Sequence record: OZ346212.1 | Source: a phage | Direction: 5' to 3' (one strand) | Length of the DNA: 64,000 bases | Notes under the pieces: generated by a model | The model's input: the letters and a program-made list of their open reading frames with translations, nothing else | What the model was told of the DNA's origin: nothing | Database searches by the model: none | Made by a program: the position numbers and the translations under genes | Shown here: in pieces, positions 1 to 64,000 of the stretch | Layout: every line of letters starts with the position of its first letter | Position numbering within the stretch: position 1 is the stretch's first letter

Positions 1-351
1 ACATCTGACGGTCAAACTGAAAGAATTTATTACTCCAAGGCAAACACCTACCGCCTAGATGTAAGAATTACCTACTCCGGTGCTGCGCTTTCTACAACCG
101 AAAAAGATGCCATTATAGAGGCTCTTTTGCAGGTTGTTAACGGACTGGATGTTGCAGATACGTTGTATAATATCCAATTGGTAGGTGCTGCATCTGCTGC
201 TGTGTCAATAGGCAGATTTAATAGGCTGGTAATTCAAGTTAAATCCGTAGGAGCTTCTGATGAAGCTTACACTACAAACGATATTGTTGCGAACATGACC
301 GAGGTGTTTGACCTCGACGAAAGTAATATAACTTTCCAACAAACTATTTAA
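1..351 (+). CDS. structural (baseplate-region) protein, C-terminal fragment; 5' end lies outside window
   Basis: Frame 1 is open from nt 1 with no stop and is in frame with track ORF 127..351; sits directly upstream of baseplate/tail fiber genes. Confidence 0.5.
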   Translation, partial: TSDGQTERIYYSKANTYRLDVRITYSGAALSTTEKDAIIEALLQVVNGLDVADTLYNIQLVGAASAAVSIGRFNRLVIQVKSVGASDEAYTTNDIVANMTEVFDLDESNITFQQTI

Positions 352-362
352 GGCGGCGAGAT

Positions 363-1049
363 ATGGCAGAGATTAAGTCGGATGTTAACCACATCCACAC
401 TCTGCCAGATTTTGTTCAGGGAGGTCTTGACTACCTGCCTGGAGATTTTCTGGCTGAGAAGGTTAATTTAGTCACATTCTTAACCGTATACCTTAAAAGG
501 TTGGAGGATGTTGATAAGATGCTGGTAGGTTTGGCTGAAGGAAGATTGCTTAACAATGCCAGCGGAAGATACCTTGACGAAGTTGGTAATCAACTTGGTA
601 TTCTTAGGAATGGACTTTCAGATGCTGATTTTCGTGCCACACTAATTATTCAGCAGGCCGCAGCATCAAGGGGCGGGACTCGCGAAGATGTCATCTCCAC
701 CTTGCGACAATTGTTCGGAAGAGACAATTTCGATACGTGGAAAGGAGACAACTTCAGGTTTGACATAAATATTAGAAAAACTTGCTTTGACATATTGCAG
801 TCTATCGATCAGATCTTAGATATGCTACCATTGCCTTGTCATTTGCGTCTTACAGAATCGCAAGGGCAAGCTTTTGGTTTTGAAGGGGACTCTACAGCTC
901 TTGGCTTCGGATCAGTATGGGAAGAAAACCAGTTTGGAGTTGGTGGACTGGCTACTTTGCTGTATGTTCCTGACGTAAGACCTGATTGGGACACCACAAC
1001 CATTTATTGTGAAAGTATTACAGTAAACGCAACTAGACAGGAGGGTTAA
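363..1049 (+). CDS. putative baseplate/tail structural protein (228 aa)
   Basis: ORF in structural operon, start 11 nt after previous stop, stop overlaps next start (TAATG). Confidence 0.6.
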   Translation: MAEIKSDVNHIHTLPDFVQGGLDYLPGDFLAEKVNLVTFLTVYLKRLEDVDKMLVGLAEGRLLNNASGRYLDEVGNQLGILRNGLSDADFRATLIIQQAAASRGGTREDVISTLRQLFGRDNFDTWKGDNFRFDINIRKTCFDILQSIDQILDMLPLPCHLRLTESQGQAFGFEGDSTALGFGSVWEENQFGVGGLATLLYVPDVRPDWDTTTIYCESITVNATRQEG

Positions 1050-2767
1050 TGGCAACAGCTGTTTTTAAACCTTACCGTGATTACTCTACAATGGCTGCAC
1101 GGTTTCATTACCGAACAGTTCAGGATACTGCCGTTCCTGGTAGGGATTATGATCATGTTGAGGGCGATGTAACTATCCCAGTTGGGGCAACCAGTATTGA
1201 GATCCCCGTGGAAATTGTTGACAAATTACCCAACAGGTTGCCAAGAAGCTTCTTTATGGAGTTTTCATCAAAATCTCAAGGGGTGATGATTGGAACACAA
1301 AGGGCGAAATGTACAATAGTTTCAGATGAGAATCTTGACAGGATATCTTGGGATACTGTTGAGGAGAGAATGTTTCACCCAAGATATTGGGTTACAACCA
1401 CTCAGCAGACTGAAAGTACCTGTATTGTTGCAGATAACAACTGTTGTATTAACCGTTTAGTGTCAAGAACATATGGAGGTATGGCTGGGTGCATTTGGGA
1501 AACAGTTGACAAGTATGACCATTTCGGTATTGGGTTTGATGATCACTATGAGATGAGAAACACCAAGCTTTGGTTCAGAATGTCAATAACCAACGCCAGC
1601 AACTTCTCCACTCCTGAAAAGATGATTATGACTGTAGACCTTGTTGATGGCACAATCATCTATGTTCCTTTAGCTCAATATGCTGTCAGCATCTCAGAGG
1701 ATAAGAATGTTGCAGAAATTCATATTGATTTTGAGGACTGCGTCGGGATGGACCAGAACAACAACATGATGGGTGTTGATCCTCGGCAGGTGAGAAGGAT
1801 TTTAATACCGCTTATGCCTAAAGACTGGGTAAGTAATAGCACAGACCCGAGAACGGAAAATGTAAAGTGTGAGTTGCGCCTAGATCTGCTTCAGCCAGAC
1901 ACAGGCTGGAAAATGATGCAACTTAACAATATCCAGGTGAGAGAGCACGATGTTGGGATCTGCACCGCATATGACGATATGTGGAACGTGTCTCCTTTAA
2001 GGGTGTTGAACAATATCAAGCGTCTGGGCTATACCGGAACCATAAACCATTATGTTGGTATGAGTCATTATTATGACTACACATGGTCAGGAACCCAATG
2101 GTCTATAAACAGAACAGGAGCGCTAAACGCTGCAGCTTATAAATGGCATGATGATTTTATGTACAATGCCAAACGACATAACTTCGACGTTATGCAATCT
2201 GTAAGTTTTGAGCTTTTCAGCGATGCCTGCCCGTTGGAATGGACCCAAAGAGACTGGAACGATAACTACGCTAAAACAGGGTATACACCTTGTAGCTACC
2301 TCCTGTCTCCAACCATTGAAGAGGGTATGAATTTCCTTACTGCAGTATTTAAGAATTTTGCATCAGCCGCTATGAGAAACAACCTGCCAGTGATTATGCA
2401 GGTTGGTGAACCGTGGTGGTGGTACAATACCGATACTCGTAGACCTTGTATTTATGATTACCCTACAAAACAGGCGTTTTATGATGAGACAGGCGAGTAT
2501 GCATTAGATATTGGGACTATTGACGATCCTAAAACTGGCGGTGTTTACGATAAGTATGTAGCATTTTGTCGTGGTAAGCTTGGCGCTCGTATTGCGGCTA
2601 TTTCAAAGGCAATAAAGGCACACGCTGCATCAGCTCAGATGACAGCTCTGCTGTTTTCCCAACCATTATGGAAACCGAGCTTACGCAAAAGCTTAACCTT
2701 GCTGACCAATATAAAAAGGAAGCAGGTGCTCTTGATTTCTTCTGCACCGAGTGCTACGATTGGGTGA
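1049..2767 (+). CDS. putative tail fiber / baseplate-attached protein (572 aa)
   Basis: Large ORF translationally coupled to upstream gene; N-terminal stretch DYDHVEGDVTIPVGATSIEIPVEIVD resembles a Calx-beta-like beta-sandwich motif; position equivalent to fiber gene after baseplate genes. Confidence 0.65.
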   Translation: MATAVFKPYRDYSTMAARFHYRTVQDTAVPGRDYDHVEGDVTIPVGATSIEIPVEIVDKLPNRLPRSFFMEFSSKSQGVMIGTQRAKCTIVSDENLDRISWDTVEERMFHPRYWVTTTQQTESTCIVADNNCCINRLVSRTYGGMAGCIWETVDKYDHFGIGFDDHYEMRNTKLWFRMSITNASNFSTPEKMIMTVDLVDGTIIYVPLAQYAVSISEDKNVAEIHIDFEDCVGMDQNNNMMGVDPRQVRRILIPLMPKDWVSNSTDPRTENVKCELRLDLLQPDTGWKMMQLNNIQVREHDVGICTAYDDMWNVSPLRVLNNIKRLGYTGTINHYVGMSHYYDYTWSGTQWSINRTGALNAAAYKWHDDFMYNAKRHNFDVMQSVSFELFSDACPLEWTQRDWNDNYAKTGYTPCSYLLSPTIEEGMNFLTAVFKNFASAAMRNNLPVIMQVGEPWWWYNTDTRRPCIYDYPTKQAFYDETGEYALDIGTIDDPKTGGVYDKYVAFCRGKLGARIAAISKAIKAHAASAQMTALLFSQPLWKPSLRKSLTLLTNIKRKQVLLISSAPSATIG

Positions 2768-3120
2768 TGCAGGGAGGTATTGAAAAGGCAAAAGAGTCTG
2801 TAAACATACCTATCGTTAAGTTAGGTTGGCAACCGTCTGAAATACAATACCTTGCAGGGTTCGTTCCTAGTAAAGAGCTTGCTCCGGTATATGGCTACGA
2901 CCCAACCAGGAATTACCAAGAATTTTTATGGAGATGTATCTGCGGAAACATGGCAACCATAGAGTATAGATACCCTGAGGTAAAACAGTATGTGTGGGCA
3001 TACCCGCAAGTAATGTCTGACAGCATCACTGTTACAGCCAGAGATTCTACCGTGCTTCATATGGGGCAGGTTGCTCTGAAAGGGTATGTAGAAGATGTTG
3101 TCCCTCCAGACTTCTCATAA
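2767..3120 (+). CDS. hypothetical structural-module protein (118 aa; alternative start 2668 gives 150 aa)
   Basis: ATG at 2767 overlaps the TGA of upstream gene (TGATG); track ORF 2668..3120 would overlap upstream gene by 100 nt. Confidence 0.5.
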   Translation: MQGGIEKAKESVNIPIVKLGWQPSEIQYLAGFVPSKELAPVYGYDPTRNYQEFLWRCICGNMATIEYRYPEVKQYVWAYPQVMSDSITVTARDSTVLHMGQVALKGYVEDVVPPDFS

Positions 3121-3132
3121 TCAGGAGATAAA

Positions 3133-4173
3133 ATGTCAAAACCTAGTTTTCCATTAGAGATTTGGGCAGAGGAGGATCAGGTTCTGCCTAACACCCACAG
3201 ACAGAACAGGCTACGCCCGATCGATGATTTGTGGAGAAAAGGTTGGGATCTTGGTCAAAAGCCATCCTGTGAAGAACTTAACTATATTTTCAATATGCTC
3301 GGAACTTGGGCAAAATACATTGCTGACGAGCAGATCCCCGCTCAAGAAGGCCGTTATCTGGTACGTGATAATAACTTGAGCGATCTTTTGAACATCCCTG
3401 TTGCCCGTAGAAACCTTGGGATTATCACTAAGGAAGAGGCAGACGCCAGGTATGTAAAAGTTACAGGTGATACAATGACAGGCCCCTTGGGGTTGCAACG
3501 TATCAACTTTAAAGCTGCCGAGACAGATAAGGCTTGGATAGAGACAACTATTGGCCCAGATAAGACAACTCTCGACTTTGGGTTAAGTGATAATACCGGG
3601 TCGTTTGATGATGGTGGTACATCTACAGTGGATGCGTTTCGTTGGAGATTCCAGCCAACTCAGCCGGATATTAATCCAGAGTTCACTTTGATGTACCTTA
3701 ACGCGATCACGGCTAATCGTGCGCTGTTGAAAGTGGTAGGCAATGTTGAAGTTGTCGATAACATGAGGTGCAATAACCTTACTATCAGCAATACAGCAAC
3801 ATTCACCAACTGTAATGTGGCTAGTCAGTTGACGGCTGGGTCAGTATATGTTAATGGTGGTGCAAGTTGTGACAGTATGGTTGTAAGAAGCCAGCACTGT
3901 GTTGTCGGTAACAGAAATGTGGTGCGCTCCGTGAATGGAGTGACGGCTAACGGTAACGGTGATGTAACGATCACTATCCCGCAGACAGGTGTGCAAGACA
4001 TCAGAATCGGTGCAAGACTTGTGGACGGCGTTTCTGAATCTCCAATCCGCAACGGCTACGTTGTCACAGGCTGGCATTTCGGTGACAAAAAAGAGATGCG
4101 TGGTTCAACCTACTGGGCAGGACCCTTACAAAAACTTGTAAATGGTCAATGGATCACTGTTAATTATGCATAG
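3133..4173 (+). CDS. tail fiber / receptor-binding protein, paralog A (346 aa)
   Basis: SD AGGAGA upstream; N-terminus PLEIWAEEDQVL and C-terminus YWAGPLQKLVNGQWITVNYA shared with ORF 5186..6229, central region divergent; GDTMTGPL fiber-like motif. Confidence 0.8.
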   Translation: MSKPSFPLEIWAEEDQVLPNTHRQNRLRPIDDLWRKGWDLGQKPSCEELNYIFNMLGTWAKYIADEQIPAQEGRYLVRDNNLSDLLNIPVARRNLGIITKEEADARYVKVTGDTMTGPLGLQRINFKAAETDKAWIETTIGPDKTTLDFGLSDNTGSFDDGGTSTVDAFRWRFQPTQPDINPEFTLMYLNAITANRALLKVVGNVEVVDNMRCNNLTISNTATFTNCNVASQLTAGSVYVNGGASCDSMVVRSQHCVVGNRNVVRSVNGVTANGNGDVTITIPQTGVQDIRIGARLVDGVSESPIRNGYVVTGWHFGDKKEMRGSTYWAGPLQKLVNGQWITVNYA

Positions 4174-4187
4174 ATCGGAGGGCTAGC

Positions 4188-4772
4188 ATGAAAATACTTC
4201 AAGAGTTTAAACTTTACCAACCAGGATCTGGCGAATACCACTCCAACAAGGAAACCAAGGAGCTGACCCCTCAAGAGGTAGAGGATTACACCGCATACAC
4301 TGGGTATTTTTTACGTAATGATGATGGTGATTGGTATGTGCAGTCACGAACATTACGACAAGAAAATCCAGGGTGTATCTTCCTACTTGTTGACGAGAAG
4401 GGAATTCTTAAGACATCTACAGAAGAACCTGATGCCTTATGGCCTGCTCCAGGTCTTCGTGTGGTTATCGCCAAAAAAGAAGAGGTACCAGAAAACATTA
4501 TGCTTCACCACGACGCTTTGCGTTTAGTTGGTGATGAATTTGTCACAGACAATGAATTCTTTGTTCAACAGGCAGAGGGTGTCATAGAGACAGAACTTGC
4601 TTGGGCTACTGCTAGAATTGGTGCCTATCAAGACATGATTGACCTTGAATATGATCTTACTGATGACCAGAAACGTAACATCAGAGATTTGAAAATGTAC
4701 AGGGTAAAACTTCTTGAAATAGATACATCTAAAGCCCCTGACATTTTCTTCCCAGAGCGACCTACCCTCTAA
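4188..4772 (+). CDS. tail fiber assembly chaperone (Tfa-like, 194 aa)
   Basis: C-terminal segment ...DLTDDQKRNIRDLKMYRVKLLEIDTSKAPDIFFPERP matches the conserved C-terminus of caudoviral tail fiber assembly proteins; lies immediately downstream of a fiber gene. Confidence 0.75.
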   Translation: MKILQEFKLYQPGSGEYHSNKETKELTPQEVEDYTAYTGYFLRNDDGDWYVQSRTLRQENPGCIFLLVDEKGILKTSTEEPDALWPAPGLRVVIAKKEEVPENIMLHHDALRLVGDEFVTDNEFFVQQAEGVIETELAWATARIGAYQDMIDLEYDLTDDQKRNIRDLKMYRVKLLEIDTSKAPDIFFPERPTL

Positions 4773-4783
4773 GAGGAGGTGTT

Positions 4784-5098
4784 GTGGAGTTGGATTTGGC
4801 GGCATTGTACGGTATCTGCATGGGTACCGTTGTCCCGATCTGTGTATGGGCTTTCAACCAGTGGCACACCAAATGGAAAGACATTTCCAAGAGGTTGGAT
4901 GAGCTGGAGAAAGACCTCATCTTAGTGAAAAACAGTATGGTTACAAAAGATAAACTTGATTCCGTTATAGAGACCCGGTTAAGCAAGCTAGAGGCCGATA
5001 TTAACGACCTTAAGCAGGATGTCAGGACAGATGTCTCCGGCATCAGAGCCGATGTACAAAAGATTTTGCACATGCTCGTAGAGCATAGTAAAAGGTAA
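4784..5098 (+). CDS. hypothetical protein with N-terminal hydrophobic segment and coiled-coil (104 aa, GTG start)
   Basis: ORF preceded by GAGGAGG; start codon uncertain (GTG 4784 or TTG 4790). Confidence 0.5.
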   Translation: MELDLAALYGICMGTVVPICVWAFNQWHTKWKDISKRLDELEKDLILVKNSMVTKDKLDSVIETRLSKLEADINDLKQDVRTDVSGIRADVQKILHMLVEHSKR

Positions 5099-5125
5099 AC
5101 AAAGGTCAGAACGGAAAGGACTCCT

Positions 5126-5154
5126 CTTGCATTTTGTTCCCTAAAGTGTTAAAA
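5126..5154 (+). promoter_or_regulatory. sigma70-like promoter (TTGCAT-N17-TAAAAT)
   Basis: -35 TTGCAT at 5126, 17-nt spacer, -10 TAAAAT at 5149, followed by SD and ATG 5186. Confidence 0.5.
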
Positions 5155-5185
5155 TAGTCCTAAGGAATTTTCTCAGGAGAACGTG

Positions 5186-6229
5186 ATGACTAAACCAGTT
5201 ATCCCTCTTGATATTTGGGCCAATCAGGATGTTGTGCTTGAAAATACGGGAGAGTTGAATAAGTCTCAACCAAAAAAAGAAGAGAGATTGAAAGGTTGGG
5301 ATATGACACAAAGAGTGGCATGTGAAGTTGTTAACTTTGAACTTCACATGCTTTCTGCGTGGTTAAAGCATTTAACAGAAGATGTTGTCCCAGGATGGGA
5401 TAATAGATTCTTAAGGGTCACTAATAATCTAGCAGACGTTCCAGACAAAGCTGCTGCACGTCAAGTTCTCAATGTATACTCGCCTGAAGAAATGGACGAT
5501 CTGTATGTTGACAAGTCTGGAGACATAATGACTCAGACTCAAACTTTAGGCCTTCAAAGAATCGAGTTTGCATCTGCGTCAACAGACAATGCGGCAATAT
5601 ATACCACCATAACTCCAGACAAGACGACGATGGACTTCTGGATTATGGACAACATCGGTGGTGCTGACGGCACAGACCTTGATGATCCTTCTCACCAAAT
5701 AGACGGGTTCCGTTGGAGATTTCAACCTTCTGGTGGGCAGCCTGTGTTTTCGGCTATGAAGCTCAATGCTATAACTGCCAACCGTGCAAGACTGGCTATC
5801 CAAGGAAATCTTGAATGCAACGATGCAAAAAGTTCCTCTGCAAATGCCAATGCGGTCACGATACCAAGAGCCACTGTTAACGGACAACAATCCTGCGGAA
5901 GCGCTCAAATAGGTGGAAGAGTTGATTGTAACGATGAAACCGTTAGAGGCCAATATGCAACCGTTGGTGGAAGAAACGTGGTCCGCAGGGTAAACGGTAA
6001 CAGCGCAGACGGTAGTGGTAACCTTACTGTCCCTATGCCCAGTAGAGGGGTTGACGATGTAAGGATAGCGAACCGTTTCAAAACCACCTACAGAGAGTCA
6101 AGGGTCTACCCTGGACATGTGATGTGCTCTGGTAACTACGCTTATAAACACCCTTATCAAGGTGATTACTGGACAGGTGCTATCCAAAAACTTGTAAACG
6201 GTCAATGGATCACTATATCTTATGCTTAA
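5186..6229 (+). CDS. tail fiber / receptor-binding protein, paralog B (347 aa)
   Basis: ATG 5186 preferred over GTG 5183 by alignment with paralog A (MTKPVIPLDIW vs MSKPSFPLEIW); conserved C-terminus YWTGAIQKLVNGQWITISYA. Confidence 0.8.
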   Translation: MTKPVIPLDIWANQDVVLENTGELNKSQPKKEERLKGWDMTQRVACEVVNFELHMLSAWLKHLTEDVVPGWDNRFLRVTNNLADVPDKAAARQVLNVYSPEEMDDLYVDKSGDIMTQTQTLGLQRIEFASASTDNAAIYTTITPDKTTMDFWIMDNIGGADGTDLDDPSHQIDGFRWRFQPSGGQPVFSAMKLNAITANRARLAIQGNLECNDAKSSSANANAVTIPRATVNGQQSCGSAQIGGRVDCNDETVRGQYATVGGRNVVRRVNGNSADGSGNLTVPMPSRGVDDVRIANRFKTTYRESRVYPGHVMCSGNYAYKHPYQGDYWTGAIQKLVNGQWITISYA

Positions 6230-6240
6230 AAAGAGGGTAA

Positions 6241-6507
6241 ATGAAACTAACTCAGTTTTTATGGGGACTGGTTGCGGAATCTGATGACCCTACGAAAGTA
6301 TCCCAATCTAAGCTATGGTCGAACATAGGCATGGTGGTGATGACTGGGGTGTTTATTCATATGGGGTATAATGATACGCTTCCTGAATGGTATGCGTGGA
6401 TATATGCACCTTCAGTAGCCTGCCCCCAGCTTATTAGCAAATTCATCTCGCTCCGGTGGGGTTGCCAGCACCCTGACCACGTTAAAAACGAAGAGCAAAA
6501 AGCTTAA
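6241..6507 (+). CDS. hypothetical small protein with hydrophobic segments (88 aa), accessory gene downstream of fiber paralog B
   Basis: ORF with SD AAGAGGG upstream, 11 nt after fiber gene stop. Confidence 0.55.
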   Translation: MKLTQFLWGLVAESDDPTKVSQSKLWSNIGMVVMTGVFIHMGYNDTLPEWYAWIYAPSVACPQLISKFISLRWGCQHPDHVKNEEQKA

Positions 6508-6516
6508 GGAGAAATC

Positions 6517-8262
6517 ATGGCGCAAGACATGACAAGCTTCGAGCAGGCGGTAGATCAAGTAATTGTTGATTCTGAACGTTTGCACTTGATTGTCAACGGT
6601 AACGCTGTGGATGAAGTTGTCGTAGAGGATGGGACCACTATCCCTACGGTACGAAAAGCCATGCTTGACACCCTTTATTTTAAAACGCCACCAATCCCTT
6701 GGGCGTATGGTGCATCCACAACAGTTTTTAACCAGTTGTATGAGTTTAAAGGGGATACAGGCACTCAGTGGTGGTACGCCCCAGCAGCATCAAAATCTAA
6801 CCCGGTTAGAATGCCAGCAGATCCTTCACAATCTCCAAACTGGAGATTATACACCGACTCTGCAGTAATGGCAAAATACTACGCAAAACTTAACAGCCCA
6901 AGGTTCGAAGGTGACCCGCGAGTACCTACACCTCCAATGGACGATAAGTCAGAGTCCATAGCAAACACAGAGTTTGTTGTTGACTATGTTGATAGCATAT
7001 TTAAAGCCATGGAGGGGATGAAAGTTACTGTAGGATCTTTGGTGGTAAAAGGTCTTACAGAACTCGCTAACACTATAGTTGGTGGCACCCTTACCTTACA
7101 TGGACCTGTTAATGGGGCAGATTCTACTGCACGCTTTAGGAATCTAATCCTCACGGCAAATACTTCTACACTTACTTTTGCGTGGAGCGATCCTAAGCAT
7201 GCAGACTGGAGAAGTACAGAGCTGCAACCTCATGAAGTGTCCACCCACAGGGTTATAGCTGACACTATAACTTCTGGGAAACCAGTGGCTAATAATAACG
7301 ATGTGCATTTTGATGGTCTGGGTAATAACTTTTTTGACTACGTGTACATTCGTGGTAATGCCATGAAGGCAGCAACCGAACCGACATTGCAGGTAGATGG
7401 GACCACCAGGGTTAAGAACCTTGAGGTGACAGGTACCGTTACAGGGATAACATACTCTGTCGATGGCACCATGATCTACCCTAGCTATATTGAAAGCACT
7501 GGTGATGCATTGATAAATGGCGATTTGGAGGTTGGCGGGTCTGTAGTTATTCGAGGTACGGCCTCTATCCAAAACATAGCTCTGAATACCTTAAGAGTCA
7601 ATGAGCGTGCAACTTTTGAAGGAGAAGGGCTTACAGCCAACAAAGGTGTAATTACCGAGCTGACAACAACCACTTTAACTGCAACAGCTGCAAACTCTGA
7701 AAACTGCAACGTTACCCGCAACTTGCAGGTAAATGGAGATGTCAGTTTAAACGCAGCAGGGCCTGGCACCACCTCTGTTCACAACCTTGAAATATCCGGC
7801 ACGGTGACTGGGTGGTTGCCTGACTTCTCTAATGTCACCTTTGTCTGTAATGGCATTAACTCCAGTGGCAAGATAACCACCTCTCAAGAAATTGAGGCGG
7901 GTAAAACCATTACTGCCCCTACTTTCCACGCAGGAAAGGTAGATTTTGATTTAGAGGAGGTTGACGCGTCCAGTGGGACATGGACACCTAACGGGCAGGC
8001 CAGTATGTATGTTGTTCACGCGAAAGGGGATTTTACAATAGGACAGTGGCCTGGGACATCAGCGGAAGATAAACCTTATCCATTCACTGCGGTTATCTAT
8101 GTAATTCAGGATGCTGTAGGTCACAACGTGACTTTGCACGATAAGTATGCTATCCTGTCGGCAACACCTGTTATTAACAACAAGGCTAACAGTGTTACCT
8201 TGCTGCAATTAACGTATTGTGGTGTTGGTGATATCGTAGACGTAGTAATTGCACAACGTTAA
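6517..8262 (+). CDS. putative tail fiber protein (581 aa)
   Basis: SD AAGGAGA upstream; large ORF in structural operon, Thr/Gly/Asn/Val-rich composition typical of fiber shafts. Confidence 0.7.
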   Translation: MAQDMTSFEQAVDQVIVDSERLHLIVNGNAVDEVVVEDGTTIPTVRKAMLDTLYFKTPPIPWAYGASTTVFNQLYEFKGDTGTQWWYAPAASKSNPVRMPADPSQSPNWRLYTDSAVMAKYYAKLNSPRFEGDPRVPTPPMDDKSESIANTEFVVDYVDSIFKAMEGMKVTVGSLVVKGLTELANTIVGGTLTLHGPVNGADSTARFRNLILTANTSTLTFAWSDPKHADWRSTELQPHEVSTHRVIADTITSGKPVANNNDVHFDGLGNNFFDYVYIRGNAMKAATEPTLQVDGTTRVKNLEVTGTVTGITYSVDGTMIYPSYIESTGDALINGDLEVGGSVVIRGTASIQNIALNTLRVNERATFEGEGLTANKGVITELTTTTLTATAANSENCNVTRNLQVNGDVSLNAAGPGTTSVHNLEISGTVTGWLPDFSNVTFVCNGINSSGKITTSQEIEAGKTITAPTFHAGKVDFDLEEVDASSGTWTPNGQASMYVVHAKGDFTIGQWPGTSAEDKPYPFTAVIYVIQDAVGHNVTLHDKYAILSATPVINNKANSVTLLQLTYCGVGDIVDVVIAQR

Positions 8263-8271
8263 TATATCTAA

Positions 8272-8298
8272 CCGCTCCTGACGGGGCGGTTTTCTTAT
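8272..8298 (+). terminator. rho-independent terminator
   Basis: Hairpin CCGCTCC-tgac-GGGGCGG followed by TTTTCTTAT. Confidence 0.6.
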
Positions 8299-8310
8299 CT
8301 GGAGAACACA

Positions 8311-11300
8311 ATGCTTCCAATCCCTTTGCTAAAACTTGGTCGTCATTTCCTCGATAAGAGGGGTGGAATTAAGGAACTTGCTGTTCTGTCATACCCAATA
8401 GACAACAGTGATGGTACAAGCAACACAGTATCCTATGTAAATAGCTTAGCTATACTTTTTGATGATGGTCAGCTTAATATTACTGGCTATAACAAGTTCG
8501 GAGAGTGCCGCACTGGGGATCGTAGCCCTATAAACTATCCGAGCGAAACAGCCTGGAATGTTGATCATGTGTGGAGAGCAGACCGCGCGTTTGTGATCCG
8601 GACTTTTGATAACCAGTTTTTCTACATCGGCTGCACTGCAGGTCTTATCGGATCCACTGCGGCAGGCGGTAATGATGTTTGCGTAAACGAGTGGACACCA
8701 CTCCCAGAGCAGATTGTTAAAGGATTGCACCTTGACACCCACCCAGAACGCCTTATTGAGGTGATGGGCGGTATTAACAACACTGTCTGGGTTATTGCAG
8801 AGGCAGAAGGTACTGGCATACTTAACCTGTATGGATCTGGTAACAACACCTACGGATCTTTGCATGTAGATAAAAATCAGCATGCAACCCCTGTAAAGAT
8901 TGGTGAGACATCGGAAAATCCTGAAACAGGCCCTTGGAAAAACCCAAGCATCAACTGTGAGGTGCATGACAACTCTGTTATTTTCGGTGGTCCTAGGGGT
9001 TTCTGGATTGCTGGATACGACTTTCTGAGAAATAACAGTAGAAACGACCTTGTTTGGCCTCCTGTGCAGATTACTCGTAACGATTTGAGGGGCATTCCTG
9101 CAGATGAGGAGTGGAAAGGGTTTATGTGTGGTCCTAACGGGGCAGTAATTGCTACACAGAGGATGCATAGACCCGATGACCAGCAGCTTGTTAACGTATT
9201 TTATGGTCAAAACATTTGGGGAGATGATACATGGCGGGAACTGAATATCACCTACACCCATGAGGTAATGATGGCTCGTGGGTACGGCACAAGTGGCATT
9301 TTCTTCAATAATGGCACTAAGCAGTATCGTGGGTTCTCTCGCAACTTATGTAATGATATTGGTGCACAATCTGCAAACAATAGTCCTAGGGCCGATTTTA
9401 TCCACTATCAAGCTCTTGCTACAGCTAAATATGTTGAGCAACGCCTGCCAGTCAGCTGGACAGAGAGTGTTTATTTCCAAGGCATCCACAGAGAAGGTTT
9501 CTTAGGGACCTTTACTGTTGTTAATGGTAAACTTTGGTGGTCAGGTATCCCAAGGGGAAGTTTTACAGGCTCTAATAACCTGTTTGGCGGCAGACTTAAT
9601 AGTCAGGGGTTCACAGAGGTTCCTGAGAATTGGTATAAAAATGTCCCAGTAGACAGTTGGGGCGTTGATGATATTTTCGACGTTAATGGTGTTAGCAGTG
9701 TTAGCAATATCTACATTGGTGACACGGTCAAGATGAAATTGAAGCCTCAGCCAGAGGGAGCTACGTTCATCATTGACAAGATTGAACTGGTGAATGCTGC
9801 AGGTACGGTTGTTACAGATGCAAATTACCAATTCTCCACCAACTGGAACCACGGCGGGGCCAACGAAGTTGTTGTTACCCAGTATAACAGAAATGTTAAC
9901 AGACGTGGCCTGTACTCTGTAAAAATAACCTATCATGACAAGCATGGCACAGGCAGAACTCACACGACAAGGACTTTGAACTGGAACACCATAGTTCCTG
10001 CGTATCCGTCCAACGGCAAGTGGCATACCGTTGGTAGAAACAAGCAGTTCCATGTTAACGATACTGTATACTTTGGGCTGAATGGGACCCAGCCTGCAGT
10101 AGAAGGGGATACATCGTATATGGTCAGACTCCACAGAATGGATGCTGGATCAGTCACTTATGATGTGACCCAAGAGATCTACGATCAAAGACGCGCCACG
10201 TATGACAATATTGTGAAAACACAAGCCTTGTGGGAGTTCAATCCTAATGGCAAGGGTGGTAAAATGTTGCAGGTTAATGAGCAGAACGGAACGTCGTTGA
10301 CTGTTCACGAACACCCAGACCCTTGGCCTGATCCTGGAAAACCTCACCCGGGAGCTCGTACACTGAAAATTGTCAGCCATGATGCAGGATATTTCGGAAT
10401 ACGCTGGGAAGCTACAGTAAGATATGTCGACGGGACAACAAACAACATAGGGATTACACTTGGCGGCACTAGTGAAGATAGCTCGCTGAAAATTGCCTAC
10501 ACGCCCAGAGGTATCTCTATTGATAATATGGATGTTGTTCGCAATGGTTACGGCGATGTGAATGTCAAAGTTACTCTTGGCGAACATCTTGGTGGGGAAA
10601 GGATCATCATGTATGCCTTTGATCATGATCCACGCACCAATGGAACTTATGCAAATCAGGCATGGAGTTACCTGATAAATGCACCTGAGCCGAATACTAA
10701 AGAGTTCTACTATGGCATGAAGCGAGATGTGTGCAAGAAAACAGGAACACATGACTGGATTGCTATCTGCGTTAAAGATGAGCGCACAGCTTGGGATGAG
10801 CCTGTTAACAGATGGTTCATAGGTATTCCTACCAGAAGTGATAAGTATGTCGCAGAATATATTGTATGCATGGGCGGTACCAACCTAAACATGTGTTGGA
10901 ACGAAGATGTAAACAAATACTCTGATTATGACTATATGAGGGATTACTCTTGTAATTTGTGGTTTAACCAAACTACAGGTTACCCTCCAAGACAGGCGAG
11001 AGTAAACCCTGCAATCTTCACAGACACGCAGGTTTTCTTGACAAAACAGGCCAACGAGGTTCAGACCTTCAAGAATAAATACGATCCTAACAAGTGGTTC
11101 TACAACTGTTACGGCGCATTTTTCTGGGGACCTGGTGAGTTACCTGGTGGTGGATCTTGCTTGAATGAGGCAACTTACGCAAGTGACTACATCATGGGGC
11201 AGGTCAAGAAGTATAAGATAATCCCCGGTCCTGAGACTTTGGGCAATGCCGTTGACCCTTATATCATCATGACTGCACTGAGATCAAACATGGATGGGAC

Positions 11301-13947
11301 ATCCATGTCCATGCAAATTCCGGTAACAAACGGATACAAACGTGTTGTGATGATCATTAAGTGCGACCTGATAGGTAAACAAGTTCTTGCAGAAAACGGG
11401 ACATCCACACATCCTTTTGAGATCGCTCTGCACTATCAGTTTGCTGACTCACCTTTTGCAGGGGATAAGAGAATATCTGATACAGACGCACAGCGTTGTA
11501 AGAAAGTATTGTTGGGTGCAGGTTGGTGGTGGTATGAGTTTGATTTAACAGACAAATTCACCGACACGTCTAAAGTTGTAACAGGACTTCGTCTAGACCT
11601 TGGCGAGAACATGCACAAAGCTGTTTGTGATGGCACCTATGGTGACCCTACAATATACCTAAAATATGTTTCTTTTGAGCATCCGGAAGATGTTGTCTAC
11701 GGTCCAAAACTGAGATTGTTTGGCAGCTGGATTGCAAAAGATAGGGTAGGCATGGGTAAGAAGGTAAGAGGGTTCTTGGTTGATGCAGGAACAGAAGACA
11801 TGCTGGTTAATGCAGTATGGCCTGAATTACCTGGGACTCAGTGGGACAACTCAGCCAAATCTATAAACTGGTTTAACATTCATAGGGCCATGTGGACCAC
11901 TAACTGCTACTTGTGGAGAGAGCTTAACGATCAGGCCTTTGGATTCAGCGAGGGTAGAAGGATGGCGATCATTTGCTGGACAACACTGCAAAGATGTTAT
12001 GACCATGACTATGAGATTGGAGGCAGGGCATGGAAAAATATCAGGGATAGAATCATAACCAATTTTGCAGACGACAACGGTGGTGGAGCACATAACTTTG
12101 GCACAAGCCGACTCATCCATTTGAACGGATCCTCAGCCTACAAGAAAGAAGGTTACTCTGGGTCTATGATCGAGCGGGGTCTGGTGAAAGATGCTCGCGT
12201 ATTGATGGGCCAGCAACTTGCTGCCGCAGTAGGTCCCAGCGCAGTGCAGTCGGTTAAACCAGCGTGGTTCGATATTCCATTGTGGTCACCCGGAACACCG
12301 GGAACTGCTGCAATCAACCCTACCACTGGGGATCTGGAAATCTCCTGGGAAGACCTGAAGCAGGTCGGTGGTTGGGACAAAACAGGGTATCAGGTTCAAT
12401 GGTGGAGGGCTGACGGATCTTTAGCCGCTGATGAGTTTGTTAAGGACAATTTCTACACTATGTCCTCTGCAAAAGCACAGCAATTATTTGGTCAGGCAAC
12501 TCCGTCAACGATCACCATGTCTATGTGCTGTAAAGACAACAGGACTGGAGCTTTGGGGCCAAGGGTTGCTAAAGTTTTCTCAGGTATTAAATGGAATCTA
12601 CCTGTCCAAAGTATTTCATGGAAGCAAATAGGTGATAACAAGCTGCTGGTTACCCCTGCCTGTCAGTTCAACGCAACTCTTAACGTTGATCCTGCTGTTG
12701 CGGCAAACTCAGCTAAAGCTTCTGACTTCTCTGTGTCTAACACTGCTATGGCAGATGTGAGGAAGATTGACACGCTGAACGCCAGAATTACCTGTAAAAA
12801 CACTTATGGCACATTCCAAATCATCAACAACTTCACAGATGCTGATTCTAAGGTAGTGAGGACAGCAAGCCAGACTCTGAGTTTAGGAACTCTGGCCTAT
12901 GCGGCCCTGATCACCGAACAGTCGGCAACACTCCAAGGAGGTGGTGTAGGCAAGTCCATTACAACACCTGTGTGGAAGCCAAATGAGTGGGTTGTGTTTG
13001 ATTTGACTGTGGACTTCTCCAGCGATAATAACTGGACATGGGTAAGGAATTGTTTGTCACAGTTGATGGGCGGTCCAAGCTCCGTTAGTGATAGTCACGA
13101 CTCTACTGACCCGAGTGTGTTCCAGGTAGGTAAAACTCACCCAGAGACTGGAGAAACGTTGCCTGACAGGAAGTATGCTTTGGTTTGCATCTCTTACGGG
13201 AAGGCAGATGTCGCCTTCTCAGGGACACACACTTATAACGGAACCTACAACTTCTCAAGGAAGTATAGTCTCAAAGCAGGGAACATTATAGACGAGGTTG
13301 GTGCGCTGTATAATCCGGGCAACGGCATAGGGATTGTTGGTGGTAAACTGCAGATGCAGGAACCTTCTATTACCCCTTCCAACGTATCCGGGATTAGAAA
13401 GACTTGGGAAAGTAGTAATACCAACATTGCAACAGTGGATGCCACCACAGGACTGGTAACATTTAAAGCTACTGGGAATGTCACCATAAAGTTTGTAGTT
13501 ACTGATGATGTAGGGCGCAAAACGTCTTCAACATCTTTTACTGTCAAACAGATGGCACCACAGTGGAGAATGTGGATAGGTACAGCAACAAACGGGGCAT
13601 ACCCTAATCCGTCAGGTACTTCTGGTATGAAGACTTTCTCTACAAGCAAACCGATGGAGTACGGCAGCGGTCCTAAGGTAGGGCAGATGGTGTACTTTGG
13701 TGCGTATATTCCTGAAATTATAGGGCTTCCTAGAAGTCAGCTTCAGTTGCTGTTTGGGGCTGGTGTTGACGATCTTGCCACTTTCGGGTATAGCGACAAC
13801 ATCGAGGCTGCAAGGAGTTCAGGATGGGTAGGGTTCAGAATGGAGTCTGGAAAGGAAGGCAGGATTCTAGGGACAGCCTCTATAGGTGTTATGTTCCCTG
13901 GTGACCAGCAGTATCGTCTAGAAGCCTACGCAACCTTTTCTCGTTAA
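8311..13947 (+). CDS. giant multi-domain structural protein (1878 aa), putative tail fiber/adhesin with RCC1-like, FN3-like and Big_2-like segments
   Basis: Single uninterrupted ORF; N-terminal repeats (GYNKFGECRTGD, YGSGNNTYGSLHVD) resemble RCC1 propeller blades; near C-terminus ...IRKTWESSNTNIATVDATTGLVTFKATGNVTIKFVVTD matches the bacterial Ig-like group 2 pattern. Confidence 0.8.
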   Translation: MLPIPLLKLGRHFLDKRGGIKELAVLSYPIDNSDGTSNTVSYVNSLAILFDDGQLNITGYNKFGECRTGDRSPINYPSETAWNVDHVWRADRAFVIRTFDNQFFYIGCTAGLIGSTAAGGNDVCVNEWTPLPEQIVKGLHLDTHPERLIEVMGGINNTVWVIAEAEGTGILNLYGSGNNTYGSLHVDKNQHATPVKIGETSENPETGPWKNPSINCEVHDNSVIFGGPRGFWIAGYDFLRNNSRNDLVWPPVQITRNDLRGIPADEEWKGFMCGPNGAVIATQRMHRPDDQQLVNVFYGQNIWGDDTWRELNITYTHEVMMARGYGTSGIFFNNGTKQYRGFSRNLCNDIGAQSANNSPRADFIHYQALATAKYVEQRLPVSWTESVYFQGIHREGFLGTFTVVNGKLWWSGIPRGSFTGSNNLFGGRLNSQGFTEVPENWYKNVPVDSWGVDDIFDVNGVSSVSNIYIGDTVKMKLKPQPEGATFIIDKIELVNAAGTVVTDANYQFSTNWNHGGANEVVVTQYNRNVNRRGLYSVKITYHDKHGTGRTHTTRTLNWNTIVPAYPSNGKWHTVGRNKQFHVNDTVYFGLNGTQPAVEGDTSYMVRLHRMDAGSVTYDVTQEIYDQRRATYDNIVKTQALWEFNPNGKGGKMLQVNEQNGTSLTVHEHPDPWPDPGKPHPGARTLKIVSHDAGYFGIRWEATVRYVDGTTNNIGITLGGTSEDSSLKIAYTPRGISIDNMDVVRNGYGDVNVKVTLGEHLGGERIIMYAFDHDPRTNGTYANQAWSYLINAPEPNTKEFYYGMKRDVCKKTGTHDWIAICVKDERTAWDEPVNRWFIGIPTRSDKYVAEYIVCMGGTNLNMCWNEDVNKYSDYDYMRDYSCNLWFNQTTGYPPRQARVNPAIFTDTQVFLTKQANEVQTFKNKYDPNKWFYNCYGAFFWGPGELPGGGSCLNEATYASDYIMGQVKKYKIIPGPETLGNAVDPYIIMTALRSNMDGTSMSMQIPVTNGYKRVVMIIKCDLIGKQVLAENGTSTHPFEIALHYQFADSPFAGDKRISDTDAQRCKKVLLGAGWWWYEFDLTDKFTDTSKVVTGLRLDLGENMHKAVCDGTYGDPTIYLKYVSFEHPEDVVYGPKLRLFGSWIAKDRVGMGKKVRGFLVDAGTEDMLVNAVWPELPGTQWDNSAKSINWFNIHRAMWTTNCYLWRELNDQAFGFSEGRRMAIICWTTLQRCYDHDYEIGGRAWKNIRDRIITNFADDNGGGAHNFGTSRLIHLNGSSAYKKEGYSGSMIERGLVKDARVLMGQQLAAAVGPSAVQSVKPAWFDIPLWSPGTPGTAAINPTTGDLEISWEDLKQVGGWDKTGYQVQWWRADGSLAADEFVKDNFYTMSSAKAQQLFGQATPSTITMSMCCKDNRTGALGPRVAKVFSGIKWNLPVQSISWKQIGDNKLLVTPACQFNATLNVDPAVAANSAKASDFSVSNTAMADVRKIDTLNARITCKNTYGTFQIINNFTDADSKVVRTASQTLSLGTLAYAALITEQSATLQGGGVGKSITTPVWKPNEWVVFDLTVDFSSDNNWTWVRNCLSQLMGGPSSVSDSHDSTDPSVFQVGKTHPETGETLPDRKYALVCISYGKADVAFSGTHTYNGTYNFSRKYSLKAGNIIDEVGALYNPGNGIGIVGGKLQMQEPSITPSNVSGIRKTWESSNTNIATVDATTGLVTFKATGNVTIKFVVTDDVGRKTSSTSFTVKQMAPQWRMWIGTATNGAYPNPSGTSGMKTFSTSKPMEYGSGPKVGQMVYFGAYIPEIIGLPRSQLQLLFGAGVDDLATFGYSDNIEAARSSGWVGFRMESGKEGRILGTASIGVMFPGDQQYRLEAYATFSR

Positions 13948-13960
13948 CAAGGGGATAAAT

Positions 13961-13990
13961 AAAAAGGGGCCAAACGGCCCCTTTCTTTTT
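13961..13990. terminator. bidirectional rho-independent terminator between convergent operons
   Basis: AAAAA-GGGGCC-aaac-GGCCCC-TTTCTTTTT; A-tract upstream and T-tract downstream. Confidence 0.75.
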
Positions 13991-13994
13991 ATAG

Positions 13995-14195
13995 TTAGTA
14001 ATACTCCCAACATGCCCCATCTTCAGACGGCTTGACGCGCTTACCTTTATGGTCAACATAGGTATAGCCACAACCTTCACAAATAACAGGTGCTGCATAG
14101 CCTTCCTTCCACTGATCCTCAGTGATCAGACCTTCCAAATCTTTGCAGTCAAAGCCAAACAACTCTTCAGAGCAATCTTTACAAAAATCAGCCAT
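13995..14195 (-). CDS. small Cys-rich zinc-ribbon-like protein (66 aa)
   Basis: ORF with two CxxC pairs (CKDC...CEGC), SD GAGGA upstream. Confidence 0.55.
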   Translation of the reverse strand: MADFCKDCSEELFGFDCKDLEGLITEDQWKEGYAAPVICEGCGYTYVDHKGKRVKPSEDGACWEYY

Positions 14196-14198
14196 TTC

Positions 14199-14606
14199 TC
14201 AGTCCTCGCATTTAACAAATTTTTCTATAGATCCACCAAGCACAGCTTGTTGTTTGATGGCACTTTCTTCATCATAGTGGATAGACTTATGTTCCGTACC
14301 TCCAAACTTACCTGTGTGGAAGGTGTGCACCCAAATCTCTTTAGGAAGGGATTTATTCTCTTCCTCCACCAACTCCCACATACCCCACAAGTGATCTGTG
14401 ATATCTCTGATGAAATATCCCTCGCCGAGGTTTGTATTCACACTGTAAGCTGATTCGTGATCTCCGCAAATATAACGGAAGGCAGTGTACTCTTTACCTG
14501 GTGTGAAGTGAGTATCCATTAGTATGGCTGTTAAAGAATAAGGGTCTCGAAAGCCCAAGAACTTTAGTTTAACAATTTCGACATTTACATCTGCAAGATT
14601 ATCCAT
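14199..14606 (-). CDS. hypothetical protein (135 aa)
   Basis: Start moved to ATG 14606 (MDNLADV...) because SD GAGGAG and a - strand promoter lie inside the longer track ORF 14199..14663. Confidence 0.6.
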   Translation of the reverse strand: MDNLADVNVEIVKLKFLGFRDPYSLTAILMDTHFTPGKEYTAFRYICGDHESAYSVNTNLGEGYFIRDITDHLWGMWELVEEENKSLPKEIWVHTFHTGKFGGTEHKSIHYDEESAIKQQAVLGGSIEKFVKCED

Positions 14607-14634
14607 GACGATCTCCTCTGTTTGGTTGGTGAGA

Positions 14635-14664
14635 ATTATATATAGATCTGGTGGTGGCGTCAAG
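14635..14664 (-). promoter_or_regulatory. sigma70-like promoter on - strand (TTGACG-N18-TATAAT)
   Basis: Reverse complement of 14659..14664 is TTGACG and of 14635..14640 is TATAAT. Confidence 0.55.
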
Positions 14665-14767
14665 CTTAATTTTAAGAGATCTGAGAGGGTATTTTATTCA
14701 GGAAGGCAATCGCACAGGGTGGAGAAATTTATGAAGGCACAGGCCTCGTTTGAGGCCTTAAATTCTA

Positions 14768-15148
14768 TTATGACACTTTGACATAGCGCTCTGACAAAGC
14801 TGGGAAGCCAAAAGTAGTGCCTATACTACCATAGGCTATCCACCATTGGAGTTCATCGTGACACCATTTTCCGATCAGGAAGGTGCTGGGATAGCGGGTC
14901 AGTATTTTGGCATAAGCTTTAGGATCTGCATCTTCTGGGATAATGATGCTTGGAATATCTTTGTTATGACCACAGCAGCAGTTTAGCGTTTTCAAACCTG
15001 CTGCCCACAAACTCATGATAGGCTTAGCCATACACTTATCAAGGCACACACGTTTTTTGCCGTCACGAAGATTTTTAGGCACATCAACGATAACATTTGG
15101 ATGCTTGGCACCTTTTACTTTCCAATTATAGGATTTACACTTGCACAT
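14768..15148 (-). CDS. hypothetical Cys-rich protein (126 aa)
   Basis: ORF with SD GGAGAC upstream; multiple Cys clusters (CKCK, CLDKC, CCCGH) suggest metal binding. Confidence 0.6.
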   Translation of the reverse strand: MCKCKSYNWKVKGAKHPNVIVDVPKNLRDGKKRVCLDKCMAKPIMSLWAAGLKTLNCCCGHNKDIPSIIIPEDADPKAYAKILTRYPSTFLIGKWCHDELQWWIAYGSIGTTFGFPALSERYVKVS

Positions 15149-15198
15149 TTAATCAGTCTCCGTCTAGAAAGCCGCACTATACGTTTTTGAGGTATACT

Positions 15199-15369
15199 TT
15201 ACTTAAAGTCTTTATCACCTGCCACGATTGCATGAATCCACTCATTGTGATGCTCAATAGCGGTGAGATGTAACATGATGTAGTGATCGTCATTGCCAAA
15301 CATGATATGATAGGCTTTGGCAGCATTTTGATATAACTTCCACATCAGGTAATGATATCTTCGCCTCAT
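15199..15369 (-). CDS. hypothetical small protein (56 aa), not in ORF track
   Basis: ATG preceded by GGAGTAAGAG; fills the gap between flanking - strand genes. Confidence 0.4.
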   Translation of the reverse strand: MRRRYHYLMWKLYQNAAKAYHIMFGNDDHYIMLHLTAIEHHNEWIHAIVAGDKDFK

Positions 15370-15374
15370 GGCTC

Positions 15375-15845
15375 TTACTCCGGTTCAGGATCTGGGTAAT
15401 CTTCAATAATAAAGGGCCATCCGTTCCGCTTAGCCTCAGACTTATACTCAATCTCCTTCATTGCAAACTCTAACTGATTCTTAGCCGGAATACATGCCGG
15501 AGAATCATCAATCCAGATATCTGGGTAGATATCAAACTGCGCCAGGTAGGCTGCCTTCTGAACACCACCTGTGTAGAACACACCAACATCGAGCTCCTTG
15601 CGCCAATACTCAATGTCTACATTGTCTTGAGTAATGAATCGGAAAGTCACAAGGTAGACTGTCCACCCCTCCTTCTTCAGATCCCTGATCAGGCGGGAGA
15701 AGATGAAAGGGCTCGCATTAAACGTTCCATCAAAGTCGATGGCAATGATGTGCGTGCCGTGGCGAGTCTCATATGGATTGCTCGTGGTAAGATTGCTGTA
15801 ATTAAAAGGGACTTCTTCCCCGCAGTAGCTGTAGTCCATATTCAC
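15375..15845 (-). CDS. HAD-superfamily hydrolase, putative nucleotidase/phosphatase (156 aa)
   Basis: Motif I IIAIDFDGT (DxDxT) of HAD-like phosphatases; SD AAGGTG upstream. Confidence 0.65.
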   Translation of the reverse strand: MNMDYSYCGEEVPFNYSNLTTSNPYETRHGTHIIAIDFDGTFNASPFIFSRLIRDLKKEGWTVYLVTFRFITQDNVDIEYWRKELDVGVFYTGGVQKAAYLAQFDIYPDIWIDDSPACIPAKNQLEFAMKEIEYKSEAKRNGWPFIIEDYPDPEPE

Positions 15846-16117
15846 ACCTTCTCGTTGATAAATTTACGGGCGGTTTGGTGAGTTGTTTCTGCTGTCTTCA
15901 GAATGATATTAATTTTATCGTCAAGATCATTCATCTCGGCAGTTAATTCAGGAATCTCTCCGGCATGCATGGTGAAATCATACATAGACATGCCCAAGAT
16001 CTCATTGATGCGGCGGTTGCATTCTGCAGCACGCTGGTTCATTTTCCAAGCTAACACCAAAGCCTCCTGCGTAGCCTCTAGTGCAAAATCTAATACGTCG
16101 GCCTCTTCTTTCGTCAT
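15842..16117 (-). CDS. hypothetical protein (91 aa)
   Basis: ORF with SD GGAGAG, start overlaps downstream gene. Confidence 0.6.
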   Translation of the reverse strand: MTKEEADVLDFALEATQEALVLAWKMNQRAAECNRRINEILGMSMYDFTMHAGEIPELTAEMNDLDDKINIILKTAETTHQTARKFINEKV

Positions 16118-16174
16118 CTTAGTCTCTCCTGTTGTATTGTTGGTAGGTGTATGAATACCTTATAACTCACCTTT

Positions 16175-16741
16175 TTATTCAAACTGCAATAGTAAGTCCA
16201 CCACCGCGCTAGGTCTGTCAACAAATTCCCCAGGTCCACATGCCCACAGAGGGTATCCGTCTACATACCGCCAAATCCAACCTGCAGTGTGGAGTTCGAG
16301 CAGGGCAGTACCGTCCTTACTGTCAACCACTCTTTCCCACAGTGTCGGGCAGCGAAGCTTGAGGATCGGATCCCCTCCCTTATACCCATCCATGTAGATA
16401 CCCATTGCAAAGTTCAGCATCATCTTTTTGTGCACTGATCTTTTACTGAGGGTACTCATCACTTCCTCTTTGTGAATGTTTGTAAGCTTCTCCTTGGCTA
16501 CCCGCAGATCGTTGCAACCATTGTTCAGCAGATCTTCCAGACACTTGATCCGAAGGTCGTGAATGTCTTTGTCGTGTACCGTTGGCACAGGGTCGTAGCG
16601 GTATAGCACTGTTGATACAAGGTTGCTCGGGTGTGGGTCTGACAGCAACCCATAACCCCAATACTCTTCTGTATCTGAAAGGACAAGACACCCAATGTCT
16701 CTGTCAAGCTTTCCTGTGTTGTAAGCCACATTGACCGCCAT
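16175..16741 (-). CDS. hypothetical protein (188 aa)
   Basis: ORF in - strand operon with SD-like GGAGC upstream. Confidence 0.6.
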   Translation of the reverse strand: MAVNVAYNTGKLDRDIGCLVLSDTEEYWGYGLLSDPHPSNLVSTVLYRYDPVPTVHDKDIHDLRIKCLEDLLNNGCNDLRVAKEKLTNIHKEEVMSTLSKRSVHKKMMLNFAMGIYMDGYKGGDPILKLRCPTLWERVVDSKDGTALLELHTAGWIWRYVDGYPLWACGPGEFVDRPSAVVDLLLQFE

Positions 16742-16743
16742 GA

Positions 16744-16989
16744 CTATAGCTCCACTAGCAAAGTGCTTTCAAAGTGACGTTCATGCAGACCGTTGTAAGG
16801 GACCACTTCCACAACGCCATCACGGACATATGGGGCCATCATGGTGGTATAATCTCCAAACGGGTTGGTATTGTCACTAACCACAACCACCTTCTGCCCT
16901 TCCTTGGCAGAGTGCCAAATAGATCTGCACTTCATCAGGTGTTCGAGAGCCCCAGGTAAAATTTTGTTACGTTCTTTACGGGTCTTCAT
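16744..16989 (-). CDS. hypothetical protein (81 aa)
   Basis: ORF with SD AAGGAG upstream. Confidence 0.6.
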   Translation of the reverse strand: MKTRKERNKILPGALEHLMKCRSIWHSAKEGQKVVVVSDNTNPFGDYTTMMAPYVRDGVVEVVPYNGLHERHFESTLLVEL

Positions 16990-17435
16990 AACAGGTATAG
17001 CTCCTTATGAAAGTGATCTTTTAATTTCTCACTGAGAAACTTCTTGATACCTTCCTCTAAAGTGTTTTCGATGTAGTCCAGCTTAACTGCTTCGATGGAC
17101 ATATCATAGATCGCCAGCTCTAAGCTGTCAAGTCCCATCATAGCATGAACCATAAGATTTTCATCTTCAGATACATTCAGGGGACTTCCTATAACATCTG
17201 GAGGCAGAATAGTTTCCCAATTATTCTGGGTGGTAGTTCTCCCTCCCTCTACTTTACGGCGCAGTTCGAATGTGTTCTTAGTGTAGAACACTTCATAAGA
17301 AACGATACGACTGTCGCTCTCGTAATAAACGAAGTTCAGGTAGGAGCCTAGCCGCAGTCGGCAAACTTCTACCCCAAACCATTGTTTCTTATAAGAATTC
17401 AGGCTAATGCTGTCGCATTCACGTTTGCTCAACAC
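16986..17435 (-). CDS. hypothetical protein (149 aa; start GTG 17435 or TTG 17432)
   Basis: ORF preceded by AAGGAGAGAG; non-ATG start. Confidence 0.55.
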   Translation of the reverse strand: MLSKRECDSISLNSYKKQWFGVEVCRLRLGSYLNFVYYESDSRIVSYEVFYTKNTFELRRKVEGGRTTTQNNWETILPPDVIGSPLNVSEDENLMVHAMMGLDSLELAIYDMSIEAVKLDYIENTLEEGIKKFLSEKLKDHFHKELYLL

Positions 17436-17451
17436 GGCTCTCTCCTTTTTG

Positions 17452-17688
17452 TTAATCTTCGTAAATCAGGATTTCTGCTTTAGGTTTTCGTGCTTTCATG
17501 TCCAGCTCTATCCAGTGCACCATAGCTGTTTCAAGAAAAACAGCCTGGATGCATCCGTCCTCAGCAGCGTGTCCTAGCAGCATAACAAGATCTTCTCCTT
17601 CGTCATCTGCACCACGAACATACAGAATCTCCCCGGGTTCAAAATCTTTAACAACCTGATTGTTGGATAATTTACGAATTTTCGCCAT
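17452..17688 (-). CDS. small protein, member 4 of tandem paralog array (78 aa)
   Basis: Shares the PGE..V....DDEG...V..L...WIELDMK pattern with the three upstream 87-aa genes. Confidence 0.6.
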   Translation of the reverse strand: MAKIRKLSNNQVVKDFEPGEILYVRGADDEGEDLVMLLGHAAEDGCIQAVFLETAMVHWIELDMKARKPKAEILIYED

Positions 17689-17689
17689 A

Positions 17690-17953
17690 TTAGAAACCCT
17701 CTAAAAAGCTCTTGTAGAAAATAATTTCAGTATCTACACCAGTCACGATCTTATCGTTCCTGATTTCATCTGTAAGGTAGGTGTCAAAACGCAGAACCTG
17801 TGTGGTGTTGTCACACATCCACTCAGCTGTGACCATTGCGAAAATCTTAGCATCTTCATTATCTGGTGTGAATGTTACCACCTCACCGCACTTAAACTTT
17901 TCGATAGGCTGAGTGTTAGCTTTCGGTTCTGCGATAGTGATTTTTGTGGTCAT
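17690..17953 (-). CDS. small protein, member 3 of tandem paralog array (87 aa)
   Basis: SD GGAGGAG; motif F.CGEVV...IVTGVDTEIIFY parallels the neighbours. Confidence 0.65.
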   Translation of the reverse strand: MTTKITIAEPKANTQPIEKFKCGEVVTFTPDNEDAKIFAMVTAEWMCDNTTQVLRFDTYLTDEIRNDKIVTGVDTEIIFYKSFLEGF

Positions 17954-18216
17954 TATTCTCCTCCTTCTTTTGAATAGCTTGTCTCTCCAAGGATGGTAAT
18001 TTTGGTGTCAAGCTCTGTAACTTTCATGTTTGGCGGCAGATCGTACAACTCATTATTTTCTAAATCGAACCCCCACACACAATGTTCTCCTGTTTTGACA
18101 ATCATAACTATGTTTTGAATGCCGTCTCCGTCGCAACTTACCACAGTCCCACACGGAAAGCTGTCTGCACGCTTTTTGTTCTTCACCTTAGAATTGAATA
18201 CAATGCTGGTAGCCAT
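17953..18216 (-). CDS. small protein, member 2 of tandem paralog array (87 aa)
   Basis: SD GGAGGA; CGTVVSCDGDG...VTELDTKITILGE aligns with 18216..18479 product. Confidence 0.65.
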   Translation of the reverse strand: MATSIVFNSKVKNKKRADSFPCGTVVSCDGDGIQNIVMIVKTGEHCVWGFDLENNELYDLPPNMKVTELDTKITILGETSYSKEGGE

Positions 18217-18479
18217 TATTGTTCCTCCACCATAACTTCGCCAATAATTTCTATGCAGGCATCCATTTCTGTAACAACCAAACTGTGAGGTAGTTCTACA
18301 AACACCTTTCTGAACAGGTCAAATACCCCAACATATATGTTTGCAGGATGTGATTTTACAACAAGTGCTGTATTCACATCCCCAAGTTCATCAACAAACA
18401 TCACCACAGTGCCTGGAGCTACTGAGGACAGATACTTCTTAGTTTTACGGTTTGATGCAAATTTTAACTCTGTTGCCAT
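18216..18479 (-). CDS. small protein, member 1 of tandem paralog array (87 aa)
   Basis: SD GAGGAGG; PGTVVMFVDELGD...VTEMDACIEIIGE. Confidence 0.65.
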   Translation of the reverse strand: MATELKFASNRKTKKYLSSVAPGTVVMFVDELGDVNTALVVKSHPANIYVGVFDLFRKVFVELPHSLVVTEMDACIEIIGEVMVEEQ

Positions 18480-18494
18480 AAATAACCTCCTCTC

Positions 18495-19955
18495 TTACTT
18501 AGCGTACTCGATTAATTCCACAGTTTTACCAAAGCTCGGGATATAATTTTTATTATACCCCTCAGTGAGGACCCATAGAGTATCGTACTTTTTCCACTTG
18601 TTGTCAACAACCTTTTGTTCAAAGTTATGCTCAAAGTATAGGTCGGTCAGGACGATGACATCTTTTGCATTAGGTATGTTGGCATCCAGATACTCGAACA
18701 CGCAAGCAGCTGTTGTGCCCCATGTTGAGTGGACCTCATAGTTGATCATCTCGTCTATGTTGCCGCGAGTGTATACTTTAACCTCTCCAACCTCAGTTGA
18801 CCAACAGAACATTGTAACCTTAAACTCTTTATACAGATTGCACAATCCGGTGATTTCATTGAACATTTTCTTTAAAGTTCTTTGAGAGATCGAGCCAGAA
18901 ACGTCTAAAGCCACCACAATATCTATAGTGTTTTCCGGATTACGACCAGGAACAATAACGTGCTGGTTCTTGTTTATAGCCCCAACTTTTCGCATTGTGC
19001 TGGTCAAAGACCCAGATCGGCGACCAGGTTTTCTGTAGGTCAGTTCGGCCTTTCTTTTAGACAACATACGTTGCTTAATGATGTCTATATAGTTGATTAC
19101 AGGCTTACCTCTGTTCTTGACAAACTCACGCACCGCCTCAGGGCAACGGCCTCCGGACGCTTGCATTGCTGCCTCCAGCATATCACCAGAGTCCTGCATG
19201 GCCTGATCTTTATCAGATTGGCTGATTACAGGTTGTGGCTGATCATACCCCATAGCCTTTCCAAGATTATCACTGGTGCCACCGTTCCCACTCATGTGAT
19301 CATCGGTTTGTCGCTTATCACTTTGAGAGTTCTCACCTTTACCGTTCTTACTTTTACCGTTATTCTGATCTCTTTGCTTATCAAGAACTGCATAAACGTT
19401 CTCAGCAATCCATCCATGAAACTTCATGTCGCAGTAGCAGCTGGCTAAGAAGCCAAAAGGCTTACCTTTCATGAACGTAGTGCTTTTCCCCTTCGGGAAG
19501 AAAACACAAGGGGGTTTGCTAAAGTCAACCACAAGGCCTGTGTTGATAACGTGATCACAAGCAATATTGAACAGTTCCGGCTCAAAGCTTTTACCACGGA
19601 CTAGGTGATCACAGATAATATGCCCCACCTCATGTGACAGAAGGAAGGCCACCTCTTTCACAGATTTTGGGGAATAGAAAACTTCAGCCATCTCAAACTG
19701 CTCGTCAGTTAGAGAAGCCTTAAGAATAGCCTTGCGCTCATCAGCCAATCCCATAATGAACTCAGGACTGTAATAGATGCGTTTATGGTCGGTTGCCATG
19801 GTGGAGCACCATGTGTGGTTTTCTACGAACTGCAACCCTGACAGTAGTGTGCCATAAAACGGCAGCTTTTCAAGGAGATACATACGTGCAGCCTGCAACA
19901 TTCTCAGGGCATCATCTTTCTGCGAGGCAATGATTTCTGAACTTCTGCTATCCAT
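18495..19955 (-). CDS. metallopeptidase-like / von Willebrand factor A domain protein (about 486 aa)
   Basis: HExxH zinc-metallopeptidase-like motif (HEVGHIICDH) in N-terminal half; MIDAS-type VWA motif (VVALDVSGS) in C-terminal half; start set to ATG 19955 (SD GGAG) because ATG 19976 lies in the loop of a hairpin. Confidence 0.7.
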   Translation of the reverse strand: MDSRSSEIIASQKDDALRMLQAARMYLLEKLPFYGTLLSGLQFVENHTWCSTMATDHKRIYYSPEFIMGLADERKAILKASLTDEQFEMAEVFYSPKSVKEVAFLLSHEVGHIICDHLVRGKSFEPELFNIACDHVINTGLVVDFSKPPCVFFPKGKSTTFMKGKPFGFLASCYCDMKFHGWIAENVYAVLDKQRDQNNGKSKNGKGENSQSDKRQTDDHMSGNGGTSDNLGKAMGYDQPQPVISQSDKDQAMQDSGDMLEAAMQASGGRCPEAVREFVKNRGKPVINYIDIIKQRMLSKRKAELTYRKPGRRSGSLTSTMRKVGAINKNQHVIVPGRNPENTIDIVVALDVSGSISQRTLKKMFNEITGLCNLYKEFKVTMFCWSTEVGEVKVYTRGNIDEMINYEVHSTWGTTAACVFEYLDANIPNAKDVIVLTDLYFEHNFEQKVVDNKWKKYDTLWVLTEGYNKNYIPSFGKTVELIEYAK

Positions 19956-19968
19956 TAAAACTCCAGAA

Positions 19969-19983
19969 GGGGCCATCGGCCCC
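19969..19983 (-). terminator. hairpin between - strand genes, possible terminator/attenuator
   Basis: GGGGCC-atc-GGCCCC, followed on the - strand by U-rich ttctggagtttta. Confidence 0.35.
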
Positions 19984-19988
19984 TGTCA

Positions 19989-21029
19989 TTATTTAACGTG
20001 TTTGAAAATACCTGCCAACTCGGTCATTGTCATGCGGGTGGTCTTCATAAGATCTGTCATAGCTTTCTCCATAATTGGAGATACTACCATAAAGTTTCCT
20101 TTAGTGAAACCTTTATTCCAGTCGGTCACCAACAGGGGTTTAAGTCCAGCTCCAAGACGTTCACCAGTTAAAGCACAGCATTTGCGAATATACGAACTCT
20201 TAAATTGGCTGAACGACAGATCAACTTTCATACCTACATCGTAGAACGTTTGACAATAGAAAGTGTAAGCTTTGGCAATCTCAACATCATCAGGTAGTGC
20301 AGGAACCTCTTCTGTAAGCTCCTCTTCGACCTCCTGAGTCTCTTTTTCCTCTTCATGCACCTGTTGCGTCATTTCTTCAATCTCTTCTGTGATAGGCTCG
20401 TTTACAATGTCGGAAATGTGCTTCTTGGGTGCACGATAAGTAACTTTAGACATCGGTAGCATATCTTCCTCCTCTTCTTCGTCAAAGAGTGCTAGTTTAT
20501 CCTCTTCCGTTCCATATTGCAAGATGAAATCTTCAAAAGTATAATCACCTTTCAATTTCTCCATACGCTCTTCGCTCAGGTGGAGCATCATCTGCTGGAC
20601 AATTTTTCGATCAGTTTCGTCTTTAATCAAGACTGCAGTCTTTTTATCTACCAGACAGTCCTTTAGAGAGTTGCATCTCAATCCCACCACACAACAGTTA
20701 TCAACCGCATAAGGACCTTCATCATCTATCCGCTCCAGAGATGGGTAGAAAGGATTCCCCAGCCCGTTTTCATCTGTGTGCATGTCAAAAGGTATAAGGG
20801 TATAGTCGCATACTCCATCTCCTAAAAGTTTTTTACCAAATAGGAGGTATTCTTCCCATGACAGGTCGAACTCTATATCTCGTTTCCGTGCGTTATTCTG
20901 TTTGCGTCTATATTTTTTGAGCAAGCGCTCTAACTCTTCTGGTGTATAATATTTTTCAAGATTCATGAGTCGTCTCTCGTGCTCTGTAAGTGAAGAAATC
21001 GTATCAATTGTCTCAACAGATGTCAACAT
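19989..21029 (-). CDS. hypothetical protein with two related Cys-containing domains and an acidic linker (346 aa)
   Basis: ATG 21029 preferred over TTG 21032; internal duplication (...PSLERIDDEGPYAVDNCCVVGLRCN... and ...CCALTGERL...NFMVVSP...); internal ATG sits in a 29-bp repeat shared with 22292..22320. Confidence 0.6.
   Translation of the reverse strand: MLTSVETIDTISSLTEHERRLMNLEKYYTPEELERLLKKYRRKQNNARKRDIEFDLSWEEYLLFGKKLLGDGVCDYTLIPFDMHTDENGLGNPFYPSLERIDDEGPYAVDNCCVVGLRCNSLKDCLVDKKTAVLIKDETDRKIVQQMMLHLSEERMEKLKGDYTFEDFILQYGTEEDKLALFDEEEEEDMLPMSKVTYRAPKKHISDIVNEPITEEIEEMTQQVHEEEKETQEVEEELTEEVPALPDDVEIAKAYTFYCQTFYDVGMKVDLSFSQFKSSYIRKCCALTGERLGAGLKPLLVTDWNKGFTKGNFMVVSPIMEKAMTDLMKTTRMTMTELAGIFKHVK
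20431..20459. repeat. 29-bp sequence identical (inverted) to 22292..22320, includes an ATG
   Basis: Reverse complement of 20431..20459 = TACCGATGTCTAAAGTTACTTATCGTGCA = 22292..22320. Confidence 0.8.
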
Positions 21030-21039
21030 CAAAAACGTG

Positions 21040-21068
21040 TTGACTTTACTCTAACTCCACAATATAGT
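21040..21068 (+). promoter_or_regulatory. sigma70-like promoter (TTGACT-N17-TATAGT)
   Basis: Hexamers at 21040 and 21063 in the divergent intergenic region upstream of 21109. Confidence 0.55.
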
Positions 21069-21108
21069 GCACCCATTCGAAAGAAAACTAACATAGGAGC
21101 ACTTACTT

Positions 21109-22008
21109 ATGGCAAATCTTAACAGTTTTAGTACGCGGTGGAAACAGGACATAACAACCAATCTTTCAGCTGGGGACATCCTTTCTGCAATTTACGAGGC
21201 TTTAGATGATAAAGCTACTTCAAAAGCGGTTTGTACCAACCCATTAATTCCTATAGTGATGAAGGTTATTGAGCGTAGATTGGTATCTGGGTCTGATAAG
21301 TGGACATATTTAGATAATGAAGGACACACCTATTCCAATGGGTATGTCGATATAAAAGTAGAATACGCGGTATCATACCGCCGGAGCGGTTCTGTAACTT
21401 TCAACTTCTCTGGAGGTTTTCGATCTCTGGCTACCTCACCTTTTGTTTCCTCAGAGGAGAAGTATGAGCTGCCATTTCTTTGGATGATGGCTAACGCGAC
21501 AGGAAAAACCCCCGTTAGCATCCGAGTAAAATACAACTACAACGGATCTAGTAAGATCTATGCCGAAAGTGTCTCAGCAAGTTTTTATTTTGTGATGGGG
21601 GATGGAATCCTCAAACATATAAAGATGTGCGATATGCATGATGTTATAAATGAAGTGACTGATAAGAATGTTCTAGTGAAAGACCTCAACAATTTTTATA
21701 CACCTGGAGACTATTACGTCAGCCGTCCACTGTGCATCTTTAATGCCGCACACCCTCTAGGTGAGTATTTGATCGCCAATAGCGATATTGCCAATAACCG
21801 CTTCGAGGTAGCAAGAGTTCAGAATGAGGTATTGACATCTTGCAAGAGCGGTGATAAGTTTACCGAAGAAGAGATGGGTGTTTTAGAAATGATGGGATAT
21901 AAGTGTAGCCTTTGGGTAGATGAGGTGTTTAATGATTGCATCTATGGACAGGATATTTACCCATTAAAGAAGTATACTGATACAAGTTTAATTTATGCGA
22001 GGGTTTGA
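21109..22008 (+). CDS. hypothetical protein (299 aa)
   Basis: ORF with SD AGGAG 9 nt upstream. Confidence 0.65.
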   Translation: MANLNSFSTRWKQDITTNLSAGDILSAIYEALDDKATSKAVCTNPLIPIVMKVIERRLVSGSDKWTYLDNEGHTYSNGYVDIKVEYAVSYRRSGSVTFNFSGGFRSLATSPFVSSEEKYELPFLWMMANATGKTPVSIRVKYNYNGSSKIYAESVSASFYFVMGDGILKHIKMCDMHDVINEVTDKNVLVKDLNNFYTPGDYYVSRPLCIFNAAHPLGEYLIANSDIANNRFEVARVQNEVLTSCKSGDKFTEEEMGVLEMMGYKCSLWVDEVFNDCIYGQDIYPLKKYTDTSLIYARV

Positions 22009-22283
22009 CTATGATGAAGGCATGTGGTAATGTATATTACGTCGGTGAACATGTTCAGGCAGACAGTGTGTGGAAATCTATTAAGTCCACCACTGACGAT
22101 GCCCTTCTGAGTGGACTATGTTTCCCCAATCCGGGAGACATCCTCCCTCATCCTGGAGATTTTGTTGTCAACAAGATGGACGGTTATACCGTGTGCCTGA
22201 TGGTTGAAAAAATCTTTTTAGACACTAGACACAATCACCGTCTTGTGTTAAAATTTCAAGAATGTAAAATGACAATTGCCTAA
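22005..22283 (+). CDS. hypothetical protein (92 aa)
   Basis: ORF overlapping upstream stop (ATGA), SD GAGGG. Confidence 0.6.
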   Translation: MTMMKACGNVYYVGEHVQADSVWKSIKSTTDDALLSGLCFPNPGDILPHPGDFVVNKMDGYTVCLMVEKIFLDTRHNHRLVLKFQECKMTIA

Positions 22284-22291
22284 GGAGACCT

Positions 22292-22320
22292 TACCGATGT
22301 CTAAAGTTACTTATCGTGCA
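22292..22320. repeat. 29-bp repeat copy spanning the start codon of gene 22297..22653
   Basis: Identical to the reverse complement of 20431..20459. Confidence 0.8.
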
Positions 22321-22653
22321 GCTATTTACTGCAATGAACACCCAATCAATAATGATGGTCACTGCCTTTTTAAAGAAAATCAATTGGGCTGTATTGTCCT
22401 CCCTGATGAAGGGGAAGGTTATCTGATTGCATTGACAGGGTTTGAACCTGAGGCTCTGGAAGCCAATCTGGACTACCTGGTAGAAGAGGGTGCTGCAGAC
22501 CTGGTTGCCAATGGCCTCTCCATAAGCCTTGACGAAGTAGAGCGCTTCATGGGCAATTACCGTGTAGTGCGTGAGTTTACTATCGAGGTGGAAACTCCCG
22601 AGTGGAGTAGCCATGAAACTAATGCCGAAGAAAAAGAAGAGGAGGTAGAATAA
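22297..22653 (+). CDS. hypothetical acidic protein (118 aa)
   Basis: ATG 22297 with SD AAGGAG at 22282 preferred over track start 22276; N-terminus MSKVTYRA. Confidence 0.6.
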   Translation: MSKVTYRAAIYCNEHPINNDGHCLFKENQLGCIVLPDEGEGYLIALTGFEPEALEANLDYLVEEGAADLVANGLSISLDEVERFMGNYRVVREFTIEVETPEWSSHETNAEEKEEEVE

Positions 22654-22910
22654 TGAAAGTGCAGATCTTGACTAATGCCGAGAAGATGTTTATTGAAGAT
22701 ACACCTTTTGAAGCTGGTGAGCTACAGTTCGTTTATTTTGTTGACTTAGATAAGGTGTTTCCTGCACTGAATCTAGGTTTGGATGAAGTTCCTCATAAGG
22801 TTTTGTGCCAAGTTGTTCGTGCCTTAGCGGCAGAGGGGGAGTTCCACACCCTTCAAGATGTCCAGACCTACGGGTATCTTGAACTACAACGAGAAGAAGA
22901 GGTGGACTGA
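22653..22910 (+). CDS. hypothetical protein (85 aa)
   Basis: SD GAGGAGG upstream, start overlaps previous stop. Confidence 0.6.
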   Translation: MKVQILTNAEKMFIEDTPFEAGELQFVYFVDLDKVFPALNLGLDEVPHKVLCQVVRALAAEGEFHTLQDVQTYGYLELQREEEVD

Positions 22911-22912
22911 TA

Positions 22913-23293
22913 ATGGCTCAGTGGAAGACGACAGTTGACCTTCATGATCAGTGGTTAGGACGCATCACTGAAGACGGGAAGCTAGTGGAGTGGGACAATA
23001 AGCATGTTAGCGAGTTGGCAAGTATTGTGGCTGGCAAGTTACGCTCCAAGTTCCCTGAACAACTGGATCCTGATAGTTCAAAGTTCGATCCTGAGTTGGA
23101 GGATGTTGTATACTACTTCGATACCGTGGATGACTACGATGCGTGGTTTGCAGCACGGGAGCTTTACCCACAAGGCTCTGCTATGCGCCAGATGGAAGAA
23201 GATTATCCTCCGTGTGAGCAATTCAATAGTGCAATGACTTGCCTCTATGATTGGGCAGATAAGAACCTTGTCTGGATTCGGACTGCATTTTAG
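22913..23293 (+). CDS. hypothetical protein (126 aa)
   Basis: ORF with SD GAGGTGG upstream. Confidence 0.6.
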   Translation: MAQWKTTVDLHDQWLGRITEDGKLVEWDNKHVSELASIVAGKLRSKFPEQLDPDSSKFDPELEDVVYYFDTVDDYDAWFAARELYPQGSAMRQMEEDYPPCEQFNSAMTCLYDWADKNLVWIRTAF

Positions 23294-23337
23294 TGGGCAG
23301 GAATGGCGGCAAGGATGCCGCTTAAGGAGTAGTAGAG

Positions 23338-23607
23338 ATGTTATACCAGCAATATGAACTTCGTGCAGAAAAAGAGTTAAATTTTGACAAAGATATTCAC
23401 AGATATTATTATGGGAAAGTTAGAGGGCAAGCAAGAAAGTGTACTCCAACACTCTTTTATGCCAGCAGACGACTAGCGCCAGAAGAGGCAACAGCAGAAA
23501 GGGTTGCGTACAACTGGAGAGTCACGTATGATATTGACAGATTCGATGTGATATCTGTTTTGGAAAACTTTGAAAACACTTACACACAAGTAGAGGACTT
23601 TTACTAA
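23338..23607 (+). CDS. hypothetical protein (89 aa)
   Basis: ORF with SD AAGGAG upstream. Confidence 0.6.
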   Translation: MLYQQYELRAEKELNFDKDIHRYYYGKVRGQARKCTPTLFYASRRLAPEEATAERVAYNWRVTYDIDRFDVISVLENFENTYTQVEDFY

Positions 23608-24791
23608 TGTCAAGAAACGTATTCGAAAGTGGTCAAATCACTGTCCGTGAGTTGCCAGCTATTATTCAGTTTGCCCAACGTCATAGCCGATCTGTCCTAA
23701 TTTTGGGACCAATGGGTGTGGGTAAAAGCCAGGTGATGAAGCAGATCGCTGATAATATGTTCGGTGAGCGAGATGACAACCTTGTTGACGTGCGACTGTC
23801 AGATAAAGATCCTGCCGACTTATCTGGGCTACCTATCCCTGTAGAAGCGGATGGAACTACACGTACAGTGTTTGCAATTCCAGAATTTTGGCCTGCGGAT
23901 CCTGACTGGAGCGGAATTATCTTTCTGGATGAGCTCACTCATGCAGATAACTACCTGCAAAAGGTTGCAATGCAAATTATGCTTGACCACAAGTGCGGCA
24001 CCTATGCATTCCCTAAGGGTTCTGTTTTTGTGGCTGCGGGTAACCGTTCTACAGATGGTGCGGTTCTTTCGGCGCTCGAAGCCCCTCTGGCTAACCGTTT
24101 TATCATTGTAGAGGTTACAAGCAATGCAGAGGTGTTTATTGAGGACTACGCATTCCTCAACGGGGTTCACTCCTCTGTAATTGGGTATCTGAAAAGAGTT
24201 CCATCAGCTATTGATAATTATGAGGCTATGGCTGAGATTAATTGTCCATCTTTTGCCACACCACGATCTTGGGTTGCTGCATCTGACATCTTGCACGATT
24301 TTGACAGCGGTATTATTTCTGACGCTATGGCCCGTGTTCTTCTGCAAGGTGCTATTGGTCACACTGCAGCGGTAGAGATCTGGACATACCACACCAAGAA
24401 ACGCAATTTACCGGAAATCGGTCGGATTATGGCAGGTGGCTGCAAAGAATACGTAGGCCCTAAGCAGCCAGACATTTTGTGGATTCTTGGATCTGAAGGT
24501 TGTATCGCTATTCGTAATATGATGGAAAATGCAAGTATCTCAGACGAAGATCTTGTCAGCTGTGTGGCAAACTTCCTCGATTTCCTTTGGGAAAACTTCA
24601 AGGACGAGAACCGAGATTTTGTATTCTCAGTCTTTATGGCGATGATGAAACCTAATGCCTTAGGAAATGCCTTGCTTATCGGTAAAGGGCGTGACAAGAT
24701 TGTTGCTCAGCTGATCAAAGCATACCCAAACCTGATGAAGATTGTAAAAGAGTTTGGTGAAGAGTTTAGCGCCATTTTGGCTAAAGCTTAA
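23607..24791 (+). CDS. MoxR-like AAA+ ATPase (394 aa)
   Basis: Walker A GPMGVGKS and Walker B IIFLDELTHA; size and layout typical of MoxR/AAA_5 ATPases. Confidence 0.75.
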   Translation: MSRNVFESGQITVRELPAIIQFAQRHSRSVLILGPMGVGKSQVMKQIADNMFGERDDNLVDVRLSDKDPADLSGLPIPVEADGTTRTVFAIPEFWPADPDWSGIIFLDELTHADNYLQKVAMQIMLDHKCGTYAFPKGSVFVAAGNRSTDGAVLSALEAPLANRFIIVEVTSNAEVFIEDYAFLNGVHSSVIGYLKRVPSAIDNYEAMAEINCPSFATPRSWVAASDILHDFDSGIISDAMARVLLQGAIGHTAAVEIWTYHTKKRNLPEIGRIMAGGCKEYVGPKQPDILWILGSEGCIAIRNMMENASISDEDLVSCVANFLDFLWENFKDENRDFVFSVFMAMMKPNALGNALLIGKGRDKIVAQLIKAYPNLMKIVKEFGEEFSAILAKA

Positions 24792-24801
24792 GGGGGGTTG
24801 T

Positions 24802-25182
24802 ATGGCTAAAGTAGGTAAGCGGGGAAACTACCTGGTGGTATTGACCGAGGAGCCGGAGAAGGAGTACGAATGCAGCTCCACTTGCGTGATCGATATCCGA
24901 GAAAAAGATGTAGATGAAATCTGGTTTAAAATATTGGACGCTTGCGATAGCAGTGATTATTTCTTCATTTATGTCAACGATAAGGCTGGATTCTTCCATG
25001 ACGACGGAGAGTTGCCGTATGAAATCTATGAACTTGTAGAGGCTTGCCATCGTGGAGATGCGGAGTTGTTTGGCCTACGGCTGAAAAGCGGTAAATTCTT
25101 CTATCAAGATGAGTGCATGAATCTTCATAACTTTGTAGAGGGAACTTGCAACGATGGAGAGATTTTGGCACACTACGATTAA
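24802..25182 (+). CDS. hypothetical protein (126 aa)
   Basis: ATG 24802 with SD GGGGGG preferred over track start 24754, which overlaps the upstream gene. Confidence 0.6.
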   Translation: MAKVGKRGNYLVVLTEEPEKEYECSSTCVIDIREKDVDEIWFKILDACDSSDYFFIYVNDKAGFFHDDGELPYEIYELVEACHRGDAELFGLRLKSGKFFYQDECMNLHNFVEGTCNDGEILAHYD

Positions 25183-25194
25183 TTTCTAAGACCT

Positions 25195-25222
25195 CCCCCG
25201 CTTCGGCGGGGATTTTCTATTT
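25195..25222 (+). terminator. rho-independent terminator
   Basis: CCCCGC-ttcg-GCGGGG followed by ATTTTCTATTT. Confidence 0.65.
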
Positions 25223-25231
25223 GGAGTCATT

Positions 25232-25732
25232 GTGAAAATTAAGATCTTTGCTATTATTTTGAGCGCACTTTTATCGCTGCCTGTTGTTGCAGCACCAAAA
25301 CAAAAAGTATATCATACTTGCAAGCCCTCAGATACTAAGGAAAACATTCTGGCATGCAATATCTACAGGGAGGCTAGAGGGGATGGCACGATGGGTATGC
25401 TGGCATCAGGGTTTGCCACACTAAACAGGAAATCTCACCCCAAATACCCAGACACTATAAGAAAGATTGTCTACCAACCTAACCAGTTTTCGTGGACAAA
25501 CCACGGCAAAACTTTTAAGGTGACAGAAAAAGATTCATGGGATCACGCTAAAAGTCTTGCAAAGATGCTTCTAAAGGTCTATAATAACAACCATGTTGCA
25601 TACATGGCTATGGACATAACAGGTGGAGCAACACACTACCATACAACCAAAGTACGACCGAAATGGGCAAAAAAGATGCAGAGGACAGCTCAATTCGGGA
25701 GTCATATCTACTACAAGGAGCGCAATAAATGA
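25232..25732 (+). CDS. secreted SleB-like cell wall hydrolase (166 aa, GTG start)
   Basis: N-terminal signal-peptide-like segment (KIFAIILSALLSLPVVAAP); core NIYREARGDG...LNR...YPDTIRKIVYQPNQFSW matches the SleB-type lytic hydrolase pattern. Confidence 0.7.
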   Translation: MKIKIFAIILSALLSLPVVAAPKQKVYHTCKPSDTKENILACNIYREARGDGTMGMLASGFATLNRKSHPKYPDTIRKIVYQPNQFSWTNHGKTFKVTEKDSWDHAKSLAKMLLKVYNNNHVAYMAMDITGGATHYHTTKVRPKWAKKMQRTAQFGSHIYYKERNK

Positions 25733-26274
25733 TTGTAAACAGTAATGAAACTAAAGCAGTACTAACCGGAAATATGGAGGTCACCAGGGGCTCAATTTCT
25801 CTGAACAAAGAGACTTTTGGGCTAATCATTAAAGGGATTTACGAAGATAAGGTGCTGGCAAGCTGCCGTGAACCAATCTTCAATGCTGTGGACTCCCATG
25901 TTGAGTCTGGACGGGGTGATGTACCGATCATCATTCACTCTCCTACAGACCTTGAACCATACTTCTTTGTGCAGGACGTTGGATTGGGCATGTCGGAAGA
26001 GATGGTCCGCAACACTTTCATGAACCTCGGGGAGTCAACCAAGCGCAACAGCAACGCTCTGGTAGGTAATAAAGGTGTAGGTTCAAAGGCCCCGTTCAGC
26101 ATGGTGGACACTTTCGATGTGATCAGTGTGCCATACCAACACAACAGTGCTAAGTGCCGTGCATGCCGCTACGAAATAGTAGCAGCACCGGAATCACGCA
26201 AAGATGGCGATCCGATTGAATACGTAGTTGACCGTGATGGTAACATCATCGACATTATCTACGAGGAGGCGTAA
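25729..26274 (+). CDS. small GHKL-fold (HATPase_c-like) ATP-binding protein (181 aa)
   Basis: Bergerat-fold motifs in canonical order: N-box EPIFNAVDSH, G1 VQDVGLGM, G2 GNKGVGSKA; SD AAGGAG. Confidence 0.55.
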   Translation: MIVNSNETKAVLTGNMEVTRGSISLNKETFGLIIKGIYEDKVLASCREPIFNAVDSHVESGRGDVPIIIHSPTDLEPYFFVQDVGLGMSEEMVRNTFMNLGESTKRNSNALVGNKGVGSKAPFSMVDTFDVISVPYQHNSAKCRACRYEIVAAPESRKDGDPIEYVVDRDGNIIDIIYEEA

Positions 26275-27644
26275 TGGAAAAAGGGCAGTATGACGTAGGC
26301 ACAGATGCTGCCCTCATTGCAATCATGAGTGGTGAGAATGTCTTCGTTTCAGGACCTGCAGGTTGTGGGAAGACGTATCTCATCAACATGATCCAGTCAA
26401 TGTATGGAGACTCTTGCATAACGGTTGCCCCGACAGGGGTAGCCGCTTTAAACGTTAATGGAGCAACAGCACACCGAACATTCGATCTTGCAGCAGGTGT
26501 GAGCATGGAGTCGGACTGGACCGCAATAAGGGCAAAAACAGCAAAGCCTTTGAAAAGCAAGGCATTTACCATCCTAATTATCGATGAAATCTCTATGATC
26601 CGTGCTGATAAGTTTATAGAGATGGATAGGAAACTCCGCTTCCTTCGAAAAAATGACAAACCTTTCGGAGGCATACAGGTCATATTGTTTGGCGATTTTT
26701 ACCAGGCACCTCCTGTTGTCTCTTCTATGGAGAAGGAAGCCTACTTCAACTTCTACCATACGGACCTGTGTTGCTACACCGAATCTTGGAAAGAGCTTGA
26801 CCTCCACAACATAGCCCTAATAGATCAGTTCCGACAGGAGTCTATTCGATTTGCCACAATGCTTAACTGTGTTCGTGAGGGTCGTCGCATAAAAGAGGTT
26901 GTAGCAGAACTTAATGCTCGCTGTTACAAAGGTGGTGTACCAACAGATGCTCTCACAATTTGCGCCACCAACAAACAAGCAGAGGAAGTAAACAGAAGGT
27001 TCTATGATGCCATCAACGCCCCAGAGAAGGTATACACTGGTGAAATGAAGGGTAAGTTTCCCTCCACCCTGCCAGTTGAGCAGGAGATGAAGTTGAAAAT
27101 TGGCATGAAAGTTATGATAACCGCCAACGATGTTGACCCGACGCACAAAGTACCTTATTATGTTAACGGAACACGTGCCACAATTGTTAAATTTAAGAAC
27201 AAGGCGGTGGTGGTAGAGCTTGAAGATGGAACACAGGTTGACATAGAGCAGAGGTTGTGGGAGAATAACGAGTATAAGCCCTCTCAGAGATACAACATTG
27301 CAGAAAGGAAGATGGAGAAGTTTATAGAGAGGGTAGTGATTGGGTCATACAAGCAACTTCCTCTGAAATCTGGGTACGCCGTAACATCTCATAAAAGTCA
27401 AGGACTTACGCTAGATTGTTACAACCTAGACCTTGGAAAGAACGGAGCTTTCTCTCCTGGGATGACGTATGTCGCTTTGAGTAGAGTTAAGACAATACAA
27501 GGAATAAACTTGTTGCGTCCCCTAAGAGAAGTTGACATTATTGTTGACCCGCGAGTAGTAGAGTTTTACAATACAACATTCCCTGACTTAGACAAAATTG
27601 TCAGGAAAGATTTTGAAACCAGAGCAGAAGAGGGGGACGTATGA
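26274..27644 (+). CDS. Dda/Pif1/RecD-like SF1 DNA helicase (456 aa)
   Basis: Walker A GPAGCGKT, motif II IIDEISM, ...ILFGDFYQAPPV..., C-terminal ...SHKSQGLT... Confidence 0.85.
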   Translation: MEKGQYDVGTDAALIAIMSGENVFVSGPAGCGKTYLINMIQSMYGDSCITVAPTGVAALNVNGATAHRTFDLAAGVSMESDWTAIRAKTAKPLKSKAFTILIIDEISMIRADKFIEMDRKLRFLRKNDKPFGGIQVILFGDFYQAPPVVSSMEKEAYFNFYHTDLCCYTESWKELDLHNIALIDQFRQESIRFATMLNCVREGRRIKEVVAELNARCYKGGVPTDALTICATNKQAEEVNRRFYDAINAPEKVYTGEMKGKFPSTLPVEQEMKLKIGMKVMITANDVDPTHKVPYYVNGTRATIVKFKNKAVVVELEDGTQVDIEQRLWENNEYKPSQRYNIAERKMEKFIERVVIGSYKQLPLKSGYAVTSHKSQGLTLDCYNLDLGKNGAFSPGMTYVALSRVKTIQGINLLRPLREVDIIVDPRVVEFYNTTFPDLDKIVRKDFETRAEEGDV

Positions 27645-27982
27645 GTTTGTGGAGAAATATCGTTAACTACGTGTGTGGCAATCCGACTCCTGAAGAGAAG
27701 GATGTTGTGATTCACGATTTTACTAAAAGATCTCGTGAAAAAGATCTACTGCTAACAAAGGTGACTGATAAAGATCCTGCAGTAGGGGACTGGGCAGGTT
27801 TTGCGTTTACATCGGACAAATACACCTTTAACAAAGGTGACTACCTTGTTGTGGATTTTAACGAAGACATTGAGGGTGCTGAACCTTACTATCAAACCCT
27901 TATTGTTGCAGGGTGTGTTAATCTCTCTGCAGGTATGCACAGTTTGATTCTTTTTGAGCTTGACTCTGAAGACCTTGAGTAG
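27641..27982 (+). CDS. hypothetical protein (113 aa)
   Basis: ORF overlapping upstream stop, SD GAGGGGG. Confidence 0.6.
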   Translation: MSLWRNIVNYVCGNPTPEEKDVVIHDFTKRSREKDLLLTKVTDKDPAVGDWAGFAFTSDKYTFNKGDYLVVDFNEDIEGAEPYYQTLIVAGCVNLSAGMHSLILFELDSEDLE

Positions 27983-28043
27983 TAAGATGTGAGTATAAAG
28001 GGGAGGCACTCCTCCCCACAAAAACTAAGGAGAGCACCAAACG

Positions 28044-29369
28044 ATGAGTAAAACCAAATTAGAACTAACCTGGATAGGTAAAAACGAGCGCAAAAAGTTA
28101 GAGCCGCACATTTTGTTAGAAGATTCTAGCAAGTCTTACCACAGCCAGAAAGTGACCGAAAACGATATTTTTGATAATAAACTGATTTTTGGAGATAACT
28201 TATTAGCATTGAAGGCGCTAGAGCAAGAGTATGCAGGCAAAGTGAAGTGTGTTTACATAGACCCGCCATTCAATACCGGGAGGGCTTTTGAGCACTACGA
28301 TGATAGCCTGGAGCATTCCATTTGGCTGGGCTTAATGAGGGATAGGTTAGAAATAATTCGTAATCTTCTAAGTGATGATGGGGTAATATTCGTTCACTTA
28401 GATGATTGCGAAATGGCGTATTTAAAAGTTTTGATGGACGAGATTTTTGGTCGTGCAAATCAGTTAAATACCATATCGATGACCACAAATTCCCCTTCGG
28501 GATTTAAGGCAACAGGAGCCACAGTTTTCTCCACAGCAAACTTTTTGCTTGTATATGCAAAAGATCGCACCCAGAAACCGCTTAATAAAATCTATATACC
28601 TAAAGGGTACGATACAGGATATAACAAATACCTATTAAACCCGGATGACCATTATAAAAATTGGACGTGGTGCAGTATTGCCGATGCGTTTGCAAAGGCC
28701 AATGGCTATAAGGATGCAAAAGAAGCCAAGAAAAAACTGCCTGACACATTCGATGATGAATTAGCACAATTCGCAATTGATAATGCAGAACGTGTATTTC
28801 AATCTGTTGCAATTGGTGGTGGTGCTAAAATAAAGAGAAAAGAAACTATCGAGAAGTCAAAGAAAGATAGGGATAAGGTTTATGTACATCCAAATGAGGA
28901 TGTTGAAGGATTTTATATCGCAAATGGTAGGCAAATGGTCTTTTACTCCAATAGGCTTTTGGAAATTGACGGTGAGATGCAACCTGCGGAACTAATAACT
29001 GATGTTTGGACAGACATTAGTTGGAATGGAATAGCAAATGAAGGCGGCGTTAGTTTCAAAAATGGGAAAAAACCAGAAGCGCTTTTGAAGCGGATTTTCG
29101 AAATGTGTACGCGAGAAGGCGATTTGGTATTGGATTCATTCGGTGGTTCGGGAACTACTGCTGCTGTAGCTCACAAGATGAAAAGACGTTGGATCTCAAT
29201 CGAGCTAGGTGATCATTGTCATACCCATATTATTCCGCGCTTAGAAAAAGTGATCGATGGCGAAGATCAAGGTGGTATTTCTAAGTCTGTAAGCTGGCAA
29301 GGTGGTGGTGGCTTCCGTTATTACAAACTCACCCCGGCCTTAGTTGCGAAAGATAAGTCTGATCAATAA
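28044..29369 (+). CDS. DNA methyltransferase, N6-adenine/N4-cytosine class, beta-type motif order (441 aa)
   Basis: Catalytic motif IV IDPPFNTG precedes AdoMet motif I LDSFGGSGTT; SD AAGGAGAG. Confidence 0.8.
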   Translation: MSKTKLELTWIGKNERKKLEPHILLEDSSKSYHSQKVTENDIFDNKLIFGDNLLALKALEQEYAGKVKCVYIDPPFNTGRAFEHYDDSLEHSIWLGLMRDRLEIIRNLLSDDGVIFVHLDDCEMAYLKVLMDEIFGRANQLNTISMTTNSPSGFKATGATVFSTANFLLVYAKDRTQKPLNKIYIPKGYDTGYNKYLLNPDDHYKNWTWCSIADAFAKANGYKDAKEAKKKLPDTFDDELAQFAIDNAERVFQSVAIGGGAKIKRKETIEKSKKDRDKVYVHPNEDVEGFYIANGRQMVFYSNRLLEIDGEMQPAELITDVWTDISWNGIANEGGVSFKNGKKPEALLKRIFEMCTREGDLVLDSFGGSGTTAAVAHKMKRRWISIELGDHCHTHIIPRLEKVIDGEDQGGISKSVSWQGGGGFRYYKLTPALVAKDKSDQ

Positions 29370-29382
29370 AGAGTACAATCAA

Positions 29383-29688
29383 ATGATGAAACGTTATAAA
29401 CCATACACTTTTGAAATCGATTTCGAACTTGACGATATGTTCACTGTGGAAGCTCAGGCAGTTGTCCAGTTGCCAGACCCAGAGTGTCGTGATTCTGATG
29501 TTGACTATTATGGATTTAGACAGATCACTGATGTGCATGTTTACCACAACGGTGAAGAGGTGGACTTCCACCAATTGCCAAACGATATGCGCCACTCAAT
29601 TTACAAACGTGCAGCCCGTGAACTAGAGTCCTATCTGGATGCAGCGACGACAGCAGCTGCATTTGCTGAAGAAGTGGGAGGTTTCTGA
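29383..29688 (+). CDS. hypothetical protein (101 aa; track start 29344 is TTG overlapping MTase gene)
   Basis: First in-frame ATG after the MTase stop. Confidence 0.5.
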   Translation: MMKRYKPYTFEIDFELDDMFTVEAQAVVQLPDPECRDSDVDYYGFRQITDVHVYHNGEEVDFHQLPNDMRHSIYKRAARELESYLDAATTAAAFAEEVGGF

Positions 29689-30083
29689 TGATTACAGGTG
29701 TGAAGATTATCCAATACCACTTAACCAAATTGGAAGATGCTGAAAAAGAGCTTGCAGAAGTTCTAAATAGTGGATATACTTTGCTATCATGCGCCTGCTC
29801 AGACACCTACGCTGTGTGGACACTTATCCGGAAGGAGGAGCCTGCAGGGATCTTGGTGCCAAACCCTAAGATTATCAGTGAAGTGGATGACTGCTCTCAG
29901 GACGGCCTGTCAGAAGACTGGGAAGCATGGGAAGGTGGTGAAAACCCTGCACCAGGTAAGTGGGTAAAATACAAACTACGTAGCGGTGCACAGCACGCTG
30001 GATACTCTGATAACCTGGACTGGAGTCATTCTTCACCGGAATCATTGGTAAGTGCATATGATATCGTTGCTTTTCAGGAATAA
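29688..30083 (+). CDS. hypothetical protein (131 aa)
   Basis: SD GGGAGG, start overlaps upstream stop. Confidence 0.6.
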   Translation: MITGVKIIQYHLTKLEDAEKELAEVLNSGYTLLSCACSDTYAVWTLIRKEEPAGILVPNPKIISEVDDCSQDGLSEDWEAWEGGENPAPGKWVKYKLRSGAQHAGYSDNLDWSHSSPESLVSAYDIVAFQE

Positions 30084-30095
30084 GGAGAGAGTGTT

Positions 30096-30578
30096 ATGTC
30101 AGATTTTATGTGGAAAGTAGGTTATGCCTCTCCTGAAATGTGCGAGGCTTGCTTTGTAAAAATAGGCCGCGAGGATATTGACAAAGTGATCTTTAAGTTT
30201 CGTGATGTATCTGTGATCGGCAACCGAGTGCTTAAGCACTTAAAGAATCTGAAGCTCACCAAAAAGAAGTTCTTCGGACTTTTCGAAGAGAAAGTTGATG
30301 CTTGGACCCATTGCATTCAGGAAGCTAAATCTCACTACAGTGCTATCGTTACCCCAGAACGGGTAGCCAAGATGGAAGGATTCATCAACAGCACAGAGTT
30401 TGAGTGCCTAAAGGCTGCCCTTAATAGTTATCCAAAGTGCCTCAAACACCTTGACAAGTATGTAGAAAAGGATGGGGAAATGTATCTCACCCTGGACGCA
30501 TATTATGAGATGCAAGAAATTTTAAATTTAGATTTGACATTGGTATCCACCGAGTATACAATAGGTATCCGGGTTTAA
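30096..30578 (+). CDS. hypothetical protein (160 aa)
   Basis: SD AAGGAGAGAG upstream. Confidence 0.65.
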   Translation: MSDFMWKVGYASPEMCEACFVKIGREDIDKVIFKFRDVSVIGNRVLKHLKNLKLTKKKFFGLFEEKVDAWTHCIQEAKSHYSAIVTPERVAKMEGFINSTEFECLKAALNSYPKCLKHLDKYVEKDGEMYLTLDAYYEMQEILNLDLTLVSTEYTIGIRV

Positions 30579-30584
30579 CACTAG

Positions 30585-30611
30585 GCCCTGCCCGAAAGGG
30601 TGGGGCTTTTT
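30585..30611 (+). terminator. rho-independent terminator with GAAA tetraloop
   Basis: GCCCTGCCC-gaaa-GGGTGGGGC followed by TTTTT; near-identical hairpin recurs at 41573. Confidence 0.7.
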
Positions 30612-30629
30612 GCATTAGGAGACAGCAAA

Positions 30630-31394
30630 TTGAAATTTATCTACAAAGAACACTACCACAAAGGTGTTGTGTGGAGTCTATTTGACGGGTCTGGTGGTGC
30701 AGTCATTGACTGGGCAAAAGCTGGGTACCTGTGCCTGTGCTTTAATGCAGAAGGCGCTGATCACGGCAGTTATGCAGAGGTTATAACCGATCATCCCAAC
30801 ATTCACTATGTGGATTATTGGATTGACCCATGGTTCCCTCAGGAAACTTTTTGCATGTACCCAGCTCCAGACTTTATTCTTGCATTTCCTCCGTGCACGC
30901 ATTTAGCGGTATCAGGTGCTGCACATTTTAAGAAAAAGCTGGCTAAGGACCCTCTGATCCAAATTAATGCCGTAAAGGATGCTCGGGTTGCGGAAGAGCT
31001 GGGAGAGATTTACGATTGCCCGTGGCATGTAGAGAATCCTGTGGGTGTTATGTCCACACTGTGGCGCAAACCTGATTACCGTTTTCATCCTTCTGACTAT
31101 GGTGGGTATTTACCGGAGGATGATGTAAACCCTTGGTTTCCTGAATTTATAGCTCCACGTGATGCCTATCCAAAAATAACTTGCGGCTGGATAGGTAATG
31201 GATTTATAATCCCGCCCACAAAACCTGTCCCGCAAATAGTTGACGCGGTTAGCGGGTATTCTATGCAACACGCCAAGCTGGGTGGAAAGAGTGCAAGAAC
31301 GAAGATGATTCGAAGTCTCACACCACGTGGCTGGGCAAAAGCCGTATTCTTAGCAAACGAGCCTGTAGTAAGGAGCAGAATTAATGGGAAGTAA
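30630..31394 (+). CDS. DNA (cytosine-5)-methyltransferase-like protein (254 aa, TTG start)
   Basis: Motif I LFDGSGG, motif IV FPPCTH (PC dipeptide, Q replaced by T), motif VI VENPVG; TTG start at 30630 with SD AGGAGA because track ATG 30600 lies in the terminator hairpin. Confidence 0.5.
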   Translation: MKFIYKEHYHKGVVWSLFDGSGGAVIDWAKAGYLCLCFNAEGADHGSYAEVITDHPNIHYVDYWIDPWFPQETFCMYPAPDFILAFPPCTHLAVSGAAHFKKKLAKDPLIQINAVKDARVAEELGEIYDCPWHVENPVGVMSTLWRKPDYRFHPSDYGGYLPEDDVNPWFPEFIAPRDAYPKITCGWIGNGFIIPPTKPVPQIVDAVSGYSMQHAKLGGKSARTKMIRSLTPRGWAKAVFLANEPVVRSRINGK

Positions 31395-33462
31395 ATTTAT
31401 GGCATCTGCATACAACCGTTTCGGTGAGCCAAACCCGAAAGCAACTAAGTATAAAAGTGGGGGGAGTGTGAAACGAGACTATCGTGATGAAAAAGAAGTT
31501 GAAACTGTAGAGACTGTTTTAGAAAATACTAAAATTGTCCCTGTCCCACAACAAAATATCGGTCTGATGGCTGCACAATATTTTGGTGTGCGATCAGCAT
31601 TGTCCCAAGAAGACGGTGTGACAGTCACTGCAACATATTTCCCATATTACGACCGCTACGGAAATCTGTCTGGTTTCAAAAAGCGTGACTGGACTATTCC
31701 TAAAGAGCAAAGGGGCCATTTCTCCGTTGTTGGCATCGTAAAGGCCAACTCCCAGATGTTTGGTCAAAAGCTGTGTGCATCTTCCAACAACCGTAAGCAG
31801 ATTAATGTTTGTGAGGGAGAAGGTGATGTTATTGCAGCATGGCAGGCTGCATATCAAATACAAGTAAAAGGGATTCTCACCAACGCTAAAGCCCCGGCAA
31901 AGGTGAAACAGTGGGCTAAAGAGGTCCAGGACGGGATCGATGCAGTTATCAACGGGGGTGATTTGGCAGGAAAACCCTGCCTGCCTTTTGTTGGAATTAA
32001 CTGTGGATGTGCAAACGCAGTAGATACTTTTGCAAACAATGAGAAATTTATCCGTAGCTACGGAACAGTGGTCCTTGCAATGGACAACGATGCGGCTAAC
32101 GAGGTAGAGAAGCAAAAACACGTTATCAAAGGTGTTGAAGCCACACATAATATTGCAGCATTTTTGATGGCTGACAACGTTTACCACGTGGAATATCCTG
32201 GCGAGGTAAACGACCCTGATGGTGTAAAAGATATCCGTGACATGCTGAAGGCTAAAAAGCTGGAAGATATTGTAAACATGTTCCGGCATCCTGTTAAGTA
32301 TGTGCCTGATGCTGTGTCGGATTTAGAAGACTTCTCTATCGAATCTTTGCGGAAAAAGACTTCCAACGGGGTAGATATCAGCGCAGAGTTTCCAAAACTG
32401 CAAAAAATGCTAAAAGGCTTGCACAAAGGGACACTCGTAATGCTTACAGGTCCATCAGGAGGTGGTAAAACAACTGTAGCCAAAAAACTGGAACACTGTA
32501 TTGCAAGATACCTAATGGACCCGACATGTCCAAAGGCCGATGACTACGAAGAGGATGATCGTCTATGCATGATTCATCTTGAGGAGGACCCAGAGGAAGC
32601 AATTAACTCCTTGTATGCAAACCAGTTAGGGTTTGATGTTAAAGAGTTTGTTGAAGATCCTAGCCAGTTTTTAACTGATCAAGAACATGCAGAGATTCAC
32701 CAATCATGGGCAAAAGCTGGAAAAATCAAAGTGTTCAAACATTTCGGGTCTATTCCAGTGGACGAGTTGATTACCAAGCTTAAGCAAATGGTCTGCCTGT
32801 ACCATTGTCGCTATATTGTGCTGGATCACCTGTCTATGGTAATTTCAGGGCTTAATGTTAAAGATGAGCGAAAAGAACTGGACATGGCTATGACTCAGCT
32901 GGCTGCGTTTTGTAAGCAGTTTAACGTGTTTATCTTGGTGATCGCTCACCTCAAACGTACAGAGATTGTGCCTCCTAAGGACAAGGATGGTAACCCATTA
33001 CCTTTCTGGTATCCTGTGCGAAAAGAGAATTTGCGAGGATCGGCTGGGCTTGAACAGTTGAGTTGGGTAGTCATAGGTGTCGAGGCCGAAGAAATGGTGG
33101 ATCGTTCTCGTGGGCGTGTCCGTCTGGTAGGTCTTAAAAACCGTCCAGCAAAAACTTTAGGTATTGCTGACACTTTAGTTATGGACCCACATACAGGTAA
33201 GTTCCATGATGCCAGTAATTGGTACTGGGACAAAGAAATGCAGATGTTTACAGACGGAGAAGGTGGGGAGGTTGTTTGGAGACCTCAGGCCATGTTTGAG
33301 GACCAAGAGCATGCAGTTGTAGAAACACCTATGGGCAAGGTTGTAGCCGATAAGGTTGTAACTCCTACTATTAAGCCTGTTGACACGCAGGAAGACCTTC
33401 AGTACGATGATCCATCCTCTGATCCGGTCCCCGGTTTTGAGGATGATGAAACACCTTTTTAA
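31384..33462 (+). CDS. T7 gp4-type primase-helicase (692 aa)
   Basis: N-terminal TOPRIM-like acidic motifs (CEGEGD, AMDNDAAN); C-terminal DnaB-like helicase Walker A GPSGGGKT and Walker B IVLDHL. Confidence 0.8.
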   Translation: MGSKFMASAYNRFGEPNPKATKYKSGGSVKRDYRDEKEVETVETVLENTKIVPVPQQNIGLMAAQYFGVRSALSQEDGVTVTATYFPYYDRYGNLSGFKKRDWTIPKEQRGHFSVVGIVKANSQMFGQKLCASSNNRKQINVCEGEGDVIAAWQAAYQIQVKGILTNAKAPAKVKQWAKEVQDGIDAVINGGDLAGKPCLPFVGINCGCANAVDTFANNEKFIRSYGTVVLAMDNDAANEVEKQKHVIKGVEATHNIAAFLMADNVYHVEYPGEVNDPDGVKDIRDMLKAKKLEDIVNMFRHPVKYVPDAVSDLEDFSIESLRKKTSNGVDISAEFPKLQKMLKGLHKGTLVMLTGPSGGGKTTVAKKLEHCIARYLMDPTCPKADDYEEDDRLCMIHLEEDPEEAINSLYANQLGFDVKEFVEDPSQFLTDQEHAEIHQSWAKAGKIKVFKHFGSIPVDELITKLKQMVCLYHCRYIVLDHLSMVISGLNVKDERKELDMAMTQLAAFCKQFNVFILVIAHLKRTEIVPPKDKDGNPLPFWYPVRKENLRGSAGLEQLSWVVIGVEAEEMVDRSRGRVRLVGLKNRPAKTLGIADTLVMDPHTGKFHDASNWYWDKEMQMFTDGEGGEVVWRPQAMFEDQEHAVVETPMGKVVADKVVTPTIKPVDTQEDLQYDDPSSDPVPGFEDDETPF

Positions 33463-33520
33463 TGTTTAACAAAGAGTGGGAGGGGTAGTACAACCGCCTC
33501 CCCTTTAAGGAGAACTGTAT

Positions 33521-35944
33521 ATGAGCATGTGGTCGTTCGACTTTGAGTCATCCGGTTTGCTGGAAGACCCAGATCTTTATTATCACTGCGGCCTGTTTAA
33601 AGAGCTGAATAAGAACCGTTTTATGCTGTTCCTTCCTCTAAATGACCGCACACACTACTCCGAGGAGGATATAGAAAAGGCTAAGAACTTCATTCTGGCA
33701 AAGAAAACTCTTTATAAAGATTTTGAAGTTCGCATAGCAGATTTTTCAGAGTTGGAAGGTTGGCTTACAGGAAATTCTGACTGGTCACCAACAGCTTTGA
33801 ACTGCCATAACTGCTACAGTTATGACTTTATGCTGATGGAAAGATTATCTGGTATTCATTTTGATATGTTCCGTGATCCTAAGTGTATGGGGACTATCAA
33901 CGATCACCAGGTTAACCTGTTTGATACGTTGGCGATGAGCCGAATCTTGTGGCCTGATCGCCCTTTACCAAAAGGTTGTCCGGACTCTGTATTCAACCCG
34001 GTTACTAAGAAAATGCAGCCTGTTGGTCCTCACGGCCTTATGGCATGGGGCTACGCCCTTGGTAACCAGAAAGTTCAAATTGATGACTGGCGCGATCTTC
34101 CGTTATGGAAGTATGTGGATCGTGTATTTGAGGACGTTATCATCCAGGAGCTGCTCTGGAAAGAGCTGGTAGCGGAATCAAAAGGTGTATTCTACGGCAA
34201 ATCTGACATGCAGAACTTTATGTACGATCCTGCCAAAGAGAAGCCGAAAGGGTTCAAGAAGATCACCTGGAAGAACGCATTACGTCGAGGCATGTTGCAG
34301 CACTTCCTGATGGAGCTGCAGGCCCGTCAGGGTGTATACTTCGACATAGATGGGGCTATTGCTTTACGTGACCGCTGCGATGCGTGGATGAAAGAGATCG
34401 CTGATCGTGTTGAACCACAACTGCCTTTAAAAGAGCTGTCAATGTCTCAGCGGCCCAAGTTCCCTGAAAAGCCGTTTAACCAAGATGGGACAATCTCTAA
34501 TAATGGTTGGAAATGGTTAAAAGATAAGCTTGGCTATCCTGTGGACATGAGTGCTTTAGAGTTCAAAGCCCCACCTAAGCGAGCATTTACCTCTACAGGA
34601 GATGTCAGTAAGATGGGGATAAAATGGTGTGAAGAGATGGGCTGCAAAGACCACGATAAGATGGCTGATTTCTTGAGAGGTTATATTAAGGGCACCTCCA
34701 CACCACAACCTTTACCTAAAGAGCTGATGGATCAGGCAATAAGCGATCTGCAACAGAAGCGAATGCCTGACTGCAAGATACCTATGAAAATCAGCAATCA
34801 GGACGACATTAAGCGATACCTGATCAGTGCTGGTTGGCTTCCGACAATGTGGAGAACTAAGGATGTAACTAAGGACAGCAAGAAGAAAGCTCTACCTGAT
34901 GCAGATGTTGATGCACGAGTATATGCATACATGGACGAGCTTTTAGAGTCAGAGTATTGTGACCTAATTATCAACTTCTGGAACAAAACTGATGCTAAGT
35001 TTCAGACAACAGTGCACAAGTTCCGAAGCTTTCCTAACTCCGAAAGGATTAAAAAGGAAGTGTTCGGGAAAATACGCAGAAAAGCCAGGGCACTTATTAC
35101 TTCTCCGCAACTGAAAGATACGTTTGGACACCTATGTCCGAATCTTGAAAAATTGAACGGAGAGATGGCTAAAGATATCGTCTTGTGGTTATCATTGCGA
35201 AACCGCAGATCGGTCCTTGATCCAATCAAGGAGGATAAGGTTGATACTGGTCTTCTTAATCACCCACGTTTGAAGATTGACCATAAGCTTCCTGCTAAAA
35301 GCTCTGGATTAACAAACACTTCCCGACAGAAACACAGTATTTGTGCAAACATGCCTAAACCATCTCCTAAAGTGGTTATGGGTAAAGAGATGCGTAGCTT
35401 GTGGGGTGTTCCTCCTGGATACTTTGAGATCGGTATTGACGGGTCCAACTTAGAGCAGCTTATCGGGGCTTGGGGTGCCTTTGAGTTCGACAACGGCTTG
35501 TACTATGATGTTGTAAGTAACGGGGACGCACACCAAAACAATGCTGAGGCATATACAAAAGTAGCAGGCAGAGAGGTGTCTCGTAACGACGGTAAACCTA
35601 TCACGTATGGGGTTATGTACGGGGCACAAAAAGATAAAGTTGCAGATATGCTGGATATCTCCCCAGAGTTGGGGCAAAGGGTGATCGATGCACTTTGGGA
35701 TGCCAACCCAGGTCTTAAGGGGCGCAAAGAGGATCTGGAGAAATTCTGGGAAGCAACAGGTAAGAAGTTTATCTACTCTTTTGATGGTCATGCTATCTGG
35801 ACCCGATCTAAACACTCTTTACTTAATGCATACCAACAAAATGGCGGCGCATCGTTGTGTGACTTAGTTGGGATACTCATGCACCATCAAATGGTGAAGC
35901 GTGGGTGGTACGATGAAGGTGTTCGTCGTATTATCTATTACCAT
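33521..35944 (+). CDS. DNA polymerase, family A, exon 1 (exo domain through motif B)
   Basis: Exo I SFDFES; motif A ...EIGIDGSNLEQL...; motif B ...RNDGKPITYGVMYGA...; the ORF reaches a stop 2 codons after the proposed 5' splice site and lacks motif C. Confidence 0.8.
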
Positions 35945-36786
35945 AAATAACATTGTGGCTTCGTGCAGTGATGCACGTCGAAAACCTCTTTAATTGACGG
36001 GAAGGCTAAGTTGACTTTTACACCTAAACATGGTAAAAGCTCAATATGCTAATCCGCAGCGAAGACTAAAGGGGTGTAGTTAAAATGGCTAGATCAGTTG
36101 AGTATCACGGATATACCGTGTTTGATGATGGAACAATACCTTTATCGAAACGTGATCATACAACAATGTTTTGTTTTGATAATGGTCGAGGTTACCTTTG
36201 CGTAACCATGTTCATCGAGGGGAAGCAGTGCACAAAAGGTGTCCACCACTTGGTTGCTGAATGCTTTGTATCAAACCCTGATCCTGAAAGGCTCACATGG
36301 GTGAACCATAAGGACGGAAACAAATACAACAATGCATACTGGAACCTTGAATGGACCACCCCTGGTGGAAATATCAAACACGCTTATGATAATGACCTCA
36401 GAGTAAGGCCAGTCGGTGAGTATAATGCCAACGCTGTACTGACCGAGGATGAGGTAACGGAGATTTGCGAACTGTTACAAAGTGGTTTACGACAATGCGA
36501 GATTAGGGATCTTGGGTATCCTTATGAGACGGTCAGAGCCATAAAGCAAAGAAGACAGTGGAAACATATCTCTAAAAACTACACCTGGTAGTAACGTTCA
36601 GAGACTATCGAAAGCATAGCGCCAACATAAATTGGTGCGAAGAAGCGAGTAGAGTAGACCAGCAAGTGCGGTCGAAATGGGAGGTGCCTTGGTAACAAGG
36701 TAGTGAGATAGTCCGATCCATACAGGAAACTGTATGGCTGTGCACGTAATGGTGCGGGGTAGCTTAACGACCTACCTGAACTATTG
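35945..36786 (+). ncRNA. group I self-splicing intron (842 nt) interrupting the DNA polymerase gene
   Basis: Core elements P aattgacgggaagg (35992), Q aatccgcagcgaag (36051), R gttcagagactatcg (36596), S gagatagtccgatcc (36705); exon ends in U pairing with intron GUGG; intron ends in G; removal restores RIIYYH-DEYQLQV (motif C). Confidence 0.75.
36085..36591 (+). CDS. HNH homing endonuclease encoded within the intron (168 aa)
   Basis: HNH_3-like motif VHHLVAECF...VNHKDGNKYNNAYWNLEWTT; lies between Q and R elements (P6-loop position). Confidence 0.8.
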   Translation: MARSVEYHGYTVFDDGTIPLSKRDHTTMFCFDNGRGYLCVTMFIEGKQCTKGVHHLVAECFVSNPDPERLTWVNHKDGNKYNNAYWNLEWTTPGGNIKHAYDNDLRVRPVGEYNANAVLTEDEVTEICELLQSGLRQCEIRDLGYPYETVRAIKQRRQWKHISKNYTW

Positions 36787-37140
36787 GATGAGTACCAACT
36801 TCAAGTCCCTGACACACCGAAGTATAAGACTGTGTACACCTTCGACACAATCGAAGAACTGGAAGCATTTAAGGCAGAGCAGGAGGCCAAACTTCATGTG
36901 TTCGACGGTCATAAGTACAAAAAGGCACGCAAGGATGAGGACGGAAACGAAGTGGTTGACAGAGACGGAAACACGGTGTACGATCCTATCCTGAACGATG
37001 ACGGAAAGCTTGAACTTATCTGGAGCCCTGTGGGTGAAATGGTGGTGCATTGCTTCTGGCAAGCTTCTAAAATGATGGGCGTCCCGTTCCAGATCACGGG
37101 TGAATACCTGTGTGGTCGTAATTGGGGTGATTGTCACTAA
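36787..37140 (+). CDS. DNA polymerase, family A, exon 2 (motif C to C-terminus)
   Basis: Begins DEYQLQV in frame with exon 1; no plausible independent start or RBS. Confidence 0.7.
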   Translation, partial: DEYQLQVPDTPKYKTVYTFDTIEELEAFKAEQEAKLHVFDGHKYKKARKDEDGNEVVDRDGNTVYDPILNDDGKLELIWSPVGEMVVHCFWQASKMMGVPFQITGEYLCGRNWGDCH

Positions 37141-37189
37141 TGTAAACTATCAACACATGGAAGTGTTGTTGAGCAAAGAGGAGACTTTT

Positions 37190-37474
37190 ATGGTAGTAGA
37201 ACCAACAAAAACATTTACATCCATGACTATCCCTGTTATTATGCAGGTGGAGTGTGTTCAGGTATCTCAAGTGTGGCCTGGCACCAAAATCCCGACAGGG
37301 CCTGATTTCTTTCAGGTTGGCAAAGTGTACAATGTCTGGAAGGCACCAGATTGTTACCCTTTCATCAAAGATGACCGTGGGATGCTGTGGTATCTTGGAA
37401 ATGATTTGACACTGCACCTTGGGAATGCTATTATTGCAGTATTCAGACTTAACAAGAAGGAGACTGATCAATGA
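37190..37474 (+). CDS. small protein of the KDDxGxxW family (94 aa)
   Basis: ATG 37190 with SD AAAGAGGAGA; motif FIKDDRGMLWYL shared with the next two genes. Confidence 0.55.
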   Translation: MVVEPTKTFTSMTIPVIMQVECVQVSQVWPGTKIPTGPDFFQVGKVYNVWKAPDCYPFIKDDRGMLWYLGNDLTLHLGNAIIAVFRLNKKETDQ

Positions 37475-37698
37475 CGACTTTGGTTAAAGCTACCTTTGTA
37501 GAAGAAAAGATGACAGACCTGTCATTCTTTAAAGAAGGAAAGACCTACGAGGTTTATTACGATAAAGCTCGTGCAAATAAAATGATTAAAGACGAGGAAG
37601 GGGTTGCCTGGTTTATCTCCCATCTGGCAAACGGTGAGTATCATATCTACGGAACCACCCTGCTTGCCAAGTTTGTAGCTGTTGAAGAGGACCTATGA
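37471..37698 (+). CDS. small protein of the KDDxGxxW family (75 aa)
   Basis: SD AAGGAGA; motif MIKDEEGVAWFI. Confidence 0.6.
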   Translation: MTTLVKATFVEEKMTDLSFFKEGKTYEVYYDKARANKMIKDEEGVAWFISHLANGEYHIYGTTLLAKFVAVEEDL

Positions 37699-37889
37699 AA
37701 GTAAAGTATCTGGCTGAGGGTATGAGTAGGTATTTCACCCTTGGTGAAGAATATTGGCCATTTACAAGCAACGGCGATGTCTACGTGAAAGATAATTTCG
37801 GCACGCCATGGTTTTTGCACCCTAACGGGTTAGGGTATTCTATTTATCGCAGTGCAATGAGCGACACAACCCTTGCAGAGTTTGTATAG
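37695..37889 (+). CDS. small protein of the KDDxGxxW family (64 aa)
   Basis: SD-like GAAGAGG; motif YVKDNFGTPWFL. Confidence 0.6.
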   Translation: MKVKYLAEGMSRYFTLGEEYWPFTSNGDVYVKDNFGTPWFLHPNGLGYSIYRSAMSDTTLAEFV

Positions 37890-37899
37890 AGGAGGTAGA

Positions 37900-38271
37900 A
37901 TGTTAGTAAAAGGTACTCACACAGTCAAACAACGTATCGAAGTTGAGATCGATGACTGCGAGCTGAAGCATATTTTACGGTCATGTTCCAACGTTTTGCT
38001 CCTTAGTATTCTCCAGGAGCGAGCGGAGAACGAGTTCTTAAATGCACTGGCAGGCCGCCCTGGTGATTTCTGTGTGCGTAAGCGTGGTGACAACAAGTCA
38101 TGGCTGTGGGAGATAGACGCAGAATGGGATTACCATAAAAATGAGGGTATAGATGAACCTATTCGTGAATTGACGGACAACGAGGTTCAGATGTACAATG
38201 AAGTTTGTCAGTGGGCAAAAAGTCAACAAACTTATCTTGATCCTTGGTGGATGATCGAAAATAGTCGTTGA
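37900..38271 (+). CDS. hypothetical protein (123 aa)
   Basis: ATG 37900 with SD GAGGAGG preferred over upstream track start 37873. Confidence 0.6.
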   Translation: MLVKGTHTVKQRIEVEIDDCELKHILRSCSNVLLLSILQERAENEFLNALAGRPGDFCVRKRGDNKSWLWEIDAEWDYHKNEGIDEPIRELTDNEVQMYNEVCQWAKSQQTYLDPWWMIENSR

Positions 38272-38347
38272 CAGGAAGTAAGATTAGATATAAGATGCTT
38301 CACACAAACAGAGCGTTGATTGTTTAACACTTAAGGAGACCGCTAAG

Positions 38348-38602
38348 ATGAAAATTACTCTGAAGCCAGAATGCGTTGAAAATGACCGAGCTTTTAAAGA
38401 TTGCACAATCGGTGCAATTTATGAAGCAGAGTTTTGTGAGAACCCTTTGGTAAAAGCCCTTCTGGAAGAAGGAGCTCCTCTATCACAGGAAGAGCTTGAT
38501 GAGTTGGAAAACTCAGCACAGTGCCTTACCTTTAAAGATGATGAAGGAGACTCTGTCTGGTGCACTGTTAATGAAGTAGTTTTTGTAAAACCTGAACATT
38601 AA
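38348..38602 (+). CDS. small protein, paralog pair member (84 aa)
   Basis: SD AAGGAGA; KPECVENDRAFKDCT...TFKDDEGDSVWCT aligns with 38666..38938. Confidence 0.6.
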   Translation: MKITLKPECVENDRAFKDCTIGAIYEAEFCENPLVKALLEEGAPLSQEELDELENSAQCLTFKDDEGDSVWCTVNEVVFVKPEH

Positions 38603-38605
38603 TGC

Positions 38606-38634
38606 TTGACAACAGTCATAGGGCCTACTATAAT
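38606..38634 (+). promoter_or_regulatory. consensus sigma70 promoter (TTGACA-N17-TATAAT) with inverted repeat AGGGCC/GGCCCT flanking the -10
   Basis: Perfect hexamers at 38606 and 38629. Confidence 0.7.
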
Positions 38635-38665
38635 GGCCCTATCAAAACGAAAGGGGACCACAGCA

Positions 38666-38938
38666 ATGACCAAACAATATCAACGAATTAAAGCCAAGGT
38701 TAAGCCAGACTATCTGGAGAAGGACTCTGCTTTTCGGGACTGCACAGCTGACAAAGTTTACACAGGGGCCGTCCTGTTGAACGATGAACTTGAAGTAGAT
38801 ATTCTGGGTAAAGAGGCCACTATTAAGGACGACCAAGGCGATTATGTTTGCTGCACCACACGTGAGCTAGAAATCTTAGAATACTTCGGTGAAATCTTCA
38901 CCTCTCTTGATGATTACTTAGATGATGAGGAAGCGTGA
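38666..38938 (+). CDS. small protein, paralog pair member (90 aa)
   Basis: Start moved to ATG 38666 because track start 38606 lies inside the promoter; KPDYLEKDSAFRDCT...TIKDDQGDYVCCT. Confidence 0.6.
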   Translation: MTKQYQRIKAKVKPDYLEKDSAFRDCTADKVYTGAVLLNDELEVDILGKEATIKDDQGDYVCCTTRELEILEYFGEIFTSLDDYLDDEEA

Positions 38939-39327
38939 TGAAAAATATTTGGGATATCGATATCTTTGAAGCCTCTAAGCTTGATGGTGCTGATGGAGTG
39001 ATTATGGTGTCTGATGGCAAAGCAACACTAACTTCCGGAGATATCATCTATGCCTTGGACGAGCTGGCGCTTCTGAAATCTACCGGTAACACTTTAGAGG
39101 AGCGTCTTCAAGGCTTCGCCTTCAAAGAAGGCACAAATACCGCCATGATGTGCACCACACGGACAGTTCAAGTTGGTAACGGTGTCTATATGATCATTGC
39201 TGTGTGTCCTAAATTCAGCAACGTCAACAAAGATGATGCTGACGCTGTCAACGATGTGGTTGTTCTCTTCGTGGGTGACGCTATGGCAGATCTGATGAAT
39301 GCAGGAGAAGCAGCAAATGAAGACTGA
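38935..39327 (+). CDS. hypothetical protein (130 aa)
   Basis: SD GAGGAAG, start overlaps upstream stop. Confidence 0.6.
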   Translation: MMKNIWDIDIFEASKLDGADGVIMVSDGKATLTSGDIIYALDELALLKSTGNTLEERLQGFAFKEGTNTAMMCTTRTVQVGNGVYMIIAVCPKFSNVNKDDADAVNDVVVLFVGDAMADLMNAGEAANED

Positions 39328-39619
39328 AAACATCACCCCCGCAGGGTTCTTAAAAGTATACCGTGAACTGCTATATACTACAGAGGACAGTGTTCTAGAG
39401 TATCCAGAATATCTTTTGCTGTATAAGTATCTGCAGGAGGCTGGTGAAAATCTGCCAGTTAGTGCAGAAGGTGGTCCGAACTGGATATACAGCGCATGGA
39501 GAAAGGTTGACATTCTCCCAGATCCGGGTAAAGATATGGTAGTTTGGCAGCTTATCAACAACATCGGGATTCCAATCTTTGATGAAGCTGTTAAAATCTA
39601 TTTTGAACTTGACGATTAA
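39317..39619 (+). CDS. hypothetical protein (100 aa)
   Basis: ATG 39317 with SD AGGAGAAG; overlaps end of upstream gene. Confidence 0.5.
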   Translation: MKTENITPAGFLKVYRELLYTTEDSVLEYPEYLLLYKYLQEAGENLPVSAEGGPNWIYSAWRKVDILPDPGKDMVVWQLINNIGIPIFDEAVKIYFELDD

Positions 39620-39636
39620 TATCAGGAGACCTTAAG

Positions 39637-39882
39637 ATGGCTGAAGTAGTTGCTCGCGCAGGACAGAAAGTACGTTGTGTGGAAGTAGGTTTTGGTGGCA
39701 AAGGGTGTCAAAACTTGACTCAAGGTAAGGAATACGCTGTTATTTCTGGTGGTGGCGACGAGAGTATTGTGTTCGAGGGCCACATCCTGGATGCTGAAAA
39801 CTTTGAAATCTTTGACGACGATGGAGATCCGATCACCTGCCTGCTGGACGGGAATTGGGGAACTTTCGAAGTGATTGGCTAA
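39637..39882 (+). CDS. hypothetical Gly-rich small protein (81 aa)
   Basis: SD AGGAGAC upstream. Confidence 0.6.
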   Translation: MAEVVARAGQKVRCVEVGFGGKGCQNLTQGKEYAVISGGGDESIVFEGHILDAENFEIFDDDGDPITCLLDGNWGTFEVIG

Positions 39883-39965
39883 CAAATACCTATTGTAATT
39901 TACAGAAGGGGATGCTAAAATAGTGTCTCCTTCTATGTTGTTCAAATAAAATCGGAGATTCCATA

Positions 39966-40331
39966 ATGGAACAAATGAACGATCAAGCGTCGGTTGCGAT
40001 GAACGAGCAAGAACAACCTCAAGAATTTTTCTTAGGGTTAAGTAAAGATCAAGTGTCTCTTCTGCTAGTGCTTTCTTCTTTCATGGGAAGACTTCAGGAG
40101 CTCACACAACAGCCAGAGGCTGAACAATTATTCCAAGCTTTGCGTGAAGAAGAAAAATATCGTCGTTTGGACTATGCCTTAGGTTGGGTAGCTCAACAAC
40201 GAGATATGCTGATGGCCCTCTCTGGGACCACAAGTTTTGCAATGGGGCTGTTGGCTCAAGTTCAGGACAAATTAATTCAAGCAGGGTTTGCACACACGGC
40301 AAACACTAACGAAGAACAAGGAGACAAATAA
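39966..40331 (+). CDS. hypothetical protein (121 aa)
   Basis: SD GGAGA upstream; start of next gene overlaps stop. Confidence 0.6.
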   Translation: MEQMNDQASVAMNEQEQPQEFFLGLSKDQVSLLLVLSSFMGRLQELTQQPEAEQLFQALREEEKYRRLDYALGWVAQQRDMLMALSGTTSFAMGLLAQVQDKLIQAGFAHTANTNEEQGDK

Positions 40332-41557
40332 TGAGCGTTATTCAACAATTCGCTAACCCGATGAATCCGCGTGAAACTGTTTTACTGGCTCACGGCATGA
40401 TTAAACGTGTCAGCATCAAGCCTATCAAAGGTGCTGATCCTACAACAGGTATTAAAACCACTGTGTGGCAAGGTAAGAAAATTGAATCCAGCCACACCAT
40501 CTCTTTACTGATTTCTGAACTGGATTCCTCTGATAACCTGCTTCAAGGTGGTGAAGAAGTTTGGATCAGCATGGGTGATAAGCTGCTTAAACCTGGTCAT
40601 CAAGACTCTGTCTCTGTTAAAATTGATGACAAGTGGGAAACCGTAACGCCGGGATGGATCGTAAATATTCCTTTGAAGGCAAACGAGCATAACGGTAAGA
40701 CCTATTACAAAGGCTCACTGGCTAAGATGGTCAAGCTGGGTGCAGGAGAGGCTCCAGCAGCGACTCAGCAGCAAAAACAGCAACAAGGTGCACAATCACA
40801 AGGCCAGAAGCAGAAACCTCAGCAGAATGCCAATCAGGACGTTTTACGCATCTATGGTGATGTGACTCAGATTGTTGGCAACGTGGTTACTGTTAATGAC
40901 CACAAGATTGGCGAAGGTGCTATGGTTGTAACTGATGAGCAGCTTAAAGACCTGGTGGTAGGTGGTCGTGTTGCAGCCATTGTTGACAAAGACACCGGAA
41001 ACATTATCAGTGGTTTCAAGGCCTATCCTCCTAAGGCAGAGAACGGCACTCAAGGCTCTGGTGGCAAGCGTAAATCCTCTTACGACCCTATCGGTGTGGA
41101 AACGGGGCATAGCATCAATGCGTTGCAGATCATCCTGGATCGCGGGTTTAAGGTAGACGACCCACTGGGCGTGGCTAAAACACTGCACGTAGTCACCATT
41201 GAGCTTAAGAAAGAGTATGCTCAAGCCACCAACCGAGCTGAAGATGAAGTAGGTGCCAGTGTCGGTAATGCGGTGTTGAACGCTTGTCGCCGTATTGACA
41301 AGAAAACGAAAGTTGATGATTTTGCAGTGGCAATTACTGCAGAAGCAAAAGATGTCTTGACTAATCTAGCTGAGCCGTTGTACGATTGGATCAAGAACGG
41401 TGCTGAGTCCACTGACCATCAAGAACCTCAGGCTGCCAAACAGGAAGCAGCTCCACAGCAAAACACTGTAGACGCTCCTCCTGTAAATGATGCGGAAGAT
41501 GACCCAATGGATCAGAATCCAGCACAGTACGTCTTTGATGATGACATCCCATTTTAA
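40331..41557 (+). CDS. ssb: single-stranded DNA-binding protein with host-like acidic C-terminal tip (408 aa)
   Basis: C-terminus ...VFDDDIPF ends in the hexapeptide DDDIPF of E. coli SSB; Gln/Gly-rich linker precedes it; located in replication module. Confidence 0.65.
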   Translation: MSVIQQFANPMNPRETVLLAHGMIKRVSIKPIKGADPTTGIKTTVWQGKKIESSHTISLLISELDSSDNLLQGGEEVWISMGDKLLKPGHQDSVSVKIDDKWETVTPGWIVNIPLKANEHNGKTYYKGSLAKMVKLGAGEAPAATQQQKQQQGAQSQGQKQKPQQNANQDVLRIYGDVTQIVGNVVTVNDHKIGEGAMVVTDEQLKDLVVGGRVAAIVDKDTGNIISGFKAYPPKAENGTQGSGGKRKSSYDPIGVETGHSINALQIILDRGFKVDDPLGVAKTLHVVTIELKKEYAQATNRAEDEVGASVGNAVLNACRRIDKKTKVDDFAVAITAEAKDVLTNLAEPLYDWIKNGAESTDHQEPQAAKQEAAPQQNTVDAPPVNDAEDDPMDQNPAQYVFDDDIPF

Positions 41558-41572
41558 CATTTAGTTAACATA

Positions 41573-41600
41573 GCCCTGCCAGAAAGGGTGGGGTATTTTT
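41573..41600 (+). terminator. rho-independent terminator
   Basis: GCCCTGCC-agaaa-GGGTGGGG followed by TATTTTTGT. Confidence 0.65.
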
Positions 41601-41619
41601 GTATAAGGAGATCTAAAAA

Positions 41620-42036
41620 ATGACATTAGAAGATATCATTGTTAAACCTGAGAACTATGACCAATACAACCTGTCAACTCAATCTGTAGACCTTGGATGC
41701 GCCACGGTCAGTGCGTGGCTGGTTAACGGAAAAGAGCTGGATAAATGCTTAGAAGCTCACATGTCTATTAACAAGTTTCTGGATGAAAATACTCACTGGC
41801 TTGAGGGTGCAGGAGTATATGCTTCATGGTTGGAAAGTATGGGATTCGACTACCAATCTGAAGAAGGGTGGTGGAGCTATTTAGCTATCTGCCCAGAGAC
41901 GCTGCAATGCTTCATGAAATATTCTGAAGATTTGGAGTACCGGGCGGTGGTTGATAGTGCTATTGCCCGTTATAGCCGTAAACCTTTTTCCCACGACATT
42001 AAAACTGTGGAAGAGTTTGTTGAAGTTTTCTGTTGA
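41620..42036 (+). CDS. hypothetical protein (138 aa)
   Basis: SD AAGGAGA upstream. Confidence 0.6.
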   Translation: MTLEDIIVKPENYDQYNLSTQSVDLGCATVSAWLVNGKELDKCLEAHMSINKFLDENTHWLEGAGVYASWLESMGFDYQSEEGWWSYLAICPETLQCFMKYSEDLEYRAVVDSAIARYSRKPFSHDIKTVEEFVEVFC

Positions 42037-42132
42037 CACAGGTGGAAAGGTGTGCAATTATAACTTCATAGAACGGGAGGACGTGATGAACGAAGAAAAC
42101 TGGGATGTATAACTAACAGGAGGCCACTGCCC

Positions 42133-42330
42133 ATGATTTATCGAATCCGTGTAAGAGAAGATGCACCAGGCTGTTACTTTGACTGGCGTGGGTGGTGGTT
42201 TCTCCACCCAATGGATGGACTCACAGATAGAATGCTGGATGCTGCCCTTTATACAGATACCGACATAGAATATAATCTCTATCTGAAGGACGGTATAGAT
42301 AACGGCCTGTTTGAAGCAATTCCTGTGTAA
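42133..42330 (+). CDS. hypothetical small protein (65 aa)
   Basis: SD AGGAGG upstream. Confidence 0.55.
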   Translation: MIYRIRVREDAPGCYFDWRGWWFLHPMDGLTDRMLDAALYTDTDIEYNLYLKDGIDNGLFEAIPV

Positions 42331-42398
42331 GAGACTGTAATAGCTATGTTTTATGATCTTCCTGTAGCACCACCACCTGTTGAACCCGGAGAACTAAG

Positions 42399-42824
42399 AT
42401 GATCTATGAAATGCCAAAACTGATTCGTGACGATGCCCAAAACGCCCACACCTTTATCATGGGCAAGCGCATGGATATTATTTGTCATAAAGATTTCTGG
42501 GAAGGTAGTTACTTCACAGAATATTTTGGTAAACTGGATAATGGTCTGCTGATCCAGTTCTACACCGATGCGGAAAACAATATCTGCTGGGAGTTCGAAA
42601 CTGAAGATATCCATAAACTTTTCACCTTCCTAGGTATTAAGGTTGAGGCCAAGTTTGAAGAAGGCGAGTGCGACGATTGTGGATTCTACGAGGTAACAGA
42701 TTTCTATCTCCCAAGTGGTGAGAACCTTTACTATGAAAGCCACTTCGGCAACTCAAATATGCCACAAGGTTGGGATGAGTTTTTTGAAATTGCGGAAGAG
42801 GAGCTGACATACCGTGATTATTGA
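42399..42824 (+). CDS. hypothetical protein (141 aa)
   Basis: SD GGAGAA upstream. Confidence 0.6.
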   Translation: MIYEMPKLIRDDAQNAHTFIMGKRMDIICHKDFWEGSYFTEYFGKLDNGLLIQFYTDAENNICWEFETEDIHKLFTFLGIKVEAKFEEGECDDCGFYEVTDFYLPSGENLYYESHFGNSNMPQGWDEFFEIAEEELTYRDY

Positions 42825-43272
42825 TACTGTAGCGGGAGATTTAATCTCCCTTTTTAAGAGCGGTGCTGGTCACCTGATCCACGGTTGTAACTGCTTTCAT
42901 ACAATGGGTGCAGGCATAGCGAAAGATATTGCCCGTGAGTTCCCTCAAGCACTGGCAGCCGACAAAGAGACTGCCTATGGTAATCTGGACAAGCTGGGTA
43001 TGTTTTCTTGTTGGGAGCATTTTGCCAAGAACAGGGTCGTATATGGAATCAACCTGTATACCCAGTTCTACCCAGGGCCCAATGCTGAATACTTCTCAAT
43101 AATGAAAGGTTTTGAGCGAGTCAACGAGGTATTCAAAGGTGTGTCATTGCCGTTCTACATTCCTAAAATTGGATGCGGTATTGGCGGTCTAAAGTGGGAA
43201 CATGTAGAAGATGTAATTAATCTTGCAACCACAGATATTGATGTGGTTGTAGTAGAGTACAAAAAGTGTTGA
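42814..43272 (+). CDS. macro-domain (ADP-ribose-binding/processing) protein (152 aa, GTG start)
   Basis: Macro-domain pattern: ...GDLISLF...AGHLIHGCNCFHTMGAGIAKDI (matches VNAAN...GGGV..AI region) and ...LPFYIPKIGCGIGGL (matches the FP.I.TG..G region). Confidence 0.65.
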   Translation: MIIDTVAGDLISLFKSGAGHLIHGCNCFHTMGAGIAKDIAREFPQALAADKETAYGNLDKLGMFSCWEHFAKNRVVYGINLYTQFYPGPNAEYFSIMKGFERVNEVFKGVSLPFYIPKIGCGIGGLKWEHVEDVINLATTDIDVVVVEYKKC

Positions 43273-43297
43273 CGACCATCTTCTGAGGTGATATAGT
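43269..43297 (+). promoter_or_regulatory. sigma70-like promoter (TTGACG-N17-TATAGT)
   Basis: Hexamers at 43269 and 43292. Confidence 0.6.
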
Positions 43298-43523
43298 TTC
43301 CACAACAACTAAGAGAGGAGAGCACTGTGGAGACTAAAATCTTAATTCTTGCTGTGGTAGATACAACCGAAGGAGCTATATTCGAATCTGCAGGGGGGTA
43401 TTTCTACCTACCATACGGAAAAAGAACTTCCGAGCCAAGTAAAGATTCAATCCTCAAGGTGTTCCCGTGTGCTTTCTGGCTGGAGATTTTGGTATAAGAT
43501 TGCAGAGGATTTGGGAGAGAATT

Positions 43524-43718
43524 ATGAGAAACAAGAAAGAGCTTTACTCTGGTGAGTGGATCAACGATCAACAGGTGGGAGAGGTAACCTGCTTCCGATG
43601 TTTTACCAGGTACAATCTTAAAACTGCACCAAAAAGTGTTCCAAAGACTGACGGTTATTACATAAAAGAACCTCATTGCCCAAAATGTAAATGCCGATTA
43701 TACTGGAGTAACCTGTAA
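43524..43718 (+). CDS. small zinc-ribbon protein (64 aa)
   Basis: ATG 43524 with SD GGGAGAGA; CFRCF...CPKCKC cysteine pairs. Confidence 0.55.
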   Translation: MRNKKELYSGEWINDQQVGEVTCFRCFTRYNLKTAPKSVPKTDGYYIKEPHCPKCKCRLYWSNL

Positions 43719-43722
43719 AAGA

Positions 43723-43750
43723 TTGACATCTGAAAACTGCAGTGTATAAT
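43723..43750 (+). promoter_or_regulatory. consensus sigma70 promoter (TTGACA-N16-TATAAT)
   Basis: Hexamers at 43723 and 43745. Confidence 0.7.
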
Positions 43751-43781
43751 ATATGCATAAACTAACAGAGAGTGATGTATT

Positions 43782-43973
43782 ATGGTAATTTTTAACCGGG
43801 ATGGTATCATAGTTAGACAGCACCCGTTCCTTGAATACTATCAAATTGAGCAATGGTGCTACGGGGATTGCAGTCACTCCTATGGGCAAAGTTGGGGATA
43901 TCGTACAGTTTTTGAATCCACAGACCTTGACAAAGTAAAACAGAAAGTTTTAGAACTTCTTAACAACAAGTGA
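43782..43973 (+). CDS. hypothetical small protein (63 aa)
   Basis: ORF downstream of promoter 43723. Confidence 0.55.
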   Translation: MVIFNRDGIIVRQHPFLEYYQIEQWCYGDCSHSYGQSWGYRTVFESTDLDKVKQKVLELLNNK

Positions 43974-43983
43974 GTATCGTGCC

Positions 43984-44316
43984 ATGGTAACATTGGAAAG
44001 ACGTAAAGCTATTGCCGCCACACTGGCAGACATCTTTTGGGATTGTAATTTAAAATCTACCCGAAATTGTGGTGCATCTGTAGATGTATTATTCCCACGG
44101 CCTACTATTGTTGCAATGGGCAACCTGCTCGATGTGGTATATGGAGCATGGGACAAGGAAGGTGGATTCTATATCTGGCAACCTGACTACGGGACTTGGA
44201 AAGAGGTTAGTGGTTCTTCGGACTTCACTCCTGCAGTGGCTAAAATGGATGGCTGGAAAATCTATGTCGGTAACGACATGGAACTGAAAGGCGAAATTGT
44301 TTACTGGTTACCTTAA
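43984..44316 (+). CDS. hypothetical protein (110 aa)
   Basis: ORF in + strand early operon. Confidence 0.55.
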   Translation: MVTLERRKAIAATLADIFWDCNLKSTRNCGASVDVLFPRPTIVAMGNLLDVVYGAWDKEGGFYIWQPDYGTWKEVSGSSDFTPAVAKMDGWKIYVGNDMELKGEIVYWLP

Positions 44317-44337
44317 GAAAGTCCAGGAGATAAAGTT

Positions 44338-44583
44338 ATGAACAAAGGGTGGACATTTGTAGACGGCGTTAAAAACATGCCTCTAGGAAAGTATATTGTA
44401 GCCATGGCAGATGAGAATGGCAAGGTTGATTTCGGAGTTTGCGAGGTTGTTCTTGCAGGATCTGGTGACTATGCTCACAAAACTGGGATAATTAACGGTC
44501 ATTTCTACTTTGATTACAACCCTGTTGTGGCGTATATGGCTATGCCAGAGTTCGAGCTCCCAAAGGAAGGTGCAGATGTTTAA
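44338..44583 (+). CDS. hypothetical protein (81 aa)
   Basis: SD AGGAGA upstream. Confidence 0.6.
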   Translation: MNKGWTFVDGVKNMPLGKYIVAMADENGKVDFGVCEVVLAGSGDYAHKTGIINGHFYFDYNPVVAYMAMPEFELPKEGADV

Positions 44584-44773
44584 GCTTAAATCTGCATGGA
44601 ACATCGCTGTGGGGGACGAGATCCGTATCCCAGGTGGAAAGACCATTATGAAAATATCTCGTATCGAGTACGAAGGTGATCGTGTATTTCATATCTTTGC
44701 AGAAGATGGTCGAGAGATTTATATACAGGTAGGATCTCACATCTATATTCGTAAGAAAGGGGAGGACAAATGA
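44576..44773 (+). CDS. hypothetical small protein (65 aa)
   Basis: ATG 44576 with SD AAGGAAGG; track start 44510 lies deep inside upstream gene. Confidence 0.5.
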   Translation: MFKLKSAWNIAVGDEIRIPGGKTIMKISRIEYEGDRVFHIFAEDGREIYIQVGSHIYIRKKGEDK

Positions 44774-45099
44774 CAGAGATCATCATTTCAACTGCAGGGT
44801 ATGTATTCCTGACAATCATTGCACTGGCTATTTTGGTGACAGTGTATGGGTTTGTTATCCTTCCTATCCTTGAGACATTTAGTTTGTGTCGGTGTTGGAG
44901 AAAAGCTTACGGTCCACAACCATGGAAGGACTGGCCCCACCTGGTGCGCTTAGCGTTCTCTTATGCTTACGATCACTCCAGTAGTGCATGCATAACCGGA
45001 TACCACGCCCACAACTGGAGCTGGGAAGGGTTGAGGAAATGGAATGTTACAAAGACCATACCTCTGCGCATGTACAAACCTAAAAACAAAGACAACTGA
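44770..45099 (+). CDS. hypothetical membrane protein (109 aa)
   Basis: SD GGGGAGG; N-terminal hydrophobic helix IISTAGYVFLTIIALAILVTVYGFVILPIL. Confidence 0.6.
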   Translation: MTEIIISTAGYVFLTIIALAILVTVYGFVILPILETFSLCRCWRKAYGPQPWKDWPHLVRLAFSYAYDHSSSACITGYHAHNWSWEGLRKWNVTKTIPLRMYKPKNKDN

Positions 45100-45129
45100 T
45101 ACTTGAAAATTCCTGGCATATCAAGTATA

Positions 45130-45600
45130 AGGGGGATTTCTAAAATGGATTTCCTCCTTTTGATATTTCACCGGGCTGGATATTTTAAAATTCTTAGAAA
45201 ATCAGAAAATGGATCGAAAACTAAAATGGATTTTTCAGAGTAGGCGCGACAAGCTGAATAACTCATCCTATCGTTTGCACCATATTCCAGGCCACCATTA
45301 TAGATTTCCCACACATGCTAACCTCTCCCTACTAGAACTTCCTCCACTTACCCTTGACCTTCTATGGTAACAATCTAACCGCTATCTTGAAGTTGCGGTG
45401 CAGCTTTCCAGGTACTCGATCTACTTTTCATTTCAGGGCTTGGATTTTCTGAAAATTTTTCTCGATAAATTTCTCAGTACTCGATCTGTTTTTCGTTTTC
45501 TGAATCGGATTTTCTGGAAATCGTTCCGGCTCTCAACCTGAAATTTTTGGGGACGAAATCGATTTTTCGTTTTCAGAAATGGATTTTTAAAATTTCTATA
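45130..45600. repeat. AT-rich noncoding region with iteron-like short direct repeats
   Basis: AAATGGAT(T/C) x4, GTACTCGATCT x2, GGATTTTCTG x2, TTTCGTTTTC x2; no credible ORF. Confidence 0.6.
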
Positions 45601-45648
45601 TGGGAATATTTTAGTGGATACTGTTTTATAGGAAATTGTTACGGAGGG

Positions 45649-45666
45649 TAATTAGCATGCTAATTA
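45649..45666. promoter_or_regulatory. 18-bp perfect palindrome TAATTAGCATGCTAATTA (candidate protein-binding site)
   Basis: Perfectly self-complementary 18-mer in noncoding DNA. Confidence 0.5.
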
Positions 45667-45689
45667 AATTTATTAAATGCGAGGAGTTC

Positions 45690-45960
45690 TCATTTAGAAT
45701 TTTGAATGATAATCATTCTCGTTTGCAGAATAACGGGCAGGCCCGGTGATTGTCTCCCGGCCCCTGTTGCCCCGGCTTGTTATTATAGTATCACACAGGA
45801 CAAAGAAAGCAAGGACTTTTTGCATAAATTTTTAAATGATAATGATAACCGTTCTCATTTTATGCAGCGCCCATCCCCGGTGGTTGTCTCCCCCGTCACC
45901 GGTGCCTGCCGTCCTTTCGATATGTATATTGTGCCACCTGGCGGGGCCGCTGTCAACACT
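45690..45960. repeat. two tandem structured noncoding repeats with Fur-box-like head (ATGATAAT...) and conserved core CCCGGTG(A/G)TTGTCTCCC
   Basis: Copy 1 about 45692..45790, copy 2 about 45838..45960; track ORF 45706..46062 spans them but looks noncoding. Confidence 0.5.
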
Positions 45961-46120
45961 TTTCAAAAAATTTTTCTAACCTGGTGCGCTAACCGTTGCA
46001 ACCTGGCGGGGCCAGCCTGGCAGGACCTAACTGACCAGGTAGGGGAGAATGAAGGCTTGTAAACCTGGTGGGCCTATGCTACAGGATAGGTAACAATTGA
46101 AGAGGAGGTACAAAAATGAT

Positions 46121-46231
46121 ATGATCCCCCTGGAAAATGTAGCTATTAATGACTCTGAGGCTATCGCCCTGGTTGAAAAGGCTATGGCGGGAGCGTTGGA
46201 ACATAAAGAAGAGTACGAAAATGGTGGTTAA
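46121..46231 (+). CDS. hypothetical small protein (36 aa), not in ORF track
   Basis: ATG preceded by strong SD GAGGAGG at 46102; ends in TAA inside motif GGTTAACCTGGCGGGG. Confidence 0.4.
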   Translation: MIPLENVAINDSEAIALVEKAMAGALEHKEEYENGG

Positions 46232-46283
46232 CCTGGCGGGGGCGGCAGGTGGATTCTATCATAAAAATAATTTAAAATAGTAG

Positions 46284-46311
46284 TTGACAACAAGGTTAAT
46301 CATGGTATTAT
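46284..46311 (+). promoter_or_regulatory. sigma70-like promoter (TTGACA-N16-TATTAT)
   Basis: Hexamers at 46284 and 46306. Confidence 0.6.
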
Positions 46312-46361
46312 TACCCTACAAGGTGAACAACACCGCACTAACCAGTAAAGAGGATAAATTT

Positions 46362-46559
46362 ATGAACGCATACGGGATCAAAGTACGTCGCAACACTCGC
46401 CAGGTGGTCACCAATCAAGTGATTTGCCGGGTGGATGTAACCATCAACAACGGGCAAGGCCTTTATAAATTTCGTCGCGGTCATAGCTATACCCTGCAAC
46501 AGCTTAATCGTTGCGCCCTGACAAAAGGTCAGATCAACCACTGGTTTAATAAAAAATAA
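46362..46559 (+). CDS. hypothetical small basic protein (65 aa)
   Basis: ATG 46362 with SD AAAGAGGA; track start 46284 lies in the promoter. Confidence 0.55.
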   Translation: MNAYGIKVRRNTRQVVTNQVICRVDVTINNGQGLYKFRRGHSYTLQQLNRCALTKGQINHWFNKK

Positions 46560-46562
46560 GTA

Positions 46563-46591
46563 TTGACATACAGTCAGACACCAAATACACT
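46563..46591 (+). promoter_or_regulatory. sigma70-like promoter (TTGACA-N17-TACACT)
   Basis: Consensus -35 with weaker -10. Confidence 0.5.
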
Positions 46592-46623
46592 AAAAGCACA
46601 AAAGACACTAAGAGGATAAAATC

Positions 46624-46809
46624 ATGAAAACCACTACCTTTAATTTTGATAATGCAGACTTTTCTTTTTCTGATGTCAAGAACTGCCGCCGTGATCGTGG
46701 ATTTTACAAGGCTTATAATCTGGTGGGCCTGGACGATGACAATAATTTGCACGAAGTAGCTGAGATCCAGCTTGACAGATTGGACGGGAAAGTACTAAAA
46801 ACTTATTGA
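46624..46809 (+). CDS. hypothetical small protein (61 aa)
   Basis: SD AAGAGGA upstream. Confidence 0.6.
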   Translation: MKTTTFNFDNADFSFSDVKNCRRDRGFYKAYNLVGLDDDNNLHEVAEIQLDRLDGKVLKTY

Positions 46810-46810
46810 G

Positions 46811-46857
46811 TTTATTTTTAGATGGCCTTGACACCAGGGCCATCAATAAAGTAAACT
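46811..46857 (+). promoter_or_regulatory. promoter-stem-loop cassette, copy 1
   Basis: TTTATTTTTAG-ATGGCC-ttgacaccag-GGCCAT-CAATAAAGTAAAC; -35 TTGACA sits in the hairpin loop, -10-like TAAACT 18 nt downstream. Confidence 0.6.
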
Positions 46858-46889
46858 AACCACAGTTGAGCGGAAAAGGAGGCTTAAAG

Positions 46890-47009
46890 ATGAGCACTAC
46901 ACGCCAGCACACAAAGGTAACCATCATCGTTTGCATCATTGGGTACATCCTGGCGCAAATGTTGATGGGTAGCGCCAACGGTGTCGCAAAATTTTTCTTA
47001 AACTTTTAA
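46890..47009 (+). CDS. hypothetical small hydrophobic peptide (39 aa), not in ORF track
   Basis: ATG with SD AAAGGAGG directly downstream of cassette copy 1. Confidence 0.4.
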   Translation: MSTTRQHTKVTIIVCIIGYILAQMLMGSANGVAKFFLNF

Positions 47010-47037
47010 TTGACAAGCTAACTTAAATCGATATAAT
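47010..47037 (+). promoter_or_regulatory. consensus sigma70 promoter (TTGACA-N16-TATAAT)
   Basis: Hexamers at 47010 and 47032. Confidence 0.7.
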
Positions 47038-47088
47038 AAGCACATAAACGGGAAAACTTCCCAGAACACACAAAAGGAGAAAAACACC

Positions 47089-47430
47089 ATGACTACTATG
47101 ACCGCCTCAGAAAAAGCTATGCAGATCGCTGAACTGAAAAAACAGATCGCAGACCTTGAGAATAAGATCGATAACTTTGAAATCGACGAGGACAAGTACG
47201 ACGAAAACTATGATGAATGGTTAGACGAGATCTACGGCGAAATTATGATCGGAAACATTTCTTTTCTTCCGTCGCGTATCCTCAAGGAGCTAGATCCTAT
47301 CGCTTACCGCTGCGGATTTAGCGACTACATCGACAGCCTGGATATTGAGGACGATGAAGAATACCAGGAATTACAGACAGAGTTAGAAGAAGCAAAAGAA
47401 GAGCTTGCGGAGCTGGAAGAAAACGAGTAA
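47089..47430 (+). CDS. hypothetical acidic coiled-coil protein (113 aa)
   Basis: SD AAAGGAGA; leader hairpin GGGAA-aac-TTCCC at 47050. Confidence 0.65.
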   Translation: MTTMTASEKAMQIAELKKQIADLENKIDNFEIDEDKYDENYDEWLDEIYGEIMIGNISFLPSRILKELDPIAYRCGFSDYIDSLDIEDDEEYQELQTELEEAKEELAELEENE

Positions 47431-47433
47431 GCT

Positions 47434-47478
47434 TATTTTTAGATGGCCTTGACACCAGGGCCATCAATAAAGTAAACT
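47434..47478 (+). promoter_or_regulatory. promoter-stem-loop cassette, copy 2 (identical to copy 1 over 45 nt)
   Basis: TTATTTTTAGATGGCCTTGACACCAGGGCCATCAATAAAGTAAAC. Confidence 0.6.
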
Positions 47479-47519
47479 TTATACTGTTAACACTGAACTA
47501 ATGCATAGGAGTTAAAACC

Positions 47520-47765
47520 ATGGCAGCACTAATCACCAAATATTATGCCCCTACCAACACCAAAAGCGCCCGTATCATGGTAAAAGGCTTCGGACGTAAA
47601 AAGGTGTACACCTGGGATTATGCCTTAGACACGGAAGACAACTACACCAACGCAATGACCGATTTTATTAATGAACTAAATAAGCAGATCTTGACAAGTT
47701 ATAAAGTGACCGATATTGCTTATATAGGTGAAGGCGGGATCTGTTTTGTAGGCATTGTGAAATAG
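47520..47765 (+). CDS. hypothetical small protein (81 aa)
   Basis: RBS context ATAGGAGTTAAAACCATGGC shared with gene 51771. Confidence 0.6.
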   Translation: MAALITKYYAPTNTKSARIMVKGFGRKKVYTWDYALDTEDNYTNAMTDFINELNKQILTSYKVTDIAYIGEGGICFVGIVK

Positions 47766-47815
47766 TTATTTTTTCGGTGGTCCTGGTTGCAGGGCCATCT
47801 ATAAAGATAATTTAT
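47766..47815 (+). promoter_or_regulatory. degenerate copy of the promoter-stem-loop cassette
   Basis: TTATTTTTTCGGTGGTCCTGGTTGCAGGGCCATCTATAAAGATAA aligns with the cassette but -35 and stem are degraded. Confidence 0.35.
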
Positions 47816-47839
47816 TAACACCATGAAAGGAGAAAGTAC

Positions 47840-48193
47840 ATGATCAGCGGGGCAAGTTTTATTATTGGCGCTATTGCTACGGCTTTAATTGTAAATAAGA
47901 TCCAGGATAAAAAGGAAAGAGGAAGTACCGCCCTTGCAGAATATCCATTTTGGGCATTCAACGATAACGAAGATTATATTATAAAGTATAAAAATAAAGA
48001 AGGTGACCAAGTAACACCGCGACCGATCCCGGCTTACAAAATGCAGGAAACACTATACCGCCTGGAGGCGGGTGGCGCAAAAATTGTAGACTTTTGGGGA
48101 TACGACCACACAGATCAGGAAGTTATAAAGCGCCGTATCCGGGCTATTCAGGCCAATATTGAAGTTAGCAAGGGGGGAATATATGAAAATTAA
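47840..48193 (+). CDS. hypothetical protein with N-terminal transmembrane helix (117 aa)
   Basis: SD AAAGGAGA; N-terminus ISGASFIIGAIATALIV. Confidence 0.6.
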   Translation: MISGASFIIGAIATALIVNKIQDKKERGSTALAEYPFWAFNDNEDYIIKYKNKEGDQVTPRPIPAYKMQETLYRLEAGGAKIVDFWGYDHTDQEVIKRRIRAIQANIEVSKGGIYEN

Positions 48194-48380
48194 TTTCGAG
48201 AAAATTGTAAAGCGCCCTCATGATTCCGAAGAGCTGCCAGAACGCCGCCAGCGTAACAATAAACTGAATAAGCCAAAAAGGTTTGGGAAGATCTGGCGTA
48301 ATCATTATGATCGTAAATTGCCCGGCCTACTTTTGGAACGTGAACGACAGGCAGAACGATACCGCCATAAAGACAAATAA
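48183..48380 (+). CDS. hypothetical small basic protein (65 aa)
   Basis: ATG 48183 with SD AAGGGGGG; overlaps end of upstream gene. Confidence 0.5.
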   Translation: MKINFEKIVKRPHDSEELPERRQRNNKLNKPKRFGKIWRNHYDRKLPGLLLERERQAERYRHKDK

Positions 48381-48388
48381 CAACCAAC

Positions 48389-48417
48389 GCCCCGCCATTG
48401 TGCGGGGCTTTTTATTT
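48389..48417 (+). terminator. rho-independent terminator
   Basis: GCCCCGC-cattgt-GCGGGGC followed by TTTTTATTT. Confidence 0.75.
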
Positions 48418-48537
48418 CTATCCTACGAATAGCGCCCCTGGTTGGCCCTGTAAGCGCCAAAAAGGCCCCCACCTATGCAATCGCCCCTTTAACCTGAAAA
48501 CATCGCCCAGGGCCGTTTCATGGCGTTAAAAATATCA

Positions 48538-48565
48538 TTGACATCGTCAACAGGTTAGCTATACT
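48538..48565 (+). promoter_or_regulatory. sigma70-like promoter (TTGACA-N16-TATACT)
   Basis: Hexamers at 48538 and 48560. Confidence 0.6.
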
Positions 48566-48597
48566 AACCACATCAAAGAGAGAAAGGAGTAAACGCC

Positions 48598-48858
48598 ATG
48601 CGTAAATTAAAAAATTTTGATAAAGTTGATGTTATCCTGAATAATTTTTACTACTGCAACAACAAGGCTATTTGGTGGCGTGATAGTTCCACCGATAAAG
48701 TCAGGGCGCGCTTTCTTCAGGGGCACTGGCAAGGCCGCCCAGTGATTAAAATCATGGGGCAATCGGTAGCGTTTAAAAATTGCCGCCGTGTTGATGACGT
48801 TGAGGAGATTTTAAACATTTTGCGCCACAATAATTTAAAAAATAGTGTTGACAAGTAA
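48598..48858 (+). CDS. hypothetical basic protein (86 aa)
   Basis: SD AAAGGAG upstream. Confidence 0.6.
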   Translation: MRKLKNFDKVDVILNNFYYCNNKAIWWRDSSTDKVRARFLQGHWQGRPVIKIMGQSVAFKNCRRVDDVEEILNILRHNNLKNSVDK

Positions 48859-48875
48859 GCCTCAATAAGTATACT
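48848..48875 (+). promoter_or_regulatory. sigma70-like promoter (TTGACA-N16-TATACT) overlapping the 3' end of the upstream gene
   Basis: Hexamers at 48848 and 48870. Confidence 0.55.
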
Positions 48876-48932
48876 TAAACACACAGGCGGGAAAACTTCC
48901 CGCCACTAACAAAGAAAATAGGAGAAAATATC

Positions 48933-49556
48933 ATGACCACCGTTAACATTACCGCAGGTTACAATTTATCTTTCGACGTGCTGACCGACGAACAAAAAGA
49001 AAAAGCCGTTGAAATGGTCCGCGAAAGAGAAGAACACAGCGGGGATAACTTTTTTGCAGAAAGTGTAATTGAATACTATAAAGAATATGTTTTTCCAGAG
49101 TATGGCCTTGAAGATACCGAAGTACATTGGTCAGGCTTTTGGTGCCAGGGTGACGGCGCGTCAATCAGTGCTGAAAACGTGGATTTAGAAAAATTTTTAC
49201 GTAAAGTAAAGGCCCTGACCAAGTTCCGATCAATTCGTCACTTGTTCGGCACAATGCACGATGGCGAGTTATCAGCCAGTGTTGAACGCGACAAGTACAG
49301 CCATTACAGCCATGAAAACACTGTAAGCGGGTACATTGATACCACTTGGCTAGATCTGACCGCCAAACAAGAAAACAAAGTGGAAGACCTGGAAGAACTG
49401 ATCACCGAGACGGTACGGGAGCTATCCCGCAAGGTTTACGTAGACCTGGAGGAGGCCTATCTAGAACAGTTCACCGCAGAAAACCTGATCGGCCTTATCG
49501 AGGCCAATGATTGGCGGTTTGATGTCGATGAATATGGTGAGATGACTTTTTCATAA
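48933..49556 (+). CDS. hypothetical acidic protein (207 aa)
   Basis: SD AGGAGAA; leader hairpin GGCGGGAA-aac-TTCCCGCC at 48886. Confidence 0.65.
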   Translation: MTTVNITAGYNLSFDVLTDEQKEKAVEMVREREEHSGDNFFAESVIEYYKEYVFPEYGLEDTEVHWSGFWCQGDGASISAENVDLEKFLRKVKALTKFRSIRHLFGTMHDGELSASVERDKYSHYSHENTVSGYIDTTWLDLTAKQENKVEDLEELITETVRELSRKVYVDLEEAYLEQFTAENLIGLIEANDWRFDVDEYGEMTFS

Positions 49557-49564
49557 ATAAAGTG

Positions 49565-49592
49565 TTGCAATAACCTAAAAACCTGCTATATT
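49565..49592 (+). promoter_or_regulatory. sigma70-like promoter (TTGCAA-N16-TATATT)
   Basis: Hexamers at 49565 and 49587. Confidence 0.5.
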
Positions 49593-49646
49593 AAAACTCA
49601 AGGGGGCAAGACGTTTGCCCCAACACAAAACAAAGAGGATAACATC

Positions 49647-50027
49647 ATGAAAAACACTACCAAGGCTATTGACACCGTTATGTTTAACCTGGTTACATTC
49701 CGTGAAGATATGAAAGATCTTCCTCGTGAAACAGTGTGCGACCATATCGAAAACTATCGCAAACTAATCAAAGAGTTGCCTTTAAAACGTGATCAATATG
49801 CGGCTAACGCCATGCTTAATGCCATGATCAAAAAGATGATCCAGTGTGATTTAACCCTGGCCTATGATTATGCAGGCGGTCGTTTTGCAGTATACAATCA
49901 GCCCGTGCCCGGTATGAGCACCACCGAAGAATTGCACGCGCTCAATCTAAAACAAGACGTGTGGGATAGTATGCCTCGCGTGGTGGTATGGGTAGAAAGC
50001 GGAAAGATTTACGGCGATAATTTTTAA
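49647..50027 (+). CDS. hypothetical protein (126 aa)
   Basis: SD AAAGAGGA; leader hairpin GGGGCAA-gacgt-TTGCCCC at 49603. Confidence 0.6.
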   Translation: MKNTTKAIDTVMFNLVTFREDMKDLPRETVCDHIENYRKLIKELPLKRDQYAANAMLNAMIKKMIQCDLTLAYDYAGGRFAVYNQPVPGMSTTEELHALNLKQDVWDSMPRVVVWVESGKIYGDNF

Positions 50028-50036
50028 TCAGGTAGC

Positions 50037-50063
50037 AGGCGGCATATTTGCCGCCTTATTGTT
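50037..50063 (+). terminator. terminator-like hairpin with weak U-tract
   Basis: AGGCGGCA-tatt-TGCCGCCT followed by TATTGTT. Confidence 0.5.
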
Positions 50064-50091
50064 AATCAGAACTGTAAAAGAGGTACATAGA

Positions 50092-50463
50092 ATGGAATTT
50101 ATTATTTTGGCTGTATTGGTTGCCTTGTTTAACGCCTGGATCGCTGGCAAGATGGGAAGATCCGCCTTTTTATGGTTTATTATATCTATTTTCCTGGGGG
50201 TGGTTGCAACTATTGTATTGGTTATCCTTGCAATTGTTGACAAGGGGAATAATAGAAAGGGTAAAGTATTTTCAGACCTGTACGACGCTCAAACGTTTGT
50301 CAACGCCTATTATAGTGATCTTCCAGTCTCCCTACGTTGCAGCCTTGCACAACAGGTTTTCGATGAAGCTAAAACCAGAGATCACGCCCATGAGATTTGT
50401 TTAACTGAGGCGGATCGCCTATTTGAGAGGAATAGAAAATATGTGGACCAGCCGTTTAAATAA
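50092..50463 (+). CDS. hypothetical membrane protein (123 aa)
   Basis: ATG 50092 with SD AAAGAGG; two hydrophobic helices near N-terminus. Confidence 0.55.
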   Translation: MEFIILAVLVALFNAWIAGKMGRSAFLWFIISIFLGVVATIVLVILAIVDKGNNRKGKVFSDLYDAQTFVNAYYSDLPVSLRCSLAQQVFDEAKTRDHAHEICLTEADRLFERNRKYVDQPFK

Positions 50464-50573
50464 TGCCACGTTAATTAACCCCTTTAGTAAAGATTTGAAG
50501 CCAGCCGCCTGGCGGGATGGATTCAATAACGAACGCTTTATTTTCAGGCCTGATCTTGAGGAATTTTATAACA

Positions 50574-50699
50574 ATGGATCGAACAACAGCGGAGATAATT
50601 TTTCTTGTGGTGTGTGTCGTGATAGGACTCCTGGGGGCCATTGTAGATCGCGTCACTACTACCAGAAGGAAAGGGGGAGACGATGACAACCAAGGATAA
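50574..50699 (+). CDS. hypothetical small membrane peptide (41 aa)
   Basis: Internal ATG of track ORF 50517..50699; hydrophobic helix IIFLVVCVVIGLLGAIV; start uncertain. Confidence 0.35.
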   Translation: MDRTTAEIIFLVVCVVIGLLGAIVDRVTTTRRKGGDDDNQG

Positions 50700-50802
50700 G
50701 CCCCGCACCGATAAGGTGCGCCGTGTTATGGTATGGCTTGAGATCATCGCCCTTGAAATATTGTTAGGCGTAGGGATGTATTTTATCTCTGTAAGTAACT
50801 GA
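50683..50802 (+). CDS. hypothetical small membrane peptide (39 aa), not in ORF track
   Basis: ATG preceded by AAGGGGGAGA; hydrophobic helix; followed by terminator. Confidence 0.4.
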   Translation: MTTKDKPRTDKVRRVMVWLEIIALEILLGVGMYFISVSN

Positions 50803-50806
50803 TAAC

Positions 50807-50838
50807 GGCCCCCGATCCCTGGGGGGCCTAACTTTTTT
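50807..50838 (+). terminator. rho-independent terminator
   Basis: GGCCCCC-gatccct-GGGGGCC followed by TAACTTTTTT. Confidence 0.7.
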
Positions 50839-50861
50839 CAAAAAATTTTTCTTCCGGGGTG

Positions 50862-50890
50862 TTGCAATCCGGTCCTGAATATGGATAATA
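50862..50890 (+). promoter_or_regulatory. sigma70-like promoter (TTGCAA-N17-ATAATA)
   Basis: Shares AATATGGATAATA with promoter 51679. Confidence 0.5.
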
Positions 50891-50945
50891 ACAATCAACG
50901 GGGAAACATCCCCACCAACACAAAAACCAGAAAGGAGAAACAAAA

Positions 50946-51146
50946 ATGAGCAACAATATCCGCGTTATTAACTTCAAAAAAGAAGAAAAAATTGCCGTGC
51001 TGATTGACGGTCAAGAAATCTTCAAGGGCGACTATGAAGATCATCAAACGGCGATTAGTATCACTCGCGTGATTGGTTACCATAATTTTTACCCCCAAGG
51101 CGCTGAGGCGGCGGTTAAACGAATCAAAGAGATTGTAGGCCTGTAA
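50946..51146 (+). CDS. hypothetical small protein (66 aa)
   Basis: SD AAAGGAGA; leader hairpin GGGGA-aaca-TCCCC at 50900. Confidence 0.6.
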   Translation: MSNNIRVINFKKEEKIAVLIDGQEIFKGDYEDHQTAISITRVIGYHNFYPQGAEAAVKRIKEIVGL

Positions 51147-51148
51147 AA

Positions 51149-51194
51149 TTTATTTTTAGATGGCCTTGACTCTAGGGCCATCAATAAAGTAAAT
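51149..51194 (+). promoter_or_regulatory. promoter-stem-loop cassette, copy 3
   Basis: TTTATTTTTAGATGGCCTTGACTCTAGGGCCATCAATAAAGTAAAT; differs from copies 1-2 at 3 positions. Confidence 0.6.
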
Positions 51195-51239
51195 TTAAAC
51201 CCTGTTAAAATACCACGCAGTTAACAAGGAGTAATGATC

Positions 51240-51539
51240 ATGTTTATCCAGGCTAATAATCTTTATTTCTTTGATGGTCAGATCGTAGATGGTGTGGAAG
51301 TGGAGATCACTGGGTGCCCTGGTGGTCAGGCTATGACTTTTCGGAATAATGCCTTTGATGATTCTCATATCGTTATGAGAATGGAAGTTACAAAGCTGGA
51401 CGACAAGAAAACGCTCATTGACTATTCCGTGAAAGATCATCCAGACTACCACATGATCTATGGTGATTTGTGCATTGTTGACCGTGACAAGGTGGGCGGC
51501 ATTGTGATCGCTATTGTGAACGATGTTTTCTCTGTATAG
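51240..51539 (+). CDS. hypothetical protein (99 aa)
   Basis: ATG 51240 with SD AAGGAG. Confidence 0.55.
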   Translation: MFIQANNLYFFDGQIVDGVEVEITGCPGGQAMTFRNNAFDDSHIVMRMEVTKLDDKKTLIDYSVKDHPDYHMIYGDLCIVDRDKVGGIVIAIVNDVFSV

Positions 51540-51597
51540 TTCCGGCAAATGATGCAAAATAAGGCCCCTAGCAGGGCCTACAGCGATATAATCACAT

Positions 51598-51632
51598 AAA
51601 GGCCATGCAACCGCATGGCCTTTATTATTTTG
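51598..51632 (+). terminator. rho-independent terminator
   Basis: AAAGGCCATGC-aacc-GCATGGCCTTT followed by ATTATTTTGG. Confidence 0.8.
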
Positions 51633-51678
51633 GCGTTACAGCGGCCCCAAGGCGCTTAAAAATTTTTTAAAGAAGTAC

Positions 51679-51707
51679 TTGCATCAAGCCCTACAATATG
51701 GATAATA
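51679..51707 (+). promoter_or_regulatory. sigma70-like promoter (TTGCAT-N17-ATAATA)
   Basis: Hexamers at 51679 and 51702. Confidence 0.5.
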
Positions 51708-51717
51708 GGACGTGTCA

Positions 51718-51731
51718 GGGGGGGGGGGGGG
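51718..51731 (+). repeat. homopolymeric G14 tract between promoter and RBS of gene 51771
   Basis: 14 consecutive G, then a, gg, cccc. Confidence 0.9.
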
Positions 51732-51770
51732 AGGCCCCAATCATTAACCGGATAGATAGGAGTTAAAACC

Positions 51771-52055
51771 ATGGCTATTGTTACCGCTGGCGATGTAGTA
51801 GAAATGGAAGCAAAATACTTAAAAGCGGGTATGCATATCCTACGCAACGATCTTGAACTGGTCCTGACAATGGTTGACTATAACCCAGGGCAAGATTATC
51901 CAAGTGTTGACTACTTTTTTGAGTATGTTGATGAAGAGTTGAAAGAGGATGAGGCCTATTGCGGTGAGTTCTGCAACTTCTTTTGTCCTGATGAGGTTGT
52001 AAAGGTTATCTATCAACCTGGCGTAGCTTTCCCGCTGCACGCTATCAATAAATAA
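51771..52055 (+). CDS. hypothetical acidic protein (94 aa)
   Basis: RBS context ATAGGAGTTAAAACCATGGC. Confidence 0.6.
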   Translation: MAIVTAGDVVEMEAKYLKAGMHILRNDLELVLTMVDYNPGQDYPSVDYFFEYVDEELKEDEAYCGEFCNFFCPDEVVKVIYQPGVAFPLHAINK

Positions 52056-52060
52056 ACCTG

Positions 52061-52084
52061 GCGGGGCCGAAAAGGCCCCCGCCT
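52061..52084 (+). terminator. GC-rich hairpin (terminator-like, weak U-tract)
   Basis: GGCGGGGCC-gaaaa-GGCCCCCGCC directly after the stop codon. Confidence 0.45.
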
Positions 52085-52117
52085 GAAATTATGAAAAATA
52101 AAAAGAGGCAAACTATC

Positions 52118-52351
52118 ATGATGGAACAAATTAAACGCGCTGAGGCTATTAATGGCAATGTAATCTATTTTGTCAGCAAAAACGAAAAAGGCGTACCCTA
52201 TGCGGCGGTAATAGTACAGCCTGACGGCGATTATTGGTGCACTGTGTACGGCGCTTATTCTTTTGGGCGTCCAGTGCATGATAAAATTTTGAAAGTAGCG
52301 AACCCTACCGGGAAAAATATTACAGCAGAAAAATTTTTTGAAAAAAGTTGA
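52118..52351 (+). CDS. hypothetical small protein (77 aa)
   Basis: ATG 52118 with SD AAAGAGG. Confidence 0.55.
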   Translation: MMEQIKRAEAINGNVIYFVSKNEKGVPYAAVIVQPDGDYWCTVYGAYSFGRPVHDKILKVANPTGKNITAEKFFEKS

Positions 52352-52378
52352 CATGACCATATAAAACTGTAGTATATA
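52348..52378 (+). promoter_or_regulatory. sigma70-like promoter (TTGACA then AGTATA/TATATA)
   Basis: Consensus -35 at 52348; -10 register ambiguous (17 or 19 nt spacer). Confidence 0.45.
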
Positions 52379-52427
52379 AATCAAAGGGGGCAACAAGCCC
52401 CACCAACCACAAAGAGGATAAAAAATC

Positions 52428-52607
52428 ATGGCTATTATTGCAAAGACCGAGATCGTAGGCTTAGATTCTATTCTCCTCGCATATGAGGAAGCTATAGAAA
52501 TGTATGTGGTTTCCTATGGTGAGTATATCCGTGAATATGAATCTATTGATCTAGCTTTTGAATGTTATATTCGCCAGGTTAATAAAGCGTACGATGATTA
52601 TCGTTAA
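52428..52607 (+). CDS. hypothetical small protein (59 aa), not in ORF track
   Basis: ATG with SD AAAGAGGA downstream of leader hairpin GGGGC-aacaa-GCCCC at 52386. Confidence 0.5.
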   Translation: MAIIAKTEIVGLDSILLAYEEAIEMYVVSYGEYIREYESIDLAFECYIRQVNKAYDDYR

Positions 52608-52698
52608 AATAGTTTGACAACAAACAACCATCTAACAAAGCATAATACATAAGGTGGTAGAATGATCCGCCACCCGGAACAAAGAAGAGGTAAACACC

Positions 52699-52944
52699 AT
52701 GAAAAGCAATAAAGGTTATAACGGTTACAAAAACAAAACTCATTGGAATGTAAGCCTTTGGATTAATAACGATGAGTCATTGTACCGGTTGGCCCAAGGA
52801 TTTATTAACGCTAATGCTAATCGTAATGATGCGGCGCGGGATATGATGCTTTTTCTGGAGCTAACCGGACAAGATAAGACCCCGGACGGCTTCAAGTACA
52901 GCACTACGGCGATCCGTGCCGCGATGGTTGGAATGAAACACTAA
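52699..52944 (+). CDS. hypothetical small protein (81 aa)
   Basis: SD AAGAAGAGG upstream; last + strand gene before convergent intergenic region. Confidence 0.6.
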   Translation: MKSNKGYNGYKNKTHWNVSLWINNDESLYRLAQGFINANANRNDAARDMMLFLELTGQDKTPDGFKYSTTAIRAAMVGMKH

Positions 52945-53259
52945 AAGCACATAGCCGCCAGATCTCAGAATTTACGTACGCTCACCAGTCTATAGCCTGC
53001 TAAGTATTTATTCCAACCATAGAATAACGGAATAGTCAATACCTGCATAAAATAATTATTCGTGTAAACTGCATAACATAAATCGGCTAGGATGTCAACA
53101 TTTTTCGTAAACAGCTCGAAATTATAACGGTGAGTTATAATAAACAGAGAAATCTTTAGTCGTCTAATGTTTACTGTACATTACTATACTGACTGGAATC
53201 ATTAGATGACTAAGAGAAAGATAAGAAATCATTAACAATGCAATTGTTTTATTCGTAAC

Positions 53260-53560
53260 AATAAGGCAACTATGCAAACGGATGGCATGGCGCGACGGAG
53301 TCGCGACATAATATAAAAGCAGTAACCATCACCCCCGTGATAGTTTGTCTGCAAACTATTAATCAGATCATAGTTGCCTTGTATTTAGTTAATCATGACA
53401 TAACAAGCAAGGCAACTATAGATCTGCTAATAGTTGCCCTGCTTTTATATTATGTCATAGATTATTAGCCTGTTAATTGTTAGTCAGTCAAATCAACAAC
53501 GTTATCATTTCAGTCTTTATTGTTGTTGATCGTTATTGTTATCATGCAAACGAATGGCAT
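53260..53560. repeat. repeat cluster in convergent intergenic region
   Basis: AAGGCAACTAT in forward (53262, 53411) and inverted (53372, 53432) orientation; hairpin TAGTTTG-tctg-CAAACTA; direct repeat TGCAAACG(G/A)ATGGCATGGC at 53273 and 53541. Confidence 0.6.
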
Positions 53561-53936
53561 GGCTTATCATTTTTGAGTAAACAATCTATACGTGAACAGT
53601 GAGGCAAGTTAGCAGCCGATAGATTAGATATTAACCTGCAGACTTCTGACCGTCTAGACGTCTAAACGCCCACACAACAAGGATTATACATACAATACTG
53701 AATGTAAACAGGGCCGCAAAAATGCTACCATACCACAGATTGTAAATTTTTCATGCAGCACTTGACAAAGAGGAGAACTTAATTTTATCAGGATAGGCAA
53801 GAATGTCAAGGCATGACTGCTCACTAAACAAGCAAACAGTCATGTGTGGGAGGTAAGTGATTGTGGTGGTAGGAAATTTAGTTGAAAGATGTGTTATAGG
53901 TGCTTCCAGCACTTTAGCCGGGCAGCTAATTGTGTG

Positions 53937-54152
53937 TCAGTCCAGCGGTTCATCCTCTACTTCACTGAAATCAATGTTCATGGTCTCTTCCCAACCATCG
54001 ATCTCAGCACAAGAGTGGAGTTCTTTAGGGTTTACTCCTAAAGCCTCAGCAACAGAGTCTATATTTAACACCTCTGGCAGGTATGATTCATCAAATTCAA
54101 GGTAAATCAGGCCACGAGTGTTGTCAGCTCCACCAAATATTTCTATCTTCAT
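53937..54152 (-). CDS. hypothetical acidic small protein (71 aa)
   Basis: SD GAGGAG upstream on - strand. Confidence 0.6.
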   Translation of the reverse strand: MKIEIFGGADNTRGLIYLEFDESYLPEVLNIDSVAEALGVNPKELHSCAEIDGWEETMNIDFSEVEDEPLD

Positions 54153-54273
54153 AAAATCTCCTCTGGAAATGAGAGTGTGAACAGGGTTTTATACGTCCCA
54201 ATGCACAGGAATTATGCACGTTTTCCTCTTCAGGCCATGCTTTAGCATGAGGAACCTGTGTGGGCTCGGTGCT

Positions 54274-54486
54274 TCATAGTCTACCACCTCTGAACTCTTC
54301 GTGCTCAGGCATAATAGAGAACCAGATATCTACGATGTCCTCCCACGTCAGGTCATCAGCCTCAGGATCTGTCTGGGACGAAGATGAAGAGTCCTCAGAA
54401 TCTAAGTTTTCCTCTTTAACTGGCTCATCCAAGGGACATATGGTCACTCCTTCGGATGTCTCTTCAGATGCATGTGTGTTGATCAT
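54274..54486 (-). CDS. hypothetical highly acidic small protein (70 aa)
   Basis: ORF in - strand block; weak SD. Confidence 0.5.
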   Translation of the reverse strand: MINTHASEETSEGVTICPLDEPVKEENLDSEDSSSSSQTDPEADDLTWEDIVDIWFSIMPEHEEFRGGRL

Positions 54487-54791
54487 GTTCCACCCGTGAG
54501 TATTCCGGCAACAGCTGCTATGGACGTAATGATCATCAGGATCACCACTAAAACTTCGGACAATGTTCTCATTGTGTACTCCATATTCTACAAACTATGT
54601 GTGGATACTATCACTGGATCGGTAATGTGTCAACAGAAACGCCGCGAGGGTTTGGTTAAAATCCGAGCGTATGGTGATTTGGGTCAAAACGGACGTGCGT
54701 TCTCGCTACGCTCGAAAGAGAGATTTGTTTGTAGGAAGCTCTTAAACGCTCTGTAATGAGATTATCTGTCCAAGGTATGCAATCGTGCACC

Positions 54792-54821
54792 AGATAAAGA
54801 AAAGGACGCCACAGAGCGTCC
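54792..54821 (-). terminator. rho-independent terminator on - strand
   Basis: GGACGC-cacaga-GCGTCC with U-tract on the - strand side. Confidence 0.6.
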
Positions 54822-54846
54822 TAGGTGTCTTAAATTTGATATTTTG

Positions 54847-55146
54847 CTATACCCATGAGGGCTTATCAAGGTTGGAGTAGCTGAAAGGTGTCAAAAGGTG
54901 ACTGTCAAAATCTCTCAAACTATCTAAATCTTTTTCCTCGTCCTGACACCATCTGTGCCTACATTTATTGTTGTAGTGCATAGAATGCATAGCGTTCTGC
55001 AACTTAACAGGTACAAGTGATTCAGGAGTAGATAGTATTGTTGGGTATGCCAGAATCACCTCAAACAGTGGAAACACATCGAAACTAAAGTCTACCTCTG
55101 CAGAGGTTGATGGCATATAGGAGTATTTAGCCGCCTTTGTAGACAT
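54847..55146 (-). CDS. hypothetical protein (99 aa)
   Basis: ATG 55146 with SD GAGGTGG preferred over the first Met of the track ORF. Confidence 0.55.
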   Translation of the reverse strand: MSTKAAKYSYMPSTSAEVDFSFDVFPLFEVILAYPTILSTPESLVPVKLQNAMHSMHYNNKCRHRWCQDEEKDLDSLRDFDSHLLTPFSYSNLDKPSWV

Positions 55147-55154
55147 AATCCACC

Positions 55155-55481
55155 TCACACAGGTTTGATAATACCTTTACCGAATAATTCTTCGTATCTA
55201 ATCTTATCCGGATCCCACTCTTGGATAATTTCGAAGACAATATCCAACCCAGGGATAATCACTTCTCCAGTGTCAAGTTTGGCAAGAACAAAACCAGAAG
55301 GCTGAATGGTTTCCCAGTTGCGCCGATTGGAATAGAAGACCTCGAAAATATCGCCGACCTTTATCTGTTGATCAAGATGTTCAAGATTCTCTTTCATATA
55401 GACGCAGCGGATTTTTCGTGCAGGCCATAGACCACCTGCATCACGTTCATTTAGCTCTTTTACAGTAATCGGTATACCCAT
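55155..55481 (-). CDS. hypothetical protein (108 aa)
   Basis: SD AAGGAG upstream. Confidence 0.65.
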   Translation of the reverse strand: MGIPITVKELNERDAGGLWPARKIRCVYMKENLEHLDQQIKVGDIFEVFYSNRRNWETIQPSGFVLAKLDTGEVIIPGLDIVFEIIQEWDPDKIRYEELFGKGIIKPV

Positions 55482-55504
55482 CTCAAATCTCCTTCATAGA
55501 TAGT

Positions 55505-55530
55505 AAAGAGGGGCCCAAGCCCCCCTCTTT
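55505..55530 (-). terminator. GC-rich terminator hairpin after gene 55535..55840
   Basis: AGAGGGGC-ccaa-GCCCCCCTCT, U-rich on the - strand side. Confidence 0.55.
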
Positions 55531-55534
55531 GTCA

Positions 55535-55840
55535 TCATTCTACAGAGCGTTTGAACAGAATGTCTGCCTCAGACATGTGCTCAACCTCTTCTTCGATTTT
55601 AGCGCGACGTTTTTCAGCCTCATAGCGAATATCGAACTCGGTAGCCACCAGAGATTTGATGAATTTAGGAGAATACAGGTGATCCTGCTTCTCAACGAGA
55701 ATGATATCCTTAATGGCATCTTTCAGATCTTTAATCTGAAGTTGGAGTTCTACCAGTTCTTCGATTGTTTTGCGAAGGCGATCACGCTCTGCAGTGTCAG
55801 AAGGAAGAGAGGTGAACAGTTCAACTTTAGATTTAGCCAT
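55535..55840 (-). CDS. hypothetical coiled-coil protein (101 aa)
   Basis: SD AAGGAGAC upstream. Confidence 0.65.
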   Translation of the reverse strand: MAKSKVELFTSLPSDTAERDRLRKTIEELVELQLQIKDLKDAIKDIILVEKQDHLYSPKFIKSLVATEFDIRYEAEKRRAKIEEEVEHMSEADILFKRSVE

Positions 55841-55868
55841 AGTAAGAGTCTCCTTATGTTGTTTTAAA

Positions 55869-56120
55869 TTAACGTTCTACAAAAATACCGTTCAGTTCAA
55901 TAACCAGGAATTTCTGGTCTTCACTATCGTCTCGTGCCAGCACCTCACAGACGTATCGGTCATCCCCATCATCATCGCAGTCAAATACAAGACTGAGGAC
56001 TTTATCATGGTAAACCTTCGCCACTACCGCCTCGTAAGTATTGCCGATTGTGAATCCAAGATAATCTCCGATGCATTTGACAACAACATGGTCTCCAGCA
56101 TTTAAGTCAATCTTCGTCAT
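55869..56120 (-). CDS. hypothetical acidic small protein (83 aa)
   Basis: ATG 56120 with SD AAGGAG preferred over track start 56186. Confidence 0.55.
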   Translation of the reverse strand: MTKIDLNAGDHVVVKCIGDYLGFTIGNTYEAVVAKVYHDKVLSLVFDCDDDGDDRYVCEVLARDDSEDQKFLVIELNGIFVER

Positions 56121-56275
56121 TACTGCGCTCCTTGGGTAATAATACTGTATGTAAAACTTTAACCAGAGATGTGAATAACGCCCCAAAACACACCGATAGC
56201 GCTAAAACAGACAAGGCCATCATTAAAGCTTCAGTAAAATCAGTCATTCCTCACCTCTTGTTAGCCACTATACTA

Positions 56276-56539
56276 TCATTTATCCTTTTCGTCAAGAACT
56301 TTTTTAAATCTTTCAGGGATATCTCCCGTTCTTAGATAGTTCATGACCTCGCAAGGTTCCCACTTGAATTTCTTACAGAGCAGGGCGGCTGAGATTGTTT
56401 CATTGCGAAAAGAAAGGATATTAATATCCCACTCTGAGAACCCCAACTTCCGAAGGGTAGCTACAGAAATCCTCACCGCAACCCAGCAGCAAAAACATGC
56501 AACAAACGCCACTGCTACAACCCACATCAGGATGTTCAT
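56276..56539 (-). CDS. hypothetical membrane-anchored small protein (87 aa)
   Basis: SD AAGGTG; N-terminal hydrophobic helix ILMWVVAVAFVACFCCWVAV. Confidence 0.6.
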   Translation of the reverse strand: MNILMWVVAVAFVACFCCWVAVRISVATLRKLGFSEWDINILSFRNETISAALLCKKFKWEPCEVMNYLRTGDIPERFKKVLDEKDK

Positions 56540-56628
56540 ATAAGCACCTTACTGAAATACAAGACACAGTGTTAAGGTTACTGACCAGCAAATAATTAGC
56601 AGGACCATTGCAACCTTGGCAAGATTTA

Positions 56629-56916
56629 TCATAGTGCCTCTAAGATTTCATATCCTTCAGGTCGAAATACAAGCCACTCCGTGGCTCCGTTTGGTCGATA
56701 CGCTTTATACAGAACAACCTGATCTCGGCACATGCACATGGCTACATAGTTTTCATCCACACCTGCAGCCTGCATTGCATCTTCTTCTCCGGCAACTGCT
56801 TTGCTTACAACTTCCTTGGTAGGTAGGTGTGCGATCAGCTCGTCACCATCATTAATTCCAAAATGACTGAGTTCTCCATTGGTATCTTTAATCTTAATCT
56901 TAACCAGATCTTTCAT
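56629..56916 (-). CDS. hypothetical small protein (95 aa)
   Basis: SD GGAGAAAG; start overlaps the stop of gene 56916..57245. Confidence 0.6.
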   Translation of the reverse strand: MKDLVKIKIKDTNGELSHFGINDGDELIAHLPTKEVVSKAVAGEEDAMQAAGVDENYVAMCMCRDQVVLYKAYRPNGATEWLVFRPEGYEILEAL

Positions 56917-57245
56917 TAGTCTTTCTCCAGGTTCAAAGGTCCTAAGATTTCATATGCCAGATTAGAAGTTACCAGAGGGTCTTCTGCATCTTTAGTATTG
57001 TACCACCCGTGAATAACCAGAGTCCCACTTTGTTTCATATCCAACTGGAACTGTTCTGCAGTTTCCTCATCCAGCTCCAAGATTTCCATAAGGTATTTGA
57101 TGTTAGGAAGGTATGCAGCTGTTACAGTTCCCTCCACCAAACCTTCGGGCCAACCTACATCCGGATGACAAGTAGGAACCAGGTTGGTCAACTTAATGGT
57201 GTACGCTTTTTCTGCACGAGCCTTCAGTAACGGGTCAATCTTCAT
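56916..57245 (-). CDS. hypothetical protein (109 aa)
   Basis: SD GAGGAGG; translationally coupled. Confidence 0.6.
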   Translation of the reverse strand: MKIDPLLKARAEKAYTIKLTNLVPTCHPDVGWPEGLVEGTVTAAYLPNIKYLMEILELDEETAEQFQLDMKQSGTLVIHGWYNTKDAEDPLVTSNLAYEILGPLNLEKD

Positions 57246-57595
57246 TATTCGTCCTCCTCTTCGGTGCCTGCTTCCAGTAATAAGTTAAGAATATCTTCTG
57301 CACAAGGCTCATAGAACTCTTGGCCTTCATTATCGATGATTTTGTAGTCATCTCCACGAATAATCAGGGGATCACTCTCAAAATTATCGAGACCTTTAAC
57401 AACGACAACACGATCGATTGCCATCATTGTAAGAACTTTATCGACATCTTCCTCTGCTACACCATACTGCAGCAGAATGTCTTTGGTAGGAGGAACAGCA
57501 TCCACCACAACGCCGTTACCAAAACCTTCTGGAAGTTTAGCTAAAATATCTTCCGGAACCACATTCACATCAAAACCGGTAATTTCTACTTTCAT
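57245..57595 (-). CDS. small acidic protein, MK(I/V)K family A (116 aa)
   Basis: MKVEITGFDV...LPEGFGNGVV resembles products of 57596..57856 and 59020..59289. Confidence 0.6.
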   Translation of the reverse strand: MKVEITGFDVNVVPEDILAKLPEGFGNGVVVDAVPPTKDILLQYGVAEEDVDKVLTMMAIDRVVVVKGLDNFESDPLIIRGDDYKIIDNEGQEFYEPCAEDILNLLLEAGTEEEDE

Positions 57596-57856
57596 TTACA
57601 GCACCTCTTCGTCAACTACTTCATAAAAATGGCCTGGGATTGCAATAGCGTTCTCACCTTCACCTGCAAACACAGTTCCGTCAAGAATCAACATCATAAG
57701 AATTTCTGTAATATCCTCTTCCGGAACGTTGCCAAAACCTTTAATCAGCTCGTAGGTTGGAATATTTACATCTAAGATGTCACCATCTTTAGAACGGAAA
57801 TCAACACCGTCCTGAATCTCTGCCGTTTCAAGGTTTTTCAATTTAATCTTCATCAA
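57596..57856 (-). CDS. small acidic protein, family A paralog (86 aa)
   Basis: SD AGGAGAC; MMKIKLKNLE...IKGFGNVPEED. Confidence 0.6.
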   Translation of the reverse strand: MMKIKLKNLETAEIQDGVDFRSKDGDILDVNIPTYELIKGFGNVPEEDITEILMMLILDGTVFAGEGENAIAIPGHFYEVVDEEVL

Positions 57857-57932
57857 TCGGTCTCCTGTCTTGTTAAGATGAAGGTATTATTTCACACAGG
57901 GTTGGCGTTGTCAACACCTGTGTGCAAGAAAA

Positions 57933-58328
57933 TTACTGAAACAGTGCGGATAAATTACCTTCTGGTGGGAACTTATCTGCCAAAAACGGTGTTAGCACAG
58001 TAGCCTTCTGAAGATCTGGGGTCCACTCGTTGTTCAGAACATCCCAGTAGTACGCAATGTTGCTGTGTGGGTGCCGCATTACGAACTTTTTCCCTTCGTA
58101 GTCGTCTGAAACCTCTACAGAAGAAATAACAACAGAATCTTCAAGGGTTTCTTCATAGAAAGATCCCCCTTCAAATTTCCAACGAGATGCAAGAGCCCCT
58201 GCCTTGAACGCTGCAGATAACGGACTGTCGGCAAGAACATACATTTCTTGCACTCTGTCGCTGCGATCTTTGCTTCTTACGTTGTATACAGTATCTGAGC
58301 TATACTCAACACGGTATAGGCTTACCAT
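57933..58328 (-). CDS. small protein, family B paralog (131 aa)
   Basis: SD GAGGAGG; ...RHPHSNIAYYWDVLNNEWTP... aligns with ...HPDSRVKHYWNSRTKTWTP... of 60140..60538. Confidence 0.65.
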   Translation of the reverse strand: MVSLYRVEYSSDTVYNVRSKDRSDRVQEMYVLADSPLSAAFKAGALASRWKFEGGSFYEETLEDSVVISSVEVSDDYEGKKFVMRHPHSNIAYYWDVLNNEWTPDLQKATVLTPFLADKFPPEGNLSALFQ

Positions 58329-58660
58329 TACCGCACCTCCTCAATAACTTCCACATCTGAACCTACCACAAATGCAAAAGGACAGGTTTCATGAAAGACA
58401 TCTGGATCGCCGCCAAGCTTGCTAACAATCTCTCCACCACTAATAAACACAAGCTCACCGATATTCATCAGATTGCTGAAATAGTAACCATAATGATTAA
58501 AGAATGCAGCAGGGTCAGGTAGACTGGTAGCCTCAAGCACTACATCGGTTGAGGTTACTTTCTTATCATAACCTCTCGCCTTTTGAGATGCAAGATCTGC
58601 AGAATCCTCAGGAGACCGGAGATGCACAGGAATTGTTTCACCAATAAAGCGTACTTTCAT
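58328..58660 (-). CDS. small protein, family C-like (110 aa)
   Basis: ATG 58660 preferred; C-terminus ...VGSDVEVIEEVR resembles family C endings. Confidence 0.55.
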   Translation of the reverse strand: MKVRFIGETIPVHLRSPEDSADLASQKARGYDKKVTSTDVVLEATSLPDPAAFFNHYGYYFSNLMNIGELVFISGGEIVSKLGGDPDVFHETCPFAFVVGSDVEVIEEVR

Positions 58661-58664
58661 ATTA

Positions 58665-58928
58665 TCACCCAACAACCATAGCTTCAAAAGGAGTCATGAA
58701 CGAATAAACGGCATCATCATCTGCTTCAGGGAATGCTCCCAAAGACTTCATATCTGAACCCTTGACAAATACAAGGTTTTGATCAAAGGCTTCTTGGGGG
58801 TCAATCCGATACATATTTCGTAGAATATCGCTTACCTCCTCATCAAGAGGTGAGTATGCTGTGCACGTTTTTCCGATCAAGCTTTGAGAATCAGGGTATC
58901 CACCTGAAGTTTTAAAATAAACAATCAT
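58665..58928 (-). CDS. hypothetical small protein (87 aa)
   Basis: SD GAGGTGA upstream. Confidence 0.6.
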   Translation of the reverse strand: MIVYFKTSGGYPDSQSLIGKTCTAYSPLDEEVSDILRNMYRIDPQEAFDQNLVFVKGSDMKSLGAFPEADDDAVYSFMTPFEAMVVG

Positions 58929-59019
58929 ATAGTATCACCTCTGGTAAGAGATTGGGATTCCTTTCCCACAAATAATTACAAATCTTCCTTATCGAGGAAG
59001 TATGCTAATCCAAGCAGGA

Positions 59020-59289
59020 TTATTCCTCTACAATCTCATACACATCAGGAGTTACAATCAACTCTTCTCCGTTACCCGGTGCAACAAACACCACCAAACC
59101 TTCAGGTGTGTGCTTTTTAGCCATCTCGATAACATCTTCTCGCAGAGCTGGCTCCATCAGATCAAAACCTTCACCCAGGGCATCACGAACCACCTTCATA
59201 TAGTCAACTGGTTGTGCTTCAACAATCATGCCTTCAACCAGTCCACAGTTTTTGTCTGCCAGCTCAGTTTTGAATAATTTAATTTTCAT
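59020..59289 (-). CDS. small acidic protein, family A paralog (89 aa)
   Basis: SD GAGGAGAC; MKIKLFKTELA...ALGEGFDL. Confidence 0.6.
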   Translation of the reverse strand: MKIKLFKTELADKNCGLVEGMIVEAQPVDYMKVVRDALGEGFDLMEPALREDVIEMAKKHTPEGLVVFVAPGNGEELIVTPDVYEIVEE

Positions 59290-59426
59290 TTAGAGGTCTC
59301 CTCAATTATTTGATATTAATAGCCGTAACCTAACACATTAACTACAACTGCGATTGCAAACATAATTTCAAAGCATGCAATCTCTACATTTGGGACTAAT
59401 TTCTTAATCACACCCATTGTAGCACC

Positions 59427-59747
59427 TCATTCTCCAAAGTCAATCTTTACTTTGCCTTTCCCCTTACCTTTCTTTCCACCGCATTTAGCCAGCTGACGTG
59501 CTGCAACATCTACCATACGGTCAGTTGCCTCGTAAGCATCACTGCCTTTAGCCTTGGCAATAACTTCTTTTCCAGAATTGTCAAAAATGAACGCCATAAC
59601 TTCCTGGTGATCATTTTCAACTTTTACACTTACACGTGCATAGTTAACAGAGGGATGTAAACGCTCCAGCTTGGACATTTTGCGGGAAATAAAAGATACC
59701 ATACCTTCTGTGATTTCTACATTGTTGCCAGTGATTTCAATTTGCAT
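59427..59747 (-). CDS. ribosome hibernation promoting factor / RaiA (S30AE family) homolog (106 aa)
   Basis: MQIEITGNNVEITEGMVSFISRKMSKLERL...VKVEND...GSDAYEATDRMVDVAARQLAK parallels bacterial HPF/YfiA along the whole length; Lys/Gly-rich C-terminal tail. Confidence 0.75.
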   Translation of the reverse strand: MQIEITGNNVEITEGMVSFISRKMSKLERLHPSVNYARVSVKVENDHQEVMAFIFDNSGKEVIAKAKGSDAYEATDRMVDVAARQLAKCGGKKGKGKGKVKIDFGE

Positions 59748-59830
59748 AACGTGTTCCTTTTAAGGAAGAGGGAATAACTATCTCTCTTTGAAAACAATGA
59801 TACTAAATCTGAAGCGTTGTGTCAACAGTT

Positions 59831-60122
59831 TTTACAGCTTGTTGTCGATAGTTTTTAAAATATCCACAGCAAGATCTGCCATTTTTCGAACATACTCTGC
59901 AAACTCAACAGGATCCTTGATCAAAGAATTCACAGGGTCGTACCCTAGAGCGTTTAAAATGGCTGCAGCATCTACAACCTTCTCATCATTTGCGAAGATC
60001 TCTCCGTCAAACTTGTAGGTCTATTTTGAGTCAACCTTAGCAGAGCAGGGTTTGTCCATGCTTGTTACACCATCGTCTTTAAACTCTCCTGCGTTATCAA
60101 TATTTAGAATTAAATCCATCAT
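59831..60122 (-). pseudogene. disrupted small gene: in-frame TAG then a second stop and a frame change
   Basis: ATGATG at 60122 with SD GTGAGGTG; 33 codons to TAG (60021..60023); 26 more codons to TAA; protein-like sequence continues in the +1 frame to the stop at 59831. Confidence 0.4.
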
Positions 60123-60139
60123 GGTGACACCTCACTGTT

Positions 60140-60538
60140 TCAGTTTAGCTTTTCTTCAACAACCCCATAACTTGGGGCAGAGTCAAGAGCTTTCTGGTTT
60201 AAAAGTGGCGTAGCAGAATCTGCAAACGGTGTCCAAGTTTTTGTTCTGGAATTCCAGTAATGCTTCACTCTGGAATCTGGATGCACTATAACAAAAACTT
60301 TTTCACTTGTCAACACATTAATTTCTTCTACACCCTTGCTGATAATTTCTCCGTCATAGCCCCCAGTCTGGTATCCTTCGTACCAGGTTCTTGCATAGGC
60401 ATAGCCAGCCTGCCAGCATGCAGCCTCCTCCGAGGTGGAGACTACGTAGAAGTCTTTCTCAAATTCCGGAATACGCCCTTGCTTTACGCTCCAAGCTCCG
60501 CGAATTTTCATTGTTACTTTGAAAAGCTTGTTCTTCAT
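60140..60538 (-). CDS. small protein, family B paralog (132 aa)
   Basis: Coupled to upstream gene; aligns with 57933..58328 product. Confidence 0.65.
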   Translation of the reverse strand: MKNKLFKVTMKIRGAWSVKQGRIPEFEKDFYVVSTSEEAACWQAGYAYARTWYEGYQTGGYDGEIISKGVEEINVLTSEKVFVIVHPDSRVKHYWNSRTKTWTPFADSATPLLNQKALDSAPSYGVVEEKLN

Positions 60539-60539
60539 A

Positions 60540-60794
60540 CTACCGCTCTACAATCTCTACGTCTGTTCCTACACCGAAGGCATAGTAATGTTCTTCCCCA
60601 AAGTAATACTTGGGGACACCCGCTTTGATCAGATCTAACCCGCGAATAAATACCACACCGTGTGATACAGTGGAATGCTTCTGACGCACAGGATCGTTGT
60701 CAGGCAACCATTCAAAGTACACCGCAGGTACAACCTTTCCCTTCAGGAAGGATTGTCCCAAGTAGACGTTAGAATCAAGAATTTTAACCTTCAT
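60540..60794 (-). CDS. small protein, family C paralog (84 aa)
   Basis: SD GGAGGAC; MKVKILDSNVYLGQSFLKGKVV aligns with MMKVKVLDSSFYIGQEPLVGKVF of 60784..61011. Confidence 0.65.
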   Translation of the reverse strand: MKVKILDSNVYLGQSFLKGKVVPAVYFEWLPDNDPVRQKHSTVSHGVVFIRGLDLIKAGVPKYYFGEEHYYAFGVGTDVEIVER

Positions 60795-61011
60795 TCTCGT
60801 CCTCCACTATCTCTGCATCCTCACCAAGGGCAAAGTTGTAGGTCCACTGGCTGTCAAAGCAGTCCTGAGATGCACCAGCGGCAATAAGATCTGCACCTTT
60901 TATTTTTAAAAGGTCAGGATAATCTTCGTTAGGGATAGCGGTAAACACTTTCCCCACTAAGGGCTCCTGACCAATATAGAAGCTTGAATCTAAAACTTTA
61001 ACTTTCATCAA
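60784..61011 (-). CDS. small protein, family C paralog (75 aa)
   Basis: SD GAGGGAG; overlaps downstream gene start by 11 nt. Confidence 0.65.
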   Translation of the reverse strand: MMKVKVLDSSFYIGQEPLVGKVFTAIPNEDYPDLLKIKGADLIAAGASQDCFDSQWTYNFALGEDAEIVEDENEG

Positions 61012-61295
61012 CGGTCTCCCTCAGGCGGTTGTGGGACGTAAACACTGTTACGAATATCGTCAGCAGTGTAGTAATAAGTGGTTCCAACCCTATCTCGGGC
61101 TGCAATGTACTCTGCTATACCAACAAGTGCCATTGATTTGGTGGCGTATCTTCCCCACTCGTTAGCTCCCCAGTAGAATTTAGACCAGTAGGGAATAAGA
61201 CCGAACAAATATACCTTTTGACGAACTTCCCAGTAAGTGCCTTTTCCGACAAGTTTAAACTCTACTTCACTACTGTTAATCTTTTTCATTATCAA
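61008..61295 (-). CDS. hypothetical Trp/Tyr-rich small protein (95 aa)
   Basis: SD GAGGGAG; start overlaps stop of upstream gene. Confidence 0.6.
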   Translation of the reverse strand: MIMKKINSSEVEFKLVGKGTYWEVRQKVYLFGLIPYWSKFYWGANEWGRYATKSMALVGIAEYIAARDRVGTTYYYTADDIRNSVYVPQPPEGDR

Positions 61296-61588
61296 TCTCC
61301 CTCTACCGTGGTCGGATTGTCAGTAAGAAATTGAGCATTGGCTGGAGGCACGCCTGACATTTTCCACACAACCATAAGTTTATAACCAGGCACTCTATTA
61401 AGTGCAGATCGAGTAGAGTTTGTGCACGTATACTTTCGCTTTCCAAACCCGTTCTCCATCATAATCCAGTACCCAGTATCTTTGTCACCAGGTATCGGTA
61501 GACCACCTTCATCAACCCACTGAATTGACCACGGCACGATGGCTACAGCTTTATATTTAAACTTTTTAAACCACTCAAAAAGTTTCAT
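61292..61588 (-). CDS. hypothetical small protein (98 aa)
   Basis: ORF coupled to downstream gene. Confidence 0.6.
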   Translation of the reverse strand: MKLFEWFKKFKYKAVAIVPWSIQWVDEGGLPIPGDKDTGYWIMMENGFGKRKYTCTNSTRSALNRVPGYKLMVVWKMSGVPPANAQFLTDNPTTVEGD

Positions 61589-61888
61589 AATTCAGCCCCG
61601 CATAGACATAATCACTATAAATAGGCAAACAATGAATCCGAATGCCACGCCACCCATAAACGTTAATATTGATGCAATCATAGTCAATCAGCCTCGCCTG
61701 GCAACTCTTCTACCTTAACATGCCGAAAAGTGTTACCGTAATGGTTGATCCATGACATCAGCTCACTTTCTTGCTCTTCCTCTGGGATGAACTCTCGAAT
61801 ACTGACAAGTTTTAAGAAAACCTAATCACAATCTGCACCCATTCTACCAGACAGACAATAGTGCTTCATAAAAACCCTCCCGCCCGGT

Positions 61889-62083
61889 TTAGAATATTGC
61901 TTCTTCCATTGCGCCTGAGAGCAACAAAGAGGTGATCTGGCTAACATTCATCTCAGACTCTACTTCCTCCCCTTTGAAAGGTTCGCGGCAGAATAGGACT
62001 GTTTCAGGACTTTTACTTCGAACAATATAATACAAATCATTCAATGTGTTGTAGTAATAAGTGTTAAAACGTAAGTTTTTCAT
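61889..62083 (-). CDS. hypothetical small protein (64 aa)
   Basis: SD AAGAGGA; followed by a weak hairpin and about 200 nt with no credible ORF. Confidence 0.55.
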   Translation of the reverse strand: MKNLRFNTYYYNTLNDLYYIVRSKSPETVLFCREPFKGEEVESEMNVSQITSLLLSGAMEEAIF

Positions 62084-62367
62084 TTTCTAGTCCTCTTCTT
62101 AGATTTTTGGGGAGAAACGCTTTCTGCAATACGAGACAGACGTTCTTCTGAAGCCTTACCTACTCCAGGTTTTTTGAGTGGATTATCTTTATGACCACAA
62201 TCCAACTGGATATTGGATACCTCTCCAACTTTGTAAGTCAATTCTAGCAAAAGGTTGTCGTCCTTGTCAAATGTTTTTACGATAAATTTTTTATCGTTCT
62301 CCTGAACTTCATATCTGGTACCTGCAGTATACAGCATGGTGCCATCAGCATAGGATATCCAGATCAT
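62080..62367 (-). CDS. hypothetical basic small protein (95 aa)
   Basis: SD AAGGAGG; coupled. Confidence 0.6.
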   Translation of the reverse strand: MIWISYADGTMLYTAGTRYEVQENDKKFIVKTFDKDDNLLLELTYKVGEVSNIQLDCGHKDNPLKKPGVGKASEERLSRIAESVSPQKSKKRTRK

Positions 62368-62711
62368 TGAGCCTCCTTTTGCTGCAACAGCATTAACTCT
62401 TTGTTAGAGATCTTTACTGCTGTTTTTATTGTTCCATCTTCACGAAACCACGACCAGAACTCTACAGTGTCACCACTATCAAGTAAAGCATGCCCATGGT
62501 AAAAATCTTTGTCCTTAGACAGTTTCTCATCTATATCTGCATCAACACATTCGTGATCCAGAGCATTTTGCCTGAACGCATCGGTTATGCCAATGCACGC
62601 CTTGCTCTCAAGACTGGTATATCCGATATCTTTTAATTCAGTTTCCCAAGTCCAGTACCCTATAAAAGCTAAAACAGCTACCCACAGTAATAACGTTTTA
62701 ATCTTTGGCAT
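62364..62711 (-). CDS. hypothetical exported/membrane-anchored protein (115 aa)
   Basis: SD AAGAGG; N-terminal hydrophobic segment TLLLWVAVLAFIGYWTW. Confidence 0.6.
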   Translation of the reverse strand: MPKIKTLLLWVAVLAFIGYWTWETELKDIGYTSLESKACIGITDAFRQNALDHECVDADIDEKLSKDKDFYHGHALLDSGDTVEFWSWFREDGTIKTAVKISNKELMLLQQKEAQ

Positions 62712-62773
62712 TCTCTCTACCTCTTTCTTAGTTTATTTCACTATGGCACATCCTTTGTGCCATATCTCAACTA

Positions 62774-63238
62774 CTACTTAAATAGTAGTTCAAAATAGTG
62801 CAAAATTAACAGAAGTTGAACTACACCTAGTGCAACGGCGAGTATGTTAATCTTAGAATCGAAAAACTTCTTAACTTTTACTCTAAAAGGTTCCTTAATG
62901 TCCTTTACGATCCTATCTATAGATGACCTCATATCTCTGATTACCATCCTGAACATTAAAGACGGATGCTCCCCCATCTCCGTAACGGAATCGAAAACAT
63001 ACTCTCTTCGGTCATAAGGGCCGCCAGCTCTGCGTATTAACCTCTCCACAGAGACCTCGAACGTCACACCTGTAACGTAATCATCTATAACAAGTCGTGA
63101 CGGGTCTTTACCTTTACTATCAAGAGGTATCAAAGTTATCTTTCCAGATTTTGTTAAAATTTCCCCTTTTTCAAGCAAGGTGTACCAATGCTCTCTGCCA
63201 AGACTGTTGAGGCACGTTTTTACATATTTAACAAACAT
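62774..63238 (-). CDS. hypothetical protein with C-terminal transmembrane helix (154 aa)
   Basis: ATG 63238 with SD GAGGGGTGA preferred over GTG 63244; C-terminus ILAVALGVVQLLLILHYF. Confidence 0.55.
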   Translation of the reverse strand: MFVKYVKTCLNSLGREHWYTLLEKGEILTKSGKITLIPLDSKGKDPSRLVIDDYVTGVTFEVSVERLIRRAGGPYDRREYVFDSVTEMGEHPSLMFRMVIRDMRSSIDRIVKDIKEPFRVKVKKFFDSKINILAVALGVVQLLLILHYFELLFK

Positions 63239-63240
63239 CG

Positions 63241-63426
63241 TCACCCCTCATCGCACGTCTGATATAACCACTCTATAAAATCTTGATACCATTCGCCCTC
63301 TGAGCGCTCCGTAGGCCAATAATCTTCACCCTCTCGTGCATTAAAATCTGAGTATTCAACTTTCCACTCCTTTACCAGCTCGTGGAGAAGGTTTTCAGCC
63401 TGCTCTAAAGATTTATTTTTTACCAT
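63241..63426 (-). CDS. hypothetical acidic small protein (61 aa)
   Basis: ATG 63426 with SD AAGGAG preferred over TTG 63444. Confidence 0.55.
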   Translation of the reverse strand: MVKNKSLEQAENLLHELVKEWKVEYSDFNAREGEDYWPTERSEGEWYQDFIEWLYQTCDEG

Positions 63427-63509
63427 TGCTGTCTCCTTTTTCAAGATAGTTATACATCAGAACTGCACCACCTAAGATGGCTACCAGTAACAATATCCCA
63501 GATAGCATC

Positions 63510-63662
63510 TCAATAAACATGGCTTGAAACACTGGAAGGTCTCCCTAAATTAACGCACCATTTTAAATACATGCTCTTTTCCCATAAAGGTGCCTGGCTA
63601 AGATCTGCGTAGAACGCAATCTCTTTAAGAACAGTATAGATAGTTTTAGGTGCGGTCTCCAT
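63510..63662 (-). CDS. hypothetical small protein (50 aa; start uncertain)
   Basis: Internal ATG of track ORF 63510..63698 with SD AAGGAG; a competing 35-aa hydrophobic ORF overlaps in another frame. Confidence 0.35.
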   Translation of the reverse strand: METAPKTIYTVLKEIAFYADLSQAPLWEKSMYLKWCVNLGRPSSVSSHVY

Positions 63663-63873
63663 CCCTACTCTCCTTCCTGATATTCTTGTAGTAATCAACT
63701 AGGCACATTATTACGATGAAGATAACAACAGGCCAAAAAGGTGCAGCAGTGATGATGGTGATAAAATCATCAAACTTCACCCTTCGTCTGGACACGATGC
63801 ATACACCTGTCAAGAATACCGCTGTTATAACGGACATTACCAGGTAACCTATTAGCACAACATTTATACTCAT
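63646..63873 (-). CDS. hypothetical small membrane protein with two transmembrane helices (75 aa)
   Basis: SD GGGAGG; hydrophobic helices VVLIGYLVMSVITAVFLTGVCIV and PVVIFIVIMCLV. Confidence 0.6.
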   Translation of the reverse strand: MSINVVLIGYLVMSVITAVFLTGVCIVSRRRVKFDDFITIITAAPFWPVVIFIVIMCLVDYYKNIRKESRDGDRT

Positions 63874-63903
63874 TGGTCCTCCCTTTGTAGGTTAAATTGT
63901 ATA

Positions 63904-64000
63904 CTACAAATGGTCGCTGAGGGTGTCAAGAAAATTATCCCGTTCTTTCTCAGAGTTTTCATGTGTGTAGCTGAAAAACATATCGAGAATAACCTTATTG
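63904..64000 (-). CDS. 3' end of a - strand gene whose start lies beyond the window end
   Basis: Frame open from the window edge to TAG at 63904..63906; no RBS before the internal ATG at 63981. Confidence 0.3.
   Translation of the reverse strand, partial: NKVILDMFFSYTHENSEKERDNFLDTLSDHL

Follow-up and report, generated by a model that had tools for sequence, protein, structure and literature searches.

We found that the two overlapping open reading frames at positions 1049 to 3120 (ORF1 and ORF2) are very probably a single gene, conserved in rV5-like phages and encoding 690 aa, that has been broken by the loss of one T, with no recoding involved. This level of confidence belongs to the core of the reading (one broken gene, no recoding) and to neither of the two possible origins of the missing T, and we found no evidence that contradicts that core. 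The window, which is the whole stretch of 64,000 nucleotides that was analyzed, comes from an rV5-like E. coli myophage (Vequintavirus).

An intact gene in relatives and a private one-base deletion

The features of the locus are as follows.

1049 to 2767, plus strand: ORF1, 572 aa, ending ...MTALLFSQPLWKPSLRKSLTLLTNIKRKQVLLISSAPSATIG
2668 to 3120, plus strand: ORF2, 150 aa, starting METELTQKLNLADQYKKEAGALDFF
1049 to 2656, plus strand: native-frame N-terminal part, codons 1-536 of the 690-aa gene; the PHROG 6040 match ends at residue 536
2654 to 2657, plus strand: run of four T residues, site of the private 1-nt deletion; 8/8 directly aligned relatives read five T residues (GCTG TTTTT CCC)
2657 to 2767, plus strand: out-of-frame ORF1 tail, 36 codons (SQPLWKPSLRKSLTLLTNIKRKQVLLISSAPSATIG) and a TGA stop; no profile match past residue 536
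2656 to 3120, plus strand: native-frame C-terminal part, intact-protein residues 537-690; holds the final third of the TIM barrel, with ExYDW and GFVP
2765 to 2769, plus strand: TGATG, in which the ORF1 stop (TGA, 2765-2767) overlaps an ATG (2767-2769) of the ORF2 frame

ORF1 and ORF2 share 100 nt, with ORF2 read in the -1 frame relative to ORF1. The ORF2 frame is free of stops from 2578 to beyond the ORF1 stop, and so a shift at any point in 2578..2767 would fuse the two. The original prediction had described about 35 odd residues at the C terminus of ORF1, a downstream ORF open in another frame, and a frameshift near the junction that would join the two into one longer fiber. All three observations were borne out: exactly 36 aberrant residues follow the point, residue 536, at which homology stops; the second frame is as described above; and insertion of one T restores a stop-free ORF of 690 aa, with Pfam and PHROG profiles that span both halves. 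The shift had been placed at 2660..2700, and while a break in the frame is indeed present, it lies just upstream, in the T-run at 2654-2657. Across the junction, the truncated product would read LLF-SQPLWKPSLR; the peptide diagnostic of this product is LLFSQPLWKPSLR, and the junction peptide of the intact protein is LLFFPTIMETELTQK.

Across its first 26 kb, the window is 99.8% identical to phage naswa, and the same locus is annotated as one 2073-nt CDS encoding 690 aa in naswa, rV5_ev146, and CarlMeissner. Over the 2072-nt locus, nucleotide identity to the best 30 relatives is 98.8-99.8%, and the sole difference in length between the gene and its relatives is T4 versus T5 at 2654. Alignment to homologs in related phages, the check proposed with the original prediction, showed a single-piece gene with T5 and one in-frame 690-aa ORF in all eight relatives inspected. 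A search with an 81-nt junction query found the window allele at 100% identity in none of 107 related records, and among the matches listed, each exceeded the query segment that it covered by 1 nt (the census of the T-run in the 107 records combines identity bands with the listed rows, and the eight relatives were aligned directly). In IMG/VR, the T4 allele had no matches and the T5 allele had one.

The surroundings of the gene are the same as in relatives, with baseplate genes upstream and a short tail fiber gene and chaperone gene downstream. Its GenBank names vary (lateral tail fiber, baseplate protein, and several others), and they include labels that make the name "fiber" used in the original prediction acceptable. 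The only private substitution in the window's copy of the gene is E273K. We considered E273K as a sign of special selection and rejected this idea, as seven private SNPs in 4.6 kb amount to an ordinary background.

Homology and selection across the junction

The intact protein contains a Calx-beta domain (aa 17-91), an NCTSP_N domain (aa 108-283), and a PF23845 TIM barrel (aa 299-658), of which the first two thirds (aa 299-536) lie in ORF1. The predicted gene product is a lateral tail fiber/baseplate protein with Calx-beta, NCTSP_N, and N4-Gp64-like TIM-barrel domains. In an intact homolog, PF23845 gives a single match (profile positions 2-346 of 348, 269.8 bits). In the window, ORF1 matches positions 2-237 (221 bits) and ORF2 matches positions 250-346 (34.6 bits; the gathering cut-off is 27 bits). 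The window's copy is therefore a disrupted member of this family, broken at the T-run between profile positions 237 and 250, and these coordinates put the break inside the barrel. PHROG 6040 divides in the same way, with residues 1-536 of ORF1 covering profile positions 1-528 and ORF2 covering positions 533-671. In both the Pfam and the PHROG profile, ORF1 and ORF2 cover neighboring stretches that do not overlap, and so the pattern is not due to chance.

Residues 358-659 of the intact protein align without a break across the site to PDB 9lc0_M, "Gp64" (E = 2e-24). A tblastn search returned 329 records, and sampled matches with identities down to 27-43% run over the junction as a single piece; the only exceptions among those sampled, Njord and uligo (26-27% identity), align in two pieces. 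The L-x-F-x-P-x-I motif at the junction and the ExYDW and GFVP motifs that follow it are invariant in five divergent homologs. A protein search with ORF2 yielded four word-sharing candidates and no scoring match, a result that is uninformative given the 329 phage records found by tblastn.

Purifying selection in the overlap acts on the ORF2 frame alone, as judged from variation among the relatives compared: when read in the ORF2 frame, 10/10 variable sites are synonymous, and when read in the frame of the ORF1 tail, 0/9 varying codons are synonymous, all nine being amino-acid-changing. The gene as a whole is under strong purifying selection. On this pattern of substitution, we regard the ORF1 tail as out-of-frame translation and not as selected coding sequence.

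Recoding, overlapping genes, and a two-piece protein

We weighed three other explanations of the arrangement. A -1 ribosomal frameshift or transcriptional slippage near the T-run could set the ratio of 572-aa and ~690-aa products made from the T4 template. The geometry permits recoding, as the -1 frame, that of ORF2, stays open from 2578 until past the ORF1 stop, and phage tail genes are a classic home of programmed -1 frameshifts (the tail assembly chaperone G/GT). However, the two-frame arrangement is private to the window, being present in 0/107 relatives, and all eight of those inspected are in-frame. In the stretch in which a frameshift could join the ORFs, there is no X_XXY_YYZ heptamer in the phase of ORF1; the only XXXYYYZ sequence, TTTCCCA at 2655, is out of phase; and the longest homopolymer is A5 at 2713. 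Transcriptional slippage usually needs a run of about 8-9 nt, and the T-run itself, at T4, is far below this. No stimulatory structure was evident by pseudoknot-free folding, in which the RNA of positions 2660-2760 has a predicted energy of -18.4 kcal/mol, compared with a mean of -17.6 for shuffled sequences (z = -0.26). The frame of the ORF1 tail is also under no purifying selection. We consider programmed recoding, which the original prediction had raised, extremely improbable.

That prediction had also allowed that the genes simply overlap, so that independent expression would yield a fiber of 572 aa and an accessory protein of 150 (or 117) aa. Both ORFs are present and both have an ATG start, and TGATG at 2765-2769 resembles translational-coupling junctions. 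However, there is no Shine-Dalgarno sequence upstream of the ATG at 2668 (CAGCTCTGCTGTTTTCCCAACCATT directly followed by ATG); the genuine starts at 1049 and 3133 are preceded by AGGAGG and AGGAGA. In relatives, the ATG at 2668 is an internal codon, Met541 of the intact 690-aa protein, and ORF2 corresponds to the last third, at the C terminus, of one TIM-barrel domain; ORF1 and ORF2 are contiguous within that one Pfam domain and within one PHROG. A stand-alone gene at the position of ORF2 is annotated in none of the relatives inspected, and the chance that two separate genes are present here seems to us close to negligible. The 118-aa product that had been suggested for the downstream gene has its ATG, at 2767-2769, but comprises 117 aa without the stop, equivalent to native residues 574-690.

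A variant of these ideas accepts that the deletion is real and supposes that the 572-aa fragment pairs with a C-terminal fragment made by reinitiation to give a working TIM barrel. Complementation between the parts of split (beta/alpha)8 barrels is sometimes possible, and a 150-aa product from the ATG at 2668 would comprise native residues 541-690, with only FPTI (537-540) absent. This start has no ribosome-binding site, however, and reinitiation at TGATG would give residues 574-690 only, so that residues 537-573, including the invariant ExYDW, would be in neither piece. Moreover, the barrel would contain the junk tail of 36 residues, and a two-piece protein has a precedent in no relative. We judge this possibility highly unlikely, and we retain the reading of one gene broken by one lost T.

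Origin of the missing T, its consequences, and comparison with known systems

The original prediction had offered a sequencing indel as one cause of the shift. The indel stands, but a real mutation is an equally possible source. We put the chance that the missing T is a real mutation that became fixed in the stock used for sequencing at about even, and the chance that it is a homopolymer sequencing or assembly error, with the phage making a normal 690-aa protein, at a little short of even. The absence of any other private frameshift in the window, as assessed over 142 segments of naswa ORFs, each 90 aa or longer, favors a real mutation, as do the numbers of homopolymer runs of at least six (11) and at least seven (1) nucleotides in the first 26 kb, which are the same as in naswa. 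The idea that the window is riddled with homopolymer errors was rejected, as one private frame break was the only one among these segments. Elsewhere, the window carries a private in-frame rIIA-rIIB deletion of 2.65 kb, across a microhomology of 7-16 nt, with a 181-aa fusion product. In our judgment, this is not something that an assembler would create, and the genome thus carries at least one genuine lesion. Neither the exact 181-aa fusion product nor the exact 572-aa product of ORF1 turned up in public assemblies. On the side of error, loss of a single base from a homopolymer is a classic fault of several sequencing platforms, and the gene is under strong purifying selection. The proposed ECA target of the fiber is also important even on K-12 (PMC8594841). 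A precedent for a real mutation is phage lambda PaPa, in which, according to the passage of PMC12617516 that cites Hendrix & Duda (1992), a frameshift in stf in a laboratory stock abolishes the side tail fiber and leaves the phage viable. A literature search on Vequintavirus and frameshifts yielded only frameshifts in host receptors and nothing on this gene.

If the T is truly absent from the phage DNA, translation would give 536 native residues and 36 junk residues and then stop. The barrel would lack its last third, which, as inferred from the domain boundaries, would inactivate the enzymatic/receptor-binding domain; the N-terminal domains might remain able to assemble. Little or none of the C-terminal part would be produced, given that the ATG at 2668 lacks a Shine-Dalgarno sequence; at most, weak termination-reinitiation at TGATG (2765-2769) might produce the 117-aa fragment.

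The gene appears to be the conserved fiber that was proposed by the BASEL study as an ECA-directed deacetylase fiber. We base the link to the BASEL S5F fiber on the "glycosidase and deacetylase domains" in the CarlMeissner annotation and on the PDB chain named "Gp64"; the glycan deacetylase/hydrolase activity of the fiber is a Phyre2 prediction, and its targeting of ECA is proposed (PMC8594841). The appropriate annotation of the locus is a single frameshifted gene, in place of a fiber of 572 aa plus a hypothetical protein of 150 aa, and the locus does not belong among candidate recoding sites. Should the missing T be real, the phage would be a ready-made mutant lacking the putative catalytic barrel of the proposed ECA-recognizing receptor-binding protein of the Vequintavirinae, and its adsorption and wecB dependence, compared with those of naswa, would directly test the ECA-fiber proposal.

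Private one-base frameshifts are present in different fiber genes of the two phages: T5 to T4 in the Gp64-like fiber of the window, and G4 to G3 in an 1878-aa Ig-like fiber of naswa. A homopolymer indel at 10594 was considered as a second break in the window and rejected, as the window has the majority, intact allele there and naswa has the split one. It is conceivable, but in our view very unlikely, that short homopolymers in Vequintavirus lateral-fiber genes act as recurrent on/off switches, so that stocks vary in the blades of their "Swiss army knife" of fibers. In a more modest version of this idea, the phage might be a viable natural knockout of a conserved, putatively ECA-directed fiber.

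Among known systems, the lambda tail assembly chaperone G/GT resembles this locus in that two ORFs overlap within a cluster of tail genes and the downstream one is in the -1 frame. It differs in that the window has no conserved arrangement, no in-phase heptamer, and no selected upstream tail, and the gene families are unrelated. The stf gene of lambda PaPa is a parallel in kind, as the lateral fiber gene of the window differs from its intact ancestral form by an indel of one base that leaves two ORFs; in lambda, the mutation and its phenotype were established experimentally, whereas the lost T of the window is read from a sequence record. The likeness to phage N4 Gp64, the PDB chain 9lc0_M named "Gp64", and PF23845 (TIM-barrel_NCTSP) lies in the TIM-barrel domain. 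Unlike Gp64, the Vequintavirus protein has additional N-terminal Calx-beta and NCTSP_N domains and belongs to a contractile-tailed phage, and its enzymatic activity is putative. The Vequintavirus orthologs naswa_62 (QHR68876.1), bas48_0034 (QXV76600.1; annotated in CarlMeissner as "lateral tail fiber with glycosidase and deacetylase domains"), and VVG93818.1 (rV5_ev146) have the same neighbors and the same set of domains, and compared with them, the window's copy is one T short and split into 572 and 150 aa, with E273K in addition.

Two reading frames and one conserved protein

The two overlapping open reading frames claimed in the original prediction are present, and their sequences match those quoted there:

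1049..2767, + strand: ORF1, 572 aa
2668..3120, + strand: ORF2, 150 aa

They overlap by 100 nt. The ORF2 frame is -1 relative to ORF1 and has no stop from 2578 onward; a shift anywhere in 2578 to 2767 would therefore fuse the two. Megablast matched the locus, which lies between baseplate genes on one side and short-tail-fiber/chaperone genes on the other, to 117 phage records, nearly all E. coli Vequintavirus (rV5-like myophages). The best match was phage naswa (MN850595; 99.8%), and the first 26 kb of the window are 99.85% identical to naswa. At this locus, 16-21 "Campylobacter phage" GenBank records (MG0656xx, e.g., MG065647.1; host given as C. jejuni; UNVERIFIED in at least one case) share roughly 95-99% identity with E. 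coli Vequintavirus genomes; probably the host label is wrong or the phages were grown on contaminating E. coli.

Homology runs across the break. ORF1 matches positions 2-237 of the 348-position Pfam profile PF23845 (TIM-barrel_NCTSP) and ORF2 matches positions 250-346, and the intact ortholog gives one match to positions 2-346 (269.8 bits). Residues 1-536 of ORF1 correspond to positions 1-528 of PHROG 6040 and ORF2 to positions 533-671; homology thus ends at the frameshift codon and picks up in the other frame. Residues 358-659 of the intact protein align to PDB 9lc0 chain M ("Gp64") in one stretch that crosses the site (...aqmtallffptime..teltqklnla... vs AQATLLFFTPQIMSpaSELTGRLNF). Tblastn of the fiber protein matched 329 phage records. 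Among those sampled, matches at 27-43% identity (Phapecoctavirus-like phages, Avunavirus, jumbo phage Goslar, and Acinetobacter and N4-like phages) were one unbroken piece that included the junction residues, and only Njord and uligo (26-27%) matched in two pieces. Five divergent homologs, when aligned, all keep L-x-F-x-P-x-I at the junction and, further downstream, ExYDW and GFVP without variation. Judged by homology, ORF1 and ORF2 are one protein, not two.

Within the overlap, all 10 sites that vary among nine Vequintavirus sequences are third codon positions in the intact (ORF2) frame, where the changes are synonymous; in the frame of the ORF1 tail all nine varying codons alter the amino acid. 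This pattern indicates that the 36-residue tail was never a protein under selection.

The protein is named inconsistently in the records: tail fiber, baseplate protein with EPS depolymerase activity, capsid and scaffold protein, or lateral tail fiber with glycosidase and deacetylase domains. From the annotation of phage CarlMeissner and the "Gp64" match, the locus appears to encode the putative ECA fiber, which the BASEL study proposed to be an ECA-directed deacetylase fiber.

A missing T at the junction

Naswa, rV5_ev146, and CarlMeissner each have a single CDS of 2073 nt (690 aa) at this locus, and the top megablast matches each cover 2073 nt vs the 2072 nt of the window query. The only length difference in the alignment is GCTG-TTTT-CCC in the window (run at 2654-2657) vs TTTTT in the relatives; five T are also found in five further relatives that differ by up to 92 nt. 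An 81-nt query centered on the run was identical at 100% to none of 107 records, and among the matches listed each was one base longer than the query stretch it covered. In IMG/VR, the four-T allele had no exact match and the five-T allele had one. Addition of one T to the window restores a stop-free 690-aa ORF. Downstream of the break, the fiber gene has no substitution private to the window; the event is therefore either very recent or an artefact, and this finding favors neither a real mutation nor a record error. Upstream, a private GAG -> AAG change at 1865 (E273K; E in 8/8 aligned relatives) is one of seven private SNPs in the first 4.6 kb and is therefore probably background variation.

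The original prediction was right that a frameshift joins the two ORFs and that the tail is out of frame, but we reject a programmed shift, one of the options it raised. Among the related records only this genome has the two-frame layout, and we found no in-phase X_XXY_YYZ heptamer in the ORF1 frame. TTTCCCA at 2655, the sole XXXYYYZ candidate in the fusable zone, is out of phase, and a slip of P-site tRNA-Phe from UUU back to GUU would leave a mismatch in the first codon position. The longest homopolymer in this zone is A5, and four T are far below the length for transcriptional slippage. Folding of the next 100 nt is no more stable than that of shuffled sequence (z = -0.26). Nor is a simple overlap of two genes supported: ATG 2668 corresponds to an internal methionine (Met541) in the relatives and lacks a Shine-Dalgarno sequence, which is present at starts 1049 (AGGAGG) and 3133 (AGGAGA). 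The locus holds a known conserved gene whose copy here is split by an ordinary frameshift.

Mutation or record error

We give a real mutation an even chance and an error in the record a little under that; everything else together is very improbable. Loss of one base from a homopolymer is a classic artefact, and the high conservation of the fiber gene, which is probably important, also counts for error. On the other side, the first 26 kb of window and naswa have the same counts of runs of at least 6 (11) and at least 7 (1), so an error would have hit a short run and spared longer ones. A second private lesion, a 2.65-kb in-frame rIIA-rIIB deletion that in our judgement is not an assembler product, also counts for a real mutation. 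Otherwise the window looks clean: across 142 naswa ORF segments of 90 aa or longer, the frame is discordant at just two further places:

10594: G3 (naswa, broken) vs G4 (window); window allele common to 45 records
35935-36736: intron insertion in the window

At the first, the window has a single 1878-aa Ig-like giant lateral fiber (8311-13947), which in the naswa record is split into naswa_69 and naswa_70 (naswa positions 8314-10677 and 10719-13949). Since 45 other records carry the intact allele, naswa has its own private homopolymer frameshift. At the second, an insert of ~840 nt splits the DNA polymerase gene, relative to naswa_105, between residues 812 and 813. The insert matches the group I intron model RF00028 over its full length, at 39.1 bits (E = 3.7e-8) against a gathering score of 50, which it does not reach, and carries a 168-aa ORF (36085-36591) with a weak, sub-threshold HNH_3 match.

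33521-35950 and 36784-37140: polymerase exons

Two further differences from naswa were noted. A run of ~14 G at about 51717-51730 (naswa, GGGGGGCGGTG) is one of only two homopolymers of at least 7 in 64 kb; the small-gene/intergenic stretch around it (46.2-52.4 kb) differs from naswa in many other homopolymer lengths as well. At 5125 there is a 2-nt indel (GGACTCC--TCTTG vs GGACTCCGTTCTTG). It falls between ORFs 4784-5098 and 5183-6229, apparently in an intergenic stretch, and shortly precedes the second short-tail-fiber paralog, whose annotated start differs (window GTG 5183 vs naswa).

Consequences and precedents

If the deletion is real, the product would comprise 536 native and 36 junk residues, and the (beta/alpha)8 barrel would be without profile positions 238-348 or so, a loss that should abolish the domain. 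The ORF1 TGA (2765-2767) overlaps an ATG in the ORF2 frame (2767-2769) as TGATG, so weak reinitiation could yield a 117-aa fragment (native 574-690); residues 537-573, including ExYDW, would then be absent from both products. In practice the annotation should be corrected, and a real mutation would make this phage a naturally occurring knock-out mutant for the putative ECA fiber.

Laboratory lambda (PaPa), with a frameshift in the side-fiber gene stf, provides a precedent (PMC12617516). The rII lesion maps as follows:

25729-26274: rIIA'-'rIIB fusion ORF, 181 aa; junction about 26101-26131

Here ~2.65 kb present in 120/120 related records is missing, and rIIA residues 1-134 continue in frame into the C-terminal ~47 residues of rIIB at a short imperfect microhomology (GATGTGATCAGTGTGC / GATGTGGTTAGTGTGC). 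The phage has the appearance of a genuine rII deletion mutant, and the fusion recalls that of phage T4 r1589.

Follow-up and report, generated by a model that had tools for sequence, protein, structure and literature searches.

Two old tandem short tail fibre paralogs with a single Tfa-type chaperone gene in an rV5-like phage of E. coli

Results and discussion

Identity and organization of the locus

The two fibre genes described here, A and B, are old tandem paralogs of a single fibre family that also includes phi92 gp147, the phiTE short tail fibre and Mu gpS, and they form the short-tail-fibre locus of rV5-like phages. They were found in the window, i.e. the whole stretch of 64,000 nucleotides of record OZ346212.1 that was analysed. 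The locus as a whole probably combines two kinds of short tail fibre, a Tfa chaperone shared by both, a promoter preceding B and a cluster of small genes older than B.

The window belongs to a Vequintavirus (an rV5-like myophage of E. coli), was 99.6% identical to phages naswa and magaca, and displayed 97.9% DNA identity to rV5 over the fibre region. A, the Tfa gene and B are the same genes as rV5 gp33, gp32 and gp30, with no essential difference. The feature is thus real but ordinary, and the locus itself is no new discovery: a pair of paralogous short tail fibres, accompanied by one Tfa chaperone, had already been described (Kropinski 2013, PMC3606486; Maffei 2021, PMC8594841), the rV5 paralogs being reported as 42.3% identical and suggested to recognise two LPS chemotypes (PMC3606486, PMC8594841). 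Likewise, curated records of related Vequintavirus genomes name two of these genes "short tail fiber protein" and the third "tail fiber chaperone". Neither paper mentions where gp29 and gp31 came from, that the promoter is conserved, that docking residues of B have changed or that tips were homogenised in a sister lineage. The points that are new here are minor ones, namely an A-type tip on both paralogs of that sister lineage, a near-identical stretch of 30 nt and five changes in the docking domain of B.

The features of the locus are given below; the positions of A, the Tfa gene, B and the 88-aa open reading frame were as in the preliminary description, which had been made from the window's letters and its reading frames.

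3133..4173, plus strand: short tail fibre paralog A, ortholog of rV5 gp33, 346 aa (ORF; 99.7-100% identity to genes annotated "short tail fiber" in rV5-like phages)
3997..4170, plus strand: A-type tip module, residues 289-346, from the VQDIR motif (homology to the Mu gpS C-terminal receptor-binding domain)
4129..4158, plus strand: 30-nt core encoding QKLVNGQWIT in A (direct repeat with 6185-6214)
4188..4772, plus strand: tail fibre assembly chaperone Tfa, ortholog of rV5 gp32, 194 aa (Pfam Caudo_TAP, PHROG 136)
4784..5098, plus strand: 104-aa protein, ortholog of rV5 gp31 (ORF; orthologs in single-fibre relatives)
5127..5156, plus strand: internal promoter-like element, TTGCAT-N17-TAAAAT with a TGn extended -10 (cross-lineage conservation)
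5176..5180, plus strand: Shine-Dalgarno AGGAG, 5 nt upstream of the B start codon (sequence; phage Murica has an RBS annotation at the corresponding position)
5186..6229, plus strand: short tail fibre paralog B, ortholog of rV5 gp30, 347 aa (ORF; PHROG 4465; domain order as in A)
6056..6226, plus strand: B-type tip module, residues 291-347 (shares 43% of its residues with the A-type tip)
6185..6214, plus strand: 30-nt core encoding QKLVNGQWIT in B (direct repeat with 4129-4158)
6241..6507, plus strand: 88-aa small membrane-type protein, ortholog of rV5 gp29 (PHROG 1322)
6517..8262, plus strand: lateral tail fibre, ortholog of rV5 gp28, 581 aa (Pfam Phage_phiTE_241_N/C on its orthologs)
8270-8291: terminator-like hairpin, before which the gp28 ortholog is the last gene

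B was read as 347 residues from its ATG, an in-frame GTG at 5183 being too close to the AGGAG.

Paralogy of the two fibres

A and B aligned from end to end at 43% identity (BLASTP, E 2e-95), and both matched PHROG 4465 over its entire length (E 1.8e-171 for A and 5.4e-166 for B). The shared termini that had first drawn attention to the pair were recovered, the first 20 residues being 60% identical and the last 21 codons 80% identical at the nucleotide level; a repeat search returned a direct repeat of 62 nt at 81%. Yet the two proteins do not diverge in between, nor do they carry swapped central domains as had been proposed, since their centres are homologous throughout. Identity peaked internally at 60-70% (residues ~119-150, 185-205 and 251-275) and fell to 20-30% at residues 51-90, 205-250 and 291-330, the most divergent stretch being the sub-terminal receptor-binding tip. 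AlphaFold2 monomer models, used only for comparing the order of secondary-structure elements, displayed the same order in A and B at low confidence (pLDDT 63 and 59, pTM ~0.3). A Foldseek search of the PDB with the low-confidence model of A gave nothing below E 0.5.

At the N-terminus, residues 1-108 of A and 1-83 of B matched the phiTE short tail fibre 9cuy (E 1.4e-19 and 2e-8, respectively), and the family profile matched its docking domain with E 1.9e-34. Residues 3-92 of 9cuy form the joint onto wedge protein 1. By homology, residues 1-108 of A thus constitute a baseplate-wedge docking domain; after it come the shaft and, at the C-terminus, the tip. This places the fibres among the phiTE/phi92-type short tail fibres (PHROG 4465), with their N-terminal docking domain of about 90-110 residues. 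Gene order agreed for A, which lies directly 3' of the wedge genes, apart from an inserted gp34, and is followed by the Tfa gene; B lies after gp31 without a Tfa gene of its own and does not follow the wedge-then-Tfa order. The same wedge-docking N-terminus is found in phi92 gp147 (fibre III), in phiTE and in the single fibres of Seunavirus and Mydovirus, where the neighbourhood is also alike (wedge genes, fibre, Tfa, gp31-like gene). These phages have one short-fibre copy, in contrast to the two in the window, and the flagellotropic phiTE differs further by the coiled-coil and Ig-rich body of its fibre. Identity to single-copy fibres amounted to 42-47% for A and 37-40% for B.

Receptor-binding tips and the Tfa chaperone

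The C-terminus of A alone matched Mu gpS (5yvq, E 1.7e-6), and positions 284-347 of the family profile aligned with residues 438-503 of Mu gpS (E 1e-12; 9.7e-13), the profile also matching the Mu S/S' chimera 8ju3 (E 4.5e-6). B alone gave no match to Mu gpS at E<1 in the PDB sequence search; its tip owes its place among the Mu gpS-type tips (C-terminal domains of ~60 residues) solely to its being alignable with A and with the family. Across the whole family the tip formed a hypervariable block, and tip types recurred on near-identical shafts. Each tip type was more conserved than its shaft. The B-type tip was 93% conserved between the window and the L009 lineage. In the L013/L023 sister lineage the B body displayed an A-type tip, so that A-type tips occurred on both paralogs, with a module boundary at the tip start (VQDIR motif), as in the window. 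These alignments identify the ~58-residue C-terminal tip as the module that is exchanged among the members of the family. Since both paralogs of L013/L023 have the same tip type, a different receptor specificity cannot be the only reason why both copies were kept.

The closest parallel is the S/S'-U/U' system of Mu, with its homologous C-terminal tip: in both, two alternative tips, LPS-binding in Mu and probably so in the window, share a common fibre design and come with a Tfa-type chaperone. The differences are that the Mu tips lie on the invertible G segment whereas the window's genes are in direct orientation without inversion, that both fibres of the window are made at once as complete genes with one chaperone instead of two, and that their N-terminal docking domain is of the phiTE/phi92 and not of the Mu type. 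An invertible host-range switch such as the Mu G or P1 C segment was considered and rejected: both genes are on the plus strand, the only inverted repeat at the locus was a chance-level match of 14 nt, and no invertase was found among the neighbouring genes.

The resemblance to T4 gp12, which forms baseplate fibres with the LPS core as their terminal receptor, is a functional analogy. The chaperone of T4 gp12 is gp57A, unlike the Tfa-type chaperone of the window. Homology to gp12 was not recovered, no gp12 chain being present among the PDB matches (single sequences at E ≤ 1, profile at E ≤ 0.01); an HHpred similarity to gp12 was reported by Kropinski et al. (PMC3606486). The genus depends on the LPS core, with waaC, waaF and waaG being needed (PMC7229145, PMC8594841). 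Against two modes of binding, Maffei et al. allowed for a single secondary receptor common to all of these phages (PMC8594841).

Near its end, each tip is encoded by a stretch that is nearly identical between the copies. The 30 nt coding for QKLVNGQWIT were identical at 29/30 positions between A and B of the window, at 26-30/30 in eleven genomes and at 23/30 in L013, compared with ~52% nucleotide identity elsewhere in the genes (phage Aya, L015, was left out because its B gene was not located by the start-motif search). Two synonymous changes of the L009 clade, GTA>GTC and CAA>CAG, were common to the cores of both paralogs. This final strand is kept identical in A and B, even at synonymous sites.

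The gene after A had been described as encoding a Tfa-type chaperone, and profile searches agreed: its product matched Pfam Caudo_TAP (PF02413) over residues 121-192 with 45.7 bits (cut-off 22.1; E 9e-12) as well as PHROG 136 (E 2e-36), and its orthologs in Bas48 and rV5 are annotated as tail fiber chaperones. The locus has no other Tfa gene, and the product of this one most likely folds both tips. Service of two tips only 43% identical by one Tfa is not guaranteed, since in Mu each alternative tip, S or S', has its own chaperone, U or U'.

Small genes and a probable promoter flanking B

The preliminary description paired each fibre with an accessory gene of its own, the Tfa gene for A and the 88-aa protein (gp29) for B, and overlooked the 104-aa reading frame of gp31 between the Tfa gene and B. 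This pairing does not hold. Orthologs of gp31 (same length, 32-33% identity) and of gp29 (53-57% identity, directly upstream of the gp28-like fibre) occurred at the same relative positions in the single-fibre relatives 4MG, SSE121 and Seu621, so that neither gene is tied to B, and gp31 is no accessory of a fibre either. There, the gp31- and gp29-like genes flank a gene for a 157-aa membrane protein, which is absent from Vequintavirus. The gp31 ortholog has a coiled coil and is hydrophobic in an N-terminal segment. As for gp29, which had been called hydrophobic, it matched PHROG 1322 "membrane protein" (E 5.6e-32) but is only moderately hydrophobic, with no 19-residue Kyte-Doolittle window above 1.4. 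From this comparison of gene orders, gp31 and gp29 are taken to predate B. They are part of an older cluster of three membrane-protein genes in which B, together with its promoter-bearing spacer, occupies the place of the middle, 157-aa gene.

The promoter noticed before B looks real; its two hexamers and their spacer span 5127-5155, with TG ahead of the -10. Its hexamers and spacing were invariant in rV5, L009 and L013, three diverged lineages, while the spacer sequence varied; the element was unique in the window, also matched the rV5 "late" motif TGTTAAAATA and coincided with a PhagePromoter annotation in phage Gotham. A sigma-70 consensus scan did not list it (its -35 hexamer matches at 3/6 positions), and as the scan returned a number of sites at shuffle level, cross-lineage conservation was used instead. 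Judging from that conservation, B would be read both from upstream transcription and from this internal promoter.

Two probable kinds of fibre on one virion

Each fibre is thus composed of three parts. An N-terminal domain of ~100 residues, by which in phiTE a trimer is plugged into the wedge of the baseplate, leads into a shaft, and the shaft into ~58 residues that form a tip like that of Mu gpS. As the two fibres differ most inside the tip, the virion most likely displays two downward-pointing fibre kinds, each of which would have its own mode of binding to the LPS core. The presence of two receptor-binding fibre paralogs on one virion, as first suggested for this window, is also the most likely reading of the total-virion proteomics of rV5, where gp30, gp33 and the chaperone gp32 were all detected (PMC3606486).

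Alternatively, the paralogs may have been kept mainly for different attachment sites or geometries in the baseplate or fibre network and not for their tips, B having a docking partner different from the wedge site to which A and the single fibres of relatives attach. We regard this as possible, though on the unlikely side. Its main argument lies in P19, I30, W34, G41 and Y51, which all three B lineages have replaced, although conservation of each reaches 90% or more throughout the rest of the family, the distant phiTE included; the A clade displayed one change at such conserved residues and the single-copy fibres none, and all five fall in the segment forming the wedge joint in phiTE. The limited number of sites in phi92 (one fibre-III site per wedge, six in all) points the same way, as does L013/L023, where both bodies persist with one tip type. 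Yet the N-terminus of B is still clearly homologous to the docking domain (see above), no second docking protein was identified, and low-resolution cryo-EM of Bas49 and Bas54 was modelled with a single short-fibre density.

The single site per wedge in phi92 and phiTE could equally mean that A and B compete for six wedge sites and end up as a random mixture on each virion, with the internal promoter setting the ratio. The docking-domain fold common to both proteins and the conserved extra promoter of B are in line with this, but the docking residues that changed in B alone, conserved as they are elsewhere, speak against the two interfaces being identical. We give this competition the same rather low probability as the separate attachment sites.

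Age and selection of the two copies

A and B were 95-100% conserved and intact in ~116 Vequintavirus genomes, and neither stops nor frameshifts occurred in any genome examined. Both count as functional and are under strong purifying selection, with dN/dS of 0.02 (A) and 0.06 (B) against rV5, the only comparison for which it is given, dS being saturated between the window and the two deeper lineages. In those lineages, L009-L012 and L013/L023-L026, the tandem order A-B was kept, making three lineages in all. A and B clustered together in a neighbour-joining tree, although weakly (65% bootstrap), and duplication within the lineage was favoured on these comparisons.

The recently exchanged, or horizontally acquired, specificity cassette envisaged in the preliminary description hardly fits these figures. 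B does have a moron-like look, with its promoter-bearing spacer in place of another gene of the relatives, and tip modules do move in this fibre family. However, no relative of B above 60% identity was found outside the genus, and an arrangement fixed across these genomes and in two deeper lineages with saturated synonymous sites, together with the clustering of A and B, makes a recent origin very improbable. Equally remote are a redundant or decaying copy, the degradation that the preliminary description had raised and a pseudogene reading both being countered by the dN/dS values and intact frames, and co-assembly of A and B as heterotrimers, for which the conserved N- and C-termini might in principle serve as nuclei but which was rejected because four shaft indels of 2-6 residues would break the register of a mixed trimer.

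Conclusions

The preferred reading remains that of two old fibre paralogs that probably share one chaperone. Beyond it we tentatively propose, without giving it better than a minor chance, that B evolved a different attachment interface, so that rV5-like baseplates would carry two structurally distinct short-fibre sets, and that one chaperone serves both through short-tract gene conversion, which would keep the terminal strand (and the whole tip in one lineage) identical. If true, two bodies would be kept independently of tip specificity.

Phages of the rV5 type are often considered for the therapy and biocontrol of pathogenic E. coli. Although the terminal receptor step is assigned to the short fibres, no one has yet told apart the roles of A and B. 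The locus offers handles for engineering, deletion or swapping: the last ~58 residues from the VQDIR motif as exchangeable unit, the chaperone probably shared by both fibres, and the altered docking domain of B.

Identity of the locus

The window belongs to an rV5-like myophage of genus Vequintavirus. Nucleotide comparison of positions 2600-8400 matched 118 phage records, 111 of which displayed at least 80% query coverage and 90-99.6% identity; phages naswa and magaca were the closest (99.6%), and rV5 was 97.9% identical. The locus was already known, being the rV5 locus described by Kropinski et al. (PMC3606486) and Maffei et al. (PMC8594841). ORFs were matched to those of the curated Bas48 record of the BASEL collection and of the RefSeq entry for rV5.

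Genes of the locus, as named in the Bas48 and rV5 records
3133-4173, + strand: A, 'short tail fiber protein' (rV5 gp33)
4188-4772, + strand: 'tail fiber chaperone' (Tfa, gp32)
4784-5098, + strand: 104-aa hypothetical protein (gp31), absent from the preliminary description
5186-6229, + strand: B, second 'short tail fiber protein' (gp30)
6241-6507, + strand: 88-aa 'membrane protein' (gp29)
6517-8262, + strand: lateral tail fibre (gp28)

The preliminary description of this feature was right as to its existence and location, and partly misread its details. The Tfa-type chaperone that it placed after A was recovered (Caudo_TAP, 45.7 bits for a cut-off of 22.1; PHROG 136, E 2e-36). B starts at the ATG at 5186, five bases 3' of AGGAG.

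Records named after Campylobacter (16-21, e.g. A13b, A12a and D1, with C. jejuni as stated host) shared 98-99.7% identity with the present E. coli phage locus and are probably Vequintavirus contaminants or mislabelled. The rV5 gp34 ortholog (1049-3120), a lateral fibre of 690 aa carrying NCTSP_N and TIM-barrel domains, was broken in the window: loss of one nucleotide at about 2653, where a T-run reads TTTT instead of the TTTTT of rV5 and Bas48, leaves the ORFs 1049-2767 and 2668-3120. This deletion was shared by none of the 68 phage records that matched and was the one gap in the best match (98.4%); either the homopolymer was misread in sequencing or the strain has a frameshift of its own.

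Two full-length paralogs with different tips

Sequence comparison shows A (346 aa) and B (347 aa) to be full-length fibre paralogs: the docking domain is common to both, the shafts are homologous, and the Mu-S-like tips differ. Their similarity at both ends, as initially proposed, was confirmed by sliding-window analysis, with identity peaks over the first 20 residues (about 60%) and the last 20. The supposed divergence in between was not, since BLASTP paired them end to end (43% identity, 59% positives, E 2e-95), and further peaks occurred at residues 119-150 (65-70%), 185-205 and 251-275, between troughs of 20-30% at 51-90, 205-250 and 291-330. Likewise, both proteins covered PHROG 4465 ('tail fiber protein') from first to last profile position, and the order of helices and strands was equal in their AF2 monomer models, both of low confidence. 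These results show that there are no swapped central domains as given in the preliminary description. Four indels in the shaft disfavour mixed A/B trimers, so each paralog would form homotrimers.

Over their N-terminal 80-110 residues, both paralogs showed homology with the phiTE (Pectobacterium phage) short tail fibre (PDB 9cuy; E 1.4e-19 for A, 2e-8 for B and 1.9e-34 for the family profile), whose residues 3-92 form a trimeric joint on wedge protein 1 in cryo-EM (PMC11972413). The phi92 ortholog gp147, or 'fibre III', occurs as six downward-pointing trimers hung from wedge protein gp145 (PMC13450770). For the last 60 residues or so, homology was with the C-terminal domain of the Mu tail fibre, protein S (5yvq residues 438-503; E 1.7e-6 with A alone, 9.7e-13 with the family profile), and the profile also matched a Mu S/S' chimera.

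An alignment of 32 family members displayed four blocks: a conserved docking domain, a shaft that closes with the motif VVGGRNVVRSVNG..ADGNGN, a hypervariable block some 40 residues long and a conserved strand QKLVNGxW. Near-identical shafts bore distinct, recurring versions of the hypervariable block, which makes the sub-terminal tip, and not the centre, the exchangeable module of the family. This tip was also where A and B differed most. In its working the locus is like the alternative tips S and S' of Mu in hard-wired form. An inversion switch was ruled out, since A and B point the same way and no inverted repeat other than one of 14 nt was present. T4 gp12 is a functional analogue; PDB sequence searches with A, B and the family profile recovered no sequence link to it.

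Age and conservation of the pair

A and B were both intact in about 116 Vequintavirus records (two places per record, 95-100% protein identity), neither copy being degraded, whereas every other genus of the phage collection had a single copy. Values of dN/dS against rV5 were 0.02 for A and 0.06 for B. Two deeper lineages, represented by metagenomic contigs, kept the six-gene order, one (L009-L012) with 87% (A) and 78% (B) identity to the window proteins, the other (L013 and L023-L026, genome-sized contigs) with 73% and 46%. A recent exchange of the specificity cassette in this lineage, as suggested earlier, does not fit these results. A neighbour-joining tree grouped the A and B clades with a bootstrap of only 65%. 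A was closer to single-copy fibres (42-47% identity, versus 37-40% for B) and retained the ancestral position beside the Tfa gene.

Tip exchange, shared core and docking changes

For three details, namely a tip exchange onto the B body, a shared 30-nt core and docking changes in B, no mention was found in published work on the locus. Firstly, in the L013/L023 lineage a B-type body (47-49% identity to B, 39-43% to A, B-specific N-terminal signature present) bore an A-type tip, 88-93% identical to the A tip of its own genome and only 34-38% to B-type tips. Body and tip join at the VQDIR motif, at about residue 288, and Mu gpS homology starts at this point. Tips have thus been homogenised between paralogs at least once, in a lineage still carrying both bodies.

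Secondly, the 30-nt core that codes for QKLVNGQWIT (A, 4129-4158; B, 6185-6214) was identical at 29 of 30 positions in the window, at 26-30 in eleven genomes and at 23 in L013, against about 52% A/B nucleotide identity outside this core. In the L009 clade, synonymous changes GTA>GTC and CAA>CAG were common to both paralogs; three coincident changes have a roughly estimated p of ~0.01. The pattern suggests, but does not prove, short-tract gene conversion or nucleotide-level constraint. In a subgroup of Vequintavirus genomes, phages HMD-6, S127 BCL3 and ECP32 (L016, L017 and L018), B alone displayed QKFVNGQWIT; apart from this residue, 336, no position of the terminal strand was seen to vary.

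Thirdly, five N-terminal residues (P19, I30, W34, G41 and Y51), whose conservation in the rest of the family, phiTE included, is 90% or more, were replaced in all three B lineages. Such changes numbered one in the A clade and none in single-copy fibres.

Neighbouring small genes

In the single-fibre relatives compared (Seunavirus 4MG and SSE121, Mydovirus Seu621), the wedge genes were followed by those for the short fibre and Tfa; genes for a protein of 104 aa, a polytopic membrane protein of 157 aa and a protein of 89-91 aa came next, ahead of a gp28-like fibre. The 104-aa protein is the gp31 ortholog (32-33% identity, equal length) and the 89-91-aa protein that of gp29 (53-57%). The 88-aa protein therefore belongs to an older conserved cluster and is no accessory of B. 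The locus contains one Tfa gene, and B lacks a separate chaperone gene. The 157-aa gene occurred in 107 phage records and was not found in Vequintavirus among the records searched. Its start is overlapped by the 104-aa gene in the three relatives, leaving no intergenic spacer. In Vequintavirus, which has lost this middle gene and kept the outer two, its slot is thus filled by an 87-nt promoter-bearing spacer and B.

Single-fibre Vequintavirinae display a conserved cluster of small membrane-type genes, three in number, directly 3' of the fibre and Tfa genes, coding for a 104-aa protein (one hydrophobic segment and a coiled coil), the 157-aa protein and one of about 89 aa. Their position beside receptor-binding genes could fit a role in superinfection exclusion or lysis.

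Three-gene cluster in comparison genomes and its remainder in the window
L006, 6650-7719: three genes
L007, 6536-7609: three genes
L008, 6686-7755: three genes
Window, 4784-5098 and 6241-6507, + strand: outer two genes

Promoter-like element upstream of B

The promoter proposed before B was supported. The element, TTGCAT (5127-5132), 17 nt and TAAAAT (5150-5155) with TG ahead of the -10, also agreed with the rV5 'late' motif TggTAaAAtA (PMC3606486) and was the sole such site within 64 kb. A simple consensus scan did not list it because its -35 hexamer matches consensus at only 3/6 positions. Both hexamers and their spacing were invariant in rV5 and the two deeper lineages while spacer and flanks varied, which is good comparative evidence for a functional promoter. 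Further TGnTAAAAT extended -10-like motifs at 22246, 39589, 39913, 51203 and 63152 (+ strand), ahead of ORFs with good ribosome-binding sites, suggest a recurrent promoter type in the genome; among these motifs, only the 5147 site had the TTGCAT hexamer. A small hairpin (TCCTAAGGAATTTTCTCAGGA, 5158-5178), called on the opposite strand by a terminator scan, lies between promoter and B start; its 3' arm runs into the Shine-Dalgarno sequence (AGGAG), and it may modulate translation of B.

Proposed arrangement on the virion

Virions of rV5 contain gp30, gp32 and gp33 (PMC3606486). Baseplates of Bas49 and Bas54 displayed short-fibre density with a Mu-like tip at 7-9.5 A, a resolution that cannot separate the paralogs. 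A possible, rather doubtful arrangement would place A and B at different sites instead of sharing the six wedge sites; it is favoured by the changed docking residues of B and by the retention of both bodies where tips are alike. The single Tfa would fold both tips via the conserved terminal strand. The genus depends on an LPS core that extends to the first glucose of the outer core (PMC7229145, PMC8594841). Variable positions made up 12-15% within each tip type and 21-33% in the shaft, and this stronger conservation of the tip fits a conserved glycan target; the two tips would contact the LPS core differently.

Follow-up and report, generated by a model that had tools for sequence, protein, structure and literature searches.

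The closest described counterpart of the gene analysed here is rV5 gp27 (YP_002003529-type; phrog_15684), a protein of 1878 aa and 208,334 Da that is the same gene as bas48_0041 of phage CarlMeissner. In the description by Maffei et al., it closes the lateral tail-fibre locus as its last large gene and shows moderate allelic variation, and in other genomes it is labelled “Ig-like domain protein” or, in the BASEL genomes, “lateral tail fiber protein with intimin domain”. The gene is thus already catalogued, being annotated in more than 100 genomes, and it is uncharacterised: the literature searched contained no study of its function, mutants or structure. The published rV5 annotation ends at “Big_2 / Ig-like / intimin domain”, and the rV5 gp27 literature that we examined contained no description of an RCC1-like N-terminus, a CBM-like insert or an orphan helical module.

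More distant counterparts are phAPEC8 gp180 (891 aa; phrog_11922) and PVP-SE1 gp40 (604 aa), both labelled “tail protein”. Like gp27, each occupies the syntenic final position in the fibre module and is bounded by terminators. Their RCC1-like N-terminal region is homologous to that of gp27 (41% identity over about 200 aa, alignable to approximately aa 440) and is likewise followed by Big_2 domains. However, both proteins have only a half to a third of the length of gp27, they lack the helical and CBM-like module as well as the FN3-like segment, and their C-terminal modules are different, that of phAPEC8 gp180 resembling siphovirus tail-tip/minor tail proteins. In BLASTP, the C-terminal third of gp27 was similar to phAPEC8 gp180 at the level of Big_2 only; therefore, the two proteins share the N-terminus and generic Ig domains and nothing else.

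RCC1-like (IPR009091) virion proteins have also been reported in Septuagintavirus W70 (gp237-239) and in the Rak2-like jumbo phages GAP32 and 121Q. Like gp27, they are virion-associated proteins of enterobacterial myophages, the likeness being at the level of the domain; unlike the adhesin role proposed here, the role guessed for them by the original papers was DNA condensation. The domain mix had been called unusual for a tail protein in the initial annotation, a view that does not hold for this phage group, given the RCC1-like and Big_2 combination in the syntenic last fibre gene of Phapecoctavirus and Seunavirus and the RCC1-like virion proteins of W70, GAP32 and 121Q. The reading offered there, a host-surface adhesin or enzymatic fiber, is plausible. 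The Ig-like part of the protein matches, in structure, the Ig-like accessory adhesins of phages (T4 Hoc, the C-terminal Ig domain of lambda gpV, the N4 gp65 sheath and T5 pb6) and the bacterial Big_2 adhesins intimin, invasin and LigB. In common with these systems, gp27 has Big_2 and Ig-like sandwiches exposed on a particle surface, and the function proposed is weak adherence to glycans, but gp27 is much larger, adds a propeller and an orphan helical/CBM module and is probably anchored by its N-terminus, whereas T4 Hoc is anchored by its C-terminus.

The window, which is the whole 64,000-nucleotide stretch of record OZ346212.1, is that of a Vequintavirus. The gene and its surroundings are arranged as follows:

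7924..8259, + strand: C-terminal head of gp28 (last ~112 aa), the proposed docking partner of gp27
8270-8291, + strand: upstream terminator-like hairpin AACCGCTCC-TGAC-GGGGCGGTT, followed by TTCTTATCT
8301-8304, + strand: Shine-Dalgarno sequence GGAG, 6 nt 5' of the gp27 ATG
8311..13947, + strand: CDS of gp27, 1878 aa, orthologue of rV5 gp27 (phrog_15684)
8311..9660, + strand: conserved RCC1-like beta-propeller region, aa 1-450, proposed virion anchor
9661..10815, + strand: three to four Ig-like/PKD-like beta-sandwich domains, aa 451-835
10816..11136, + strand: first half of an orphan, predicted alpha-helical domain, family-specific and Cys/Trp-rich, aa 836-942
11137..11679, + strand: CBM-like beta-jelly-roll insertion (galactose-binding-domain-like fold), clade-variable, aa 943-1123
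11680..12285, + strand: second half of the orphan helical domain, aa 1124-1325
12286..12600, + strand: FN3-like beta-sandwich, aa 1326-1430
12601..13320, + strand: most variable region, then Ig-like sandwiches, aa 1431-1670
13321..13560, + strand: Big_2 bacterial Ig-like domain, aa 1671-1750 (Pfam match at aa 1682-1738)
13561..13944, + strand: C-terminal beta-rich domain, aa 1751-1878, common to phrog_215
13963-13984, no strand assigned: bidirectional terminator-like hairpin AAAGGGGCC-AAAC-GGCCCCTTT, 3' of gp27

A single ORF runs from ATG to TAA, and two terminator-like hairpins flank it, so that its initial description as an uninterrupted reading frame closing the operon between terminators was correct; the peptides quoted at that time are also present (GYNKFGECRTGD at aa 59-70, YGSGNNTYGSLHVD at aa 174-187 and PGTPGTAAINPTTGDLEISWEDL at approximately aa 1327-1349). 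The upstream hairpin (9 bp stem with 6 GC, T-rich tail) follows the gp28 stop codon (8262) and precedes the gp27 start, and phAPEC8 has an annotated terminator at the equivalent place. The downstream hairpin (9 bp stem, an A-run before and a T-run after) separates gp27 from the convergent early genes of the - strand. Upstream of gp27, every gene is encoded on the + strand as part of the tail-fibre module, whereas those downstream are encoded on the - strand, and the GC skew flips at about 14000; gp27 is the final, terminator-bounded gene of this module.

The assignment to the rV5 gp27 orthologous group is given by an end-to-end match to the phrog_15684 profile (positions 1-1878 of 1878, E = 0, 4497.9 bits) together with the same genomic position. 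In comparison with rV5 gp27, length (1878 aa), position and flanking genes are alike, nucleotide identity is 93-99.9% and nothing material differs. The gene is 99.4-99.9% identical to those of naswa, Murica and CarlMeissner (naswa, 99.9%), 108 phage records cover at least 80% of it, and synteny is kept in a relative at 40% identity. Full-length, N-terminal and middle-module queries against an index of 5.8 billion proteins returned the family only, plus one phAPEC8-like fragment. Variation between family members is concentrated at aa 950-1000, 1430-1600 and 1750-1800.

The explanation of these data that we favour, if only by a little over even chances, is that gp27 is an accessory adhesin belonging to the tail-fibre apparatus, built in a modular, “beads-on-a-string” fashion, and not a canonical trimeric fibre. 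The proposed anchor is the N-terminal region (aa 1-450), which is the best conserved segment of the family (about 75% identity), begins with an invariant MxPIP and is the sole part common to gp27 and the syntenic phAPEC8 gp180 and PVP-SE1 gp40, their C-termini being different. Seven G-rich RCC1-type motifs begin near aa 57, 105, 171, 232, 296, 339 and 408, a count made by eye with a spacing of 43-69 aa. The RCC1-like repeats of the initial annotation are supported indirectly, by the phrog_4219 profile (“regulator of chromosome condensation”, E = 4e-7), by the WD40_RLD/RCC1-like family PF25390 (E = 2e-4), by the orthologues phAPEC8 gp180 and PVP-SE1 gp40, which pass the Pfam RCC1 cut-off of 21.7 bits (24.0 and 36.1 bits, respectively), and by Foldseek; gp27 itself remains below the Pfam thresholds, with 21.2 bits against a gathering cut-off of 150 for PF25390 and no Pfam match to PF00415 (RCC1). 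The top Foldseek matches in the PDB are RCC1-like (HERC1 RLD3, E = 3.4e-7, then RCC2, UVR8, RPGR and RCC1), with TM-scores of 0.3-0.4 and with model pLDDT below 50 over aa 200-400; within this region the AF2 model is confident at aa 20-200 and 400-450 only. An hhalign self-comparison of the N-terminus gave no significant internal repeat, the one sub-optimal repeat alignment having E = 0.13. The first ~450 aa of gp27 are thus indirectly supported as an RCC1-like propeller, tentatively so beyond aa 200.

The seven-bladed propellers of the RCC1/BLIP-II type (RCC1, the HERC2 RLDs, UVR8, RPGR; PF00415/PF25390) share with gp27 the G-x-N-x-x-G-x-x-G-type motifs. In contrast to them, gp27 matches weakly by HMM, far under the family cut-offs, with the best Foldseek E-values between 3e-7 and 1e-5, approximately three blades (aa 40-200) are confidently modelled, and the nucleotide-exchange context is lacking. 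Most likely, the propeller of gp27 is a platform for protein–protein docking on the virion.

For the remainder of the protein, AF2 was run on both halves with alignments of 16-18 sequences and gave a mean pLDDT of 55, so the domain boundaries are tentative. The middle 1000 residues had initially been described as free of recognisable motifs; they divide into predicted Ig-like sandwiches at aa 451-835 and an orphan module at aa 836-1325. The former segment is all-beta in the model (pLDDT 75-88 at aa 450-560 and 60-70 at aa 735-840), with a weak match to PKD_4 (E = 0.05) and with Bact_surface_Ig-like found in homologues.

Within the orphan segment, aa 943-1123 is predicted to adopt a jelly-roll fold similar to solved CBMs, and by sequence it has no match to a Pfam CBM family. 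This jelly roll inside the orphan domain, together with the glycosidase or deacetylase domains in adjoining fibre genes, invites the suggestion that aa 836-1325 forms a new enzyme that degrades or modifies glycans and carries a CBM of its own; gp27 would then be an enzymatic, depolymerase-type fibre. Dense invariant polar and aromatic motifs at aa 1124-1325 (EDMLV, SINWFNxHRAMW, ICW..L.RCY, EIGG and EGYxGSMIE.G), of which EDMLV, NWFNxHRAMW, EIGG and EGYxGSMIE are kept across relatives at 40% identity, point in the same direction, and the NxH..W motif is, as we presume, reminiscent of the NNHSYW motif of alginate lyases. However, the 16 sequences compared are fairly close to each other, and their conservation cannot pinpoint catalytic residues. 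The AF2 helices have pLDDT below 40, which leaves the fold uninterpretable, and with it the idea of an (alpha/alpha)-toroid lyase. Similarity to Pfam families, PDB chains or proteins outside the family was not found, whether the insert was kept or removed: the helical domain freed of its insert and the jelly roll alone had no Pfam match at E <= 10, PDB profile searches (full-length, middle module and with the jelly roll excised) gave only chance antibody and beta-lactamase matches (E >= 0.03), and a HMMER profile of aa 836-1300 searched exhaustively against 1.84 billion representative proteins found only the representative of the family itself (P0013) and one fragment. We therefore regard the enzyme explanation as improbable.

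The FN3-like stretch had been assigned to the middle of the protein and is actually located about 70% along it. It coincides with a predicted seven-strand beta-sandwich (AF2), and its HMM match is marginal and under the Pfam threshold (fn3, PF00041: E = 0.041, 14.5 bits against a cut-off of 25; aa 1334-1375 aligned to profile positions 8-47; E = 0.25 in P0002). The following region is the most variable one, with 12-36% identity between clades at aa 1451-1550 and with pLDDT that is low at aa 1430-1530 and 66-89 at aa 1530-1670; judged from its sequence, aa 1431-1670 is a candidate specificity determinant. The Big_2 domain, correctly placed near the C-terminus from the beginning, passes the Pfam threshold at aa 1682-1738 (PF02368, gathering cut-off 22.8 bits): the full-length protein scores 33.7 bits and the fragment 38.5 bits. 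The domain is modelled with pLDDT of 80-92. The initial annotation would have been contradicted by an absence of RCC1, FN3 and Big_2 in HMM searches; Big_2 is present by the Pfam standard, RCC1 and fn3 remaining sub-threshold. Within Vequintavirus the C-terminal domain occurs as two alleles, with identities near 97% and near 80%.

This C-terminus carries a profile match that counts against a tail adhesin. The last 290 aa match phrog_215 (“head and packaging: structural protein with Ig domain”) with E = 9e-46, and aa 1751-1878 alone match its positions 300-458 with E = 1e-18. Since Ig-like arrays are typical of Hoc-type proteins and the PDB profile search gave a weak match to a phage decoration protein (E = 0.33), gp27 might be a Hoc-like decoration fibre of the capsid or neck, anchored by its C-terminus and exposing the propeller as a ligand-binding end. 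We give this the lowest probability among the alternatives and consider it highly improbable, because the gene is located in the tail-fibre operon, distant from the head genes, in all relatives, the orthologues retain the N-terminus and exchange the C-terminus, which is opposite to what a C-terminal anchor predicts, and the C-terminus of phAPEC8 gp180 resembles tail-tip and minor tail proteins of siphoviruses.

The location within the lateral tail-fibre locus, an allelic variation resembling that of other large fibre genes and a conserved N-terminus combined with variable distal parts would also suit a canonical homotrimeric lateral tail fibre, that is, one of three primary receptor-binding fibres. 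However, the trimerisation architecture of such fibres was not found in gp27: no module of this kind, be it a coiled coil, a triple beta-helix, a beta-helix tailspike or a C-terminal S74 chaperone, was revealed by Pfam, PHROGs or AF2. The recognisable domains (propeller, Ig-like, FN3-like, Big_2 and CBM-like) are all typical of monomeric chains, and in the cryo-EM work on two Vequintavirinae, where three of the nine annotated fibres were resolved, the main text presents no gp27-like class. These data make the trimeric fibre an unlikely solution.

The accessory adhesin would have to be present in the virion, and its absence there, named in the initial annotation as a reason for rejecting the reading, was not borne out: in mass spectrometry of purified rV5 virions gp27 was detected at a low level (3 peptides, 9 spectra, 3.1% coverage; PMC3606486 supplement). 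With the upstream hairpin in the gap between gp28 and gp27, expression of gp27 probably depends on read-through, and the hairpin may attenuate transcription so that few gp27 copies are present per virion.

The same three peptides and the reduction of expression by the upstream terminator might be taken to mean that gp27 is a largely dispensable passenger, scarce in the virion or loosely bound to it and irrelevant to infection in most conditions. Infection of K-12 by Vequintavirus is explained by an NGR/ECA-type glycan receptor and the LPS core, which are bound by other fibre proteins. Besides, the deposited annotations of several phages (naswa, ime, Alma and phita32) divide the gene into two ORFs; in naswa, the only split genome examined, the split is explained by a 1-nt deletion in a G-run at codon 762. 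Split ORFs may indicate that the protein is dispensable in the laboratory, or else they may be sequencing errors, as the splits occur in homopolymers. However, the 5.6-kb ORF is unbroken, with a strongly conserved N-terminus, in over 100 genomes and even in relatives of only 40% identity, which implies purifying selection in nature, and we consider the passenger explanation very unlikely.

Returning to the accessory adhesin, we suggest that the N-terminal propeller may dock on the C-terminal head, likewise conserved, of gp28, the fibre whose gene lies directly upstream. This interface is proposed because of reciprocal conservation and an unassigned cryo-EM density. Only the last ~105 aa are common to gp28 and phAPEC8 gp179 (51% identity, E = 5e-27), the head is conserved in 386 phage records, and Rak2-like jumbo phages also carry a head of this type. 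gp28 is homologous to the baseplate fibre chain 9cuy_g of phiTE, and in RBPseg the C-terminal head of class TC8, which we infer to be gp28, touches the unassigned density. The docking idea is weakened by phi92, where gp151 retains the gp28-type head and the downstream gp152 has Big_2 domains only, without a propeller. Distally, the CBM-like insert, aa 1430-1600 and the C-terminal Big_2 module could make weak, multivalent and reversible contacts with surface glycans such as O-antigen, capsule or another polysaccharide, and these contacts would help initial adsorption and the tuning of host range.

A bolder proposal, which we hold to be speculative and rather doubtful, is that gp27 is the missing “tail tip adhesin” of the Vequintavirinae: a single-chain distal subunit of ~208 kDa with its propeller seated on the trimeric gp28 head, forming an undescribed trimer-to-monomer joint that Phapecoctavirus, Seunavirus and perhaps the Rak2-like jumbo phages would have too, and with the orphan helical and CBM-like module representing a new fold family of glycan-active enzymes or lectins.

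The rV5-like phages are among the coliphages with the broadest host ranges and are candidates for therapy and biocontrol, and according to published work the assignment of genes to fibres in these phages is still unclear. The 490-aa module, for which the 1.84 billion representative proteins contained no relative outside the family, would be worth solving structurally, and the domain map, together with the proposed interface between the gp28 head and the gp27 propeller, supplies constructs for binding and deletion experiments and for cryo-EM fitting.

Megablast comparison placed the window in the genus Vequintavirus, among the rV5-like E. coli myophages. The gene of interest, called here gp27 after its rV5 counterpart, has near-identical versions in naswa (99.9%), Murica (99.7%) and CarlMeissner/Bas48 (99.4%), and at least 80% of it is covered in 108 records. 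The rV5 gp27 (1878 aa, 208,334 Da) is listed as a conserved hypothetical protein with Big_2. Among the names given in database records are “Ig-like domain-containing protein” and “structural protein with Ig domain”, with “lateral tail fiber protein with intimin domain” used in the BASEL genomes. The rV5 virion proteome contains it at 3.1% coverage, based on 3 peptides and 9 spectra (PMC3606486 supplement). The gene was described elsewhere as the last of the large genes in the lateral tail-fibre locus, with moderate allelic variation, and the same authors regarded the assignment of the locus's genes to individual fibres as unclear (PMC8594841). gp27 is a known, already catalogued Vequintavirus protein. 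Most of the domains first proposed for it were borne out, but their combination, initially considered unusual for a tail protein, is normal in this phage group.

Among GenBank records, about 15 labelled “Campylobacter phage” (MG0656xx) match the gene over its full length at no less than 93% identity; these probably represent E. coli phages that were mislabelled or present as contaminants. The naswa orthologue (8501-14136) is annotated as two ORFs due to a 1-nt G-run deletion (GGGG to GGG) at gp27 codon 762 (window ~10594), and the ime, Alma and phita32 records carry two “hypothetical proteins” under this gene. The two-ORF annotations either reflect homopolymer errors that recur between records or indicate that gp27 is dispensable on K-12.

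The gene and its flanking signals are arranged as follows:

8311 (ATG) to 13947 (end of TAA), + strand: gp27 ORF, 1878 codons
6 nt 5' of the gp27 ATG, + strand: the sequence GGAG
8270-8291, + strand: upstream hairpin, 9-bp, GC-rich, with a T-rich tail, between the preceding stop codon (8262) and the gp27 ATG
13963-13984: downstream hairpin, stronger, with an A-run on one side and a T-run on the other, between gp27 and convergent - strand genes

The initial annotation of gp27 as the terminator-flanked last gene of the structural operon is borne out by these hairpins, by the strand layout (every gene from 363 to 13947 lies on the + strand) and by a switch in GC skew sign at about 14000. Since the upstream hairpin is only 19 nt from the ATG, gp27 is probably expressed by read-through, which may result in a lower gp27 dosage. 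In phAPEC8, a terminator is annotated at the corresponding spot.

The support for an RCC1-like N-terminus is indirect. In the whole protein, Pfam revealed no RCC1 match at E <= 1; the N-terminal 460 aa alone matched the Pfam RCC1-like domain (PF25390) at aa 42-199 with E = 2e-4 and 21 bits, below its cut-off of 150 bits, and over the same residues PHROG 4219 “regulator of chromosome condensation” (E = 4e-7). The weak RCC1-like match recurs in 12 of the 16 family members. Homology of the N-terminus extends to the syntenic last fibre-module genes of Seunavirus and of phAPEC8 (gp180), the latter with 41% identity over ~200 aa (E = 1e-23) and alignable to about aa 440. The phAPEC8 and PVP-SE1 orthologues score 24.0 and 36.1 bits for Pfam RCC1, above its threshold of 21.7, with E about 1e-10 to 1e-11 for PF25390 and 4e-34 for phrog_4219. 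With a mean pLDDT of 55.5, the AlphaFold2 (AF2) model of aa 1-840 is of low overall quality, but it is reasonable at aa 20-200 and 400-560. Nearly all of the best PDB matches of this model in Foldseek are RCC1-like, with HERC1 RLD3 first (E = 3.4e-7), followed by RCC2, UVR8, WBSCR16, RPGR, HERC2 and RCC1. Seven G-rich RCC1-type motifs are readable near aa 57, 105, 171, 232, 296, 339 and 408, and hhalign self-comparison gave no significant internal repeats. We accept the N-terminus as a probable RCC1-like propeller at the superfamily level, without formal Pfam membership.

The middle of gp27, in which no motif was recognised initially, is of two kinds. For aa 451-835, three to four beta-sandwiches are predicted by AF2, and weak matches to PKD_4 (E = 0.05) and, in homologues, to Bact_surface_Ig-like were found. 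The module at aa 836-1325 is specific to the family and contains many Cys and Trp residues. AF2 predicts here:

aa 836-942: helical stretch, pLDDT below 40
about aa 943-1123: beta-jelly roll between both helical stretches, pLDDT 60-86
aa 1124-1325: helical stretch, pLDDT below 40

A profile search of 1.84 billion representative proteins with aa 836-1300 returned its own family alone, and the module had no PDB-sequence or Pfam match, whether the insert was excised or kept. Structural matches included an Ig-like/Big_2 group (Big_2-CBM56, N4 gp65, LigB, Sap, SbsC, the lambda gpV Ig domain and intimin) and a second group with 126-175 aligned residues, assigned by size to the predicted jelly-roll insert. 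The 490-aa middle module is an orphan with a CBM-like insert. Its strongly conserved polar motifs (EDMLV, SINWFNxHRAMW, EIGG and EGYxGSMIE) may mark a site of catalysis or binding, although conservation among just 16 sequences of 40-96% identity is not evidence for it.

Further downstream, the best Pfam match of aa 1311-1430 is fn3 (E = 0.041, 14.5 bits vs a cut-off of 25). With a predicted seven-strand sandwich (AF2, pLDDT 55-77), this stretch counts as FN3-like only at the level of the modelled fold. The Big_2 domain proposed near the C-terminus is confirmed at aa 1682-1738 (Pfam: 33.7 bits in the whole protein, 38.5 bits in the fragment, cut-off 22.8). The C-terminal 290 aa, composed of Ig-like, Big_2 and beta-rich end domains, match phrog_215 “structural protein with Ig domain” (E = 9e-46).

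Only 15 full-length relatives were found (40-96% identity, about 1700-1980 aa), all on phage-sized contigs; gene order is the same in the 40%-identical one. The most conserved part is aa 1-450 (about 75% identity), and the most variable are aa 950-1000 (within the jelly roll), 1430-1600 and 1750-1800. The Vequintavirus C-terminus is represented by two alleles, of about 97% and about 80% identity.

The following neighbouring features were recognised:

3133..4173 and 5183..6229: pair of ~347-aa short-tail-fibre paralogues (rV5 gp33 and gp30)
4188..4772: lambda gpK/Tfa-type fibre assembly chaperone (Caudo_TAP E = 9e-12), separating these paralogues
7924..8259: C-terminal head (last ~112 aa) of gp28, the fibre gene directly upstream of gp27; widely conserved
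17690-17953, 17953-18216 and 18216-18479, - strand: three consecutive 87-aa ORFs, hypothetical proteins in relatives

The gp33/chaperone/gp30 arrangement agrees with the published description, and the 87-aa ORFs suggest that a small early gene was triplicated in tandem. At 1049..3120, the relatives' 690-aa fibre gene is split into ORFs 1049..2767 and 2668..3120 by a 1-nt T-run deletion (TTTTT to TTTT, ~2650-2654). The intact gene (CarlMeissner bas48_0034 / naswa_62), a putative NGR/ECA-binding deacetylase fibre, carries the Pfam domains N4 gp65-like NCTSP_N and TIM-barrel_NCTSP, and the break lies within the TIM barrel. The break reflects either an error in sequencing the homopolymer or a true loss of the primary receptor-binding protein.

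gp28 (6517..8262) is homologous to the phiTE baseplate fibre chain 9cuy_g (PDB 9CUY chain g; E = 3e-77), and its similarity to phAPEC8 gp179 is confined to the last ~105 residues (51% identity, E = 5e-27). The head domain is present in 386 phage records that span Vequintavirus through Rak2-like jumbo phages and include phi92 gp151, PVP-SE1 gp41 and GAP31; in the Rak2-like phages, its carrier is annotated “long tail fiber proximal subunit”. The shaft, by contrast, has been exchanged between genera. The conserved gp27 N-terminus with its invariant MxPIP start, the only part shared with the phAPEC8 and PVP-SE1 orthologues, is likely an anchor. Conservation of the upstream protein's C-terminal end and the downstream protein's N-terminal end, with the rest swapped, is the pattern that an interface of adjacent gene products would produce. 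TC8, a fibre class of the RBPseg cryo-EM work whose C-terminal head contacts an unassigned density, may correspond to gp28, and that density to gp27. A counter-example is phi92, in which the head is kept, yet the downstream gp152 has Big_2 domains only. Docking of gp27 on the gp28 head is a testable hypothesis added here alongside the gp27 domain map.

RCC1-like virion proteins were detected by MS in Septuagintavirus W70 (gp237-239) and GAP32, occur in many copies in 121Q, and were tentatively tied to DNA condensation (PMC11370258, PMC5259590). For gp27, a surface role is favoured instead by its place in the tail module and its fusion to Ig-like domains. Since its recognisable domains are all of a kind found in monomeric “beads on a string” chains and none of the usual fibre trimerisation devices was seen in it, we prefer to consider gp27 a putative accessory adhesin rather than a canonical trimeric fibre. 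Its distal CBM-like, variable Ig-like and Big_2 parts may provide weak multivalent glycan contacts. Infection of K-12 by these phages is already explained by an NGR/ECA-type glycan receptor, used via the deacetylase fibre, plus the LPS core; therefore, an auxiliary or host-range role is more likely for gp27 than that of the essential receptor-binding protein.
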